A stretch of 64,000 bases of DNA. Source: Squalus acanthias (taxonomy: Eukaryota). How positions within the stretch are numbered: the stretch's first letter is position 1; the number at the start of each line of letters is the position of its first letter. Below the pieces are notes generated by a model that saw nothing but the letters and a program-made list of their open reading frames with translations, was not told the DNA's origin and did no database searches. The position numbers were made by a program, and so were the translations under genes. Below, piece by piece: positions 1 through 64,000 of this stretch. The stretch is from contig CM059447.1 in assembly GCA_030390025.1 (NCBI GenBank), positions 3,472,001-3,536,000 on the forward strand. The letters are read 5' to 3'.

Positions 1-607
1 GGCAGGCTTTCAGTATTGGGTGGGAAGGTGGGCAGTAAAGCCAGGACTGATCTAGTCTCACCTGATGTCCACACAAATGTATTTGCTAGCTGGAGTTATT
101 CGATAATGATCAGGAGCAGCAACCCTGACTTATTCTATTCATCTCCCTAGTCTGGGGCACTGAGCCTGATCATAGGGCTGCTACTGCCTGAAGCTATGTT
201 ATGTAGCATGCATAATTTTATTTTCCAACACTAAAAGGCTTAAGCACACTAGAATTGTGATGTTCTTGTGCATCAAAAGTTGCACATTTCTAAATATCAG
301 ATTTGCTCTTCAGGTTAATGTGTATGCCGTTTTACAGGAACGCTGTGATAAGTGCACAACAAATTGTGGCAACATTGCACATACAACAATAGTACCTTGT
401 TCTTGTGCAATTAGCCTACCTTAAGCTATCTTATTTTGTTACTTGTGTTGCACAAAAGGTTTACGCCCATGTCATGGTATGAAAATGGAATACATGCTAC
501 ATTATGGATTGCACAGTACTTCCAGATGCTCACATTCAGAATCTTGTATAGTTACACACTTTATGAAGTGCCTTGGGACATTTTTCTTATATTAGAAGCA
601 ATATATT

Positions 608-1077
608 GAGTGTCAGCTGTGGCTCAGTGGGTAGCACTCTCTCGCCTCTGCGCCAGAAGGTTGTGGGTTCAAGTCCCACTCCAGAGACTTGAACACAAAA
701 ATCTAGACTGACACTCCAGTGCAGTGCTGAGGGAGCGCTGCACTGTCAGTGGTGCTGTCTTTTGGATGAGATGTTCAACCGAGGCCCTGTCTGCTCTCCC
801 AGGTGGACATAAAAGATCCCATGGCACTATTTTGAAGACGAGCAGGGGAGTTATCCCCGGTGTCCTGGCAAATATTTATCCTTCACTCAACATAACAAAA
901 AGACATTATCTGGTCGTTATCACATTGCTGTTTGTGGGAACTTGCTGTGAGCAAATTGGCTACCACGTTTCCTACATTACAACAGTGACTACACTTCAAA
1001 AGTACTTCATTGGCTGTAACGTGCTTTGGGACATCCGGTGGTCGTGAAAGGCGCTACATTAATGCAAGTCTTTCTTT
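608..1077 (+). mobile_element. SacSINE1-like DeuSINE (tRNA head, Deu domain, L2-type tail)
   Basis: A/B boxes TGGCTCAGTGG and GGTTCAAGTCC. Deu-like core GGATGAGATGTTCAACCGAGG...AAAGATCCCATGGCAC...GGTGTCCTGGC. Tail GGCGCTACATTAATGCAAGTCTTTC. Confidence 0.85.
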
Positions 1078-2603
1078 ATATAAATGCAAGTTGTTGATGG
1101 CTTTGGGATTACTATGTAATGGGGCTGAGATCATTTGTAGTCAAGAGGCTTGGGGCATGTGGGGTAGGGGTTTCATTAGGTGGGAGGTTTTTTTCAATGA
1201 AGTAATGGTTAAGCTTTACGTTACCTGGTGTGCTAACATTGCTGAGGCAATAGACTTTTTTGTTCTTCCAGTTTTCCTCCTTCTCCTGACAGTTAATTTA
1301 TGCTAGTGCATAGTTCTATAAGCATTGGCTGTTGCACTGAAGTGGACATTATTCACTTGACCTGCACACGTGCACTTTCCAGCAGGAGGCACTGGATAGT
1401 GCCCAGGAGTAGAAACCTTGTCTAATTTTACCCTTTTGTAGGCTCGGGACGCTAAGTCCAGTTTTAGTAACCCTACTGCCTCCCTGGCTAATATCAAGAC
1501 AGATTAGGGATAGAACCAAAGGCCTACCTAGACTGCAGGTCTCTGTGCCACGCTGGATTGTGAAAAATGACCTCACAAATTTAAACTTACCCAAGTGTGC
1601 TGTTGTTTGGGTGAATGAAGTGGTACTTGTTCAAAATGCCAAAGGGTTTGCAACTGCACAGTACTGTTTACATTTTAAATCAGTAATTTTGAGTTTTCTT
1701 GACATCTATTCCTCCTCCACCGCCCCCCTCACCCCAAGTCAGTGAAATAATACCAGTTTAGAAAAAAATCATAAGCCAGAAGGAAAAGACTGAGATGGGA
1801 TGAGGCACCGTTTTGATGACCACTTTTATATAATTGTGTATAAGGTGACGCACATACACGATCCAACATTCCAGTCAACAAAAACCTGGAGGGAAAAAAA
1901 AATCTATGACCCATGTATAAAACTCTCCAGAGAGTGGGACATTTCAATTTGGCATGCTTCCATTGCTGTATACGGATGGGGGAGGGGGCAGCACTGAAGA
2001 TTGCAGAATAGACACAAGAGGGGGACTGGACCAGCAGGTGAATGTGCTCCCTAGGGTGAGCTAAAGTACTATACCCCTCAAGAACTCTCGCATTAGATGA
2101 CTCTGCCCCAGACTTTCAACCCCCCCCCCCCCCCCCCCAAAAACAGGCTTAAATGTAAGCGTTTTGCATGAACGTGTTTTAAAACCACCACCTCCAGAGG
2201 AAGAAATCTTAGTGAATCTTCTTGCATTTTCTAGCAGTACCATCTCTAGCAAAGTTGTAGTGATTTTGATCATCTTAAAATGAAGATGTAGCCCAAAGTT
2301 GTAAACGGCATTCTCGAGATATTTTAAAATGTGATTTTATTTATTTCACTACTACTATGCAAATTGAGTCTAAAGCTGAAGATTAATTCTTGTGTATTTG
2401 CTGAAGTATTCTCTTTCTTGGTCTTGTTATCCAATCAATTGTTTACTTCATGAGACCACCATTGAGCATTTCAATATTACATTGGAAATATCTTTACTCT
2501 CCACAAGACTGCTTGTCTTTTAAAGTGTTCATTCTCTGGGAAGACATTGTAGTTCTGCCTGTGAATTTCTCTGCAATCATGTTATGATCAGCTGACTAGG
2601 GGC

Positions 2604-3530
2604 ATGCTTGTAGCAGAGTTACTCTATCTTCCATGGTTGAGGGAGGAGCAGGGGTCTCCTGGAGGAGATGAGCTAGATGAGGGCAGGAGGGGAGAAAGGG
2701 CAAAAACAGCAAAACTATGAATGTTTAAAGCTAGATTGGGTCGGAGAATGGGGGAGGTTGGGTTTTTTGAGGGAAAGGAAGGGGAGGAAACGGAGACAGC
2801 TGCAAGGTAAAGGGGAAAAAAAACCATGAGCTCCTTCTCGTTATTTGTCCTCAACGGTGGACTGGGTGGGGAGAGTTGTTTTAAGGAGGCAGTTGGTGTG
2901 GTGAGAAAAGAAGCCACGAGTTATCCTTGCCTTCCAGGATCATCCTGGAGTTTCAAGGGGTTTTGGCTCGGAGTGAAGCACAGTAATGCTTAGCTTGGGC
3001 AAGCCAGATCAGACGATTGCTGACTAAGCTAGTTGTATTCCTTGTATGCTTGACTTTGTGTACCACTGACCTTAAGGGAGGGGAAAATGGAGGCTGTACT
3101 ATGGGAATGACATGGTGAGAGACACTGACACATTTTCTGGGAGCAAAGACATTAAACACAAATGATGGCGCAGGTCATCAGTGACAGAAGTGTCTTGATG
3201 TATTACCAAATGCGAGTGAGTTTGTGATGCAGCTGGGAAGAGTTTTGCCATGGGTGGATAGTGAGAATAGTGGGATTGGAGGGGAGTAAAGGGTGTGGTC
3301 AGAGATGGCATTGTTGGTGATCAAGATTGTGGGTGCAGAGAGATGATGAGGTTAAGGGCTTGGCCAAAGATATGGATGGAGGAGCTTATTTGAAGGGTGA
3401 GATTGAGAGAGGATGGGAGGGTGGCTAGAGGAGTTGAAGTGTAGATTGAACTCTCCTCGGTGTAGGAAAGGGAGGGCATCTCAGTAAGCAAGTTAGCATG
3501 AGGCTTGGGGAGGGGAACGATAGTAAATGA
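2604..3530 (-). mobile_element. Highly decayed LINE (probably L2 ORF2)
   Basis: Purine-rich plus strand typical of antisense L2; only weak motif remnants. Confidence 0.45.
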
Positions 3531-4900
3531 GAATTTTAAATGAGAGTTGTGCGAGATGGAAGAGTGAGGGCCAAGAGGAAAATGGCAGCCAAGATGTGAA
3601 TAACATCATAATTCAAGGTAGTGATTCTTAATGTGGAGAGAGCTACAAAGCATGAGAAAAATAATTTTAAAAAGGGAACAAATGATAAATAGACTCCCAA
3701 GAAAGTTCTATATTTTGTGCCTAGAGCAATCTGATTCCATGCGGGGCTGCTTAAGTTAAAATTATAAATCGTGCTAACACTTAAGCCTAGGATTTCTGAT
3801 TGGTATTTTAATGCTGGTGTTAACCTGTTTAAAATGAAAGGGTTAATGCTGGTAAAATAAAGTTGATTGGAAAATCTAGACTCCAGTACTGTGTGCACAG
3901 CACATTTTTGTAAAGATGGACTTCATTCATGTTAAGTTCATATCAATGGAATGTATATTGTGAAACTGAACCCACAAGGGCTGATGTGCATGCATGTTTT
4001 CCTGATACATGATGCCAAAATTTGGAGATACTTTGGATTTAGTTGAAAGTCTGACTCCAGTGATAGTTATGTTTCTACTTTAGACTGTCTTTTAAACATG
4101 CACATCCTAATGGGTTTTAGTTTATTGCTTGTTTTCTCCAGTGATCGACCAAGTATGTGTCTATTAAAGATGCAGTTTAATAAAAAAAAAGTGATGTTAG
4201 TCTGGTTGTCATAATATTGGAGTGTTTACTGTGAGACCCTGGTTCAATTATGCAGTCCATTGGTGTTAGGGTTTTCCCTTTAGGGCAAATTTTTCTAGTC
4301 TGATCTGCCCGAGATAGGGTATAATTTTCATTCTTCCCTTCCCACCCCACTAAAGATTGCTGTTGATTCAATCAACAAGAAATATTTGATGTTTCTGGAG
4401 GTGTCTGTGGGCTGGGTCATTCTCCTAACTTGTCTAGAGAGAAGTGAAGAAAACATTTTAATAATCAAAGACCACTTACTCTGGCAAAAATTATAAATAT
4501 TTATGCATGCTTCCTAGTAAATATGTTCCCTTGCCTTGCATCACAGATTTTTTTTTTTCTGTTACTCATTGCATAACTTGAAACATGGATAGTACTCGAC
4601 CAGTATGAGAGAGTACAGTATTTGGGATTTTAAAATCAAATTCCAGGACTGATTGAAATGTCTGGTATCAGAGTTGGTTGTCTGAATATTCCGAAGAAAT
4701 AAAAGTTTGCTGTGAGCTTTCTTCACAATGTTTATAAGGAACAAAGATCCCAGTAGCCTACATGTCCCAATGCCCTTTGTTTTCTTCAGGCCAGAATGCA
4801 CATTTTAAACCTGGTCTTATGTTAAATTGGTGAAATGTGGCAACCTAAAATGGTATAATCCTAATTTTCTAACAAGCTCCAGTTAATGTTGGTAGCATAT

Positions 4901-5646
4901 ACAACAACAACAACAGCTTGCATTTATATAATGTCTTTAACGTAGTAAAACATTCCAAGGTGCTTCAAAGGAGCGTTATCAAACATCATTTGACACCGAA
5001 CTACATGAGTTATTAGGACAGGTGACCAAAAGCTTGGTCCAAGAGATAGGTTGTAAGGAGTTTCTTAAGGGAGGGGAGAGAGAGGTATGGGGGTGGAGAG
5101 GCTTAGGGGGGGAATTCAGAGCTTCATGCCTTGGCAGCTGAAGGCACGGCCGCTGGGACGATTAAAATCGGGGATGTGCAAGAGGCCAGAATTGGAGGAG
5201 GGCAGAGATTTCAGAGGGTTGTAGGGCTGGAGGAGGTTACAGAGATAGGGAGGGGCGAGTCCATGGAGGGATTTGAAAACCAGGGTCAGAATTTTAAAAT
5301 CAAGGTGTTGCCGGACCGGGAGACAATACAGGTCAGTGAGTACAGGGGTGATGGGTGAATGTTACTTGGTGGGCGTTAGGATACGGGCAGCAGAGTTTTA
5401 GACGGGTTCAAGTTTATGGAGGGTGGAAGATGGGAGGCCGGCCAGGGGAGCACTCGAATAGTCCAGTCTCGAGGTAACAAAGGCACGGATGAGGGTTTTA
5501 GCAGCAGATGATCTAAGGCGGGGCAGAGAAGGGCGATGTTACGGAGGTGGAAGTAGGCGGTCTTGGTGATGGAGCGTATATGTGGTCGGAAGCTCATCTC
5601 TGGTTCAAATAGGACACCAAGGTTACGAACATTCTGTTTCAGCCTC
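4901..5646 (-). mobile_element. L2 LINE 3' fragment
   Basis: VRNLGVLFEPEMSFRPHIRSITKTAYFHLRNI; (TTG)n tail. Confidence 0.88.
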
Positions 5647-7520
5647 GTACAGTGAACGAGGAGAGATACTGAGAAGATGCACATGTTAATGTATGTCAAA
5701 GTGTATTACAGTATTTCCAATTGTGTATCAAAATAATCCAGGAAGAGGATGAAATTCATTTCTTATGGCCACTGATGAGTTGAGTAATTTAAAGCACTTT
5801 TAACTCAATTATGCAACTTAATCTAATTGCTAAGTAAAAAAGAAAAAAAAACTTTTGTCTTTTTACATATTCATTTTTAGAACAGTAAATACATAATGTG
5901 CCAACTGTATACACACTTCCAGTCACAATCAGTATAGATGAGCGGAGGCCATTTGACCCATCCAGTTTATCCTTCCATAAGGATTGACAGTTCTCCACTC
6001 AACTGCCTCCTTAATGACTCCAGAGTTTTTGCTACCAATATCCTACCTGTAAGATAATTCCTGGTATTAATCACTCTGTGAAAGAGAGCTTCGTGACTTC
6101 ATTGCTGAACTTGCCTATACCTGTGGCCCCTTGTGGTTTAACTTGAAATAGTGCTCTGGATTAACCATTTGTACTCCCAACTATTCTCTTGTATTCCTCC
6201 TATAATGTCTACTCTCATTTGCCTCCTTTTCAAGACCAAAAGTTTTTTTTTCTCTTTAATAACTCAGCCCTCTGACAGTAGTGATCAACCTGTGGCCCTT
6301 TTCTACATAATTTGGACTGGCGCTGATTCCAGTGTAAGTTGGGGAGAGCAGTGCATGAATGTCTTGGATCTCCATTTAGGTACCATACTCAAGTCCCAAC
6401 ACTAAGTTAAAAGTGCCTTATGGTACAGGATTGATTTTATCTTTGGTAAGATGTCACTCAGTTGTGAAAACTGTTTCAATTGTGAATAAAAGAAGGGGCT
6501 GATATTTACTTTGAAGTAATGACCATGATTTTGCAGCTGGCATTCCAATAGTTTTCCCTATGAAGGAGTCCCTATTTCACATTCTGCTATTGGACCAACC
6601 ATGAAATTCCAGGAATGCTGCTAAACAAATCTATAACTTGCATGTTGGTGTCCTAATGAGTGCAAGCATCTGTACTGCTTTCTGCTATTGTCAACACCAG
6701 TCAGAAATCCACCTGCTGCTACTAGCACATAGATATACTCAAGTGGAGAATCTGATGTACTGAGGTGTCTGTATTTTCACCACCCAATTCTTTGCCCTTC
6801 ATACTGTGTTTTGTCCTAGCTGATAATTGTCTTCTCGGCTTGTTTATTTTTTTTCTCAAGCATTGTTATTTTTTTTATTAAAGATCAACCCTAGATTTAG
6901 GGGAGTGAGGAGTTGGTGGGAGAACATATAAAGTTAAAAGAAAAATGAATAATAAAGGGGAATTTGATGGTGAAAAGATGAGTTTAAAAAAAAAGGAATA
7001 TGTCTTTTCTTTCTCCTTGCATCTGATCTACTTTCTGGAGATGGGAGGTCATGAGATTCCACTCTTTGACACACACAATCCAAGTTGTTTTTTTTTGTAA
7101 CAGTAAGTTCTGCTGTGGATGAAGTGCACTTTCAAAGTAAAGGACATCCACCTGGCAAGCACTTCTAATCAATGTTTAAGCTGGGAAGAACATATTCTTA
7201 AATTAACCTGGAATTTAAAAAAAAATTATTTAGCCACATGGACTGAAAGTAAGGCATTCAGTCAAGCATGAATTAAGCAAACAACACTAGTGTGTCTTAT
7301 GATGATGGTGGCGAGATATCTTGGGAATGTCATCTGATTTTTTCCTTCCAAAAATGTCTTCCACACTTGGGAGATGAAAAATTGACTTCCACAAGGACAT
7401 TAATCACTTTTCTGATTAAATGCTCGGGTGCAAAAAATATTTGGTTAAGACAACCAGTTACAGTAATGTAAACGTGGAGAATTGCCTTCCACATTTGCAC
7501 TTGAAGTCAGTATGAATATT

Positions 7521-8283
7521 GGCCCAGAAATTCGGCTCCCTGGTTTCCCGCGGGTGCAAGGATTGCGCGCGCACCTACCTACCACGCCTGCCGTTGACCT
7601 CTGGGCCCACGGGGACTTCAGCTCCTGGGCCTTCTGCAGCTGCCGGCGCGCAGCGCTTGTGTATCCCAGGGGCGTAGTTAGTGCGATGCGTCCCCTGGGA
7701 TCACGTGGGCCATGGAGAGCCAATGGCAGCAGACCATCTTTCATTCATAGATTTGACAGGAAGACCTGTCAAATCTATGAATTGAAATTGGCCCCAAAAC
7801 AACAATTAAACTTCAAATAAATTTAAAAAAAAACCCATCACATTTTAAAAATAACTAAGTTAAATAAATTAACTACTTTAAACAAAAATTTTAATTTTTG
7901 AAAAAATTAAAATACTTTTTAACAGTGCTATAAATAAACTTACCTTTTAAAGTATCTAAAAAAGATAAACCTGTTGAAAATTTTTTAAAATTGTAATTAA
8001 TTAACCACTTACCTTGTTAAAAATGGGTCTTGCGCCTCCTTTTTAAAAGTGCAGCTTCTTCCATACTTACCTTCCCGGAGAAACCTGAAAAAAAAAACGA
8101 AGTTCGCTGCGTGTGCGCAGCCTCTCCCGCACACGCGGTTCACCTCTGAACCCCTCCCTTCAGGAGAACGGAAGTTCCGGTTTCCCGCGCATGCGCAGTG
8201 CATGCAGGAAACCGGCACTTCAGGAGGCCTTACGGGTGAGTACACAGCGCGTACTCACCCGGCAAGTGCCTAATTTCTGGCCC
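7521..8283. mobile_element. Non-autonomous TIR element (PIF/Harbinger-like)
   Basis: TIR GG(C/G)CCAGAAATT, ATT duplicated at both flanks, AT-rich core, internal palindromes. Confidence 0.75.
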
Positions 8284-8529
8284 ATTAAGTTAAATACAGT
8301 ATTCTATGTGGTAACACAATACAGCTTCCTGTGACTCGAACTTTATTGCATCACTTCCTGTGATTAGTCCAGGATAAATACTGGACTGAGCAGTTGGATC
8401 CTGGAGAGGCATAGAGTAAGACCTCTTTTGTATGTAGCACCTTTTTAGTTGATTAAAGCTTACTTTAAGTTCACCACGCGTAAGGCTCATTCTTACGACA
8501 TTCTATAAATGCACTTAGTGTAGTATTTA

Positions 8530-8940
8530 ATTGTTTTTATGGGTTCAAGCCTCTCTGCAAGCCCTGAGCACATAATCTAGGCCTGTGCTTCAGTGCAGTG
8601 CTTGGAGTGCTGCATTGCCTAGGTGCATTTTTTCTTTCAGATGAGACTTCAAACCAAGGCTGAGTTTGCTTGTTCCAGTGGTTCAAGTTTCGTGAAAGTT
8701 TCCATGCTCTATTTGAAGAAGAGCAGGGTGTAATTTGTCAGTTTTTCTCCCATAATTAGCACCAACAAAAGGAGATTTACTGGTCACTCATCTCACTTGC
8801 TTTTGTTGAACCTGTTGTGTTCAGTTTGGCTGCCATGTTTGCCAAATATATAATAGTGACAGCATTTCAAAAAGTAATTCACTTCGATGTCCTGAGGACA
8901 TGATAAAGCACTCTATAAATGTAAGTGCTTTCTCTTTATT
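8530..8940 (+). mobile_element. Degenerate SacSINE1-like copy
   Basis: Colinear similarity to 608-1077. Confidence 0.65.
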
Positions 8941-11548
8941 TATTTTAAATTATGTGAAACCCGTGTGAGCATAACTGGTTCCCGACGTTTGGGTCATGCA
9001 CAGCTGACTGCAACCCAGGAGTAAATCTGTCAGGATTTGTTAAATCCGGCAGCTGGAAGACCAATTTTTCCCATTTTCTTACCACACTACAAAGTGAAGC
9101 TGAATGTGCGTTGATGTTCTTTGTCCTTTGTCCATCAACACTAATGTAGATTGATCTTTTAAACAAATTTTAGTGGCAGTCCTCTGGTAAGAGCTTAATT
9201 TTTATACTGAACCAAGTGGGCAGAAATTGGATGTAAAAGGGAACTGCTCCACTGTCTGGTTCAGTTGTTAACGATTATGTAGCGCACCATTAATCCAACT
9301 GAAAATATGGAAAATAGCCTGTGTTTATTCACTAGGCTGAGACAAGAAATAGTGGGCTACCTTTATTTTTGTTTTTTTGATTGTGACCTCTAAAAATTTA
9401 GCCACATAGAAGAGAATGGTGTTCGTTTGAATTTTGGCTAAAACCCACAAAAATAGTTGTGTTTGAAACCATAAAATAATTCACATTTTATTTTAGTCTA
9501 AAACATTTGTTTGCTTTCCTTGTAAATTATAATTTGGGAGTAAATTTCTCTGGTGCTGATAATGGAACTGATTTGAGGCGTTGCAAGCTCATATGACCAT
9601 GGTATTCTGTTGATTCAGTATGGCAGTTTTAATTTTGTCGTTTTTATAAAACATCGATTGGGAAAGGAGCTTATTAGTGTTTGCATTCTTTCTTTTCTTT
9701 CTGAACATAACGAGGCTATTTGTGTATGAAATAATCAAGAGACATCTGTCTTCTCCCACCCTCGCATTGTTTGGAAAATAATGAATTATTATAATATGCT
9801 TGACAATTTGGATTATTCAAAATGTAAAATATACTGGGCATAAAATTTACCTATGATTGTAAATTCATTCTTGATAAATGTGCAGTAATGGTGTCCCAAT
9901 AGTTAATCATTCACCTTGAGTGTCATCACGCATCAATGACATGGAACATGCTGGCAGTCTGGAGTGTTAGCTGTTATTGGCTCAAAACCAGGCCAAAAAT
10001 TGAATTAAGCCACTCTAAAATTAACAGACTGTATTATTAAAGTTTAAAAAAAGCTTTGATTTTGAAGCAGTAATCAAATCTTGGGGTGTCAGATAACTTG
10101 CAATTTTGACGTGACGTGACTTCCTCAATTGGATTGCTGCCTTTTGATTTACTCCCGGTATTTGTTCTTTTATGTAATTGTATTCTCCCAGCCTTCGTAA
10201 TGAACAGCAGTAGTCTTTTAAAACTCTGGTAACTAAAGGATCTTTTGCCAAAATGCTCAAAGGCTTACAGTTTTTAAAAAATATATATACTTTTTATGTT
10301 GCTTCTCAATGGACTGTTCACTGGTGGTGTAATTGACTGAATCTGTCAGGTTCTTTGTATTCTCTATTCAATCACCATCATCCTGTGGAATAATGCAACT
10401 TTAACTGGTTGTTTATGCTGTGCAGTAAAGATTTTAAACTTCCAAGTGATTCAAGCTGTTGGTTTGAAAAATATTTTCTTGGGTTTGCTGATACATTAAT
10501 TCACATTTAATTCATTTTTGTAACATCTTTGACTGGTTTAAATTAATTCATGTAAAATGTATTGATTGGGCTGCTGTTTGTGAGGGATGATGATTGCTGA
10601 AGTGGAAATTGTTCCACTTTTCCAATACTGAAGCCAGTATAGAATATTGGCAGGTTAGGTATGGAACATTTTAGTGGCACCATTAGGATAGCTGCTCAAC
10701 AATGCAGCCACAACCACTCTATCACCTTCAAAATAAATCTCGGATTGAACAATATATGTTACTTAGTACAGAAAGCTAAATGAGGCTGTCTATTGAAACC
10801 CAGAATTCAAAATCCAAGATATATTCAGATTTATTGAAATTTGTCCAATTAGAATGAATTTGGCCTTTGGCTGTTGAGTCTATCGTAGGTGAATCCTAGG
10901 AAGGTTGTTATGATGGATAAAGCTTGAAGGTGTTTATAATACTGATTCGCACCATGAAATCTTAGTTTTTCTTTTTTTTTTGACCAATTTCTTCCCTTCC
11001 CTCTGCTCTTAAACTGGTCGACAACTTTGTGGGCAATCGTTCCATGGTTGTTGGTCATCCTCTGGTATTTTGCCATTTTTCATCTGCAAGTCTCGACGTT
11101 GATTGTTGGCAGGCTGTTCAACTTCAGTGACACTGCACTCGAGCTCAAGTCTCTCTTCACCCAAAATCCACGCATTTCCAGCAGCAGTTGCTGGGTAGTA
11201 ATCAAGCGCAGGAATCTCAGTTCTCCTCAAACTCCTCCCTCCCTAACCCAGCTCATTGTATTGCTGCTACCACTGCTCTGGCTGCATAGACTATGGATGA
11301 ATCTGGGACCATCCTAGTCTGTATGGCTCAGTTGTTCCAATATTAACCAGCTGACCCAACAGGGAGGAGTTGGGGGGAAGGGGGAATTGGCTTCTCATTT
11401 TCTAAATTTAAATTTGGCACCCAAGTTTAAAAAAAAAACCCCACTGATGCAATTGTGTTAGGATAGCGCACATCAGATACGTAGCTGTGTAAAGTAATTT
11501 GCACAGCAGTTTATTTTAAAAGTATGGCCGAGTGCTTTTTTTGTGGTA

Positions 11549-11833
11549 CAGGTTGAGCGTCCCGAATCCGGCAACCTTGGGACCAAGGCTGAGCCGGTTT
11601 TCGGGTTTTTTCGGACTTCGGAACATGTTTCTGATGTCCGAAGTCCGGAAACGCCCGAGCCCAGGTTGCGATAATTCCGGACATCAGAAACACATGCCGA
11701 GTCCGGAAATGCCTGGGCCCAGGTTGTGTTTTATGTAAGCCCCCCCTCGTTGTCCGGATTCCGGAACATTTTATGGATTCTGGACCCCTGCCACCAATTG
11801 TTCCGGAACTCCGGATTTGGGACGCTCAACCTG
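11549..11833. mobile_element. Tc1/mariner Tigger-type MITE
   Basis: TIR CAGGTTGAGCGTCCC(G/A)AATCCGG at both ends, TA duplicated at 11547-11548 and 11834-11835; resembles Tigger4-type ends. Confidence 0.9.
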
Positions 11834-14800
11834 TATTAATCTTTTCAGTGCCATTTGCATGAATTAAGCCTCTCTTTCATGAGCACCTGCAACTTATAAT
11901 AGTTCGCAAGTAGCAAATATTGCTGCTTCCCCCACCATTTAGGTATGGAGTATTGTCAAATATTATTGCAGTTTTGGCCCTACAACGCTAACACCCAACC
12001 TGAAGGGGGACCAGGAAATGCCCTCCCAGTTTTTGTTCCCCTCATCCTTTGCCTTAAAAATCTTTCCTTCTATTCTGGCACAAATCTTGACAGTCCACTG
12101 CCATGTATGCACATCACACCCAGCTGGTTCATTAATGTCCTTTAGGTAATGAAACCTGCTTTTTTTTTTACCCAGTCTGGGCCTAGTGTGACTCCAGTCC
12201 TATCCTAATGTGGTTGACTCTTAACTGCCCTCTGAAGTAACCTAGTAAGTCACTCAGTTGTATCAAACCACTATTGAGCACCTTCAGCACATGGACTGCA
12301 GTGGTTCAAGAAGATGGCCCACCACCACCTTCTCTGGACAACGAGGGATTGGCAGTAAATGCTGGCCATGCCAGTGATGCCCACATCCTGCGAATGGATA
12401 AAAAAATACTTATACTCTGCACTCCGCAGCATCAATAGATTGCATTTTATAAAGCCTTTAATAAAACATTTCACAGATTGAAAAAAAAAATACTGAGCAG
12501 TGGTGGAAGAAGGCTTAAGAGTGCTGGCCAAAGGCAAGATCAAAGAGTCAGCCATGAACTTTGCATTGTTGAGCAGCATTTTTTCAGGTGTCTCCCATGT
12601 GCATGCTGCCTATCTGCTTTGACAAATCATAGGTTTGTCGAATCATGACCCTTCATAATTAATGTTAGGTGGTCACTGCAGACCCAGGTGCGCTTTAAAA
12701 CAGACTTTCACTGTACAGAAAAGACCAGTCTGGAAATGAAATAGGAGCAAATGAGTCTGCTTAATTATCCTTCACGGAATATGTTTATGTAAACACTCCT
12801 CAATATGTTTTCTTAAAAGTCTATAAACAAATCATTGCTTATAACAGGTTAAAATAGTGGCAAGTTTCCTGCTGCTGCTGCATGTCTCCCTGTGATGTCA
12901 GTATTGAAAGAATCAATTTGCTCCAGGTGCAATTATTTCAGGATTATGACCTGTATAATGCCCAACTGTCTTATAATATGGTCGGCCAAATCATCAATGG
13001 ATTGTCCAGAGATCCCCCCCCCTTACCTTCCCATCCCCAAACACGCAGGCAGTGAATCTTTGTGCATGACCCAATTGCAACAGGAAAGAAGTGCAAGTGT
13101 TTTTATCATCACCGGTGCCTTTGTAGGATCTTAAGGTACTGACTGACGAGACAAAATTTAATACTGATTTCCTGCAATATGCCAAAGTTGTCTGTATTGG
13201 GACAGGTACTGCTAACGTTCAGGTCATGATGCTTCAGGCATGCTCTTTGAAGATCAGGTCAAGGCAGTGGAGAACATGAGCATTGAGCAGGTCGGCAGAG
13301 GGCTACAAAATACCTTAAAAATTGAGTCTTTGCTCACTAGCCAGATTTATAGTCCTAATCACATTTGCATCCTCGTATCCCTTCATCCTCATTTCCTTCA
13401 TCCACCTACCCAATCTATCGTAAATGTTAATATCATTTCTGCCTCAACCACTAACCCTGGCAGTGAATTTCCCATCCTCACAACTCTGTGTAAAGAAGTT
13501 TGTTCTGCCCTCTTCTAAATCTTTTACATTTAATTTATTATCTATGGCACCTTGTTGTTGACCTCTCAACTACTAGAAACAGTTTACTTCTATCTCCCCT
13601 GTCCCATATAAAGTTGCAGATTAAGAATCCCACAGTGAGCATTTGTGGCTATGTTCTCTTTCCCGCGCGCCCCTCCCCCCCCAATCCCCCATCAAAGAAA
13701 TGTCCAGTGGAAAGTGGAGGATGTTCTCAAGCATGCTACCAGCTGGAAGGAATTCTATTTAATGCATATTTATGTCGGTAATTTACAGTGCTTCCAAAAT
13801 ACAAGTTTAGCCTCGGTGCAAAGCAGTTTCAACGTTGAACTGTGGTGTATAAATTAGGTATCAAGGCCCTGACTCTGAATTCAGGCTGCATTTACACTAT
13901 AAATGTAGCGTCCGTGTGAAACTGTTTTACTTTGCACTAATGCTACCGTTTATAGTGTGAATGTACCTTTAGGTGACGCACAGTGATACAGCTTTTACAT
14001 TAATTGTGCCTCATGCGTTCAGCCCTGTCCTTATAAAGCATTATCATTGTACTGAGTTTGGACGTTTTAGAGCAAATGTCTAAATGATCTACCACTGTAT
14101 TGTTCTGCTTTTTTGAGATATTGTTAGTCTAGTCCAAAAATATTGTTGCAAATTCTAAGAGGTTTTGTCAACACAATCCTCAATAGTTGATTTAAAAAAA
14201 ACATTCACTTTCTGGTTGTAGGATGCATATTTGAATCATAGAGGAAGAGACTGGTTTCGGAAGTAGGAAGGTGTACCCATTTTGTTGCAGTCTAAGTGCA
14301 ATTCGGTTATTTGATATTTGTTTCCTGTAATGCTGCTCATGTAACTTTTTCTGTCTAGGTGATATTTTATTCCTGGCTGAGAAGGGTGGGGGAGGCGACC
14401 TATTTTCAATCCTCTGCCAGCACTTCTGTCCCTATCCTTCCCCTTGCCACTGCAGCAGCACTGCCAAGACTGAACTCTAAGTAAGGGGAAGCTGCATACC
14501 ATTCTATGGCATAACGTATTAGAACATCAGATTGTTGTTCTACTCTGCCACCTGCCGCATACTTTTAATTATTGTTTCTAAATATATATATTTCCAATAA
14601 ATACATGCATCAGTGAACTAACTACGAGCACTGTATATGATCGGGGCTTATTTAGTTCCTTATGGGGCACCTGCTGTAGCATTCTGCCAAGTAATGAAGA
14701 CTTCATACTTCACTCCTTAGTGGTCAGACAGGAATTATACTCACTCACTGATTTTTGTTGACCACGACGTCAACAAATTTTTTTCAGTCTGGCTCTGATG

Positions 14801-17093
14801 ATTTCAACATCCTAAATCAAAGAAACACTGCGACTGATGAGCCATGTTAAAAAAATAATTGAGATTTGTTTGAGCGGTCTGGGGCAGGTTTGTTTGGGTT
14901 CAGATAATTATGCTTTTTAAAAAGTTGATTTTTTTTCATTTTGATAATTGCTCACATGAGGTGGGCACTGGGCTCATGAGTTTCAGTTCCTTTGCAAATG
15001 AGACAAAATCCTGTTAGTTTTTCCTGTGTTGTGTAGTGTTACATTGAGCCATATGTTCAACTATTCAATGAATGGTTTAGCATTTAAATTAGATAATACT
15101 GGAGCCTAAATTGATCTAATCTCGACAGCCCATCGGCGTAGTAGAAGTTGGTGTAGTGCTGATGTTTTGTGATTAGCACAGGTATTAAATGCTACATAAC
15201 ATTTTTATGAAGTGTGTTGAATCCTTTGAGGGGTGCAGCTCAGCTTTCTTGCTCCAAAGTTTTCTTAACTTTTGACTTCTCAATTGCCGTATATTGGACT
15301 CTTGAAAATTGACTTTGGGAGTCTTTTCTGTCTAAGTATAAATGTAATATTGGGTTGGGTGTATTCATCAATTGAAGGAGAATTTTATAATGGGGACAGT
15401 GACCGTGGAAACTCTTCAGATTCCACTACTGCCAGTATGAACAGCAAGTAGCTGATCTTAGAGATCAGAATGTAAGGGTTATTACCTCTGTTCACTTCAC
15501 TTAAAGATGTATACTCTTTCATCAGGTCCTTGAATGCACCTATTTAACATTAATGTAAATTAGTAATTCCCAAGTCCAGAATCTCCTGATTTTTGGGCAT
15601 ATTTACAGCATTAGGAATGGCGTTGTGCCATTTTTTTCCAAAGAAATTTGACAGTTTTACGACAAAACATGATTTCTTCGATCATTTCCTCTGAGATACG
15701 TCTGTCAAAACCCTCTTCCACTCATGTATATAGTTCTGCCCCATACAAAAGACAAGCTCACACGAGTTTCCAGCACTGGTGTTGATTTATGCCCAAAAGT
15801 TTAGGCGCAGTGTATCCATCCCGAAGTCATCTGAGAGTAGTGTAACTAAGATTTCTGGGGTTGGATAGAGGTTTTCTCTGCCATTTTTTTTTATATAAAA
15901 TTTTCATCTGTTTTGCACTATACTTAACCAAAGTGCTTTCAGTCTCAATGCACCCAAAATGTTTCTGCCCATACGACCCCCACCACCACCCCCAAGGGGT
16001 TCAGAAGGACAGGAATGGTCTTCCCAATGGACATGCCCTTGTTAAGCATGCTAATGGCAGAGGAGCAGCAGAGGCAAAAGGCTCCGAGTGGGGCGCCGTG
16101 GCAGAAGACAGCAGCCCACTTGTTATTACTCCATATTGGTGGAGCTGCATTTGTTTGAGCACTGCAGGATATTTCAGCGTAGGAACAGGCATAAACTTTG
16201 CCGTAATTTTTGCGTAAGCCCTAGTTTGTGCATGGCAATATGCTGAGTTGATATAAGTAACAAGAGTGAGGCTTGATTGGTTTATCAATGTCATAGTCAC
16301 CCTGGAATGTGTTACTGCCTTGGAGTATGTTTATTCATTACAAATCATCTAAAAAGATGGTGGGTTCTTACCTTTTCACCTTGTTTGTTTTTATTATTTA
16401 ATTTTTTTGTCATTGAGAGCGGAGGGGATTGTAACTCATTATGTTGGGGCTTCTCCTGATAGCTCAGTGAAGTTATTCCGATGCTGAGTCATACAGGGCA
16501 AGAAGCTCTCAAAATTAATCTCTCGTCTGTGCTGTGTTGAATGTTTTCTACTTGGGCGGAGATAAGGGAAACTACAATTGGCCTTCGAATCTCCGGGTTA
16601 CAGAGGAAATAATTGGGCAAGATCCTCGCTCCTGATGGTCTGCTGGGCTTGAAAATGCCTGTGTGGAAGCTGGGCGATGACTGGATTAGCTCGGCTGTGA
16701 TGTGCCATGTAATCAAATAGTCCGCTGCATAAAAATAATGGCCACTTGGGTAAGATATCAGAAAGTGCAGGTGGGGAGAGGTGAAGGTAAGTTAGTGATG
16801 TGTGCTGGGAAGCCATAGTCTCCTAGAGTTTATTTGATTGTCTTTGGGAGTTGGGGAGGAATTTCCAAGAATTTTTCTTGAAGTAGTTCACTTTTTTTTG
16901 CCTTCCCAGGAATTAGAATTACTAAAGATTGGAGACAGTAGTACATTAATTCAAAGGGAAAAATTTACAGAGCTATGAGGAAAGAGCAGGGGAGTGGGAT
17001 TAATTGGATAGCTCTACCAAAGAGCCGGAACAGGCATGTAGGGCCGAATGGCTGGCTCCTGTGCAGTGATACTAATGAAGTTGTCTCGTCCAA

Positions 17094-17524
17094 CACGGTG
17101 GCATAGTGGTTAGCACTGGTGCCTCACAGCGCCAGAGACCCGGGTTCGAATCTGACCTCGGATGACTGTCTGTGTGGAGTTTGCACATTCTCCCCGTGTC
17201 TGCGTGGGTTTCCTCCGGGTGCTCCGGTTTCCTCCCACAGTCCAAAAATGTGTGGGTTAGGTTGATTTGGCTATGATAAAAAAAAATTGACCCTTAGTGT
17301 TAGGGGGGGATTAAATATGTGGGGTTATGGGGATAGGATGGGATATGTTAGGGGGAATTAAATACGTGGGGTTACGGGGGTAGGGTGGGATGTGTGCACT
17401 GTGGGGATTAAAGCAGGGACAGGGTACTGGATTTGGATGATCAGCCATGATCGTATTGAATGGTGGAGCAGGCTCGACGGGCCGAATGGCCTACTCCTGC
17501 TCCTAGATTCTATGTTTCTATGTT
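17094..17524 (+). mobile_element. HE1-type V-SINE with CR1-derived tail
   Basis: tRNA head (TGGCATAGTGG, GGTTCGAATC), V-domain TGTGTGGAGTTTGCACATTCTCCCCGTGTCTGCGTGGGTTTCCTCCGGGTGCTCCGGTTTCCTCCCAC, and a TTCTATGT-repeat tail. Confidence 0.9.
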
Positions 17525-18899
17525 AACAGATAAGAATAGCTTTGATGAGTCTGATGGTCTTTTCTTGCACTTTTCCTCTGTTCATATTTATGGCTATGGA
17601 ACATCAAGCTCACTCCTTTTTTAAAAACAACTCTGTGAGTGAGTCCTGTGGGGGGGGGCTGGCGGTGTGGCCTTGGAAAGAAAATTAATGGGGAGGAGAA
17701 AAAAATTGGAAAACTGGAGGAAAAATGATTTTGTACACAAATCTGATTGGTCCTCTTTTACAAAAAAAAAGGAGTCTGGTCAGATTCCTAGAATTACTGA
17801 GCACAATTTCTTACTGAGTTCATCAAACTCAACCTGTCATTAGAAAATCCCTCAGATATGACCTGAACCTGTGTGTACATAAACCCAAATGCATTGCATA
17901 ATTAGAATAGTGGCACCATGTCGTAAAGCGGTTTGTTAGATTTGTGAACAGTTTAGAAACCTATTTTAACTTAAAATTTGCTTCTTAATTTCATTTATTT
18001 TTGTGATTTTGTTTTTTCCCATCTGGCTGTGGTGAGGACTACAGCTTTCTTATTAATGCTTTAATCTGTGTGAGTCTGCCAACGTCCTGGCCAGATATAT
18101 AAACCAGTTGAGAATATGACAGGCTAGAAGCTGTTTGTGTAAGTAAATTTATCTAATTATTGTTGAGCAGAGTGAGTACAGGCTGCCAGATTGGGGTTCG
18201 ATTCCTAACTATAATGATGAGAGACATTATGTTCGAACAAAAGCTGTGTTTCCAGCAACATTTTTGAAGAATTATGGGTTAAGTAGATGTACAAGAAATA
18301 TTTGTAAATATCATGCTTCCCTTCCGAGTTGTCTGCATAGTAATGCAATCTTTTAAACTGATCTGCTGTAACTCATTCATGAGAATGTATTATGAATACT
18401 ACTCATGATTTGTATTGCCTTGAATTCTCTCTTATTTTGTCTTACAGCATAGTGTTTCATAATGCACACCTTAATTATGCATGTTTGCTGCTGTGTACAT
18501 TCCTATTGGTCTTAATACTACACTGGGTAACTCCTTTACCCAATATGACATTCGTGAAGCTTCATTGTATTTCTATGCACGTCTGAAGGTTGTGTCCATG
18601 TGATGGTGGGACTTAGCGTTGCAAACCCGCCTGTTGTGCTGCTCCCTTATCCTTGGCCTGATGGTTGAGAGAAGGCACTGATTAAGGCTGACCAGTTCTC
18701 TTAAAATTCCAATTGTTACATGACATTTGGTTGTGTCACTGGTTCTGATGCATATTTGATTACTGCGATGATGATAAACCCATCTAGGAGGCAACCCAAA
18801 TCATACTTTCAAATTGTGCAGTAATGTCCCTGTAGTCATTTGACCTTTTTGGATTAATTGGCTTTCAGAGCAAAACTTCACTAACATCTCGTCCAGATT

Positions 18900-19185
18900 T
18901 TTTTATTCTTTCATGGAATGTGGGCATCGCTGACAAGGCCGGTATTTATTGGCCATCTCTAATTGCCCTCGAGAAGGTGGTAGTGAGCTGCCGCCTTGAA
19001 ACGCTGCAGTCCTTGTGGTGAAGGAACTCCCACAGTGCTGATTGTCATTGAGTGGCTTGCTAGGCCATTTCAGAGGGCAGTTAAGAGTCAGCCACATTGC
19101 TGTGGGTCTGGAGTCACATATATAGGCCAGACCAGGTAAGGACAGCAGATTTCCTTCCCTAAAGGACACCAGTGAACCAGATTAA
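18900..19185 (-). mobile_element. Short retroposon with a LINE-like QRFKAAAHYHLL tail and poly(A)
   Basis: Related copies at 12140-12406 (+) and about 63610-63815 (+) share GTGG(C/T)TGACTCTTAACTGCCCTCTGA. Confidence 0.65.
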
Positions 19186-21256
19186 TCTCCAGCAAAAAAA
19201 ACCAACAATACAACTGGGTCACCTATGAATTTATATTTTTAACCAAGAATGAGTATCTGAACTATTGTATACCAACTAGCTAAACTTGTAGAAATTTATA
19301 TCAAAATGGTTAACCCTTCAGTGTGGATAGCCTCGTGAATTGAGTACATGGAGTTCTGTTGATGCCATCACACCTACCATGAGCAAAAGGACAAAAGTTG
19401 AATAAACTTTCATGTATGAATAATAAAAGAGTAAGCATTTGCAAAGCAGTGATCACTCCCGGAGTTCAGATGACTGTTAGAAGACACTTGAGCTTTGTTC
19501 TTGTGGTTTGTTCTCTGAAACACTTGTAGTTGCTCCTGACACTAGTTGGTAACCTTTTTAGTACAATGACCTTCGGATAACAGGACATTGCGATTTTATT
19601 CATTACGAATACCTGCAAGTGACGATTAGAAATTTGGTGTTCAGTATAAAATTGATACCCAATATAGATGTTTACTAAAATGCCTTGCAAATGAAGTAGC
19701 ATGTATAGATGGAAATGTTTAGAGAAAGTTCACATTCCCCAAGACAGGCACCAGGAAAACAATTGTGTTTACCAATTGAATTTTACTTGTCCATGATCAG
19801 CTAAAATTCTGAAATATTCACGGATGCACCCAATAGGCCAAATTGTTTGCTCCTTGAAACATAAGTAAGCAAACCTCACTGCCATTGGATAATACAGATT
19901 TGTGTGGAAATAATGCAGATCTAACCTACACTATGTATTTTTTAGGGACATAAATGTGTACTCCGTGCACCCTCTACTTGCCTGTCTCAGGCAGGTGTCT
20001 TTTTCTTCTCTTCGGTGATGCAAGTTTAACTGTAGCACAAGTAATATGAATAACCGTCATCCTTTATTATATAGTTTACCTTTACTTTAATCTTGTTTTT
20101 ATTTCCTCACACCTTTAAGTACTACCATAATATCTGGTGTATATAATCCCTCAAAGAACATAAACACATGACTTGCACATCAGCTTTACAGCAAATCAAT
20201 CCTAATCTTGTCATAATATAGTGATGTAGCAAGAATATTCATAAACAAATTGAGCTGGTTTGAAAAGGGTTCAAAAGGAGTTAACTTTTATGCAATCTAT
20301 TATTCAGATCATTGAGACACCACTGATCAATGGTGTTGGTGTTCTGAGTGAATTGGACAGACAGTTGCTCAGAACTGTTTGTGTTTCCATTAAATATTAT
20401 CCACAGATGCCAAACAAGATGAAAATATTTGAAACCTGAGCATGTTTGTCTTGACTGTGAAGACCTTGATGTGTGGCTTGTTTTGTCTGACCTTGTACTT
20501 CAATGGCATTTTTACCCAGTATATAAAAACCAGTACACTAATAGATATGGTTAGGGTTAGCTTTCTTCGATTTTTTTTTTTTTATATAGTTAATTTTTAA
20601 ACAAAACGAAAGAAAATTTAAAGCCCCCCCCCCCCCATGTTATGTCTTTAAAGTCAAACTTATTTTCAGGGAAGAAGTACCAAAGCTGTGCCTTTTATTT
20701 AAAGCTGGAGTGACCCCGTAGCTATATTTTATATTTTTATTCCGTCACGCCTCAGTAATTCCCTCCTCTCATCAAAAAAGAGAAAAATATGCACAGTATC
20801 CACGTTGCTGGAATAGTGAGTTGCAACTAACAGGCATATGTGGCCAGATACTTCATGTAGCTCCTCGGCTCTGGTCTTTCTTGGGCTTTAGGAATATGGT
20901 CATCTGTGGAATACAACTGAATAAAGGGTGGAATAATCCAATTTCAGATGATGTCTTAAGAACAAATCTTGAGTGTTTAATAATCATCTATACCATGGAC
21001 CATTCTTTCATCCACAACACATACTACGGAATTTATGGGAGTAATTTGCACTCTTGTAACTATAACATTATCACTCATCCTTTCAGTGAACAATGTACAG
21101 TTGATTAACAAGCAATAAGACCATGCATTTTAAAATGTTGGATTGATATCCTGGAATTTTTCCTATAGAGGATGAATGCAGGTCAGGAATTTCAGCTTTC
21201 TCCTGATGTAAGTTTTAGTTGTAATCACATGCTTCAGGAGATTTACATAAGACTAT

Positions 21257-22330
21257 ACTAAAAAGAAAGGCACGAAAAAGATTTATCGAGCCTGTCCCAT
21301 TCAGTCATGTAGCAACTAAGTAACACAACCCTCGATGCTCCCCATCTGCTGGCAGCCATGTAATCTATCCAGGGAGGCAAAAAACAGATACGAAAAAAAC
21401 ATCCCAGGCCAATTTGGGTGGGGGGAATAAAGGATGTGGGAGCTTTCTCTCTCTCTCTGCGCACCCCCCCCCCCCCCCCCCCGAAGGCGAACAAAAACGA
21501 GTTCCAGGAGATGACCGTGACCACGAGGATAAGCACCCCACCCTACCTTTTGTACGCAGTGGTATCAGCCTCCTTTAGGAACTCATCCAGCTCCCAATTG
21601 AAAGTATGTAGTGAATCTGCACTCATTGCATGAGGCACCAACTTATTCCCAAGGTCTATAACCCTTTGTGAAAAGAATAGCCTCCTGACATCCAGCATCC
21701 TAAGCTTATGTAACTTATACACATGTCCCATCCTTCTCTCCAACTAACTTATCTAATTTAAATAACCTGTCCACATGGACACAGACTAGTCTTTTTTACC
21801 ATTTCAAATACTTCAATCAAATCACCCCGCAATCTATACTTTATCTAGAGTAAAAAGACTTAGCTCTCTGAGCCTATCGTGACAACTAAGGGTTTTTAAA
21901 GTTGGGTGTTACTCTAGTGGTCCTCCTCTGAACCTTTTTCAGGACCTCTATTTCCCAGCATGTAGGAGGACCAGAACTAGGCCCTGTATAAGGACACTAT
22001 GGTGTTTTTTGTTTTATATTGGATCGTCCTACCTATACAATCTTAATACTCTTGTTTGTCATTGTAGCCGCTCGACACCGGTTGTGAATCGTCCACTAGA
22101 ATATCTAGGTTTTTAGAGTCCAGCACGGTATACACATGCTTAGCACACCCACGTGCATAACAATACATTCATCTACATGAAATGTCATCTGCCAGACGCG
22201 GGCCCATTCCCCCATCACCTCTAGATCTGATTGTAATTTTTTTTCTCAAGGGTTTTGACACCAACAAAACTCTTAGTCATCCGCCATCTTGCAGCCAGTG
22301 CCCCAACACATTCATCCAGATCATTGGCCC
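21257..22330 (-). mobile_element. Old CR1/L3-like LINE 3' fragment
   Basis: GHVYKL...RRLFFSQRVIDLGNKL...FNWELDEFL. Confidence 0.65.
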
Positions 22331-22949
22331 GATTTTTAAAATCTTGCGCTTGACTCTATTTTTGGCAGGAACCATGAGAGAAGAATCAGATACAGATTTA
22401 GAGTCTATATACTTGAATAAAATGAGCAAAGAGCAGTTTATATGCACTGTAGGGTATTTATTTTTCTCTAATTTCCCTTCTTCTCTAAGTCTCTCTGCAC
22501 AGTATAGCATACCTGCCTACAGTGATACGCAGGTGACCTGTTCCTAGCCTTTGTCAGTACTGCTCTAACGTGTTATGTTCCACAACAGTTGTCTGAGTGA
22601 CACGTCTTGTGGATTTTTTTTAACCTCCCCATAACAAACTGAACAGAGTTACGAACATCTGTATGTGTAAAGCTACTAATAATGACCAGATTCTGCAGCC
22701 ACTCTAGAATGACCAGATAGTTTTGCCTGAAATATGTTTGGTTTTGGTATAAGTACTGTAGCCCGAGTTACAGCACACTTCAGTAAGTAAATGTATGCTC
22801 CCTTTGTCTCCTTTCACTCGCAGCTCCCTTCCCCCTCTCTGATGTGCGCACACAGCTAAACAATAGAAAATCACTGAATTCCAAACTGCAGAAGACACAG
22901 TGAAAGAGGATACAGTAGAGAAGGGGCTGGAGGAAGAGCGATGTAAAGG

Positions 22950-23076
22950 ATGTTGTTTTATATTCCTTTTGGGTCGGTCTTTGCACAGTATGAGCATGTG
23001 CTGTTTCAGCACATGCAAAGTTTCAGAAACTTAGTAACAGTAAATGCACTTGCAGGATTTCCACAAGTCCCAGGAG
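22950..23076 (+). other. Possible alternative first coding exon of an unidentified host gene
   Basis: ATG-initiated 42-codon open frame in unique sequence, ending at GAG|GTATGT (phase 1). The peptide is not recognised. Confidence 0.2.
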
Positions 23077-24589
23077 GTATGTGCTGACAGAGGAGACCTG
23101 GTGGTATTGTGATTTTAAAAACTCAAAGCTCTGTTGAGCGATCACGTCTGATGTTTCTTAGAGACCGATTTTGTTTTAAGATATTTGGTATACATGCATA
23201 CCTGAAGAAAGGGAAACAAATCAATCTATATTTCACTGGGCCAAAACTAGCAGTAGGGAGAGACCATTTCCAAAAATGGTTGAAGACCTTCATTGCCAGC
23301 TTTGAATATTTCACATACCTCCTATTATGTGTTACACTTCTGCACATACTTAACCCCTGAACATTTGTACCTATTATTTGAAAATATTTCTTTGTTCAAC
23401 AGTCAAATGCTGACTTATATTAAAAGTTTATGTTCAAACAAAACTAGATGGTTTTTGAAAGATTTGTTCTTTTATTAACGTGAAGTTGGTATTCTACTGC
23501 AATTTAGTTTGATTTACTTTTAAATAGAAAGCGTGACTAAGCCTTTAATGTTTTTAGTAGGTTCAATTTTGTATAAACTAATACTTTTAATTAAGGAAGG
23601 GGTGGTGGATCAATATATAATGCGGAGATTTCACATCTGCTTGATGGTTGTTTCCTCTCCATGTCACTGAGCTTCACAAAAATATTGAGGGTTACAGTAA
23701 ACTTATTGTGAGATTTAATTAATGAGAATATTTAATAAATTTGAGCTATGGAAATAGTCATGTACTGTCTTGGCTGCAGTATTTGCTAGGTGTTTAGCCA
23801 GATATCCAGTTGAATACTGTCTGCCGCATCCCTCATCACTGAACAGACCACAGTGCATGCACCAACATGCCACTAATCTGATCAAGTCAACAGCCAGAAT
23901 TTGGAGGTATACAACTACAATGTAAAATTTCAGCTTCCATTTTATATGAAATATATTTTTAAATGCTTGAACAAATGAATGAAAGGAACGGTCAAATCAT
24001 TGAAATATGTAAAATAATCCTATGGTGTAGCTGAGGTACGTAATTAATATCTGGTGACTTTCAGATTATGTTCCATTTTTATTCTATATAGATGTTTTGT
24101 GATCTAGATAAAACAAGAAAGAGCTTGCATTTATATAGCGCCTTTCATGACCTCAGGATGTAAAAAATGCTTTACAGCCAATGAAGTACTTTATAAAGTG
24201 TAGTCACTGTTGCATTATAGGGAAATATGGCAGCCAATTTGTGCACAGCAAGGGCCCATAAAAAGCAATGAGATAAATGAACAGAAAATCTGTTTAAATG
24301 ATGTTGGCTGATGTAATCCTTTTCTCTCCACAAAGCCGACAGCAAATCTCCACGTTGTGCACTAATTGTGTCTGAGAGCTGGCAACTTACTCTTGGACCT
24401 CCACCAATGCTGGTGTGAACGCACTGTTTGGAATTGTACAAGAGAATCCAAGACTGCATCTGTTGATTCTCTGAAAAGGAGTGGGTTTTGCCTATTGCTT
24501 CACTGCAATGATGAGATCAGATACTTGGTATGGGTTTGCACCCGTGATTTCTTCAGCATCTCATCATGCTACTACTTCTACTAAATTCT

Positions 24590-25172
24590 GTCCGTCAGCT
24601 CAGCAGTGACGATGGGGCCGAATAAATTCACTCCATTGCTGTCGGTTCTGAACTAGCCTGGTCGCTTAAGTCATCTGCATCTCTTTCTGTGACAAGCCAC
24701 TCTTGTGCTTTCCAGTGCTTTCTTGATCTTCATTGGCTTCTTGTTCCATGTACCTCTGTATGCAGGGCCATGAAAAGCATTCTAGCTGTTTCCATTCTTG
24801 AAAAGTGCCCAAACCATCCCAGTTGTCTTTCTTGGATCTTCTTTATAAGCATTGTTTCTTGTCCAAGCCATGTTCTTATTTCATTCTTGAATCTTTGCAT
24901 CCTAGATAGTCATAGTATTCCTCTCAACCAACTCATCTCTCTGCTGTTAGTATCTTTTGCTCATCAACTTTTCTCGCATTCCAACACTCAGATCCATATA
25001 ATATTGGGATAGCCATTGCTTCACAAACTTTTACGTTAATCTTTACCAAAATATCTTTAGCCTTCCATATGCTACTTAATCTTCCAAAAGCAGCAGAAGC
25101 AAGTCCAATCCTTCTTTTGATTTCTTCACAACTACCATTCTCTGCCACTAACTCACCAAGGTATATATTTAG
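24590..25172 (-). mobile_element. RTE-clade LINE 3' fragment
   Basis: YLG...EEIKRRIGLASAAFGRL..IW...LYGSECW, characteristic of RTE RT C-termini. Confidence 0.85.
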
Positions 25173-25589
25173 CATGCTGTACTACCATAAATTGCACTGT
25201 GCTGTACACTACGCTGCAAAATACTTTTTTTCTTGCACTCCTATCTCCTTTCCTGAAGGTGGTTACTCGTGCTGAGATATGCTGCTGACCCTCTGGTACT
25301 TTATTCAGATTTATGAACTTGGAAGTTTGACTATGCATGCCATTCTCGGTAAGCTTAATCCAGTCCTTGCCTGTCATCCGTACATGCACACTTCAAGTAG
25401 GGGGGTCATTAGATAGTGATTAGGAGTGGAAACTCAGGCTATTCCTCCCTTCCTAGTCCACGGAGGCATGCATTAATTGTAGTAATCTCACCACTGCTCC
25501 AGATAATGGATCAAATCCGGGAACTTCCTGATCTCTGCCTCAGTACTACACCACATAGTGCAATGATCCATGGAAGCATTGCATTCTGT

Positions 25590-25910
25590 ACAGAAACCGT
25601 TTCCACTGGTAGGAGGGTCGGTAACCAGAGGACACAGATTTGAGATAATTGCCAAAAGAACCAGAGGGGAGATGAGACATTTTTACGCAGCGAGTTGTTA
25701 TGATCTGGAATGCACTGATTGAAAGGGCGGTGGAAGCAGATTTGATGGTAACTTTCAAAAGGGAATTGGATAAATACTTTAAAAAGGAAAAATTTGCAGG
25801 GCTATGGGGAAAGAGCGGGTAAGTGGAAATAATTTGATTGCTCTTTCAAAGAGCCGGCACAGGCACGATGGGGTGATTGGCCTCACTTCTGTGCTGCAAG
25901 ATTCTGTGAC
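25590..25910 (+). mobile_element. CR1 3' end fragment
   Basis: ACCAGAGGACACAGATT...TTTACGCAGCGAGTTGTTATGATCTGGAATGC and a CR1 3' UTR. Other short CR1 tails lie at about 5930-6330, 13320-13610, 16945-17065 and 29960-30080. Confidence 0.75.
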
Positions 25911-28467
25911 ACTTCTTTGAAATACATGTGTAACTCTCGAAGATGCAGGTCCAGAGTATTGGGTTCCTAAACCTTGAAGTAGTGAAAGGATTTGGTATAA
26001 TTTTGAACTGGTAAAACACTTGTATGGTATGATTGTGTTGTATTTACTTTCTGCTTTTAATTTGTTTTGCCAGTAACTGTAGACAATTTATTCCCCAATC
26101 TTATACTTTTGCCTCCCCTGTTCTTCTCAAGGTGTTGACACTTGCAGCCATCTGTGGAATCGTACCCCAGCATCTCTTTAGTACCTTTCCGAAATGGTCA
26201 TTCTTTATACATCATGAGGCTCGTGAAACCTCACAGCTGAGCCTGACCCCACCTTTTATCAACTAAAGTCCACATGTGCACTTTCTGACAAAGATCACAG
26301 GATAGGGATCTGGAACTGGAACCCTACCTGATATTGACCATTAACTCGGATGCATTGAGGCCACTTATAGTGCCCTGGCTGAAATCCGCCAATGCAGCAC
26401 AAAAGGAGAATCTACCCTGAGATCATTTTCTGGTTTGTACTGTTTAATGCTACATTGGGCGGTGCTATTACCCATTAGGCCAGTGTAGAATGTTTGAATA
26501 GAACTGCCTTGTTTTCAGTTTTGCAGACTGTTTGGATCATTGCAGACTGTTTGGTTGTGGCTGTCTGACCCTACCCCTCTGCCACATTTCTGTGTACATT
26601 GTAAACCAGAATGTTGACAGCAAAATTATTTCAGTTAAAAGGGGCACTATTATCTTGCAAGGAAGTTCTGTAAGATCCTATTGGGGCTGTTTGCAAATGT
26701 CTTGTACACAGTTACATCATTTGTTGGCAATTGTATTTTCAGTTAATATTAAACACATTTAAAATGCAAGCCAGTCTGGCCAAAATAACATGTTGGGAAG
26801 TGTATTCGAGAGAAGATCGAGCTGCAACCCCCCCCCCGCCTCATCAATTGTGGCAACTTTTCAAAGTCAACATTTGTAGTGGTTTTCTGGTATAGACTTT
26901 TTCAGTAACTGATTCCTGTCTATAAACCTTCCCTTATATGACAACACTGACTCTTTTTAAGCAATACAGGATGTTCTCAAGTAGATTATATTGACCTGTT
27001 GTTGGAGACTTGTCGTTAGGGTAACTTGGTAATCTTGGTCCAAAAAGACCTATTGCTAATTTGCAATTTTTGAAGTATTGGCTTTAGGTAGCAATATTTG
27101 TTTTTATTGGACGACTACATCTGGTAAAAGTGTACTCTCACCAGTCAGCACCTGACCCCAACAAAGTGCTTCTCCCTTTTCATATAGACTTTGCAACTTG
27201 CAAAGATCTGACACACTCTGTTAATTCCAAGACTCTTTGTAGCTGTTCTCTGTTCTGTATTATCCTGTAAATTTAGGATGATTTTTCTATATACTCTTTC
27301 AATCATCTCTAGTCGCTTCAGCCTGTTGCTTGCGCACCTTGCTTCTCCCACTTATTTTCCTCTTGCTGATAGTAGAATAGTGGAAAGAACAATATTTGAA
27401 TGTCTGGAGATGTTCTATAATTATCTGTAGGTAGCTGTCTGTTGATCTTTCTAAACGGACGCAGATGTATCATTTTGTCAATTTACATGGGTTGTATATT
27501 AGAAAAATAAATAATCAACATACCAATTGCTTTATTCAACTCCTGGGAATTATGTACAGTAGTACCTGTCAAAAATGTATTTAAAAGTCAGCAGTGTCAC
27601 AAGTCTGCATTATTAAACAAAAAGTAATGCCCTTCAAAAGATACTAATTGATTACTATCCTCTGCAACAAACACATGGTGGCTGGCTGGCTGACTGCAGA
27701 GGTTCACTCCTCTCCCATTCAAATCATTGCTCACCTCCATCTTTCTAGACACACTAATTTGTACATTTACAGTGCAAGTCCTAAACCGATGATGGCAGAA
27801 CATTGCATTATTATAGTTTCAGTATTTAGTAAACTTGTTAAGGTTGGGATGTTTTTTATGTGCACATCTAAGTACTAGCGTGCCATTGTATCCTTTATAT
27901 ATCCTTTTGTTGTTTTATTTGAGAAGCATGTATATGGGACTTGTAAACCAATAATGAGATTGATTCATAAACCTAAAACCACAATTAAAAATGGAGCTGC
28001 TTACCATAGGACTAAATAAGAATATGATTGTTGTTTTGGATTGTGGCCAAACCACATCACTAAGTGTACTTTGTCAGAGGAGACTAGACAGGAATCTACA
28101 TGAAATAAACTGATGTAAGCAAACGCTATGGGAATACATACCAAGGTGGACCTCTACAACCCAGATAGTTTCCTTTCCTCTTAACTAGTTTGTTCTTAAG
28201 TTCTTTCAGGTTTGAAAATTTAGGATTCTCTCAAGTTAAAGCATTTAAAAAATATATTTTATATCATTGATATATAATGTTCATTCCTATTCCTCCTTCC
28301 TTGGTCTCATATCAGTACCTGGTCAAGAGAGCTTGTAGGCAACCAGTATGTCTTTGTTCTTTTTCTCTTCCTCTCTTCTCCCCTTTCCTCTCCCCCACAT
28401 TGATGAGATTCATATTGGGAATTTGTTTTATGGAGAATTGTGGGCACTAGTTTCTGTCCAAGTACTC

Positions 28468-29505
28468 TAGGAACATAGAATCAGGAGTAGGCCATTCAGC
28501 CCCCCCCGAGTTTCTACCACCATTTCAATTAGATCATGGCTGATCTGTATTTTAACTCAATTTACCCACCTTGGTTCCTATCCCTTTAATACCCTTACCT
28601 AACACAAATCTATCAATCTCAGTTTTGTAATTTTCAATTGACTTAAGCTCAAAAGCTTTTTTGGGGGAGAGTTCCAGATCTCCATTACCCTTTGTGTGAA
28701 GAACTGCTTCCTGACATCACCCCTGTTTGGCCTAGCTCTAATTTTAAGGCTATGCTCCCTTGTTGTGGACTCTCACCAGAGGAAATAGTTTCTCCTTTTT
28801 ATCTACCCCATCAAATCCTTAATTATCTTAAACACCTCAATTAGATCACCCCTTAATCTTCTTTACTCAAGGGAATACAAGCCTAGTCTATTAACCCTTT
28901 TAGCCTCAGTATCATTCTGCCGAATCTGCGCTGTACGCCCCCTCAGGCCAATATATCCTTCCTGAGGTATGGTGCTGAGAACTGAATGCACGACTCCAGA
29001 TGTGGTCCAACCAGAGTTCTATACAACTGTAAAATAACTCTCATCCCTTTGTATTACAGCACCCTTGAGATGAAGGTTAACGTTCCATTAGCATTTTAAA
29101 TTATTTCTTGTACCTGTCCACTAGTTTTTAGTGATTTCTGTACATGGACCCCATAACCGTTCTGCTCCTCCACAGTTCCTAGCTTCTCACCATTTAGAAA
29201 ATACTCTTGATCTATCCTTCTTGGATCCGAAGTGGATAACCTCACACTTCCCCACATTGAACTCCATCTGCCAAAGTTTTGTCCATTTGCTTAATCTATT
29301 AATGTCCCTTTGCAACTTTGTTCTCCCATCTACACTACTTACTGTGCCACCTAATTTAGTGTCGTTAGCAAACTTAGATATACAACTCTCTACTACTTCA
29401 TCTAAGTCATTGTTAAATATTGTGAAAAGCTGAGACCCCAGTACAGAACCCTGGGGGACACCACTAGTCACATCCTGCCATTTGGGGTACAGCGCCATTA
29501 TCCCT
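28468..29505 (-). mobile_element. CR1 LINE 3' fragment
   Basis: ORF 29187-29528 contains VTSGVPQGSVLG...KFANDTKLGG...WQMEFNVGKC. CR1 tail near 28468. Confidence 0.9.
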
Positions 29506-31254
29506 GCTCTAGCACAGGATGCTGGCACTCTAGTGGGCTATGTTGCCCAAACTAGAAAGTATTCAGTGCCAAACCATTTATTTAAAGACATGGGTATTTG
29601 TGCTGTTGAAAGTAGAAGGTGCAGACACACCTGAATTCCTTTTTATTGTCTTCTAATAAGATTTAGGAGCAGGCAGGCTTTGAGCTCCAATGCTGGAGTG
29701 TTGGACTAGGAGACCCAGGATGGATCTGTTCTTTAGATTGACACTGATATTGTATACCTATTTGGTGAGGTTTTTCCCCAGTTATGGCATGGTGAACTTC
29801 TAAGGGAAAACTGGGTTTGGTTGTGGATATCGTCTCCTTCCTGCACTGCTCAGGAATGGTTCACTTGCAATGCTGGTTGGTCAGTAAAGGAGTGACTTTA
29901 ACATTGTTGGTGAAAATGTCCAAGGCTGGACCATCCCGACCACCTAACCAAGGAAGATCATCGAATATTACAGCACAGAAGGAGACCATTTGGCCCATCG
30001 AGTCCGCGCCGGCTCTTTCAAAGTGCAATCCAGTTAATCCCACTCCCTGGCTCTTTCCCATATCCCTGCAATTTTTTCTCCTGGTTATAGTTTATTTTTG
30101 AGAGGGAGTAGGCATATTTATCAAAGTTAAAAATGCTCTATTTGTGGTATTATTACACAGCTATAGGGTAAATATTACTGAGTATTTAATATTAATCTCA
30201 TCTTTCAAGCAAATGTGAACATTCAGTGTTTGAGTACAGTGAAACTAAGGGTCAAAGCATTTGTCTAGACCAACAGAATCCTTCTATCCCAAAAATGCTC
30301 AGTTCAGAAGTACATCTGAATATATAATTGATTGTATTAATAGTAGGTTCAGGGGGATTAAGTTTTAGTTTACTCAGACATTGTTCTATATAATCAATAA
30401 AAAAATAGTGTGTAATTAGTTGGCATTGCGATATTGTGTGTGTCTGGCAGATCACCCCCCCACCCCAGCAAGCCGTCAAATGTTGCACACTGGTGAGAGT
30501 TTCTCTCTCAACATGTAATGCCTCCAGACAGAATTGTATATTTGTTCCACTTACCAGCTCTCAGTGCAGGAGGAAATCTTATTAAAAAGAGCAGCTTTGG
30601 TCTAATTTAAAAAAATCCCAGTATATTATCTGATCTCATTCATATGAAAAGATATAATATAGACATTTTATAATATGACGCAGAACAGAACTCGTGTCTG
30701 TCACAGATGATTTGTCTAAGTGGGTTATGAGTACAACCTGTTTGCAGCCCAAACAAAATAGTAGTATGCAGTATCAAATGCCACCACTGACACCCAGTTA
30801 TGTTTGCTTTGGGTGGTGCTGCAACTCTGCTGCAAGAAGAGATCACCTCTTAAGGTGGGATTTTGCACTGCTAGAAGTAGTAATGCCTGCCTCATTTGTA
30901 TTATGCCATATATGGAAATAACCACATACAAAGCACTCGGGTACCAATTTTTAGATGAAATGTGAAATTGAGGCATTGTCTGGCGGTTCTAGTGCCTGAG
31001 ATGTTTGAGATACATCCAATGACACTACTTGAAGAGAGGAGGATGTTTTCCCAGTGTCTTGACCAATGTTTCTCACTTTTACCAACACCAAAGCAGAAAA
31101 ATATGGTCATTCATCATGGTCTGGCTATGTGAAAAATGGCTGCTTTTGTTTTTTGCTTGCTTGACAATCATGGGACTAGAAAGTAATTGTATACGAAGTG
31201 CTTTGAGATATTTCTGAACACGTGGTAAGACATTGCATCTTGGGTGTCAAATAC

Positions 31255-31787
31255 ACTCCTGGCTGGCCTTTCGCGTTCTACCCTCCGTAAACTTGAGGGC
31301 ATCCAAAACTCTGCTGCCCATGTCTTAACTTGCACCAAGTCCTGTTCACCCATCACCCCTGTGCTCGCTGACCTACATTGACTCCCGGTTAAGCAACGCC
31401 TCGATTTAAAAAATTCTCACTCTTGTTTTCAAAACCCTCCACGGCCTCGCCCTTCCCTATCTCTGTTATCTCCTCCAGCCCTACAACCCTCTGAGGTATC
31501 TGCGCTCCTCCAATTCTGGCCTCTTGAGCATCCCCGATTTTAATTGCTCCACCATTGGTGGCCGTGCCTTCAGCCGCCTAGGCCCTAAGCTCTGGAATTT
31601 CCTCCCTAAACCTCTCGCGCTCACGCTCGCTCTCTCCCCTCCTTTAAGACGTTCTTTAAAACCTACCTCTTTCACCTGCCCTATGTCTCCTATGTGGCTC
31701 GGTGTCAAATTTTCTTAACGCTGCCGTGAAGCGCCTTGGGACATTTTACTATGTTAAAGGCGCTATGTAAATAAAAGTTGTTTTTGT
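31255..31787 (+). mobile_element. L2 LINE 3' fragment
   Basis: IQNSAA...LHW, STIGGRAFS...PKLWNFLP; L2 tail. Confidence 0.88.
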
Positions 31788-33777
31788 TATATCACTGGCC
31801 ACGTATGTGTACACCATAGACCCTCGAGAATTACATATAAAATTTAAATTCATGTTCCTGTTGATTTCCACGTATCTCAAGGTGTTGATACTAACAGATC
31901 TTGCTATTATGATTCAGGATTTATCTATCAATCAGAGAGGCAACAGTGCTAAGGACAAGCTTTTCCAAACCTTCAGGTCCACAAAGTTCAAACAGGACAA
32001 ACTGGAAATATAAGCACAAATAGAACAGAGTTCCCTGTTTTAGTGGCTGGTTTTGCAGAGCTAGGGCACTACATGTGGCCCATAATCCAAAGTTCAGACA
32101 TCGCTACACTATATAGATGCAAGTCTATTTCTTTTAAGCAATCCTGATTAGCAGTATGTGTGCTGACTGTACTCTGAAAGTAACAGGAGCTATAAGTGTA
32201 CAAGTTCTGAGGTGAAGTGGTGGTTTTTGCATTAACTGATTTAAGTATAAAATTGATCCATTTAGCTTTTTGGGCATAGTCTGTTGTATGGTAATACAAA
32301 AGGTTAAACAAAATCTTTTGTGTTGCACCAGCTATGTTTCCATATCATTTGGTTAACTGTATGCATATGAAATTCTGAGCATTACTTTTGTTTGAAGTGT
32401 TTATGGTACATCTGCTAATACAATAATAGATCAGTTACACTACTGGCCAAGAGTCTTACCTAAAACCAGCAACCCTCAGTTTGAACTATTACAGTAAATC
32501 CAAATGTACGCCACTGGAATGTGCGGGGAATAAATAAGCTGCTTTAGCAAATCTTTTAAAATTAACGTTGCCTTTTACCCCATGCCGAATTAACGGAATT
32601 GGACTTTAAGAGGCATATTTTTTCCAATAGTTTTGTACGTAAATGGATTTGACTATTTTTACTGATAAATTGTAGTTATTACTGAATACATTTTTAAATT
32701 TTTTTAGATCTGTGCAAGATTTCAAACCTTTCCAGACTGGCTGCAAGATTTGAGTCCCTATAGGATAGCCTTAGTGTGTCTGGTAAACAGGACGAGGTCT
32801 AGTCTGAGCAGCTGGCAACAATAGCAATGCAAAAAGTCAGGTGTAAGAATCCGCACATCCATTACGAAAAGAAGATCCGCAGTAGACAGCCTTCACAGGC
32901 TGAACTGCTGCCAAATGGGAAATGAATCACCGTCTCTGAATGGGATGAGTGCTGTGCAAGAGCAGTTCAAAATTCTAAGTATTTTGGCTCTGATACCACG
33001 AAAAATGATTAATAGTTTGTCATATTTCCTTTTTGCAAAAAGGGTGGGTTGTTCTTTTTTAATGTTTTAGAAACTTGTATTTTCTTTTTAATGTGTATGA
33101 ATTGTACCTCCGCCATACAGTTTGATAGTTATTAGGGATCACTAGTTCCTGCAGGAAAGGTTTTCTTTTCCTTGTCATGATTTTTCAATGGTATGATCTT
33201 TGCAGTCGAGCATGTGAAAACATACTTGGCACGGGTTCCGATTTAATTGTGGGGAGGCGAGGTTTTGACCTTGTTCGGAAACCCAATTATGCAAACTTGC
33301 TGTGTACGTCATCATAATGGGTTTCTTTCTCTCCAGGCATTTGGAAAGCACACTGTGGTGCATGCCATGGGGTAGTACATGGAGTCACGCCTGCAGCTTA
33401 GTATGTGGAAAGCACCATGATCTAGGTTGTAACATCGGGGTAAGTCCAGGTGAACACTTGGCAATTTTGTACAAAGAAGGGAAGGGGGACTTGCTGTAGC
33501 GTGTGCTCGTACATTTCCGAGGAACTGATACGAATGACATTAGTGGAAACTTGAATGTGGGTTGTGTGCTCAGTCTGGTATGTTGGACAGTGAAACTTGT
33601 TGATCTAATTGAGGTGTTTAAGATATTACCCCGAACCATAACTAACCCCCAAAAACACTCAATTTCTCTCCTCCCAACCATCGTCCAATTTTTATTTTTG
33701 ACTGTATGGAGCATTGATGCCTTGGTGGCAGTTTTGGTGCCAAAAATGCATGAGTCGGCGAGAGCAATGGAGGTTGG

Positions 33778-33858
33778 AATGAGAGAAGGATTCTGGCATT
33801 CACAAATGAGAGAAGGATTCTGGCATTCACAAATGAGAGAAGGATTCTGGCATTCACA
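33778..33858. repeat. Perfect 27-bp tandem triplication
   Basis: AATGAGAGAAGGATTCTGGCATTCACA x3. Confidence 0.95.
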
Positions 33859-35222
33859 AATGGGAGAATTGGTGGCAACTGAGGAAGGGAGTCAGTCACT
33901 GGCTGGAAGGAGGATGATTCGGGGGTGGCTGGTGAGTGGAGGGAGGCCGGCCCACTCTTGAAGAGTAGCTGGGAGGTAGAGGCCGCACTGGCCTAGAGGG
34001 AGAGGTGAGGAGAGGGGAGGTGAGAAGCCACCAGGGTTTGGTGCAGAAAGGAGTGGGACAAGACCCCAAGACAGTGAGGGACTGGGAATTAGCACGGAAT
34101 GGGCGGCAGGAAGAAAGGGCGGCCAAGAGTCCTATTTTTAAATCGGAGGAAGAGGCTGAAACTGCAGAGGATACTGAGGTCTGTGGCAAAAAAGAGCTGG
34201 CAGCTTCAGGAGAAGGAGACCGGGCTCCAAGCAGCAGCAGCTGCCCAAGAGGAGAGAAAGGAGAGTCTACATGATGGAGAAGATGAGTTTACTGGCTAAA
34301 CTTTGACTTTGACTAATACCATGGAAATCATCACCCAATGTGAATGGGCTGAGAGGGGAGGTTCGACACCTCCCATCCTTTGACCTGAGCTCCACCCCAG
34401 AGTTTAATCGTTATCTAAATTTTGTAATTTTTGTCTTTTATTTTGTTACAAACCTTGTTTCCAATAGGAAGTCCTTGGCTTACTGGAGAAATCAACGTGG
34501 CAGCTGAAAGGATTTACAAAGAAAAATATTTGTAGTTTAATGTATTCCCTTTCTCTACCACTTCAGTTGTGATTTGTTGATGTTTTATGTATATAAAGTT
34601 TGAGCCAATGTGTATGTGTGTATATATACACTTGTGACTCATAAATTTTTCCCTTCTAGCATGTGCTAGATGTATAAGTTCATTTCCTAGAAATCTGGTT
34701 GGGGAAGGGAGAAAAAAAAAATCAGTATGATTTTGATACTTACTTTCATGTCCCACTTGACGATGATCTTCATTACACTATCTAATGCTGTGTTTGGTAG
34801 AGTATGTGGAAATAGGTTAAATGCTGCAAAACAAGCGTATTATATGCAAAAGTTACAAAAAGTTTAGTTTGCTTATTCCGTATACTCTGCTGTAACTTTT
34901 GAAATCAAATAGCTGTTTCAACCTGCAAGTTTTTATTTCTTTTGCCAGTTCTCTCTCATCTCTGCTCTTGTAGGTTTTGGTTAGGCATGGTTCTAGGGGC
35001 TCCAGTTGCACTTGGCCACCTTATCCAAGGTGGTAATTATTTACGCATGAAACTCAATCGTGAGTATTGGCAGGCTTTTCAACTAAAGAGGCATCACATT
35101 TGAGCCTGATCCTATCCACACGTGGCCAGGAGTTGTTGGACAGTGTTCAGGAACAGGAACTTTGGCTGATTATTCCCTCCTTAATCCAGGGATGCTGAGG
35201 CCTGTTGTTGTGTCTGGGCCGC

Positions 35223-35680
35223 TGATGTAAGCTCCCAAAGTGCGGACCCAGTGATATACAAGGTCGACGCTACTGAGCTTGTTGGAAGAAAGACTGACCA
35301 AGTAATTGAAGTCACAACGGTTTATTACAGGCCTGGGGAGAACCTCTCATGTCGCTTACATGAGTACAACTCCACCGAGCTAATGAAAACACACATATTT
35401 ATATCCAATCAGGTTTAAAAGTTACACACAATGCTAGGTCTAAAAACACATTACTCGTTTTACAAATATTTCTGTCTTGCCTTATGGGGATCTCGTTATC
35501 CGAGGGTGGCTGTAAAAGTTACATACAATGCTATCTGTAAATCTCGTTGAAGGAGATAGACTCCGAAAGCTTGTAAGGTGTTGTGTGACTTGAAACAAAT
35601 CTCGTTAAAGGCCTGGCTTTCTGCAAATGAGTCATGCCCGAATTGCCCTGGTTATATCCAATTTTTAATATCTTACTTCA
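35223..35680 (-). repeat. 3' LTR
   Basis: No mismatch to 42105-42562 found by eye. AATAAA at 35326-35321. Preceded by the PPT. Confidence 0.96.
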
Positions 35681-35683
35681 ATT

Positions 35684-35693
35684 CCCCCCTTTT
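35684..35693 (-). promoter_or_regulatory. Polypurine tract
   Basis: AAAAGGGGGG followed by AAT and then the TG of the 3' LTR; very like the MLV PPT (AAAAAGGGGGG-AA-TG). Confidence 0.9.
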
Positions 35694-36060
35694 GACCTAT
35701 TGGACAACTGTTCCAATACAGGTCAACATGTATTCCTATTGCCTGGTGTCTGCCTGAGCGTGCACTCTCTGGCCTTCTACCAGTCTAGGTTATACATGGG
35801 TATGACATAAACCAATTTATAAGCCGGTTTCACCCCACGCGGTATATGTGGACTTATTATTTTCTTGTCTTGGTTCTATGTTGCCATCCCCGGGGCCCAA
35901 GAGCCCTGCATCAATGGTTTGGGCTTCTGGTTCGAGCTTCTGGTTCGAGCTCGTCCTCCATTCCCTCGGTGGGTGCGTGACGTGTCCTTTCGAGACTGTC
36001 ATCACTCACCAATCCTGTTTCTGCCACTCCCGTCTTACGGTTGGCCGGCCTGGTTATTAA

Positions 36061-36558
36061 TTACCATGTCCAATTCATCCCTTGTAATTTTAGGGCTATA
36101 GATCGGGTCTTACACCATCATGGCTTTACCTAATCTTTGAGCAGCAAGAATACACAGTATATTGTAATAACAATCACGAGGAATATCATTATGCTTTGCA
36201 CCACTGAGGCGCCCAACGTCCCCGACCATCCTGACCCCCAATCACCAAAATATCATTTCCGGTGTTATATAGGCCATATATAAGCAGATACTTGATTATC
36301 TTCCTTTTTGTCAGCCGTCCCTTCTTCCGTCGTTCTTCTAATTTGTCCTGTGGAAATACAAGGCTGGTCGTCACCAGCAGTTAGTTATTCCATTCTTACT
36401 ACTTTGCCAGTCTCCCAGATCTATTGAAACATACAGACCACGAAGAATGTTACTATCATAATGCAACAGGATCATATTAACGCGAATACAAGGATGTCCT
36501 GTCCCTTTGGACCCTATGCAAATAATCCTTGCTTTCCTTGTACAATATGATTTCTGGG
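36061..36558 (-). pseudogene. env: Internally deleted, stop-disrupted env relic
   Basis: Read in the pol frame: ILVFALI*SCCIMIVTFFVVCMFQ* (36495-36421), then *YFGDWGSGWSGTLGASVVQSIMIFLVIVITIYCVFLLLKD* (Trp/Gly-rich segment plus a hydrophobic anchor at 36204-36139). It sits in the env position. No homology search was run. Confidence 0.6.
36347..36386 (-). promoter_or_regulatory. Splice acceptor in the ERV 3' region
   Basis: Branch point AACTAAC (36386-36380), pyrimidine tract CCTTGTATTTCCACAG|G, with the AG at 36349-36348. Confidence 0.6.
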
Positions 36559-39500
36559 TTATTCATCAGCTTCTTTGTATAATTTTAATTGTGTCCAGTG
36601 TTTCCATCTTCCCTTTCCAGTGCCGTGCAGGTCTATGCATGCACAAGTGTCGCTGGTCATTAATACCAAATAGGGTCCTTCCCACCGGGGCCGTAACCCA
36701 GGTTTTATTGGAATTATTCTAGACATTACCTGACTTCCCACCCCAGGTATGACTTTCTTTTGTTCCTCGGTATCCCTCTCCAGATCCTTGATTATCTGCT
36801 GGTCTCTAGCCTCCTGTCTCAGCCCGTGCAGTTCCGCACATAATTGCTTTATGAACCTTCTGATTCTGTCCTTTAAAGGTCCCACATCTTCCCCTCCGGT
36901 CACTACTCCTTCGGGAAGCGCCATTGCCCGTCCCGTCATTAATTCAAAAGGGGTCAGTCCGGTGGTGCTATTTGGTGTGGCCCTCAGTCTCATTAGGATT
37001 GTGGGTAACAGTTCCGCCCATCCCTGCCCCGTCTCCACAATGGCCTTTGTGAGAGATCGTTTTAAGGTCCGATTCATTCGTTCCACCATTCCTGAACTTT
37101 CGGGATGGTAAGGTATATGAAATTTCTGCTTTACGCCCAACAGGGCGCAAGCCTCTTTCATTACCTTTCCGGTAAAGTGTGTTCCATTATCTGAATCTAT
37201 TTGTAATGGGACTCCCCACCGGGGTATTATTTCTTCTGCCAAGATCCGGGCCACTGTACTGGCGGTACAGTTTCGGGTGGCAAAAGCTTCCACCCACCTT
37301 GTGAATTGGTCAATTATTACCAGACAGTAGGTTTTTCCTTTGCTTTTGGTTAATGGTCCTGTAAAGTCTATTTGTAGTTTCTCCCAGGGTCCCTTGGGTC
37401 TTGGCTGTCTACCCCATTTTACCTTTACTGGTTTTCCGGTGTTACATTGCGCACAAATGTGGCAATCCTTACAATACTTCCTTATACTGCTTGATAGTCC
37501 GGGCCACCACCAGCATTGGCCTATGTTATTTATCATTCGGCTGGCCCCTGTATGGGCTTGTCCGTGATACAACCTCATTAGTTCCTGTTGGATACACTCC
37601 GGTGCACAGACCCGTCCCTCCTTCCTCCAGACCTTATCTCTGGATAGCATTACTCCCTTCTTTTCCCAAATGTTCAGCTCAGGTTCTGGTATGCCTTGAT
37701 GTAACTTAACAATATTATACTCAAGGGGTATTAATGGGACTGGGGCTCCCCCTATCGGTGTTACATTGCCACAGGGCGCCTCCGTCATAACCTTGGCGGC
37801 CAGGTCTGCCGCTCTGTTACCTTGTTCTTGTGGAGTTTTTCCTTTGGTGTGCGCTTTAACCTTTATTACTGCTAACTCCGTTGGTCCGCGCGCGGCATTC
37901 ACCAAGGACTTTACTACGTCCAGGTGTTGGATGGGGGCTCCCCCAGAGGTGATGTACCCCCTCCTACTCCATGCGGCCATATAATCATGTACTATTCCGA
38001 AGGCGTAGCGGCTGTCGGTATATACATTAACCCTTTTTCCCATAGCCAGTTTCAGGGCTTCCGTTAAGGCTGTTAGTTCTGCGACCTGGGCAGATTTATC
38101 CCCTGGGAGAGTTCCGGCTTGTAACACCATCCCTTCCCCATTTACCACCGCCCAGCCTGTCCTCGGCTTTCCCTGTACATATTTTCGGGATCCATCTACA
38201 TATAACTCCAAGTCCGCTTCGGCCAAGGGTATTTCTTTTATTTTGTCTAGGTCATTTTCTGGCTCTTCCTCATTCATGCATTGGTGGTCCTCTCCTTCCA
38301 TGATCATCATGGAGGCTGGGTTCTGCCCCATATCCCTGACTATCTGTATTGACTTGTCTTTGGGTAATAGTACCGCCTCCCAGGCTGCTCGTCGAGCATT
38401 TGAGACAGACTTCAGTCGTCCCGTATTAAGTAATTCTACCAGGGTGTGCTGGGTGTGTAGTACAATATCTCCGGTCATTATAATCGGTTCACTGACCCGT
38501 ACTGACCATCTGGCACAGTCTATAGCGGCCACGCAGCGGGGCATACCTGCCACGATGGGGGATCGTCTAGTGGAATAGTAGGCCACCGATCTCATGTTTC
38601 CTCCGTGCTCCTGGGCTACTACGGCGCTATAGTGTCCATCATGATTGTGACAGAATATGTGATAGGGTCTCTCTTGATCAGGTAATCCTAACGCGGGGGC
38701 GGCGGTCAGGGCTTGTTTAAGTTTGGTAAATGCTTCTTCCTGAGTGGATGTCCACCCGATGGGTTCTCCTGCTGCCCTACCCCCCTTTGTTAATTCATAC
38801 AGAGGCGCGGCCATGTGTGAGAAGCCTTCTATAAAGTTCCGGCTAAAGTTAAAGAGACCGAGTACCTGTCGTACTCCTCTCACGTTTATGGGCCTTGGCA
38901 TTTGGCTGATTGCCTCCTTCCTTTCCTCTGGCATAGCCCTTTTTCCCATACTGACCCTATACCCGAGGTATGTGACTTCCAATTTTCCTACCTGGGCTTT
39001 GGCTGGGTTTGCTTTAAAACCCGCCTCCCGTAGGGTTGAAAAGACCTTTACCAGGGCCCCCTTATGTCCCACTTTCGTTTCTGACGCTATTAGGAGGTCA
39101 TCCACGTATTGTAAGAGGGTACTATTTTCACCCTCTAAGTCTAGGTCTTCAAGAGCTCTGGCCATGTGGCGGTGAAAAATGGCTGGACTGTTATGGAATC
39201 CTTGTGGGACCCGTGTCCATGTATACTGTTTGCCGCCTATTGTAAAGGCGAACTTTTCCTGTGATTCCTCATGCAGGGGAATGGACCAGAACCCGTTTGC
39301 GATGTCTAACACGGTGAATATTTTGTGTTCCGGTTTTAAACCGTTAAAGATAGTAGCTGGGCTTGCTACAATTGGATATTCCTTTGGGGTCACTTTATTT
39401 AAGGCTGTGTAATCGATTGTAAGTCGATATGACGCATCAGGTTTCTTTACGGGCCATACTGGAGAGTTAGTGCCGGACACTGTTTCTCGCAGAATTCCCT

Positions 39501-40122
39501 GTTTCACGAGTTCCAATACTATACTCCGTACGGCTGTCTGGGCCTCCACTTTTAGGGGATATTGTTTATGGGGTCGGTGGGTTGGCCCGGGGACTCTGAC
39601 TGGGTTCATCTTAACCAGTCCGCAGTCCTGCTTGTGTTTGGCCCATAGTTCGGGGAATCGGTGGCAAATTGCCCCCCACCCTCCCTTTTCGTCCCATTTG
39701 GGGTCTATTATTTGGATAGCGCTGATGGCACATGCTGTCTTGGATCCCTTTGAGTTATGTCTCCCTTCCTTGTGGTTATCGGGCCATAGCAACTTATCCT
39801 GTTTGGGGTCTATTAAAACTCCCACTTCCCTTAGTATGTCTATACCCAGGATGGTTCCCTCAGTATTCTCACAGATCCAGAAACATGTAGGTATAATGAT
39901 TTTTCCCAATTCTAGTAATACTGTCTCACTTTTCCATGCTTTAATTTTTACTCCCCCTATCCCAGATATAAAAATATTTTCCTTGGTTCGCGGCAAGGGT
40001 ACGTTTGTTAGAGATATTGCTGCCCCGGTGTCTATGAGCATTCTGCACTGTCGGCCCCCTACCAGTGCCTCAATAAACATTCTAGGGTCTCCCTTTACCG
40101 GGTCTCCGAGGGCCGCTACCTT
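36559..40122 (-). CDS. pol: Pro-Pol (protease, RT, tether, RNase H, integrase), in frame with gag after a UGA; first ATG at 40080
   Basis: PR: LIDTGA...ILGIDIL. RT: LDIANGFW, PQGFHNSP, QYVDD. Retroviral RNase H: LYVDGS, AQVAEL, YTDSRY, VKAH, GNRAAD. IN: HHCC zinc finger, LQIDF/IDSDNG/GMVER, WEGPY. Uninterrupted for 1173 aa from the ATG. Confidence 0.97.
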   Translation of the reverse strand, partial: KVAALGDPVKGDPRMFIEALVGGRQCRMLIDTGAAISLTNVPLPRTKENIFISGIGGVKIKAWKSETVLLELGKIIIPTCFWICENTEGTILGIDILREVGVLIDPKQDKLLWPDNHKEGRHNSKGSKTACAISAIQIIDPKWDEKGGWGAICHRFPELWAKHKQDCGLVKMNPVRVPGPTHRPHKQYPLKVEAQTAVRSIVLELVKQGILRETVSGTNSPVWPVKKPDASYRLTIDYTALNKVTPKEYPIVASPATIFNGLKPEHKIFTVLDIANGFWSIPLHEESQEKFAFTIGGKQYTWTRVPQGFHNSPAIFHRHMARALEDLDLEGENSTLLQYVDDLLIASETKVGHKGALVKVFSTLREAGFKANPAKAQVGKLEVTYLGYRVSMGKRAMPEERKEAISQMPRPINVRGVRQVLGLFNFSRNFIEGFSHMAAPLYELTKGGRAAGEPIGWTSTQEEAFTKLKQALTAAPALGLPDQERPYHIFCHNHDGHYSAVVAQEHGGNMRSVAYYSTRRSPIVAGMPRCVAAIDCARWSVRVSEPIIMTGDIVLHTQHTLVELLNTGRLKSVSNARRAAWEAVLLPKDKSIQIVRDMGQNPASMMIMEGEDHQCMNEEEPENDLDKIKEIPLAEADLELYVDGSRKYVQGKPRTGWAVVNGEGMVLQAGTLPGDKSAQVAELTALTEALKLAMGKRVNVYTDSRYAFGIVHDYMAAWSRRGYITSGGAPIQHLDVVKSLVNAARGPTELAVIKVKAHTKGKTPQEQGNRAADLAAKVMTEAPCGNVTPIGGAPVPLIPLEYNIVKLHQGIPEPELNIWEKKGVMLSRDKVWRKEGRVCAPECIQQELMRLYHGQAHTGASRMINNIGQCWWWPGLSSSIRKYCKDCHICAQCNTGKPVKVKWGRQPRPKGPWEKLQIDFTGPLTKSKGKTYCLVIIDQFTRWVEAFATRNCTASTVARILAEEIIPRWGVPLQIDSDNGTHFTGKVMKEACALLGVKQKFHIPYHPESSGMVERMNRTLKRSLTKAIVETGQGWAELLPTILMRLRATPNSTTGLTPFELMTGRAMALPEGVVTGGEDVGPLKDRIRRFIKQLCAELHGLRQEARDQQIIKDLERDTEEQKKVIPGVGSQVMSRIIPIKPGLRPRWEGPYLVLMTSDTCACIDLHGTGKGRWKHWTQLKLYKEADE

Positions 40123-41646
40123 TCAGGCGTTGCCTTTTTTTATCTGTTTGACCAGTTTTTCCATTTTCCTTGTCAGCTCCACTATGTCTTCCTCGTCGGA
40201 GGTGTCTGAGGAATCATCTCTCTTATACTTCCTACTCTTTCTCCTCTTCCTTTCTTCTCTTTCTCTGTCATCCTCCCAGTCTTGCATTCCCTTCCTGATC
40301 AGTTTCGCCATGCTTTCCTCGTTATTCTCTGACCTTCCAATACTTGACCCCGGTTTTCCTCCCTGTCTAGGTCCCTGACCTTCCCTTCCTCCTCCTTTAT
40401 TCCAACATTGTTGTTTCCTATGCCCTGGTTTTCCACAATTATGACAGGAAGCCTTTTGCTGAGATGTCTGATTATCCCCTTTGTTCTGTTGCCTCGGGCA
40501 ATCCCTTTTCATGTGGCCCTCCTGTCCGCAACCGAAGCATGCCGCCACACTTAATGCATCCTCATTGTCGCTATCCGTCCTTAGGGCAGCTATTTTAGGT
40601 TTGGCTTGTTCTTGGACCTGATTATCTACTTCGCACGCCCACTGTATTAAGTCCTCCCAATTATGGTGGACCACTAGCCCCATTTTTATTGCATTCTGGT
40701 GCATTGGACTTAGTCCCTGTTTAAATGTTTGCAGAAAACAAGCGTTGTTTTTGTTTAAGGGGCCTGCGGACCACTTTCGTTTTCCATAATCGATAGCGCT
40801 TTCTCCCTTTTCTTGTGTGATTCCGCTTATAGCTGCCCAATTTACGGGGGCCTGTCCCATTGCTGCTTCCACAGCGGCCTTGAATTGGTCGAACTCAGTG
40901 TTTAATTGTTGGATTGTCTGTCCTGTATTTGTGGCCCACTGGCCATTTCCGTGGTTGCCCTGCACTAATCTCCACTGTTCCTCGGGACATTTAGCTCGTA
41001 CCAATTGATCGATATCTATACTATGTAGGGCATGGTTTATGCGTACTTCGCGCAGTTTGTGCCAGAATGTCTGATTATTCTGGCGGTGTTTTAAGGCTGG
41101 TAATTCATTGAGGAGAATCACCCGATCCTGCAGGCTTAACGGTGTGTAGGTCAACGTTGTGGTGGCCGGCCTGCCCGGTACTGCCGGGACGGCCGGATTC
41201 CCCCCTGCCGCCGGAATTTCCGGAACCGCGGGGATTGCTGGCCTATATTGCAGTGTCACTGGTGCCATCGGAACAGGCTCCGGGGCTGCCGACTGGTGTC
41301 CTGTATATGGGGGAGGACAGCCAGTCGGCCCCCCCTGGGGCAGCTCCGGGTATAACCTTTCCTGGGAGTTACCCGGTTTTGGGTTGGCTGCAGCTGCTGG
41401 ATATGTTTTAAGGGCTCCGCGCTGGAGCATACGTTCCCGATCGTATCGTGCCGCTACGATAATGCACGCTTTCTCCAATTTATTTTTGGTTTGTTTCCTC
41501 CACCAGTCCCTTTGTGTGTCTGGTTTATCGTCCTGGTTCCACCCTGCCTTTCTCATTTTCTCAATTAATTTTTTATTCTTGTCGTAAACATATCGTGTTA
41601 CAGACTCTGGGTCTCCCCAGGGTTCCTTATCCTCTTTGCTAGCCAT
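40123..41646 (-). CDS. gag: Retroviral Gag polyprotein, 507 aa
   Basis: Good Kozak context (ACTATGG). Late domains LYPEL and PPPY. CA N-terminus MA/PVT...YTPLS. MHR-like ITQEKGESAIDYGKR. Two CX2CX4HX4C knuckles (CFGCGQEGHMKRDC, CHNCGKPGHRKQQC). Confidence 0.95.
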   Translation of the reverse strand: MASKEDKEPWGDPESVTRYVYDKNKKLIEKMRKAGWNQDDKPDTQRDWWRKQTKNKLEKACIIVAARYDRERMLQRGALKTYPAAAANPKPGNSQERLYPELPQGGPTGCPPPYTGHQSAAPEPVPMAPVTLQYRPAIPAVPEIPAAGGNPAVPAVPGRPATTTLTYTPLSLQDRVILLNELPALKHRQNNQTFWHKLREVRINHALHSIDIDQLVRAKCPEEQWRLVQGNHGNGQWATNTGQTIQQLNTEFDQFKAAVEAAMGQAPVNWAAISGITQEKGESAIDYGKRKWSAGPLNKNNACFLQTFKQGLSPMHQNAIKMGLVVHHNWEDLIQWACEVDNQVQEQAKPKIAALRTDSDNEDALSVAACFGCGQEGHMKRDCPRQQNKGDNQTSQQKASCHNCGKPGHRKQQCWNKGGGREGQGPRQGGKPGSSIGRSENNEESMAKLIRKGMQDWEDDREREERKRRKSRKYKRDDSSDTSDEEDIVELTRKMEKLVKQIKKGNA

Positions 41647-41673
41647 AGTTTATTTATTTATTTATTTATTTCT

Positions 41674-41920
41674 TTTTCGGCCAGAAGGAACTCCCCGTTT
41701 TAACTACTACCTAAGTTTACTTTTCGGCCAGAAGGACTCGCCCTCCACCGTGTTAAAACTCCCCGTTTTAACTACTACTTAAGTTTACTTTTCGGCCAGA
41801 AGGACTCGTCCTCCACCGTGTTAAAACTCCCCGTTTTAACTCCTACTTAAGTTTACTTTTCGGCCAGAAGGACTCGTCCTCCACCGTGTTAAAACTCCCC
41901 GTTTTAACTACTACCTAAGT
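41674..41920 (-). repeat. 68-bp tandem array in the ERV 5' leader (about 3 units plus a 47-bp truncated unit)
   Basis: TTTTCGGCCAGAAGG recurs at 41674, 41721, 41789 and 41857. Confidence 0.92.
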
Positions 41921-42034
41921 GTTAACCGCCTTCAATTAAAGGTGTCTTTCTTTTTATAGTTCTTTTGTACGTCAATCTTACTTAACGTCTCGCCAGCGAT
42001 TAACCTCTAATTTTACAGGTGGTAATTTAAACGT

Positions 42035-42043
42035 ACTCACCCG
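42035..42043 (-). promoter_or_regulatory. Major splice donor of the ERV leader
   Basis: CGG|GTGAGT about 45 nt downstream of the PBS, the usual position of a retroviral major donor. Confidence 0.7.
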
Positions 42044-42084
42044 TCTTAGGTTATCGCTGTCCGAGAGTTTTGTTCAGATCGCGC

Positions 42085-42102
42085 ATCCCATCCTCGTCGC
42101 CA
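42085..42102 (-). promoter_or_regulatory. Primer-binding site for tRNA-Ser(GCU)
   Basis: TGGCGACGAGGATGGGAT begins 2 nt after the 5' LTR. It is complementary to the 3' 18 nt (ATCCCATCCTCGTCG-CCA) of vertebrate tRNA-Ser(GCU) as I recall it. Confidence 0.93.
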
Positions 42103-42104
42103 AT

Positions 42105-42562
42105 TGATGTAAGCTCCCAAAGTGCGGACCCAGTGATATACAAGGTCGACGCTACTGAGCTTGTTGGAAGAAAGACTGACCAAGTAATTGAAGTCACAAC
42201 GGTTTATTACAGGCCTGGGGAGAACCTCTCATGTCGCTTACATGAGTACAACTCCACCGAGCTAATGAAAACACACATATTTATATCCAATCAGGTTTAA
42301 AAGTTACACACAATGCTAGGTCTAAAAACACATTACTCGTTTTACAAATATTTCTGTCTTGCCTTATGGGGATCTCGTTATCCGAGGGTGGCTGTAAAAG
42401 TTACATACAATGCTATCTGTAAATCTCGTTGAAGGAGATAGACTCCGAAAGCTTGTAAGGTGTTGTGTGACTTGAAACAAATCTCGTTAAAGGCCTGGCT
42501 TTCTGCAAATGAGTCATGCCCGAATTGCCCTGGTTATATCCAATTTTTAATATCTTACTTCA
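42105..42562 (-). repeat. 5' LTR (U3-R-U5)
   Basis: Minus sense TGAAGT...ACATCA. AP-1 site TGACTCA, three AACGAGAT motifs, ATTGG directly before TATAAATA (42285-42278), AATAAA at 42208-42203. Confidence 0.96.
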
Positions 42563-43519
42563 GCCGCTATTTTGGCACAGGCTGTAGATCAAACCTAAAA
42601 CCTTTCTTGTCTTTGTGGCTCACTGAGCTATTGGATCAGCTCCGCTAGTTTTAATTTTGCTGTATAATGTAAATTATCTTGTTCATATCTCTATTGTATA
42701 ATGTGCATGTGTTTCAACTTTAGCTTGATATCCAGACATCAGGCATGTCCCTGCTGTGGAACAAGGCTGCTTGTAAACAATGAGGGGGATCAAATTCAGT
42801 CCAGATTCCTGCATAAACAGAGTACAAGATTGTCTTTTCATGTACCAGTCAAAATTGTAAAGTTGAGTTACCACTGTGCACATATACTGTACAATTCCAA
42901 GCATTTAGTGCAGTTGGTGCATTCTCTTTTTTAAAAAAAATCTTGTGTTTTCAATTCTTCTCATTTCTTCCTCAATGAAATTGTATCAATTGGTATTTTC
43001 CAATCAAGATGGTGGGCGGGAAATCTGTTCGATCTCTGCCAGTGCCATTCTTGAATCGGATGCTTGAGAGTGTGAGAGTGTTGGCCCTGGATGACTTGTC
43101 TGATTTTTCTTTAATTTGTCCTTTTGCCATTTTTCATTTTTTCTTTTGTTTTGCACTCGGTCCTATCCCCAAGCTGTATAGCAAATATCATGATCTCTGT
43201 TTCTAGAGAGAAATTGGGACACATCCTGTCTTCCAGTAATAGCAGACACCTATTTCAAATACTCTTTTTCACATTGACTGTTAAAGCCCTTTATTTCAGA
43301 GCTGATTATGTTCATAACTGGCTATGTCAGTAAAGCCATTTGAGATAATCTTCACTGATCATGCTTGGTCAGTGGAGCTGAGTTTTAAAAATCGAACTAT
43401 TAATATACAGTGAGGGTTGAATTAGAAGGGGAAGCTGCATGATGTGGGTAGATTATGAAAGTTAAGAAATTGTGAAAATCATCAAAAATATAAAGTAAAA
43501 ATTGAGAGTAGGGCTCTGC

Positions 43520-43880
43520 TAATAGCTGAATATATTTATCCTGTGAGGAGTTGAGCTGTGCAGACCAGGAAGGTACAAGTTTAATCTACGATCTGTGATG
43601 TGTTTGCTGATCTCAGCTGGGGCAGCACGCGAGGGTATTACCATTGGCTTCAATGTCCTGGAATGGGGAGGAGAAAATTTATTAGGGTTCCCGCTCCTGA
43701 TTGTCAAGCAGTGACCCTCGCTGGAAGTGTACGTGTGTGGACATTGTGGGAGGACAGAAACTGGGCCAGCTGTGATGCTCCTGTAATCAATACCCCGCTG
43801 GCCATTGCAGTCATGGCCCATAGATGAGAAATGGCTGCTCAGGTGAAGTATTGGTCACGAATATCTGCACAGCGAATACC
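43520..43880 (+). mobile_element. Old tRNA-derived SINE (family unassigned)
   Basis: Core GGGTTCCCGCTCCTGAT...CAGTGACCCTCGCTGGAAGTG...GGACAG...GCTGTGATGC. Further diverged copies at about 1-200, 1290-1540, 16480-16760, 25390-25560, 26200-26480 and 48310-48490, and flanking the ERV. Confidence 0.6.
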
Positions 43881-44100
43881 CAATAATGAGTCTGCACTTA
43901 ATGATGGGAGAAAAAAGGCAAAAGATTTAAAAAAAAAAGAGGAAGCTGATACCTGTGGATCTGTGACTTCAATATATTATTTATTGGATTCTTGTTTTTT
44001 TTTTAAAGTTTCTCCTAAGTCAAATGAATTTTTTCCCTCCCTCTCTGTGGAACAGCCAAGGTTGAGAGCTCATTATAGTGGGAATTGCAAGAGTGTACTT

Positions 44101-45272
44101 GGGAACATAGGAAAAGGACTCGGCCATCTTGGCCTTCGAACCTGCTCTGTCATTCAATGAGACCATGGCTGATCTGTGACCTAACTCCATATACCCACCT
44201 TTGCCCTATATCCCTTTACAAAAATCTATCAATCTCAGATTTAAAATTAACAATTGACCTAGGATCAATTGCCGTTTGGGGAAGAGTGTTCCAAACTTCT
44301 ACCACCCTTTGCGTGTAGAAGTTTTTCCTAACTTCACTCTTGAAAGGCTTTGCTCTAATTTTTAGACTGTTCCCTAGTCCTACACTCCCCAACCAGTGAA
44401 AATAGTTTCCCTTAATATCTTGAATATTTCAATCAATTCACCCTTAACCTTCTAAATTCCAGTGAATACAACCCTAGTTTGTGTAATCTCTCCTCGTAAT
44501 TTAAACATAGAAACATAGAATCTAGGAGCAGGAGTAGGCCATTCGGCCCGTCGAGCCTGCTCCGCCATTCAATACGATCATGGCTGATCATCCAAATCCA
44601 GTACCCTGTCCCTGCTTTAATCCCCACAGTACACATATCCCACCCTACCCCCGTAACCCCACGTATTTAATTCCCCCTAACATATCCCATCCTATCCCCA
44701 TAACCCCACATATTTAATCCCCCCTAACACTAAGGGTCAATTTATCATAGCCAAATCAACCTAACCCACACATTTTTGGACTGTGGGAGGAAACCGGAGC
44801 ACCCGGAGGAAACCCACGCAGACACGGGGAGAATGTGCAAACTCCACACAGACAGTCACCCGAGGTCAGATTCGAACCCGGGTCTCTGGCGCTGTGAGGC
44901 ACCAGTGCTAACCACTATGCCACCGTGGCATTTAACCTTTGGAGTTCGGGTATCATTCTGGTAAATCTATACTGCACTCCCTCCAAGGCCAATATATCCT
45001 TCCCAAGGTGTAGTGACCAGAACTGAACACAGTACTCCAGGTGTGGTCTAACCAGGGCTTTGTATAGCTGTAGCATAACTTCTACCCCTTGTATTCTAGT
45101 CCTCTAGATATAAAGCCCAGCATTTCATTAGCCTTTTTGATTATTTTCTGTACCTGTCCAGGACATTTTAATGATCTATGTATATGGACCCAAGTCTCTT
45201 TGAACCTCCACTGTTTCTAGCTTTTCACCATTTAGAAAGTACCCTGTTCTATCTTTTTTAGGTCCAAAGTGG
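44101..45272 (-). mobile_element. CR1 LINE 3' fragment interrupted by a V-SINE
   Basis: Homologous to 28468-29240; LNYEERLHKLGLYSLEFRRLR. Confidence 0.88.
44505..44929 (-). mobile_element. HE1-type V-SINE inserted in a CR1, 6-bp TSD
   Basis: Near-identical reverse complement of 17094-17524. ATTTAA at 44499-44504 and 44930-44935. Confidence 0.9.
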
Positions 45273-46677
45273 ACTAGTGTACTCGCGTCTTGTTTGTTGC
45301 ATTGCAACCTATTGTATTTGGAATATGATATTTATTCCATTAGTAAGGCCTCGTGCCAGTAAATATTCTGCTTCAAACTGCTCACAGTAATTGTCTCAAT
45401 GTTCAAAAGAGAGGAGAAAATGTAAAACTTTTTATGGAAAAATTTAGTTAACACTTACAGGAGTAAAAGCCCAACTGGCATCATAAAAAAATTCCCCTTC
45501 CATCTTTGACTCAGAATATATCTATTTCCTGTTTAGTATGGGTTATCAGTTTTGTAACCTATTTTTTTCTCCAAAGACCTGCCGTTTTGGGTCTCCACTT
45601 GGGCCCAGACAATTAATCCAAGGCATTCTGCATGTGTCCTAGAAAGGCCCCTTTCACTCAAAAATCAAGCTTTGGATCAGCCTGGATGACTATCCAGAGG
45701 CACCTGAAGCATGGAAAATGAGTGCAGGATTGGTTATCTATCAAGCTTGGGTGTTTCCAGTTCAGCATCCAGATTGGTCCAAGCCATTTATTTAAATGTT
45801 AGTGAATCAAACCACTCTGTCATGCATGTGGGCCACTTGTGTAACCCACGTGCTGGTGCAAAAGGAAATCTGAAATGGCAGGTTTCTGTGGGAGGGAAAG
45901 CACGCTACTAAATTTGCCATCTCCTGCAAGCTTTGAGATATGTATGTGATGATAGATAAATGTAAATTAGATGGGGGAATATTGAAAGTATTCCCCATAG
46001 CTTTTTAAAAAAAACCCAGAAGATTGATTTATCCTCGTGAGGGGATGATGTCAGAGATACTGGTGTGCTTTCATGGTACCTTCCCAAAGAAAGAAAAAAA
46101 GTACAAAAAAAGTTTTTTTTTAACGTATTTAATTGAATTGATGTTTTCTCCTCTTCTATATGGAATCTTTCCATTTTATCTGTAAAATCACTGACTGGCA
46201 ACTGACGCCTGTTTTTAAAAAAAAAAAAATCTTTAGGTGTTCATGTTAGCACAACATGCTTTTATGTTCATGGATACACAAGGGAGCAAGCGCCGTGTCC
46301 AGCTTGGGGGAGCAGCGAACAGTTTGAGTGCACTTTATACGTTTTCTTGGAATGTTTGAAGTGTAAACCTTTTTGAGGATTTTAGTTGATGTTCCTGGTT
46401 GCTTCTAAATATAAACGTGTTGCTCTGTGAAGTAACATCTGTAATGATTTGTAAATTTGCAGCATCTTTTTTTAAAAAAAATTAAAAAAATTCTCTTGTA
46501 TTTGAGGTGGATATCCTGAAGTATTTATCCCTATCTGGGCAAAGGGGGTGTTCTGAATAAATGAAACAGGAAATTTCCATGTGTAGCACCTTGGGGTGGC
46601 TTTGTTGCAATAAAAGAACCAAAGAGGAGGGGGGAAATGAATGCCAGATCACCTAAAAGCTGGTTCAAGCAGCAGCA

Positions 46678-48281
46678 GACTAAAAGCTGACAAATCTCCT
46701 GGACCTGACGGCCTACATCTTGGGGTTCTAAAAGAGGTGGCTGAAGAGATAGTGGATGCATTGGTTTTGATCTTCCAAAATTTCCTAGATTCTGGCGAGG
46801 TCCCAGCGGATTGGAAGGTCGCACATGTAACACCGCTATTCAAGAAAGGAGGGAGAGAGAAAACTGAACTACAGGCCAGTTAGCCTGACCTCAGTCGTCG
46901 GGAAAATGCTGGAATCCATTGTTAAGGAAGTGGTATCAAGTCACTTTGAAAATCATAACCTGATTAGGCAGAGTCAACATGGTTTTATGAAAGGGAAATC
47001 ATGTTTGACAAATTTATTTGAGTTTTTTGAGGGTGTAACTAGCAGGGTAGATAAAGGGGAACCAGTGGATGTAGTATATTTGGATTTCCAAAAGGCATTC
47101 GATAAGGTGCCACATAAAAGATTATTACACAAGATTAGGGCTCATGGGATTGGGGGTAATATAGTAGCATGGCTAGAGGACTGGTTAACGGACAGAAAAC
47201 AGAGAGTAGGGATAAACGGATCTTTTTCAGGTTGGCAGGCTGTAACTAGTGGGGTGCCGCAAGGATCAGTGTTGGGGCCTCAGCTATTTACAATCTATAT
47301 TAATGACCTAGATGAGGGGACTGAGTGTAATGTTTCCAAGTTTGCTGATGATACAAAGCTAGGTGGGACAGTAAGCTCTGAGGAGAGCACAAAGAGTCTG
47401 CAAAGGGATATAGATAGACTCAGTGAGTGGGCAGTAAGGTGGCAGATGGAATATAATGTAGGGAAATGTGAGGTTATTCACTTTGGTAGGAAGAATAGAA
47501 AAACAGAATATTTTTTAAATGGTGAGAAACTTTCAAATGTTGGTGCTCGGAGATTTGGGTGTCCTCGTGCAAGAAACACAGAAAGCTAGCATGCAGGTAC
47601 AGCAAGCAATAAGGAAGGCAAATGGCATGTTGGCCTTTCTTGCAAGGGGGTTGGAGTATAAGAGTAAGGAAGTCTTGCTACAATTGTACAGGGCCTTGGT
47701 GAGACCACACCTGGAGTACTATGCACAGTTCTGATCTCCTTATCTAAGAAAGGATATACTTGCCTTGGAGGCGGTGCAACGAAGGTTCACTAGATTGATT
47801 CCTGGGATGAGAGGGCTGTCCTATGATGAGAGATTGTGTAGAATGGGCCTATACTCTCTGGAGTTTAGAAGAATGAGAGGTGATCTCATTGAAACATACA
47901 AGATTCTGAAGGGGATTGACAGGATAAATGCTGAGAGGTTGTTTCCCCCGGCTGGAGTGTCTAGAACTAGGGGGCATAGTCTCAGGATAAGGGGTCGGCC
48001 ATTTAAGACTGAGATGAGGAGGAATTTCTTCACTCAGAGGGTTGTGAATCTTTGGAATTCTCTCCCCCCATAAGGCTGTGTGTGAATGCTGAGTCTTTGA
48101 GTATATTCAAGGCTGAGATAGATAGATTTTTGGACTCCAGGGGAATCTAGGGATATGGAGATCGGGCGGGAAAGTGGAGTTGAGGTCGATGGTCAGCCAT
48201 GATCTTATTGAATGGCGGAACAGGCTCGAGGGGCCGTATGGCCTACGCCTGCTCTGACTACTTATGTTCTTATGTTATGTT
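46678..48281 (+). mobile_element. 5'-truncated CR1 LINE (ORF2 RT with frameshifts and a stop)
   Basis: KSPGPDG, QHGF, YLDFQKAFDKV, SGVPQGSVLGP, KFADD, TRGHS, FFTQRVVNLWNSLP. Ends in a CTTATGTT repeat. Confidence 0.95.
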
Positions 48282-48756
48282 AAATCCAAGAATGAGTTAA
48301 AATCCAAAAATGTAAGCTTTGCGGCTGCCCTGCTCAGTTGCAGGTCTGAGCTGAGCTGGTGGGCAGGGTGCCAAAGGCATTGAGGATTCCCCACAGGAGA
48401 AAAGGAAAATTGGTTGGAGTATCCTGACTGGGTGGCACCTTGGACCTTCTAGCAGACAAAGATGGGCATTGGCTGTGATCTGGATGCAGGCTTCTCACCC
48501 ATCCTTTCACAAGATTACAAGATAATTACAGATGAGGAAGGCCGTTTAGCCCATTTTAATTTATCCATCCAAGAGAGATCCTAACGTTTATCTCTCTTTG
48601 GCTCCTCCCCCCCCCCCCCCCCCCCCCCCCCGGGCATTATAGCATCCAATTGTTTCTTGAATAATTCCAGGGTTTTTGTCTCCACTACTCGATCTGGAAG
48701 AAAAATTTCTAGCCATCAGTCCTAAACTTACCATTTACTAGTTTGAACCTTGTTCT

Positions 48757-49135
48757 CGGTGTCAACCTTGGCTTAGTGGTCAGAAGGTAATCTAGCCTGA
48801 CATTTCAGTGTAGTAGGAAGTACTGCATTGTTGAGGGTGCCAGCTTTTGAATGAGATGTTAAACAGAGGCTCTGTCTGCCTTCTCAAGTGGGTGTAAAAG
48901 ATCGCATGGCACTATTTAACAAAGACCAGGGACGTTCCTCCAGTTTCTTGGCTAACATTCACTTCTCAACCAACCACTAAAACTGTTCAATGTGGGATTT
49001 TACTATGGGCACATTGCATTTCCCTACACTACAACAATGCCTATGCTTTAAAAGTACTTGATTAGCTGTGAAGTTCTTTGGGACATCCTGAGATTGTGAA
49101 AGGCACTACATAAATGCAAGTTGTTTCTTTTCTTT
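48757..49135 (+). mobile_element. Degenerate SacSINE1-like copy
   Basis: Deu core and AAGGCACTACATAAATGCAAGTT tail. Confidence 0.7.
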
Positions 49136-49804
49136 CATACTCCTGCAGTTGCATAAAAACTAACCAAAAATAGAATTTAGAAACTCAGGTAAAATTGAAT
49201 TGTAATTTTTTTTCCCTTTTTTTTTATTTGGGTGTTCAAGTGCACTTTGTTGAGTTATTATATGTATTGGTGCACATTCACATTTTCTGAAACCATTGTG
49301 TGACTAAGGGTACATTCATTCACATGTATATTTCATGAGGTCATTGTATATTTACATGTATAATTCCACACATTTTATGGGTGTGGGCATTTGCATACAT
49401 AGTTTGTTGAGTCACTGAGCATCCTAGTTTGCACATTGTCCTTGAATGTTGTTCATGACACACAGTTGCCCGGTGGCCCCAAGGGAGCGAGTCACACAGA
49501 AGGATGTGTAGGTGGCAGGTGACTTAATGCTTGTTTGTCGTGGAATGTTAATCTATTTGTAATGCTTGATTCAGTTGATTCTAGTTCGTAATCAGATGGT
49601 ATTTCCTTATTCTTAAAATTACTAAATAGTAGCAGATAATGACTTGAAAAGAGAAGGCGATATAAATCGGGAAGTAATAATGAGGTGACACTGAGCTTGG
49701 CTTTTAGGAAGGGGGAAGGGAGCTTTGAGGTCCTGGAGATGAATTAGATGGAGTAGGAAACATTGCTACAAATCTTGATTTCAACACAGAGGATAAAGAA
49801 GGAA

Positions 49805-50020
49805 AAAGAAAGACTTGCATTTCTATAGTGCCTTTCATAACCTCAGGATGTCCCAAAGTGCTTTACAGCCAATGAAGTACTTTTTAAGTGTAGTCACTGT
49901 TGTAATGTAGGAAACGCAGCAGCCAATTTGTGCACAGTAAGCTCCCATGAACAGCAATGTGATAATCAGATAATCTGTTTTAGTGATGTTGGTTGAGGGA
50001 TAAATATTAGCTCGGACAGG
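49805..50020 (-). mobile_element. SacSINE1-like 3' fragment
   Basis: Reverse complement of the 608-1077 tail. Similar fragments lie at about 24112-24315 and 63220-63330. Confidence 0.7.
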
Positions 50021-50179
50021 AAGAAAAATGCATAGAATGAGATAACTGCAGTTTAGGAGGAACAAGAAAGGAAAGTTATGAGAAGCCTGTGCTATTCTGT
50101 TACTGCAAGGTTTGATAGGTATATCAAATATTGCTTGGCCACTGTTTTTAATTTTGTTCTAGTTTCTTCTACAGAAAGT

Positions 50180-51841
50180 ATGGTTCTTAATGAATACTTT
50201 GCGTCTGTTTTCACAAAAAAGAGGTACGATGCAGACATTGCAATCAGGGAGGAGGAGTGTGAAATATTAGATGAAATAAACATAGTGAAAGAGGAAGTAT
50301 TAAGGGGTTTAGCATCTTTGAAAATGGATAATTCCCCAGGCCCGGATGACTGGTAAGAGAGGAAATAGCCGAGGCTCTGACCATCATTTACCAATCATCT
50401 CTGGCTACAGGTGTGGTGCCAGAGGACTGGAGGACTGCTAACGTGGTACCGTTGTTTAAAAAGGAGAAAGGGATCGACCAAGTAATTACAGGCCAGTCAG
50501 CCTAACCTCAGTGGTGGGAAAATTATTGGAAAAAATTCTGAGGGACAGGATAAATCTTCATTTAGAAAGACACGGATTAATCCGGGACAGTCAGCATGGA
50601 TTTGTTAAGGGATGGTCGTGTCTGACTAACTTGATTGAACTTTTTGAGGAGGTAACGAGGAGGGTCGATGAGGGTAGTGCATTTGATGTAGTCTATATGG
50701 ATTTTAGCAAGGCTTTTGATAAGGTCCCGCATGGCTGACTAGTCACGAAAGTAAAAGCCCATGGGATCCAAGGCAAAGTGGCAAGTTGGATCCAAAATTG
50801 GTTCAGAGGCAGGAAACAAAGGGTAATGGTTTCCAGTGGGGTTCCGCAGGACTCAGTTATGGGTCCTTTGCTTTTCGTGGTATATATCAATGATTTGGAC
50901 TTGAATGTAGGAAGTATGATTAAGAAGTTTGCAGATGATACAAAAATTGGCCGTGTGGTTGATAATGAAGAAGAAAGCTGCAGACTGCAGGAAGATATCA
51001 ATGGACTGATCAGGTGGGCAGAACAGTGGCAAATGGAATTCAATCTGGAGAAGTGTGAGATAATGCATTTGGGGAGGGCTAACAAGGCAAGGGAATACAC
51101 ATTAAATGGTAGGACACAGAAGTGCAGAAGATCAGAGGGACCTTGGAGTGCGTGTCCACAGATCCCTGAAGGTAGCAGGACAGGTAGATAAGGTGGTTAA
51201 GAAGGCATACGGGATACTTACCTTTATTAGCCGAGGCATAGAATATAAGAGCAAGGAGGTTATGCTTCAACTGTATAAAACACTAGTTGGGCCGCAGCTA
51301 GAATACTGCGTGCAGTTCTGGTCAACACATTACAGGAAGGATGTGATTGCACTAGAAGGGGTGCAGAGGAGATTTACGAGGATGTTGCCTAAGCTGGGGA
51401 ATTTTAACTGAGGAAAGATTGGATAGGCTGGGGTTGTTTTCTTTGGAACAGAGGAGGCTGAGGGGAGACCTAACTGAGGTGTATAAAATTGAGGTGCCTA
51501 GATAGAATGGATAGGAAGGACCTATTTCCCTTAGCAGAAGGGTCAATAACCAGGGGGCATAGATTTAAAGTAATTGGTTGGAGGTTTAGAGGGGATTTGA
51601 GGAGAAATTTTTTAACCCAGAGGGTGGTGGGGATCTGGAACTCCCTGCCTGAAAGGGTGGTAAAGGCAGAGACCCTCATCACATTTAAAAAGTACTTGGA
51701 TATGCACTTGAAGTGCCATAACCTACAAAGCTACGGACCAAGTGCTGGAAAGTGGGATTAGGCTGGATAGCTTTGCTGGCCAGCACGGACAAGATGGGCC
51801 GAATGGCCTCCTTCTGTGCTGTAAATTTCTATGATTCTATG
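50180..51841 (+). mobile_element. 5'-truncated CR1 LINE (second subfamily)
   Basis: LNEYFASVF, SPGPD, MDFSKAFDKVPH, KFADD, TQRVVGIWNSLP. TTCTATGA tail. Confidence 0.93.
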
Positions 51842-53949
51842 AAAGACTGAAATTCCCTTGTCTGTATTGAGTTAAGCTATCTAGGGTGGTCGTGGGGACC
51901 GTCCTATGGGCTCACTATCTCAAAGATCAGTACAGGTGAGGAGACTATTCAGCTCACTAGCTTATTCTTGCATAGAAACTTAAAATCCCCCATCACGTTG
52001 CCTGACTGCCTCGAGTGAATTCAGAGTGTCCCTGGCCTGGAAGAGGTGGAGGAAATTTATTCGAATTCCCACTCATAACTATCCAGCCACTCCTTTTTGA
52101 ATGTACTTGTACTAATCGGATGTAGACAGGATCATGCTCTGTTGAGATTGCTCCCACAGTCAAACAGACTAAAATGACAATAACTAAGCAGTAACCTGCT
52201 TGGGTGTGAACCATACTCCACCATGCCTTTAAGAGAGGAGGGCTAAGAGAATTTTTTTTTCCCAAGTGTTTTCTCTCCACTCCCACCCTAGAACAGATTC
52301 TATCACATACTAAAAGAAATGGGTATCTCAGTTCCTCATTTCCATTATTGGCTGGATTAACTGGTGTACAGACTTGTAGTCCAGACTGTGATAGATGTTC
52401 TCTTGAAGATTGGCAAGCTATAGTGTTGAAAATACTTTTACCAGATGCAAAATATAATAACGATCCATTCCTTTTTAATTAACAATTACATAAACCAAGC
52501 ATTCCAATGTGTTCTGTTGTAAGTTTTTAAATGGGTGTGGAAATCATTTGTCTTTACTGTTGAATGAAGAATATTTTGGCTGGTCTTTTTGTATTTTGAG
52601 TCTTTCGCTGACTTTATTGCAGCTGGAACAGTCATAATATGCAGGGCCGAGTCCGTGTAAGTTGATATGAAATGGCTTTCGGCCATCAAGGGAAAAAGTT
52701 TAGGAAATGTGAAAACATAAAACCGTAGTCCGAGGAACCTTTACAGCATTTTAATTCTGGCATGATGTAACATACTGAGAGGAAGTGGGAGGGAGAAATG
52801 AGGAAGTGGGAGGGAGAAAAAAGGAAGTGCTTTGTTTACTGTAGAACAATGATGTGAAATATGCAACATGGTGTTAAACAGGAGTCTAGACATGGAAAAT
52901 GCAAGCAGACTCCAGTTTGATATGTCTCCTAGTCACATAGGCTGCATTAACAGAGACAACTGGACTCGGTGCCAGATCGTGATAATCCATACTGCATTTA
53001 TTCCAGGAAAAAAAAACGCTCATTTATTTTGTTTAAAATAGCCTTGTAGTCTTTTCAGCAAATCAAGCCCCTCATTTTTAGGGAAATGAACAGTGGGTGC
53101 CTGTGACATTTGCTATTACAGATCCTGAGGTAGATTATGTACTTATAACGTGGAACAACTCTCCATTCTCACTAACTCCGGACCACCATTTTCAAAAGAG
53201 CCAACAGTGATCTTTGTTCTCAGGCCTTTGGTTTGCCAACAACTGTTTTTGTTTCCCCTTTCCTCAAGATTATATCATATGTTATCCTCATTGATTGGGT
53301 AGCCAGTGTTACAGCTCCTGATGGTTTCTGCTGATGCTCAGTGCAACTTGGGTTATGCTGTTAGGAACATATGGAACAATAAGAGGAGAGGCCAATCCTA
53401 TTTCCTCCACAAGACATCCTGGTTTGAGATTGCCCTCGCTCCCACCTACACCCTTGCAAATGGAGGTCAGAGCACATAGCAGTCAAGGCTAGGAGTTGGA
53501 TCTACCGTAATAGAGTATCGTAGTCAGGCATCTCCAAACTACCAAGCTATCTTTTGTTTTCTTGTTGGTCTTCTTGAGTGCCTGGGAGTGAGTGCCTGAT
53601 TGGTTGGTTGTTAGATCCATCGGATACATCGTTGTTGACGAGAGACATTAAAATCTGACAAAATGTTCCAAACTAGATACTCCTGAGAGCCTTTGAAATG
53701 GGCTTCATTTTATATGATTAGGACATGTAAGGATACAAATCTACTGTAACTATTGGCCTGAGAGCAGTAGCTACAGTCAGTATTGGTTCAAGCCAGGCAG
53801 TATCACATTTAAACTTCCTGGTTTAAACTCCAGTTATTGTGTCCAAAACAAAACTCTGCGCATGCATACTTAAATTAATTTACACTTGTTTGCAGAGTTC
53901 CTTAGCCTGCGGTTAAAATTTAAAGCATGTGATTGTGAGAACTTTCACC

Positions 53950-54452
53950 CTTCACCCTCCATAAACTTAAGCTTATCCAAAATTCTGCTGCCCATTTTCT
54001 ATCTCACTTAAAGTCCCATTCACCTCTTACCCCTGTTCTTGCTGACCTGCATTGGCTGACGGGCCTCCAGTTTAAATCCATTTATGGTCTTGCCCCATCT
54101 ATCTCTGTAACCTCCTCCAGCCCTACAACACCCCCTCTGCGTTCCTCTGAGCTCTTGTGCAGCCCCCCTCCTCCCTTTGCACCACCATTGGCGGGCATGC
54201 CTTTAGCCATCTAGGCCCTATGCTCTGGAATTCATTCCTTAAATCTCTCCACCTTTCCACTTCTCTCTCTTCCTTGAAGACCTTCCCCCCCCCCCCCAAC
54301 TTAAAATCCACATTTTTAACCAAGCCTTTGTTCACCCCTTCCAATATGTCCTTTGGCTTGGTATCCATGTTTGTCTGACTGCGCTTCTGTGAAGAGCCTT
54401 GGGACATTTTTCTATGCTAAAGATGCTATATGAATGTAAATTGTTGTTGCTG
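53950..54452 (+). mobile_element. L2 LINE 3' fragment
   Basis: TTIGGHAFSHLGPMLWNS; colinear with 31255-31787. Confidence 0.8.
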
Positions 54453-56249
54453 TTGACCTCAAGCTGTTGTGCTTAAAGCAGTTGTTCTTCCCCAAATATG
54501 TTTCCCTTGCAGCTGTCTCTACTTGTCTCCCACTCACTAACTATTTATTTTTCAAGTTTTCTGTCCTCTTGACTGACCTTAGAGTTCCACTCATTTCGGT
54601 CTTAAGTGCTGCTTCTCTTTGTCATACTGACTCTTAGCAGTTTCTCGTGCCAATTAGAACCGTGCCTATGAAAAGCATCCGAGTACTTCAGTTCAGATTG
54701 CGGCTGCCATCCAATTAATTGTTATGTTATGTAATGTCATTCATAGGTTTTCATTCATGGGATCTACCAGGTGATTTTCAGGGTGTCTGGGGTCTTCAGA
54801 TTTCTACCCTTCTATTGTTCGGGTCTGGGACTTTCTTGAAAACCAATGATGTAATATGTTGGATGTGGTATTTGAATTTAATTCACAAAATCTGGACTAC
54901 CTTGGACCTAGTGGTGGAATTGTCTACTCCAGTTACAGTATTTTGTGTGTAATTATTTTACTGTTTAAAATTACAAACTCTTGTGCATTAATTGTAGTGA
55001 AGGTCTGTTAAATTTACAATGAGTATGAACAATTTGGGATTGGTGACATTTAAAGGAATGACGTAAATGAACCCTTGGAAGGCATTTAGCACATGTCATT
55101 ATGTGTACTAAAGTAACCAATCAGAAGCCGTTTGTATTTTTTCTGACTAAAATGACATGTATTTAATCAACTGCCCCAAGTGACCATGAATATTACAGGT
55201 TTTTTAGTAATATCTGAGGTTAATGTCAAGTTTTCATCAACTGCTGGGCTTTGAAGACCATTTAAAGTCATTTCAAGTAGACTGATGGGCACTGAACAGT
55301 TGGCAGCCTAGGTTGCTGGTGAATTATTTTTTTGGGGGGAGGGGGGAGGGGATCAACAAAAGGAATGCACTGTTTACCAACTACAGTGCATTCCTTGTTT
55401 AAAGCTGAATAGCCCACAAATTATCATTTTGTAATATATTCAGTAGTAGTCCTCTTTTTAAAGGACCATTCTGTCATGGCTCCAGTTTTAAAAACCCAGT
55501 TAATACTGCATAATTTAGCAATGTTGTCATTAGGATTTCAGTAAAGTATAATAGTGGTCATGTGAAATTTTCCTGCCATGTCCATTTGAACTGTTAGTGA
55601 CACTCAGCAGTATAAAAGTATAGATTTTGCCCATCTAGGCTTGAATACTAGGATGGAGTTGGTAGTAGTGGGAACAAATTTGAGGTGATAATTAAGGGTA
55701 TTGCATAATGCTGACTTTACTTCAAAGTAATTCATTGTATGTGAAGTACTTTGAGAAGTTTGGTGATGAGGTAATATGATTGCAAGGCTTTCTTTCTTTC
55801 ATACCCTAGGAGTCTGGCAAGAGATCTGAAACTTGCTTTGTGTGGAATTGTGATATTTAATGGATTTTAACAAATACTTAGTGGAAATTTAACAGTGGTG
55901 GGGAGGAAAGCTGCTTTAATAGTGCGCTAAGATCTATGCTTGAAATCATTCTTCTGGGATGCCAACCATCGCAAATCCCAGCAAGTTTACTTTTGAGTTG
56001 TTGCTGACTGAGCCAGCGCCACCAACATGAGTCTTGTGCAATATAAAAGTAGCTGAAGATAACTGTGCTGTGAGTGATATCTACAGGACTGAGGGATCGC
56101 CTGTGCTACTGAGCAGATGCAGTGAAACTAATCCCCCCATTAGACGTTCTGTTCCATATATGTGGAGAGGATCTGATTCTGTTCAAACCATGCAATGTAA
56201 AATATAGTTTCTTTAAGATGGGTTGCTACAGGAGAAACACCACTAAATC

Positions 56250-57050
56250 AAAAGCAAAATACTGCAGATGCTGGAAATCTGAAATAAAAGAAAGTGCTGG
56301 AAATATTCAGCCGGTCAGGCAGCGTCTGTGGAGAGAGAAACAGTTAATGGCCCAGATATTCCGATCCCTACGGGTGGGTACGCACTGTGTACCCACCCGT
56401 AGGGTCATCGGAAATGCCGGTTTCAGGCATGCACAGCGCATGCGCTGAAAACCGGCATTTCCGATCTGTCAAGAATGGTCTGCTTTTACCAGGATAAGAG
56501 TTGGAAAAAAGTTAAAATTTTTTCACTGATTTATCATTTAAAAATACTTTAAAAAAAGGTAAGTTTATTTTTAGCCCCGTAAAAAATAAATTTTTTTCAA
56601 AATACTTTATTGTAATTTCAAGTCATTTTTAAAAGGTGATTTAAAAAAAAAAAAAATTTATTTAAAGTTTTACTATGTTTTTGGGGTGATCTCCATTCAT
56701 ATATTTGACAGGTCTTCCTGTCAAGTGTATGAAGGGAGATCGGCTCTCATGGCCCACGTGATCTCAGGGACGCTGTGAACTACATGCACCTCTGGGATAC
56801 GTGGGCCCTGCACACTTGGAGTTTGGAGAGGCCCGGGAGTGGAAGCGTGTGCGTCCCGGGAGCCCTCAAGTAAGGGCGTAGATTTTTCCAGATCGCAGGC
56901 CTCCGCCCGCGGGAGGCCTGCGATCGGAAAATACGGGCCATTGTTTCAAGTGGTCAGAAAGGTCATCAACCTGAAACGTTAACTCTGTTTCTCTCTCCAC
57001 AGATGCTGCCTGACCTGCTGTGTATTTCCAGCATTTTCTGTTTTTATTCC
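56250..57050. mobile_element. Penelope-type inverted terminal remnant, split by the MITE
   Basis: GCTGGAAATA...CAGGCAGCGTCTGTGGAGAGAGAAACAG and its inverse CTGTTTCTCTCTCCACAGATGCTGCCTGACC...TATTTCCAGC. Confidence 0.6.
56349..56939. mobile_element. Non-autonomous TIR element, same family as 7521-8283, opposite orientation
   Basis: TIR GGCCC...TTCCGATC; shares the TTTGACAGG/CCTGTCAA palindrome and the GGCCCACGTGATC block. Flanks AAT/ATT. Confidence 0.75.
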
Positions 57051-58428
57051 TCTAAATCAAATGCTGACTGCCCGCACAGATCAGTAATCCAAACAGGGGT
57101 GATAACTTTGAAAAGAGCACTTCCTGTAGGCACGAAGAATTGGGGCAGACTTTTGCCAGCTTGTTTAGTTTATTTTGTAGACTGTGTAAAAATATGTATG
57201 TGTATGTATATGTGTATAATATATAAAATTCCTTCAGACATTAGAACTTAACACTAGTTCACAGACCAGGACTGATTGCAAAGCAAGCAAACTCTTTCAA
57301 GTCAAAAATCACGCTTAAAATTTGCAGCAGGAGCTACGACTGCAGCTTGTTAATTGGTTCAATTGGAGGGAGAGTCGCTATTGAAATATAACTATGCTGG
57401 AGGATGGGATGGAATGCAATTCTATCGGTGGTTGTTCTGCTCTACTCTTCCAGCATTGTGATATTAAGTGGCAACTCTAACCCTGCTCTGACTCCATATT
57501 TCAGTTGCTGCTCCCACTGCTGATTTTAAACCCTGATATTGTATTTAAATGACAGTTCATCTTTCCAACTTGCTCACACTGCTCCTTAATTGCCATCAGT
57601 ATCTCATGTATCAAATTCTGAGCACTTACCTGGTAATAGCTTGGATTAGTGGTGTTCTATATTAAAAGTGCAGAATATTTTTTTTTAAACTATCCATGGT
57701 TCTCGAGTGACGTGGCACAGATGATTTTTCACGATGGCTGCATTGATGATTGCATTTATCCTCCTTTCGTGTGTGTGTGTGCTACACCAGTGCAGCTGAC
57801 ATTACCCCTCGTGTACACAAGAATTTCACTAAGAATTAGCAGTGATGCAGTAGCTTCATAAGCCTGACTTGCAGTTTGAATGTTAAGAATATATGCGTCA
57901 GTAGTGGGTTATGTATGCGACTGCAATTTCAGGATGACCGGTTATATTTATAAACCTGTATAAAAGCTGTGTGGCATGCCTCTTTGATAATTTCTTAACA
58001 CCCCTTATTTTGGAACAAAAGACAATTTTGACATAAATTGGTACAAAATCTTTACCCTGTACTCCTCTTGAAGCGTGCTGCAGATTGTGAAGCATAGTAT
58101 CTCTAGGAGCTGGGATTACAGAATTCAAATGGGAATGTCACTGATTTATTGCCAAGCAGCACAATACATACCTAAACCTAGTTGTAGGAATTTCTGTTGA
58201 TGGTGTTTTATGGTTCGTAAGAGCAGCTAGGGGTGACTTGTTCTTCTGCCCCCTTGCACAGTGGGGAAGCTCAAGCTTCCACTCATTCTTGCTCATAATA
58301 TCATGGCTGAAGCCAGGAACTCCGAGTGGGAGTTGAATCGATTTATCACGATTCCAGGTTACACTATAAAACTATCTGTTTTACACTCCTCACTCTCCTC
58401 CTCTCCTCCTATAATTTCCATGTGTTGT

Positions 58429-58885
58429 AAGAAAGAAATAACTTACATTTATATAGTGCCTTTCATTACTTCAGGACATCCCAAAGTGCTTCATAGCCAC
58501 TGAAGTACTTTTTAGGTGTAGTTAGTGTTGTAATTTATGGAAACGCAGCAGCCAATTTGCACACAGCAAGTCTCTCAAATATCAGTGAGATTAATGACCA
58601 GATAATCTGTTTCTGGTGGTGTTGCTTGAGAGATAAATGTTGACACCGGGAGAGCACCCCTGCTCCTCTTCAAATAGTACCATGAGATCTTTTACATCCA
58701 CCTGAGAGGGCAACAATACCTTGGTTTAACGTCTCATTTGAAAGACTGCACTTCTGACTGTGCAGCCCTCCGTTGGTACTGCACTGAAGTGTCGGCCTAG
58801 ATTATGTGCTCAAGTCTGGAGTGGAACTTGAACCCATGGCCATCTGACTTTGATGAGAGTGCTACCACTGAGCCAAGTCTGACAC
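58429..58885 (-). mobile_element. SacSINE1-like DeuSINE, near full length
   Basis: Reverse-complement match to 608-1077 along its length. Confidence 0.82.
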
Positions 58886-59278
58886 CTTGTATACTTTCCT
58901 AACTGAAAGGATATACACAAGACCTTCGCCCCTACTTCTACCAATATCGCATTCTGTGGGTGTCTGATAACCGCTTGGTGTGATCATTTGAGGGTTTTAC
59001 CTACGCTTTTTTTTCTTGTGGGAATGCACCTAATTTCTACCTGGTGTCAAGTCAGGGTGGTGCAGCTACAATTGAGAAATTGTGGCTGAGAAGCCATGTC
59101 ATCTCATTGGTACTACTGTGCATTTAGTTACTGGACCATCAGTAATATTTTTGTAATTTTAAAAATCATATCGTGACTAGAAAGCAATTGATGTCATGAC
59201 CTTTGTGGCATGCTTAATGTTGCATGAGTTTATAGTATGCAGCTACACTGCAGTGCTAATTCCATATTTTGTCAGGAT

Positions 59279-59982
59279 AGCCCGGAATTTGCAGTTGTAA
59301 TGACGGCAAAGCACATGCGCAGTTAAACACGGAAATCCGGAAGTTGCTGCTGGTGATGACCTGCTCCTCCACAGGGTGCGCTGTTGCAGTCTTCGCAGAT
59401 GCAGTCAACACAGAATTCGTGATTTGACGTGAATTTCAACTTTTTACGCACTATTCTTGCTGTAAGAACCATTGAAAATGTTAAGCCTTGTTGAATGAGG
59501 TGTAACTGAGTTTTTAAACGGTGTATTCAGTCATAATTACTGCCTGAACAACTTCCCTGGCCCTGAAAAACTAATTTTATAAGTGAGGAGTGTGATTCCC
59601 TCCATTCCATAGATTTTTAAAATAAAAATGAATTATTTTTTCAAGTTTGGTCATGATATTTCAGCTTCTACCTTAATCCCATGTATATGTCCCAATCTTT
59701 ATTTTGCTATCTGTAAAATAATTAAAAAGTGAATGATAATCAGTGCTTTTTACTTCCTGGTGTGCTGTCTGTGAGACTTCTTCAATTTGATTGGCTGCTC
59801 AGCCTGCTTGATGACTTCACTGTCCCTGGATGTCACAGATCCCCTATACGTGGCGCCAGATTGAAACTGACGACAGAATAGGGGAAATTGAGGCCCCAGA
59901 GCCCGCTAAATCTTTGTGGGTAGCTTTCTTTGAGGTCAGCGGCGAGCGCCGTCCCTTTGGCACTGACTGCAAAATCTGGGCA
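59279..59982. mobile_element. Non-autonomous TIR element (PIF/Harbinger-like)
   Basis: GCCCGGAATTTGCAGT ... ACTGCAAAATCTGGGC, with GAT on both flanks. Confidence 0.65.
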
Positions 59983-62900
59983 GATGCCTTGGGCTGAGTT
60001 AATCTGTGCTATGCTCCTAGTGTCTATAACTTCAGCTTGCCTTGATGATCAGGGAATGGTGTGTGGCACAGGATGCAAGATCCTGAAAGAGTGGAAGGGG
60101 GAGAAAATATTTTAGGACTTTTTTTTAATGATTGCCTAAGTTTTGGCAGAGTAGGCCAAGAGCAATGCTGAACCAATGCCAAAGTGCAGTCCAAGGGGCT
60201 GGGCAGCCCTTTTACTGACCGCAGTTAGACTGGAAGCAGGTGCTCAACCAGGAAAAATAGGTCTTCCTCCAGTTCCAGTTAATACAGGGGTCAAAATATT
60301 TCCAGTGACTGCAGATAGTCGCTGAACCCATCCTGTGTGTTTGGTAGAAATTAACTTTTTTGGAAAACAGCACCAGCCCTCAGACGGTAGGAAACAATTT
60401 AATTGAACACATACCGAACACTAGGAACCTTGGTTCTTCAAACTCTTTTTTAAGTTTAGTGCCATACTGCTGTATTTCACAGGATACATTCCTGAATTAT
60501 ATAAAGCTGTTTAATGACATTCCGTCTGTGGTCGAAAGTTTTTTTTATGGGCCATCTTGGGCACTTAGCTTTGCTATCTTAACAAATCTAAGACTCTTTC
60601 TGAAGCAACAGCCCTTGGGTTGAACTCAAAAGTGCAGTGTTGGGGGAAAAAAAATTATATGACTGCACATTTTACTGTCCTGTAGTATTATTAAAATGTC
60701 AGGCATCCAACATATCCATTAAAGTCATGGAAAAAAATTGTCTTCGCAGAGAAATCACACCTAGGATGCTTCCAGCGGCAAAAGGATGGCAGTCTCTGGG
60801 ATTCCCTGTGGAGCTGCTGGCTGACACTTCTGTAGCTGTTTTTAGATTTGTTTTTAAAATGCATGGTGTAGATGAGAGGGATTTATATTTTAAGTACTTA
60901 CCACACCCTCACACTCTTAAGCATCCTTAAGTTGTCAGTAATATTATTTTGGGAATTGCATGATGTTGCCTGGTTTTGAATTCTTCTGATATATTGCCAC
61001 CATTTATTTTCAGTACGCTGAAGTTGATGAGGCAGAAAAGATTTGAAACTGAATGCCATTGTAATTTTAAACCGAATCTATTTGGAGTAATGTCTGGCTC
61101 TGTTGTAGACTAATTGATAGAGATTGATTGCTATGATTAGTCAACAACTCCATTATCGTTGTATCATGTGACTACCAGGATGGTCAAAGGCAAAGTAGAT
61201 GAGCCTTGGTGTTTTTTCGCCTAACAATTCCTATGTTCCGAATAAGCATTTATAAAAAAAAAAAAAATATTTCCACTGCTGTGGTTAATTATATGTTATA
61301 ATTCATTCAAAGGAAGTCTTACCACAATTTTGGTTTTTGGGGATGGGAGAAGAGAAGACAGGCCTAAGTTACTGGAACAGCCAGGCGAGACAATTCTGCT
61401 CTCGTCAGGCATGTTGCCTGCTGTGGTATATTTGTGGTTAAACTTTTACAGTGTATTATAAATATTTTTACCATTTTAAAACAACCACCAAAGTTCTCTC
61501 TGTGCTATGACCAATCTCTATCCAAGGAGGAGAAGGTATGTGACCTTTTTGTATGCCACTAGGAAGTGCACAAAGGCAACTCTGGGTGACTCGCTTGCTA
61601 ATATTTCCCTCCCTGCCCTATGTTTGGGGGTGGTGAGTCTGTTGCATATAATCTCCTGATTGTTTAGTTTGAAATTAGGAACGCACTAAATTGGGGAATT
61701 GAGAGTGGTGGCCCACATCTGTGTCAATATTCCAATGCTGTATTCCACTGGATTACCTTTTTTCTCAACCTTTGCCTGTTGGGCATTAATGTGCTAAAAT
61801 GTGGAGATAGGGTTTTGCACTGGAGTGCAAGGTGAAGGTTTTGTGTTGTTCTCCACATCCTGAATAACTGATCAACCAGTGGTGCCAAATGGAAGCCAGG
61901 AGTTTCCCTAAAGGAAGGGAGGGAAAATAGGAGAACATGTTGAAATGGGCAGCTCTTGCGCACTTTCGAGCAGTTGGCTATAGAGTAACATTGGCAGAGG
62001 CAGAGGAGCAGGTTTCCTGCCTGGCCGGACTGTCGGGTGGTGTAAACCCATGGAAAGAAAAATAATCTCTTGCTTGTATAAAGAAAAGTATAAGATGGAG
62101 ACCCTGTTACCACACCACCGGTCACACAGCATTGCATCTATCTCTGTGTGAAGTGTATTGTGAGATGTTTAACTAGGCAACAGTACTCTTCAATTGAACA
62201 CCGTAATGTTTTATCGTTTTTTATGCTTGGGGTTTGGGGGGAAATCATTACTTAGTTTTTTAGTTTTTATTCAGTTCATGGAAAATTGAACATTAATGGT
62301 TCTTTGAAAAAAAAATTTGCAAACTCGTAGACATTCTCAGTCACAGAAATTGACTTAATTGAAGCTGATGTGCTTACTTGAAATTAGAATGCCATTCACA
62401 CTTTTTTTAAAAGAACAGCCATCAGCATTAATCAAGAAACCATTGCAAGAGTCTGCCCCTTTTCCTGCTTAACATTTTACTAACATTCAAATTAGACTGT
62501 TAAAATAGTGTTTCTTCTGAGCACACAATTTGACAGATTGTGAAAGTGTTTGGGTACTTTTTTCATCAGTTAAAACTGATTGTTGTAAGCCCTAATTATT
62601 CGACTACATAGCATGTAACTCTAATGCTTAGTAATATGCTGCTTATAATGTACTACTGTATGCTGTTAGAAGATTGGAGACTAGTATTTTTGTCTGAAAC
62701 AGTTTCATTCCAGTCATAAGTGTAATTGGAATGCAGTCGGTCTCTGGAGGAGGGAAGGGGAATCTGGCAACAAGAGTAGTTGAGAGCATTATTCAGATTA
62801 GAGTGTAGCCAGCCATTCATTATTACTACACGCGTTAGTACAGTGTATCATTGTGTTTCCACAGCTGGGACTTGTTTAAATTGTCCGATTATATGATAGA

Positions 62901-64000
62901 GTAAAGGCGTGCAGCTGTTATCCAAGTTCACAAAATAAAGTAAGGTTTTAATAATTTTAATCAAATACCATTGCGGTCCATTATTAAAAGACAAAATTTT
63001 ACATCAAAATTGTTCTGGCTTTTGTGTGTGTATTTTTTTAATGAGCTGCTGAGTGTCCATGAACCTTATTGGAGCCTTGAAGACATGGGTCATCAAGCAT
63101 GATTAGAATGTCACTATGATTATGTGATGGTGTGCTAATTGTTAAAAGAAAATTCTTTTATATAAAAAAAGAGAAGATTTTTGTCTTCAACAAGCAAAGC
63201 TTAAAATTGCTTGTTGTAAAAGAAAGAAAGATTTGCATTTATATATTGCCTTTCACGACCTCAAGACATCCCAAAGCGTGTTACAGCCGATGAATTACTT
63301 TTGAAGTGTGGTCACTGTTGTAATGCAGCATTCTTAATTCTGACCTATTGATTGTCAAAATCTCTTTCAAACTTATCTGAGCATGATGAGGTACCAGTGG
63401 TGATGGGAACTGTGATTTCTTGTCCAGTTGCCTGCCTCTGGCCTACCATCGCCCCACTGTCACTCAAGTCCAAGTTAATAGTTTTGTCACCTATAAACTC
63501 TCTTTCTCCCATGTCCTCCTTGCTAGCGTCCCAAACGTCACCCTCAAAGCTCAAACTTATCCAAAACTCAGCCACCAGCGTCCTATCTTGCACTAAATCC
63601 CTCTTGCCCAGGGAAGGAAACCTGCCGTGATCCCAATCCCAACCAATGTGGTTGACTCTTAACTGCCCTCTGAGGTGGCCTAGCAAGACACTCCGTTATA
63701 TTCAAACACTACAAAGAATAATTCAGCGGATCAAGTCGAAGGTCCACCACCTTCTCCGTAACTAGGGATGGACAATAAATGCCGGCGTTGCCAAAAGACG
63801 CCCACATTCCGAGAAGGAAATTAAGCTTTTTAAATACAATCACCTTGCCCCATGCTACCTGTGCAACCTCCTCCAGCCTTGTATCCCCTCCAAATGCATT
63901 TTCCTCCTTCCCCCACCATTGGTGGCAGAGTCTTAAGCTACATTGGCCCTACTATCTGGAATTCACTGCCTGAACCCATCTCTCCACTTTCTCTGCCTTC

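Follow-up and report, generated by a model that had tools for sequence, protein, structure and literature searches.

Does a provirus with identical long terminal repeats (LTRs) and hardly any room for an envelope gene still copy itself in the germline of the shark Squalus acanthias, and to which retroviral lineage does it belong? We asked this of an element on the minus strand at positions 35223-42562 of a 64,000-nucleotide stretch of DNA (the window: contig CM059447.1, positions 3,472,001 to 3,536,000, in assembly GCA_030390025.1; all coordinates are those of the window). The element is retroviral and genuine, and we consider it likely that this unfixed copy belongs to a young endogenous retrovirus (ERV) subfamily in which env is mostly deleted and which spreads by germline retrotransposition, with probable UGA readthrough.

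The provirus is bounded by a 3′ LTR (35223-35680) and a 5′ LTR (42105-42562), both on the minus strand and 458 bp long, which match at 458 of 458 bases, end in TG...CA and are flanked by the target-site duplication GCCGC on the left (35218-35222) and right (42563-42567). The polypurine tract is in place (35682-35693, minus strand), and an 18-nt complement of tRNA-Ser(GCT) forms the primer binding site (42085-42102, minus strand); the genome contains 241 occurrences of the tRNA 3′ pattern matching this site (control, 0), and three of three loci scanned among them hold tRNA-Ser(gct). The LTRs without mismatch, intact 5-bp duplication and perfect primer binding site that had been noted before are all confirmed, as is the scant 0.9 kb or so past pol (878 bp from pol to the 3′ LTR). 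Assembly collapse as the source of the LTR identity is excluded, because copies vary in LTR length (456-518 bp) whereas the two LTRs of any one copy agree, and because every copy has its own target duplication. The leader (41689-41920, minus strand) contains 68-bp tandem repeats, with a 15-nt unit marker found three to nine times per copy. The open reading frames (ORFs) at 33969-34504 match no Pfam family, and we identified no host gene at the insertion site.

Gag (507 aa from its Met; 40126-41646, minus strand) is without Gly2 and contains PPPY, a capsid-like helical domain, two CCHC knuckles and a basic/acidic tail; the gene also has a private 24-nt in-frame deletion at 40766. Its structure model is poor (pLDDT 53), and the low-confidence fold matches, to epsilon- and gamma-type capsids, are used solely for calling the domain a retroviral capsid; no score reached 0.9 in an Atlas search with the capsid region. 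The pol gene (36559-40122, minus strand) is open for 1187 aa and, by Pfam, encodes protease (aa 16-104), reverse transcriptase (RT) with YVDD (225-390), tether (457-585), RNase H (637-777) and integrase (841-1007), so that the pol content and the two Gag zinc knuckles of the original prediction stand. Its argument that a tether plus a second RNase H marks a retrovirus rather than Ty3/gypsy also holds, with Pfam RT_RNaseH_2 at 457-532 and RNase_H at 637-777, and with XMRV/MLV RT as the best structural match of the pol model (pLDDT 89; Z 37, compared to Z 32 for Ty3 RT).

The expected 5 kb of open gag-pol, by contrast, is parted by an in-frame TGA (40125-40123): pol does lie in the frame of gag, but the two are not a single ORF. 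This TGA is likely a UGA readthrough site. It is retained in 38 of 43 copies (the junction was not found in the other five), and the junctions of sister families read UGA-CUA or UGA-CGG, described as leaky type II contexts in the accessible part of PMC13517186. A predicted stem 3′ of the stop (40052-40125 including the TGA, minus strand; arms at about 40115-40108 and 40059-40052) falls between about +9..+18 and +61..+75 in six of six sister loci and in the window. Counting against readthrough, the window's own context, UGA-AAG, is outside the classified leaky contexts; the junction stem gave no signal relative to shuffled sequences (z +0.1 to -0.9), and its arms are under constraint as protease codons too. 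We also weighed frameshifting at an A-run directly 5′ of the gag stop and discarded it, since pol is in the 0 frame.

Whereas the element has no usable env, as anticipated, the gene is not lost altogether: about 290 nt are left, with deletions of 266, ~1054, 13 and 78 nt mapped using a natural older copy as reference. A 5′ piece up to the signal-peptide start (36266-36404, minus strand) lacks 266 nt on its 5′ side and is followed by the ~1054-nt deletion, which removed the greater part of SU and of the TM ectodomain. The other piece (36113-36252, minus strand), in a different frame, covers the membrane-proximal region and membrane anchor, its tail cut by the 13- and 78-nt deletions; it is 92-97% identical to older env-bearing copies and, in a local search, matches the Env of a sister family with 40% identity over 35 aa (E = 1.4 × 10−9). 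These older copies belong to a subfamily of the same genome, 95% identical to the element and mostly broken, that carries a gamma-type env (TLV_coat match, E = 5 × 10−18; CWVC, RSKR and CX6CC). A retroviral env is thus seen both in the window remnant and in the ancestral parent, and the sister-family Envs are gamma-type too. The lineage lost env twice, the second loss being present in 3 of 20 older copies examined. The middle of U3 also differs between the young subfamily and the older copies, being remodelled in the window's 5′ LTR, and an ORF that in older copies begins at the end of pol and encodes 48 aa with one hydrophobic stretch is a frameshifted remnant here (36420-36566, minus strand).

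The env-deletion junction has 60 exact copies in the genome (control, 0), compared to 128 exact matches for U3, which implies few solo LTRs. We took 46 loci, of which three were unparsed and four with no 5′ LTR start found were dropped before counting. Identical LTR pairs occur in 30 of 39 two-LTR copies and a 5-bp target duplication in 31 of the 39, the gap from pol to the 3′ LTR is 865-891 bp in all 43 copies measured, pol differs by a mean of 0.16% among young copies, and open gag, TGA and open pol are retained together by 14 of 44. In a tree, the young copies separate from the older ones as two star-like groups (SH-aLRT 100), with tips of ~0.08% and ~1%, which makes the parent about ten times older. 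Roughly half of the 46 loci had been picked via the 3′ region without env, a choice that skews the env count of this set, and a separate search for env-bearing kin was therefore run. In the counts that it gave, env-less copies outnumber older env-bearing ones only about 3-4 times (59 versus ~17), and the older env-bearing copies multiplied as well.

The insertion is unfixed, because contigs of two other samples, X11 and X14, cross the empty site at flank depth, skipping 7345 nt (7340 + 5). The flank is single-copy, and genotyping uses these two samples, the flank cover of X6 and X9 being too thin. Summed contig depth within the element is ~30-35 times that of the flank in X11 and X14, a ratio that does not equal copy number. 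The predicted young, multi-copy and unfixed retrovirus-derived element is therefore what we find: the genome-wide count shows that it is not single-copy, and the empty GCCGC site that it is not fixed. No published description of this ERV family was found in a literature scope that left aside Repbase and most subscription papers.

Codon comparisons indicate that gag-pol evolved under purifying selection. Relative to older copies, pol has 56 synonymous and 34 non-synonymous differences (pN/pS 0.18) and gag 27 and 31 (pN/pS 0.31); within young copies, pol has 58 non-synonymous variants where 67 are expected (P = 0.02), and the signal within this young set is weak (gag, P = 0.09). Most of this selected divergence may date from a period with env still present, as the env remnants are only ~3% diverged (8 of 255 sites) compared to 7-8% in neutral-looking parts. 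Most of env was lost by deletion, and amplification within germline cells likely followed. In the life cycle that we propose, the LTR would drive transcription in germ cells, UGA readthrough assisted by the 3′ stem would yield Gag-Pol, tRNA-Ser(GCT) would prime reverse transcription, particles would be retained in the cell, and the element's own integrase would insert the new copy.

Purifying selection on gag-pol fits such retrotransposition in cis and reinfection with a borrowed envelope alike. That env-less copies spread by reinfecting germ cells, with Env from the older subfamily or from young env-bearing sister families acting in trans, nevertheless seems unlikely to us. In its favour, the same genome carries sister families whose gag, pol and env are all open and whose LTRs are identical, and budding signals show no visible loss, Gag having kept PPPY and an N-terminus close to the one in the env-bearing parent; yet the parent subfamily is both far older and mostly broken, sister Gags are only 31-33% identical, the double loss fits a dispensable env, and intracellular spread is a known route after env loss in the accessible part of PMC10536682. 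Germline retrotransposition, which we prefer, could also belong to a burst that is over, one that ran some hundred thousand to a few million years before the present and looks fresh through slow shark mutation and long-kept polymorphisms, a reading to which we give the smaller share of our belief. LTR identity is a weak clock here because sharks mutate slowly (pedigree rate 7 × 10−10 per generation; PMC10587355): at 2.2 × 10−10 per site per year, a rate assumed in the available text of PMC4422223, 12 substitutions in ~19.7 kb of LTR pairs give a mean of ~1.4 million years and a single identical 458-bp pair allows up to ~15 million, and near-identical sequence is found in runs of three organism labels. 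Against an ended burst, LTR age is an upper bound, some differences being assembly or RT errors; solo LTRs are few, both well-covered samples are without the insertion at full flank depth, and about a third of the copies (the 14 of 44) remain open. We regard continued copying of the family today as plausible.

As for lineage, the element is probably non-class-I and broadly snakehead-retrovirus (SnRV)-like, on an unnamed shark-rich branch; SnRV-like ERVs make up clade Huo in the available part of PMC6001957 and, in the elephant shark, CmiERV lineage I in that of PMC4422223. In an RT tree of 63 rows picked from 135 (midpoint root; SnRV not among the rows, and no labelled ERV4 or loki RT), 33 class-I rows group at SH-aLRT 99 with the window outside, within a clade of nine rows (SH-aLRT 97) made up of shark or unnamed sequences only. 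RT-RNase H identity to BFVD entry Q88285, which we take to be SnRV Gag-Pol, is 41% over 235 and 30% over 427 columns; the 36% to MLV, falling between these two figures, counts against SnRV closeness. None of the 24 proteins retrieved by a search confined to the RT core bears the name SnRV, and an IMG/VR scan with RT gave three pattern matches and no relatives. By catalytic motifs, read by eye outside any tree from the available portion of supplement 6 of PMC10435555, SnRV would be the nearest named virus, with 67 of 89 positions matching compared to 46-51 for WDSV, MLV, a foamy virus and MuERV-L (46). The snakehead-retrovirus-like affinity first suggested is probable, and whole RT-RNase H identity is modest. 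We doubt the alternative of a separate unnamed retroviral lineage to which SnRV is no closer than class I; the make-up of the nine-row clade, the epsilon-/gamma-type capsid matches of the low-confidence Gag model, the gamma-type env and the 4-bp duplications in sisters would fit it, whereas the motif counts and the separation from the class-I rows do not.

The earlier view that the element fits neither gamma/epsilon nor foamy viruses holds. Class I (gamma/epsilon) is rejected on the RT tree; its target duplication is typically 4 bp, as opposed to the 5 bp prevailing here, a weak trait given that sister families make 4 bp and both lengths occur within one clade. ERV-L/ERV-S (class III) have YIDD and no zinc knuckle, and are rejected on YVDD, the two knuckles and the MuERV-L motif count. 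Two other proposed affinities are not supported: ERV4 shares the 5-bp duplication, but its Gag has no zinc finger in the accessible part of PMC4299795, and lokiretroviruses have an Env resembling the Mononegavirales F protein (PMC7947760, available text), whereas the parent and sister Envs are gamma-type. Foamy viruses, whose Pol has a separate start in a different frame and which lack a Cys-His box according to the accessible part of PMC8278194, are rejected on a pol in frame behind gag and on the knuckles. The 5-bp duplication and unmyristoylated Gag do not serve as lineage clues, since env-bearing sisters lack Gly2 and several make 4 bp.

The element belongs to a known type, the env-less amplifying ERV, of which it is an unusually well documented case: env is disabled, gag-pol selected and recent dispersed copies are many. 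Amplification after the loss of env is known chiefly from mice; MusD is an env-less amplifying ERV like IAP and MuERV-L, and the switch in IAP and MusD was accompanied by a change in Gag membrane targeting. The element is of another retroviral class than these three, shows no evident change of this kind, and differs from them in having an env-bearing parent in the genome, only 5% away. It shares with IAP and MuERV-L, as far as the available part of PMC10536682 describes them, a degraded env, selected gag-pol, raised copy number and recent insertions.

Resemblances elsewhere are partial, and the published traits that follow are those in the accessible parts of the sources. SnRV has an in-frame gag/pol stop, an aquatic host and similar RT blocks, but its stop is UAG-GGC (PMC13517186) and it retains env; zinc fingers are present in the Gag of certain SnRV-related ERVs (PMC4299795). 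SSSV, ZFERV and RMEV are aquatic retroviruses with UGA at the gag-pol junction but are epsilon-related (PMC13517186), whereas the window RT is outside class I. XtERV-S of Xenopus tropicalis shares a tRNA-Ser primer site, gag/pol UGA, 5-bp duplication, identical LTRs, unmyristoylated Gag and a class-I-like TM on a non-class-I pol, and differs in YIDD, no zinc knuckle, tRNA-Ser(AGA/TGA), intact env and its ERV-L relationship (PMC8278194). The cyprinid Grar.ERVi.1/4 and Rrut.ERVi.3 have the same RT type (Grar.ERVi.4, 64 of 89 positions by eye), identical LTRs and insertion polymorphism, but intact env and teleost hosts (PMC10435555); Pimephales protein P0004 is 51% identical over RT-tether. The 2004-genome ERVi survey of Wang and Han (2023) required env, which is deleted here, and counted no invading ERV in 13 cartilaginous fishes (PMC10435555); the insertion described here is an unfixed retroviral one in a cartilaginous fish.

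The order of changes is readable in this one genome, where the env-bearing parent and its env-less daughter differ by 5% and where env was independently deleted a second time. It is conceivable, although we lean against it, that an undescribed shark retrovirus clade is invading the genome now, with sisters still infectious and this family just turned germline retrotransposon. If so, the double env loss, lost small membrane gene, remodelled U3 and target-duplication length unlike that of the sisters would be transition traits, and this would be the first ongoing retroviral invasion in cartilaginous fish, with the switch from virus to transposon legible stepwise in one genome. Duplications of 4 and 5 bp within one clade weaken duplication length as a class marker, and the clade adds putative UGA readthrough sites with a common predicted 3′ stem.

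The provirus at 35223-42562 (minus strand) is a real, young, unfixed and env-deleted endogenous retrovirus (ERV). Its long terminal repeats (LTRs) are 458 bp each and identical, GCCGC flanks it at both ends, a primer site lies downstream of the 5′ LTR and a polypurine tract upstream of the 3′ LTR. The primer site is complementary to tRNA-Ser(GCT), and the genome has 241 occurrences of the matching tRNA end (all three loci scanned are tRNA-Ser(gct) genes); tRNA-Ser(GCT)-type sequence also lies in large tandem arrays with a spacing of ~1.6 kb on one contig (G000:C26:38.9-41.9 Mb). The 1187 open codons of pol encode protease, reverse transcriptase (RT), tether, RNase H and integrase, and Gag carries two zinc knuckles, with a 24-nt in-frame gag deletion private to this copy. 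Remnants at 46831-48073 and 50693-51196 presumably derive from a CR1/LINE-like RT, going by their motifs.

Across the 3.71 Gb genome, the env-deletion junction has 60 exact occurrences spread over most large contigs and a U3 word has 128, which leaves room for few solo LTRs. Both LTRs are present in 39 of the 46 copies examined, with a target duplication of 5 bp in 31, of 4 bp in one and none in seven; 30 of these LTR pairs are identical, and all pairs together carry 12 substitutions over ~19.7 kb. Pol differs by 0.16% between copies, and 14 of 44 retain open gag, the TGA and open pol. LTR length variants are concordant inside each copy and differ from copy to copy, which excludes the assembly collapse that the original prediction had allowed for. 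Nor is the element single-copy, and the empty site that was to be looked for exists in X11 and X14 (Logan contigs from two samples of two studies), where one contig, at flank depth and with a single-copy flank, runs straight across the insertion point and leaves out the element, 7345 nt in all. Provided that these samples are of the same species, as 3 differences in 3 kb suggest, the insertion is not fixed. Runs with the organism labels A-C contain 0.7-0.97 of the words of the element's 3′ part, and those labelled D or E 0.4-0.5 (X5-X9, X15-X20); the labels denote either close species or synonyms.

The family is young. At 2.2e-10 substitutions per site each year, the rate assumed in the accessible part of PMC4422223, pooled LTR divergence gives an upper estimate of ~1.4 million years. 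A single identical LTR pair says little about age, and the measured shark mutation rate is 7e-10 per generation in the corresponding part of PMC10587355. The proposed youth stands, and present copying is plausible, LTR identity being a poor clock at the slow shark rate. Tandem proviruses with a shared LTR, in which a polypurine tract lies ahead of the 5′ LTR, occur at four loci (L084, L098, L099 and L107).

Searching with the window's 39-residue env remnant returned 59 identical copies with a 40-codon frame and ~17 copies at 89-97% with longer frames, five of them of 472-487 codons. The env interior missing from the window is present in 16 of 20 longer-frame loci fetched. These env-bearing older loci are ~95% identical to the window in gag-pol, share its primer site wherever readable and have LTR pairs 93-99% alike. 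The Env of these loci belongs to the gamma type (TLV_coat E 5e-18, with CWVC, a furin site and CX6CC), and 13 of its 22 named relatives come from sharks or rays. A comparison with one natural older copy shows 266 nt gone from the window ahead of env, ~1054 nt that took in most of SU and of the TM ectodomain, and stretches of 13 and 78 nt in the env tail; env was thus largely deleted, as predicted, though remnants persist and it is not simply absent. Three other older dispersed loci (L128-L130) carry a different and older env deletion, which brings the number of env losses to at least two. Directly after pol, older copies have a 48-codon hydrophobic ORF that is frameshifted in the window (36420-36566). 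ORFs of this kind, 48-76 codons long and with a single hydrophobic stretch, recur in env-bearing relatives (L055 6920-7090; L062 reverse 6908-7135) and could encode an accessory membrane protein lost along with env.

In a gag-pol DNA tree of 32 copies, older and young subfamilies form two stars (tips ~1% and ~0.08%) split with SH-aLRT 100. Between them, pol has 56 synonymous and 34 non-synonymous differences (pN/pS 0.18) and gag 27 and 31 (0.31). Gag codons 38-98 (matrix-like; window 41350-41535) hold 15 of the 31 amino-acid changes, with pN/pS below 1. Env remnants diverge by ~3%, whereas the small-ORF region and R-U5 diverge by 7-8%, which places env loss probably late on the young branch; much of the gag-pol selection may predate it. 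Among young copies, the non-synonymous deficit is mild (spectrum-matched P 0.02 for pol, 0.09 for gag). The middle of U3 is remodelled relative to older LTRs, a lead for an altered expression niche by analogy with the change described for Drosophila ERVs in the accessible text of PMC12992720.

Amplification inside the germline would most likely account for this family. A real rival is spread by Env complementation in trans from sister families: four related families, with Pol 54-58% identical to the window's, share the genome, and in three of them some copies keep gag, pol and an env of 490-528 codons open, with LTRs 99-100% alike. These three, A-C (L051-L064, L068), have gamma-type env and different primer sites. 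They qualify on two of three invading-ERV criteria in the PMC10435555 survey, the available text of which counts zero invading ERVs in 13 cartilaginous fishes, and are candidates for recent retroviral invasion of such a fish. Germline amplification of an env-deleted ERV is a known kind of event; the present family appears new as far as searched, with no earlier description in the literature covered (bioRxiv supplements and Repbase, outside that scope, may contain it). Having parent and daughter subfamilies side by side in one genome makes the case unusually complete.

A horn shark protein heads the named Pol relatives, which, together with the shark and ray relatives of the parent's Env, makes a shark the probable host. 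In a midpoint-rooted RT tree of 63 rows, which holds no row labelled SnRV (snakehead retrovirus), ERV4, ERV-L, foamy or loki, the window clusters at SH-aLRT 97 with the horn shark protein, the four sister families and two unnamed proteins and lies outside a group of 33 class-I rows (SH-aLRT 99), bearing out the claim that it fits neither gamma nor epsilon viruses cleanly; a 123-row tree agrees. The unnamed BFVD entry Q88285, taken here as SnRV Gag-Pol, shares 41% of residues with the window in 235 alignment columns and 30% in 427; MLV RT is 36% identical over RT-RNase H. Read by eye over five RT blocks (89 positions; alignment of PMC10435555 supplement 6), matches to the window number 67 for SnRV, 64 for cyprinid Grar.ERVi.4, 51 for simian foamy virus, 49 for MLV and 46 each for WDSV and MuERV-L. 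These trees, blocks and identities make SnRV-like the most fitting label, at moderate confidence, and the element probably belongs to an SnRV-like shark clade. The other lineages proposed each fail on a feature: ERV4 lacks zinc fingers as described in the accessible part of PMC4299795, against two knuckles here, and lokiretroviruses have an F-like Env (PMC7947760, in part) against the parent's gamma-type Env. ERV-L/S types, with YIDD and no knuckle in the text available from PMC8278194, differ in both features. Two suggested clues carry little weight, since env-bearing sister Gags also lack Gly2 and sister families produce 4-bp duplications (five of five exact in B; two of three in A, with one 5-bp case). 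The window family and its parent make 5-bp duplications; this length has switched inside one clade (L051-L059 and L068 versus L111-L130).

Pol is open and in the same frame as gag, as predicted, but a TGA missed at first reading ends gag. It is present in 38 of 43 copies; in five the junction was not located, mainly owing to internal deletions. Sister junctions read UGA-CUA, UGA-CGG or UGA-CAG, the first two being type II leaky contexts in the accessible text of PMC13517186, where SSSV, ZFERV and RMEV likewise have UGA and SnRV, unlike this family, UAG. Readthrough of UGA is likely to yield Gag-Pol, judging from sequence. A predicted stem, possible in the window and six sister loci, has its first arm ~9 nt past the stop and its second 60-75 nt on; it showed no excess stability over shuffled sequences, and its arms also encode protease residues. 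After the knuckles, a Gag tail of ~70 residues (40126-40330) that combines a basic run with an acidic serine patch, present in the parent and missing from sister Gags, is a possible nuclear import signal. Insertions of 1-3 bases in or beside the A-run before the stop (40141-40160) occur in nine of 43 copies, through either RT slippage or assembly error. In one copy (L047), an in-frame deletion removes the stop, fusing gag-pol as a 1665-codon frame.

Follow-up and report, generated by a model that had tools for sequence, protein, structure and literature searches.

The segment that follows pol in a provirus on the minus strand of the DNA stretch analysed here (64,000 nt, hereafter the window; segment at 36061–36558) is, as judged by comparison with relatives in the same genome, an internally deleted env of gamma type, a patchwork produced by deletions. 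It combines a broken small open reading frame (ORF) with a predicted splice acceptor for env and with what remains of env itself, about 60 of 444 codons. We hold it quite probable that this patchwork belongs to a lineage spreading by germ-line intracellular retrotransposition, and that the small ORF was an accessory gene of its ancestor. To go by its sequence, the element is a young, many-copy endogenous retrovirus (ERV) with purifying selection on gag and pol. The small membrane ORF is likely an undescribed accessory gene and, as such, the new part of the finding.

The provirus carrying this segment is 7.3 kb long. Its LTRs, assigned by mutual identity and by the 5-bp target-site duplication that flanks the element, lie at 42562–42105 (5′ LTR, 458 nt) and 35680–35223 (3′ LTR) and are identical (458/458 nt). 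As shown by alignment to one sister LTR, the central U3 is remodelled relative to the env-bearing sisters. The following features are also on the minus strand. The primer-binding site (42085–42102) corresponds to tRNA-Ser(GCT), its complement being present in host tRNA-Ser(GCT) genes at 3/3 loci checked. It is followed by a predicted major splice donor GTGAGT (42035–42040), also seen in sister leaders, and by a leader tandem repeat with 3.4 units of 68 nt (41689–41920). This repeat was found in 6/6 leaders of the env-deleted type (3.4–5.4 units) versus 0/9 of the older type. The gag gene (40123–41646) encodes 507 aa with two CCHC knuckles, recognised by eye, and ends with a TGA in frame with pol. 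The pro-pol frame (36559–40122) is open over 1187 aa, covering protease, reverse transcriptase (RT) with YVDD, tether, RNase H and integrase, up to the pol stop at 36561–36559; it is likely expressed by read-through of the gag stop. A polypurine tract lies at 35684–35694. A strong donor-like GTGAGT also occurs 3′ of env (36003–36008).

The genome was searched with the region translated through its stops, read as X. This returned 60 near-identical full matches together with older copies, in which residues 101–142 of the region peptide lie within stop-free frames of up to 487 aa; searched as protein against longer proteins, the X-read region gave no match. For the sister comparison 35 loci were fetched, and 59 other full matches of the env-deleted form were fetched in addition. 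The env interior is present at 16 places in the genome, both among the fetched loci and in an independent DNA search, which gave the same 16. The initial annotation had proposed an internally deleted env and had looked to sister proviruses with a full env; such sisters thus exist, and their Env aligns to the second hydrophobic segment of the region (window residues 103–141 only, 37/39 identical). Sister Env is 444 aa long, open from its own ATG in 4/15 parsed copies, and of gamma type (Pfam TLV_coat, E 1.4e-16). It displays CWVC (the CXXC of SU) at 46, RSKR (furin site) at 250, an ISD judged by eye ahead of CX6CC at 328, and a C-terminal transmembrane (TM) anchor. Its closest named relatives come from sharks and rays, and on this basis the host is likely one of these.

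Relative to the sister L053, deletions of 1, 266, 3, 207, 847, 13 and 78 nt occur in the window, and the start codon of env is gone. Four of these deletions fall within env. What is left comprises the first ~10 codons, which lie outside the frame read in the initial annotation (36271–36299), an 18-nt island of the SU region between the 207- and 847-nt deletions (36253–36270), the membrane-proximal segment and TM anchor (36137–36252; env aa 368–406, E 1e-21), and scraps of the cytoplasmic tail with the env stop, around the 13- and 78-nt deletions (36110–36136). The surviving TM piece is likely without function; the anchor has been deleted in an older env-less lineage (see below), so that its retention is not required. 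No env-deleted copy carrying just part of the deletion set was found that would order the deletions or date the env loss on the stem. No conserved 3′ region was found across the ERV families.

Reading the pol frame beyond its stop yields the peptide described initially, which has two hydrophobic stretches, the second of them following a segment rich in Trp and Gly. That it runs on ‘without frameshift’ is misleading, since the common frame is an accident of the seven deletions relative to L053. The eight stops reported were all recovered by position (36516, 36474, 36423, 36387, 36267, 36255, 36132 and 36120), six being TAG or TGA. From base composition, 166 codons would be expected to contain 11.7 stops, 61% of them TAG/TGA; the count of eight is thus uninformative, in line with the caveat attached to it. 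Six of the eight are stop triplets in the sisters too: 36516 in 23/23 with sequence there, 36423 and 36387 each in 25/25, 36267 in 15/15, 36255 and 36132 in 16/16. By this comparison these six fall in spacer, result from reading off frame or terminate a separate ORF. The stop at 36120 was created at a deletion junction, and 36474 is the sole point nonsense mutation, with a non-Trp sense codon there in 23/23 sisters. When stop-creating substitutions are tabulated in this way, none derives from TGG (0/8), and the suggestion that several stops replaced Trp must be abandoned. Compared with the commonest letter in env-bearing copies, 36 of the 896 aligned nt of the region are substituted, G>A accounting for 7. 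An APOBEC-type hypermutated provirus was rejected on these counts (0/8 stops, 7/36 substitutions), as was heavy decay of the region; of the ‘heavy decay next to identical LTRs’ noted earlier, only the identical LTRs stand.

In the sisters, the first hydrophobic stretch is the end of a 48-codon ORF with one predicted TM helix. Its ATG overlaps the last pol codons, it ends at its own stop ~390 nt upstream of the env start, and it is open in 11/13 env-bearing sisters that retain it. In the window, where sister comparison places it at 36421–36566, it is broken by a 1-nt deletion (36502/36501) and by the point stop 36474. A second ERV family in the same genome, whose integrase is 54–64% identical, carries a 75-aa ORF 5 nt past the pol stop, open in 34/51 copies examined, these having been chosen by score, which favours open frames. 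The two ORFs align without gaps from Met1 (12/48 identical). The alignment score was reached by 0/5000 full shuffles and 1/5000 shuffles preserving the hydrophobic layout, other reading frames gave negative scores, and second codon positions were the most alike (32/52 versus 20 and 24). The two families have 19-residue hydropathy values of 3.0 and 2.0. When 1.84 billion proteins were searched with a profile, a single match emerged, P0141 on a Logan contig (E 2e-27), which is 72% identical to the family-2 protein with start, TM and length kept; weak matches of P0141 extend to the ORF of the window family (E 4e-5) and to a third family (E 5e-4). Pfam gave no convincing family match for the small ORF, and metagenome and viral contigs held distant relatives only, in which, by eye, the small ORF was not evident. 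In the ESM Atlas, M2 clusters came near the top for the family-2 ORF (0.85), a lead only: scores stayed <0.9, and recognition fell short of the threshold. Family 2 (L072, L085–L124, L187–L206) is the larger, with at least 150 scored copies of the 75-aa ORF and a gamma-type env of its own; in a third, small family (L073, L074, L106), a stretch resembling the small ORF is broken.

Shared variants of the small ORF within family 2 give a dN/dS of 0.45 (p 0.02), with off-frame controls at 0.55 and 0.67, suggesting modest selection. Measured against L053, the small ORF of the window family has a dN/dS of about 1.2 (2 synonymous, S; 11 nonsynonymous, N), and its nonsynonymous rate exceeds that of pol (p 1e-5). 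It stops at codon 49 versus 75 in family 2, similarity extending slightly beyond codon 49, and its start context is weak; given this truncation and start context, it may already have been decaying before env loss. Translation may proceed by re-initiation at the pol stop or from a second acceptor; in family 2, 12/48 copies lack the acceptor-like AG ahead of the ORF. In the env-less lineages the ORF is frameshifted (the young one) or carries one common stop in 4/10 copies (the older one). At the sequence level, the small ORF likely represents a genuine accessory gene that served the infectious ancestor in the extracellular part of its cycle.

Small membrane accessory proteins include HIV-1 Vpu and influenza M2, and Vpu is short, has one helix and is encoded just upstream of env. 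The small ORF has this layout, being short, with a single hydrophobic helix, and placed before env; the likeness is one of layout and not of demonstrated sequence homology. We tentatively raise the possibility, on balance doubtful, that a clade of cartilaginous-fish retroviruses has an undescribed pol-env membrane accessory gene, Vpu- or viroporin-like, acting in release or against a host membrane factor and discarded whenever a lineage gives up env. If this were true, the small ORF would mark a gene of the extracellular phase, and such accessory proteins would not be confined to lentiviruses.

A branch-point-like motif and one or two predicted env splice acceptors (36348–36387; AG at 36365–36364 and 36349–36348) sit directly after the 266-nt deletion at 36406/36405, and a similar acceptor-like motif lies ahead of env in the second ERV family. 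Contigs from sequencing runs guessed to be RNA contain the env-deleted form, and some also env-bearing junctions. Those of run X1 branch right after AG 36365–36364, for which splicing and a DNA junction are both possible; this branching was not seen in the other three runs compared. No leader-to-acceptor joint was listed among the contigs.

The deletion-junction pattern gave 61 matches genome-wide and none in a reversed control. The env-deleted form therefore stands at 61 copies versus 16 env-bearing ones, solo LTRs being outside this count. LTR pairs are identical in 35 of 43 measurable env-deleted copies (17/60 were not measurable), and a 5-bp duplication accompanies 36/43. The gag-stop-pol arrangement is intact in 16/60 copies and the 1187-aa pol frame open in 31/60. 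Older copies show ~2% LTR divergence (39/1823 and 17/915; measured in 10/16 and 5/10 copies, respectively). Against L053, dN/dS is 0.30 for gag (p 7e-7) and 0.21 for pol (p 4e-17), the Gag N-terminus (aa 1–80, 0.27) shows no clear relaxation, and the env remnant has 4 S and 5 N substitutions only. All 13 env-deleted rows sampled group together with support 100 and share a long stem, in a tree from which 9 loci too short were left out. The initial annotation had inferred many replication rounds after the death of env. The lineage did keep replicating, and stacked deletions, the long stem branch and purifying selection on gag and pol make this reading plausible; Trp-to-stop decay, offered as its evidence, does not support it. 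A second, older env-less lineage (L057–L060, L063–L068; 10 fetched copies) carries a different deletion that removed the TM anchor and, as its sequence indicates, arose separately. The deletion is ~1196 nt long (env aa 26–424) and common to 9/10 copies, with 1361 nt in one. Among env-bearing copies lacking much of pol, two sets have common breakpoints (L044, L051, L054; L045, L046, L050), which suggests non-autonomous lineages moved in trans.

In the mechanism that we favour, Gag and read-through Gag-Pol would form particles, and reverse transcription primed by tRNA-Ser would be followed by reintegration without leaving the cell. Copying inside the cell would make env and the small membrane gene dispensable, and both would then be lost. 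A different account, in which a single foamy-like env, closed when hypermutation turned Trp codons into stops, has the two hydrophobic stretches as its ends, can draw on their common frame in the window and on the second being truly env. We find it scarcely credible, since the first stretch ends in the sisters at its own stop well before the env start, no stop comes from TGG and Env is of gamma type. Foamy-virus Env has a long leader with an internal signal anchor within the env frame; no such leader is found here, the first stretch belonging in the sisters to an ORF of its own that precedes the env acceptor and start, with no alignment to Env, and the foamy-like signal anchor of the initial annotation is dropped accordingly. 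We also consider it unlikely that the small ORF never functioned as a gene in the window family, being a vestige or an accidental frame between pol and env, and that the env remnant alone would matter. The ORF is indeed short, truncated relative to family 2 and weak in start context, the older copies of the window family hold too few variants in it to show selection, and the family-2 off-frame controls are also <1. Against this stand the similarity at the protein level, gap-free and confined to the reading frame, between families as distant as their integrases indicate, the shared location at the pol stop, and the outside homologue P0141 with its start, TM and length.

Spread of the env-deleted lineage may also have involved reinfection with Env borrowed in trans from env-bearing sisters, instead of copying purely inside cells. 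The four older copies with env open from ATG could supply it, open-env copies without most of pol indicate that trans-complementation probably occurred in the family, and the two mechanisms are able to coexist according to the accessible text of PMC10435555. Nevertheless, the env-bearing copies are older and had no young burst of their own, whereas the env-deleted copies have their own gag and pol under selection; we consider such borrowing rather improbable and retain intracellular retrotransposition as the preferred reading.

An RT tree of 42 rows, which left out most bird and mammal rows and had no foamy or ERV-L outgroup, groups the window family with shark-linked and unnamed elements (clade support 98/93), beside those of teleosts. 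It falls outside the 100/99 gamma-epsilon-type clade, with no supported join with L076, which we take from its length and layout to be Snakehead retrovirus (SnRV). The two RTs are 40% identical. L076 differs in having a 1042-aa env frame directly after pol, with no room for a small ORF between them, and identity of the small ORF with an SnRV ORF between pol and env was rejected on this ground. SnRV-like shark ERVs (CmiERV lineage I, in the accessible text of PMC4422223) are alike in fish or shark host and basal position. Gamma-type Env on SnRV-related class III pol has already been described in anamniotes, cartilaginous fish included, and there too Env carries CX6CC and an ISD-like segment (bioRxiv 10.1101/2021.11.23.469661, available portion). 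Unlike here, that portion gives no accessory genes in epsilon-related elements and has high-copy lineages mostly retaining env; the supplements of the same work may list the window family. In foamy-like teleost ERVs, selected ORFs lie between pol and env (PMC5210030, accessible part); these are ~1.3 kb where sized, and no TM motifs are reported there for the accessory genes, whereas the small ORF is short with a predicted TM. A literature search, as far as the accessible texts extend, found no description of the window ERV family or of a small TM ORF in shark ERVs.

Retrotransposing env-less ERV subfamilies are described for mouse IAP, cat FcERV-gamma6 and bat MLERV1_3 in the accessible text of PMC4643047. 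Like them, the env-deleted lineage forms one clade with common env deletions, outnumbers its env-bearing relatives and has gag and pol under purifying selection. It differs in a host of cartilaginous-fish type, an RT outside the gamma/epsilon clade, a modest copy number (61 vs 16), an accessory-type ORF lost with env and a Gag N-terminus not clearly relaxed. By analogy, the burst fits the known pattern of env-less superspreaders and would be ordinary in itself, env loss followed by a copy burst being well known in mammals. The window provirus does not count as an actively invading ERV (ERVi), which according to the accessible text of PMC10435555 would combine identical LTRs, intact gag-pro-pol-env and insertion polymorphism: its LTRs are identical but its env is deleted. 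Since copies that still have env occur in one genome together with two separate lineages without it and a burst of very recent date, each step of the switch can be traced, including env deletions, the new U3 and the repeat gained in the leader. What specialists would perhaps not anticipate is the small membrane ORF; were it real, a basal retrovirus lineage would have a layout like that of Vpu, and a short protein would be available for testing.

Several minor observations were made on the young copies and their surroundings. The rebuilt U3 of the young lineage occurs in two types that differ in length (about 458 and about 517 nt). Internal deletions in L151, L153 and L172 fuse gag and pol into a stop-free single frame. 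L143, L165, L166 and L182, several of them on contig C383, are apparently tandem or without matching target-site duplication. The tRNA-Ser(GCT) pattern has 241 matches genome-wide, and long tandem arrays matching it, with ~1.6-kb spacing, occur at G000:C26 ~39–42 Mb. Elsewhere in the window, 46831–47589 on the plus strand encodes a non-LTR-type reverse transcriptase fragment (Pfam RVT_1, E 6.5e-33), presumably from a CR1-like LINE.
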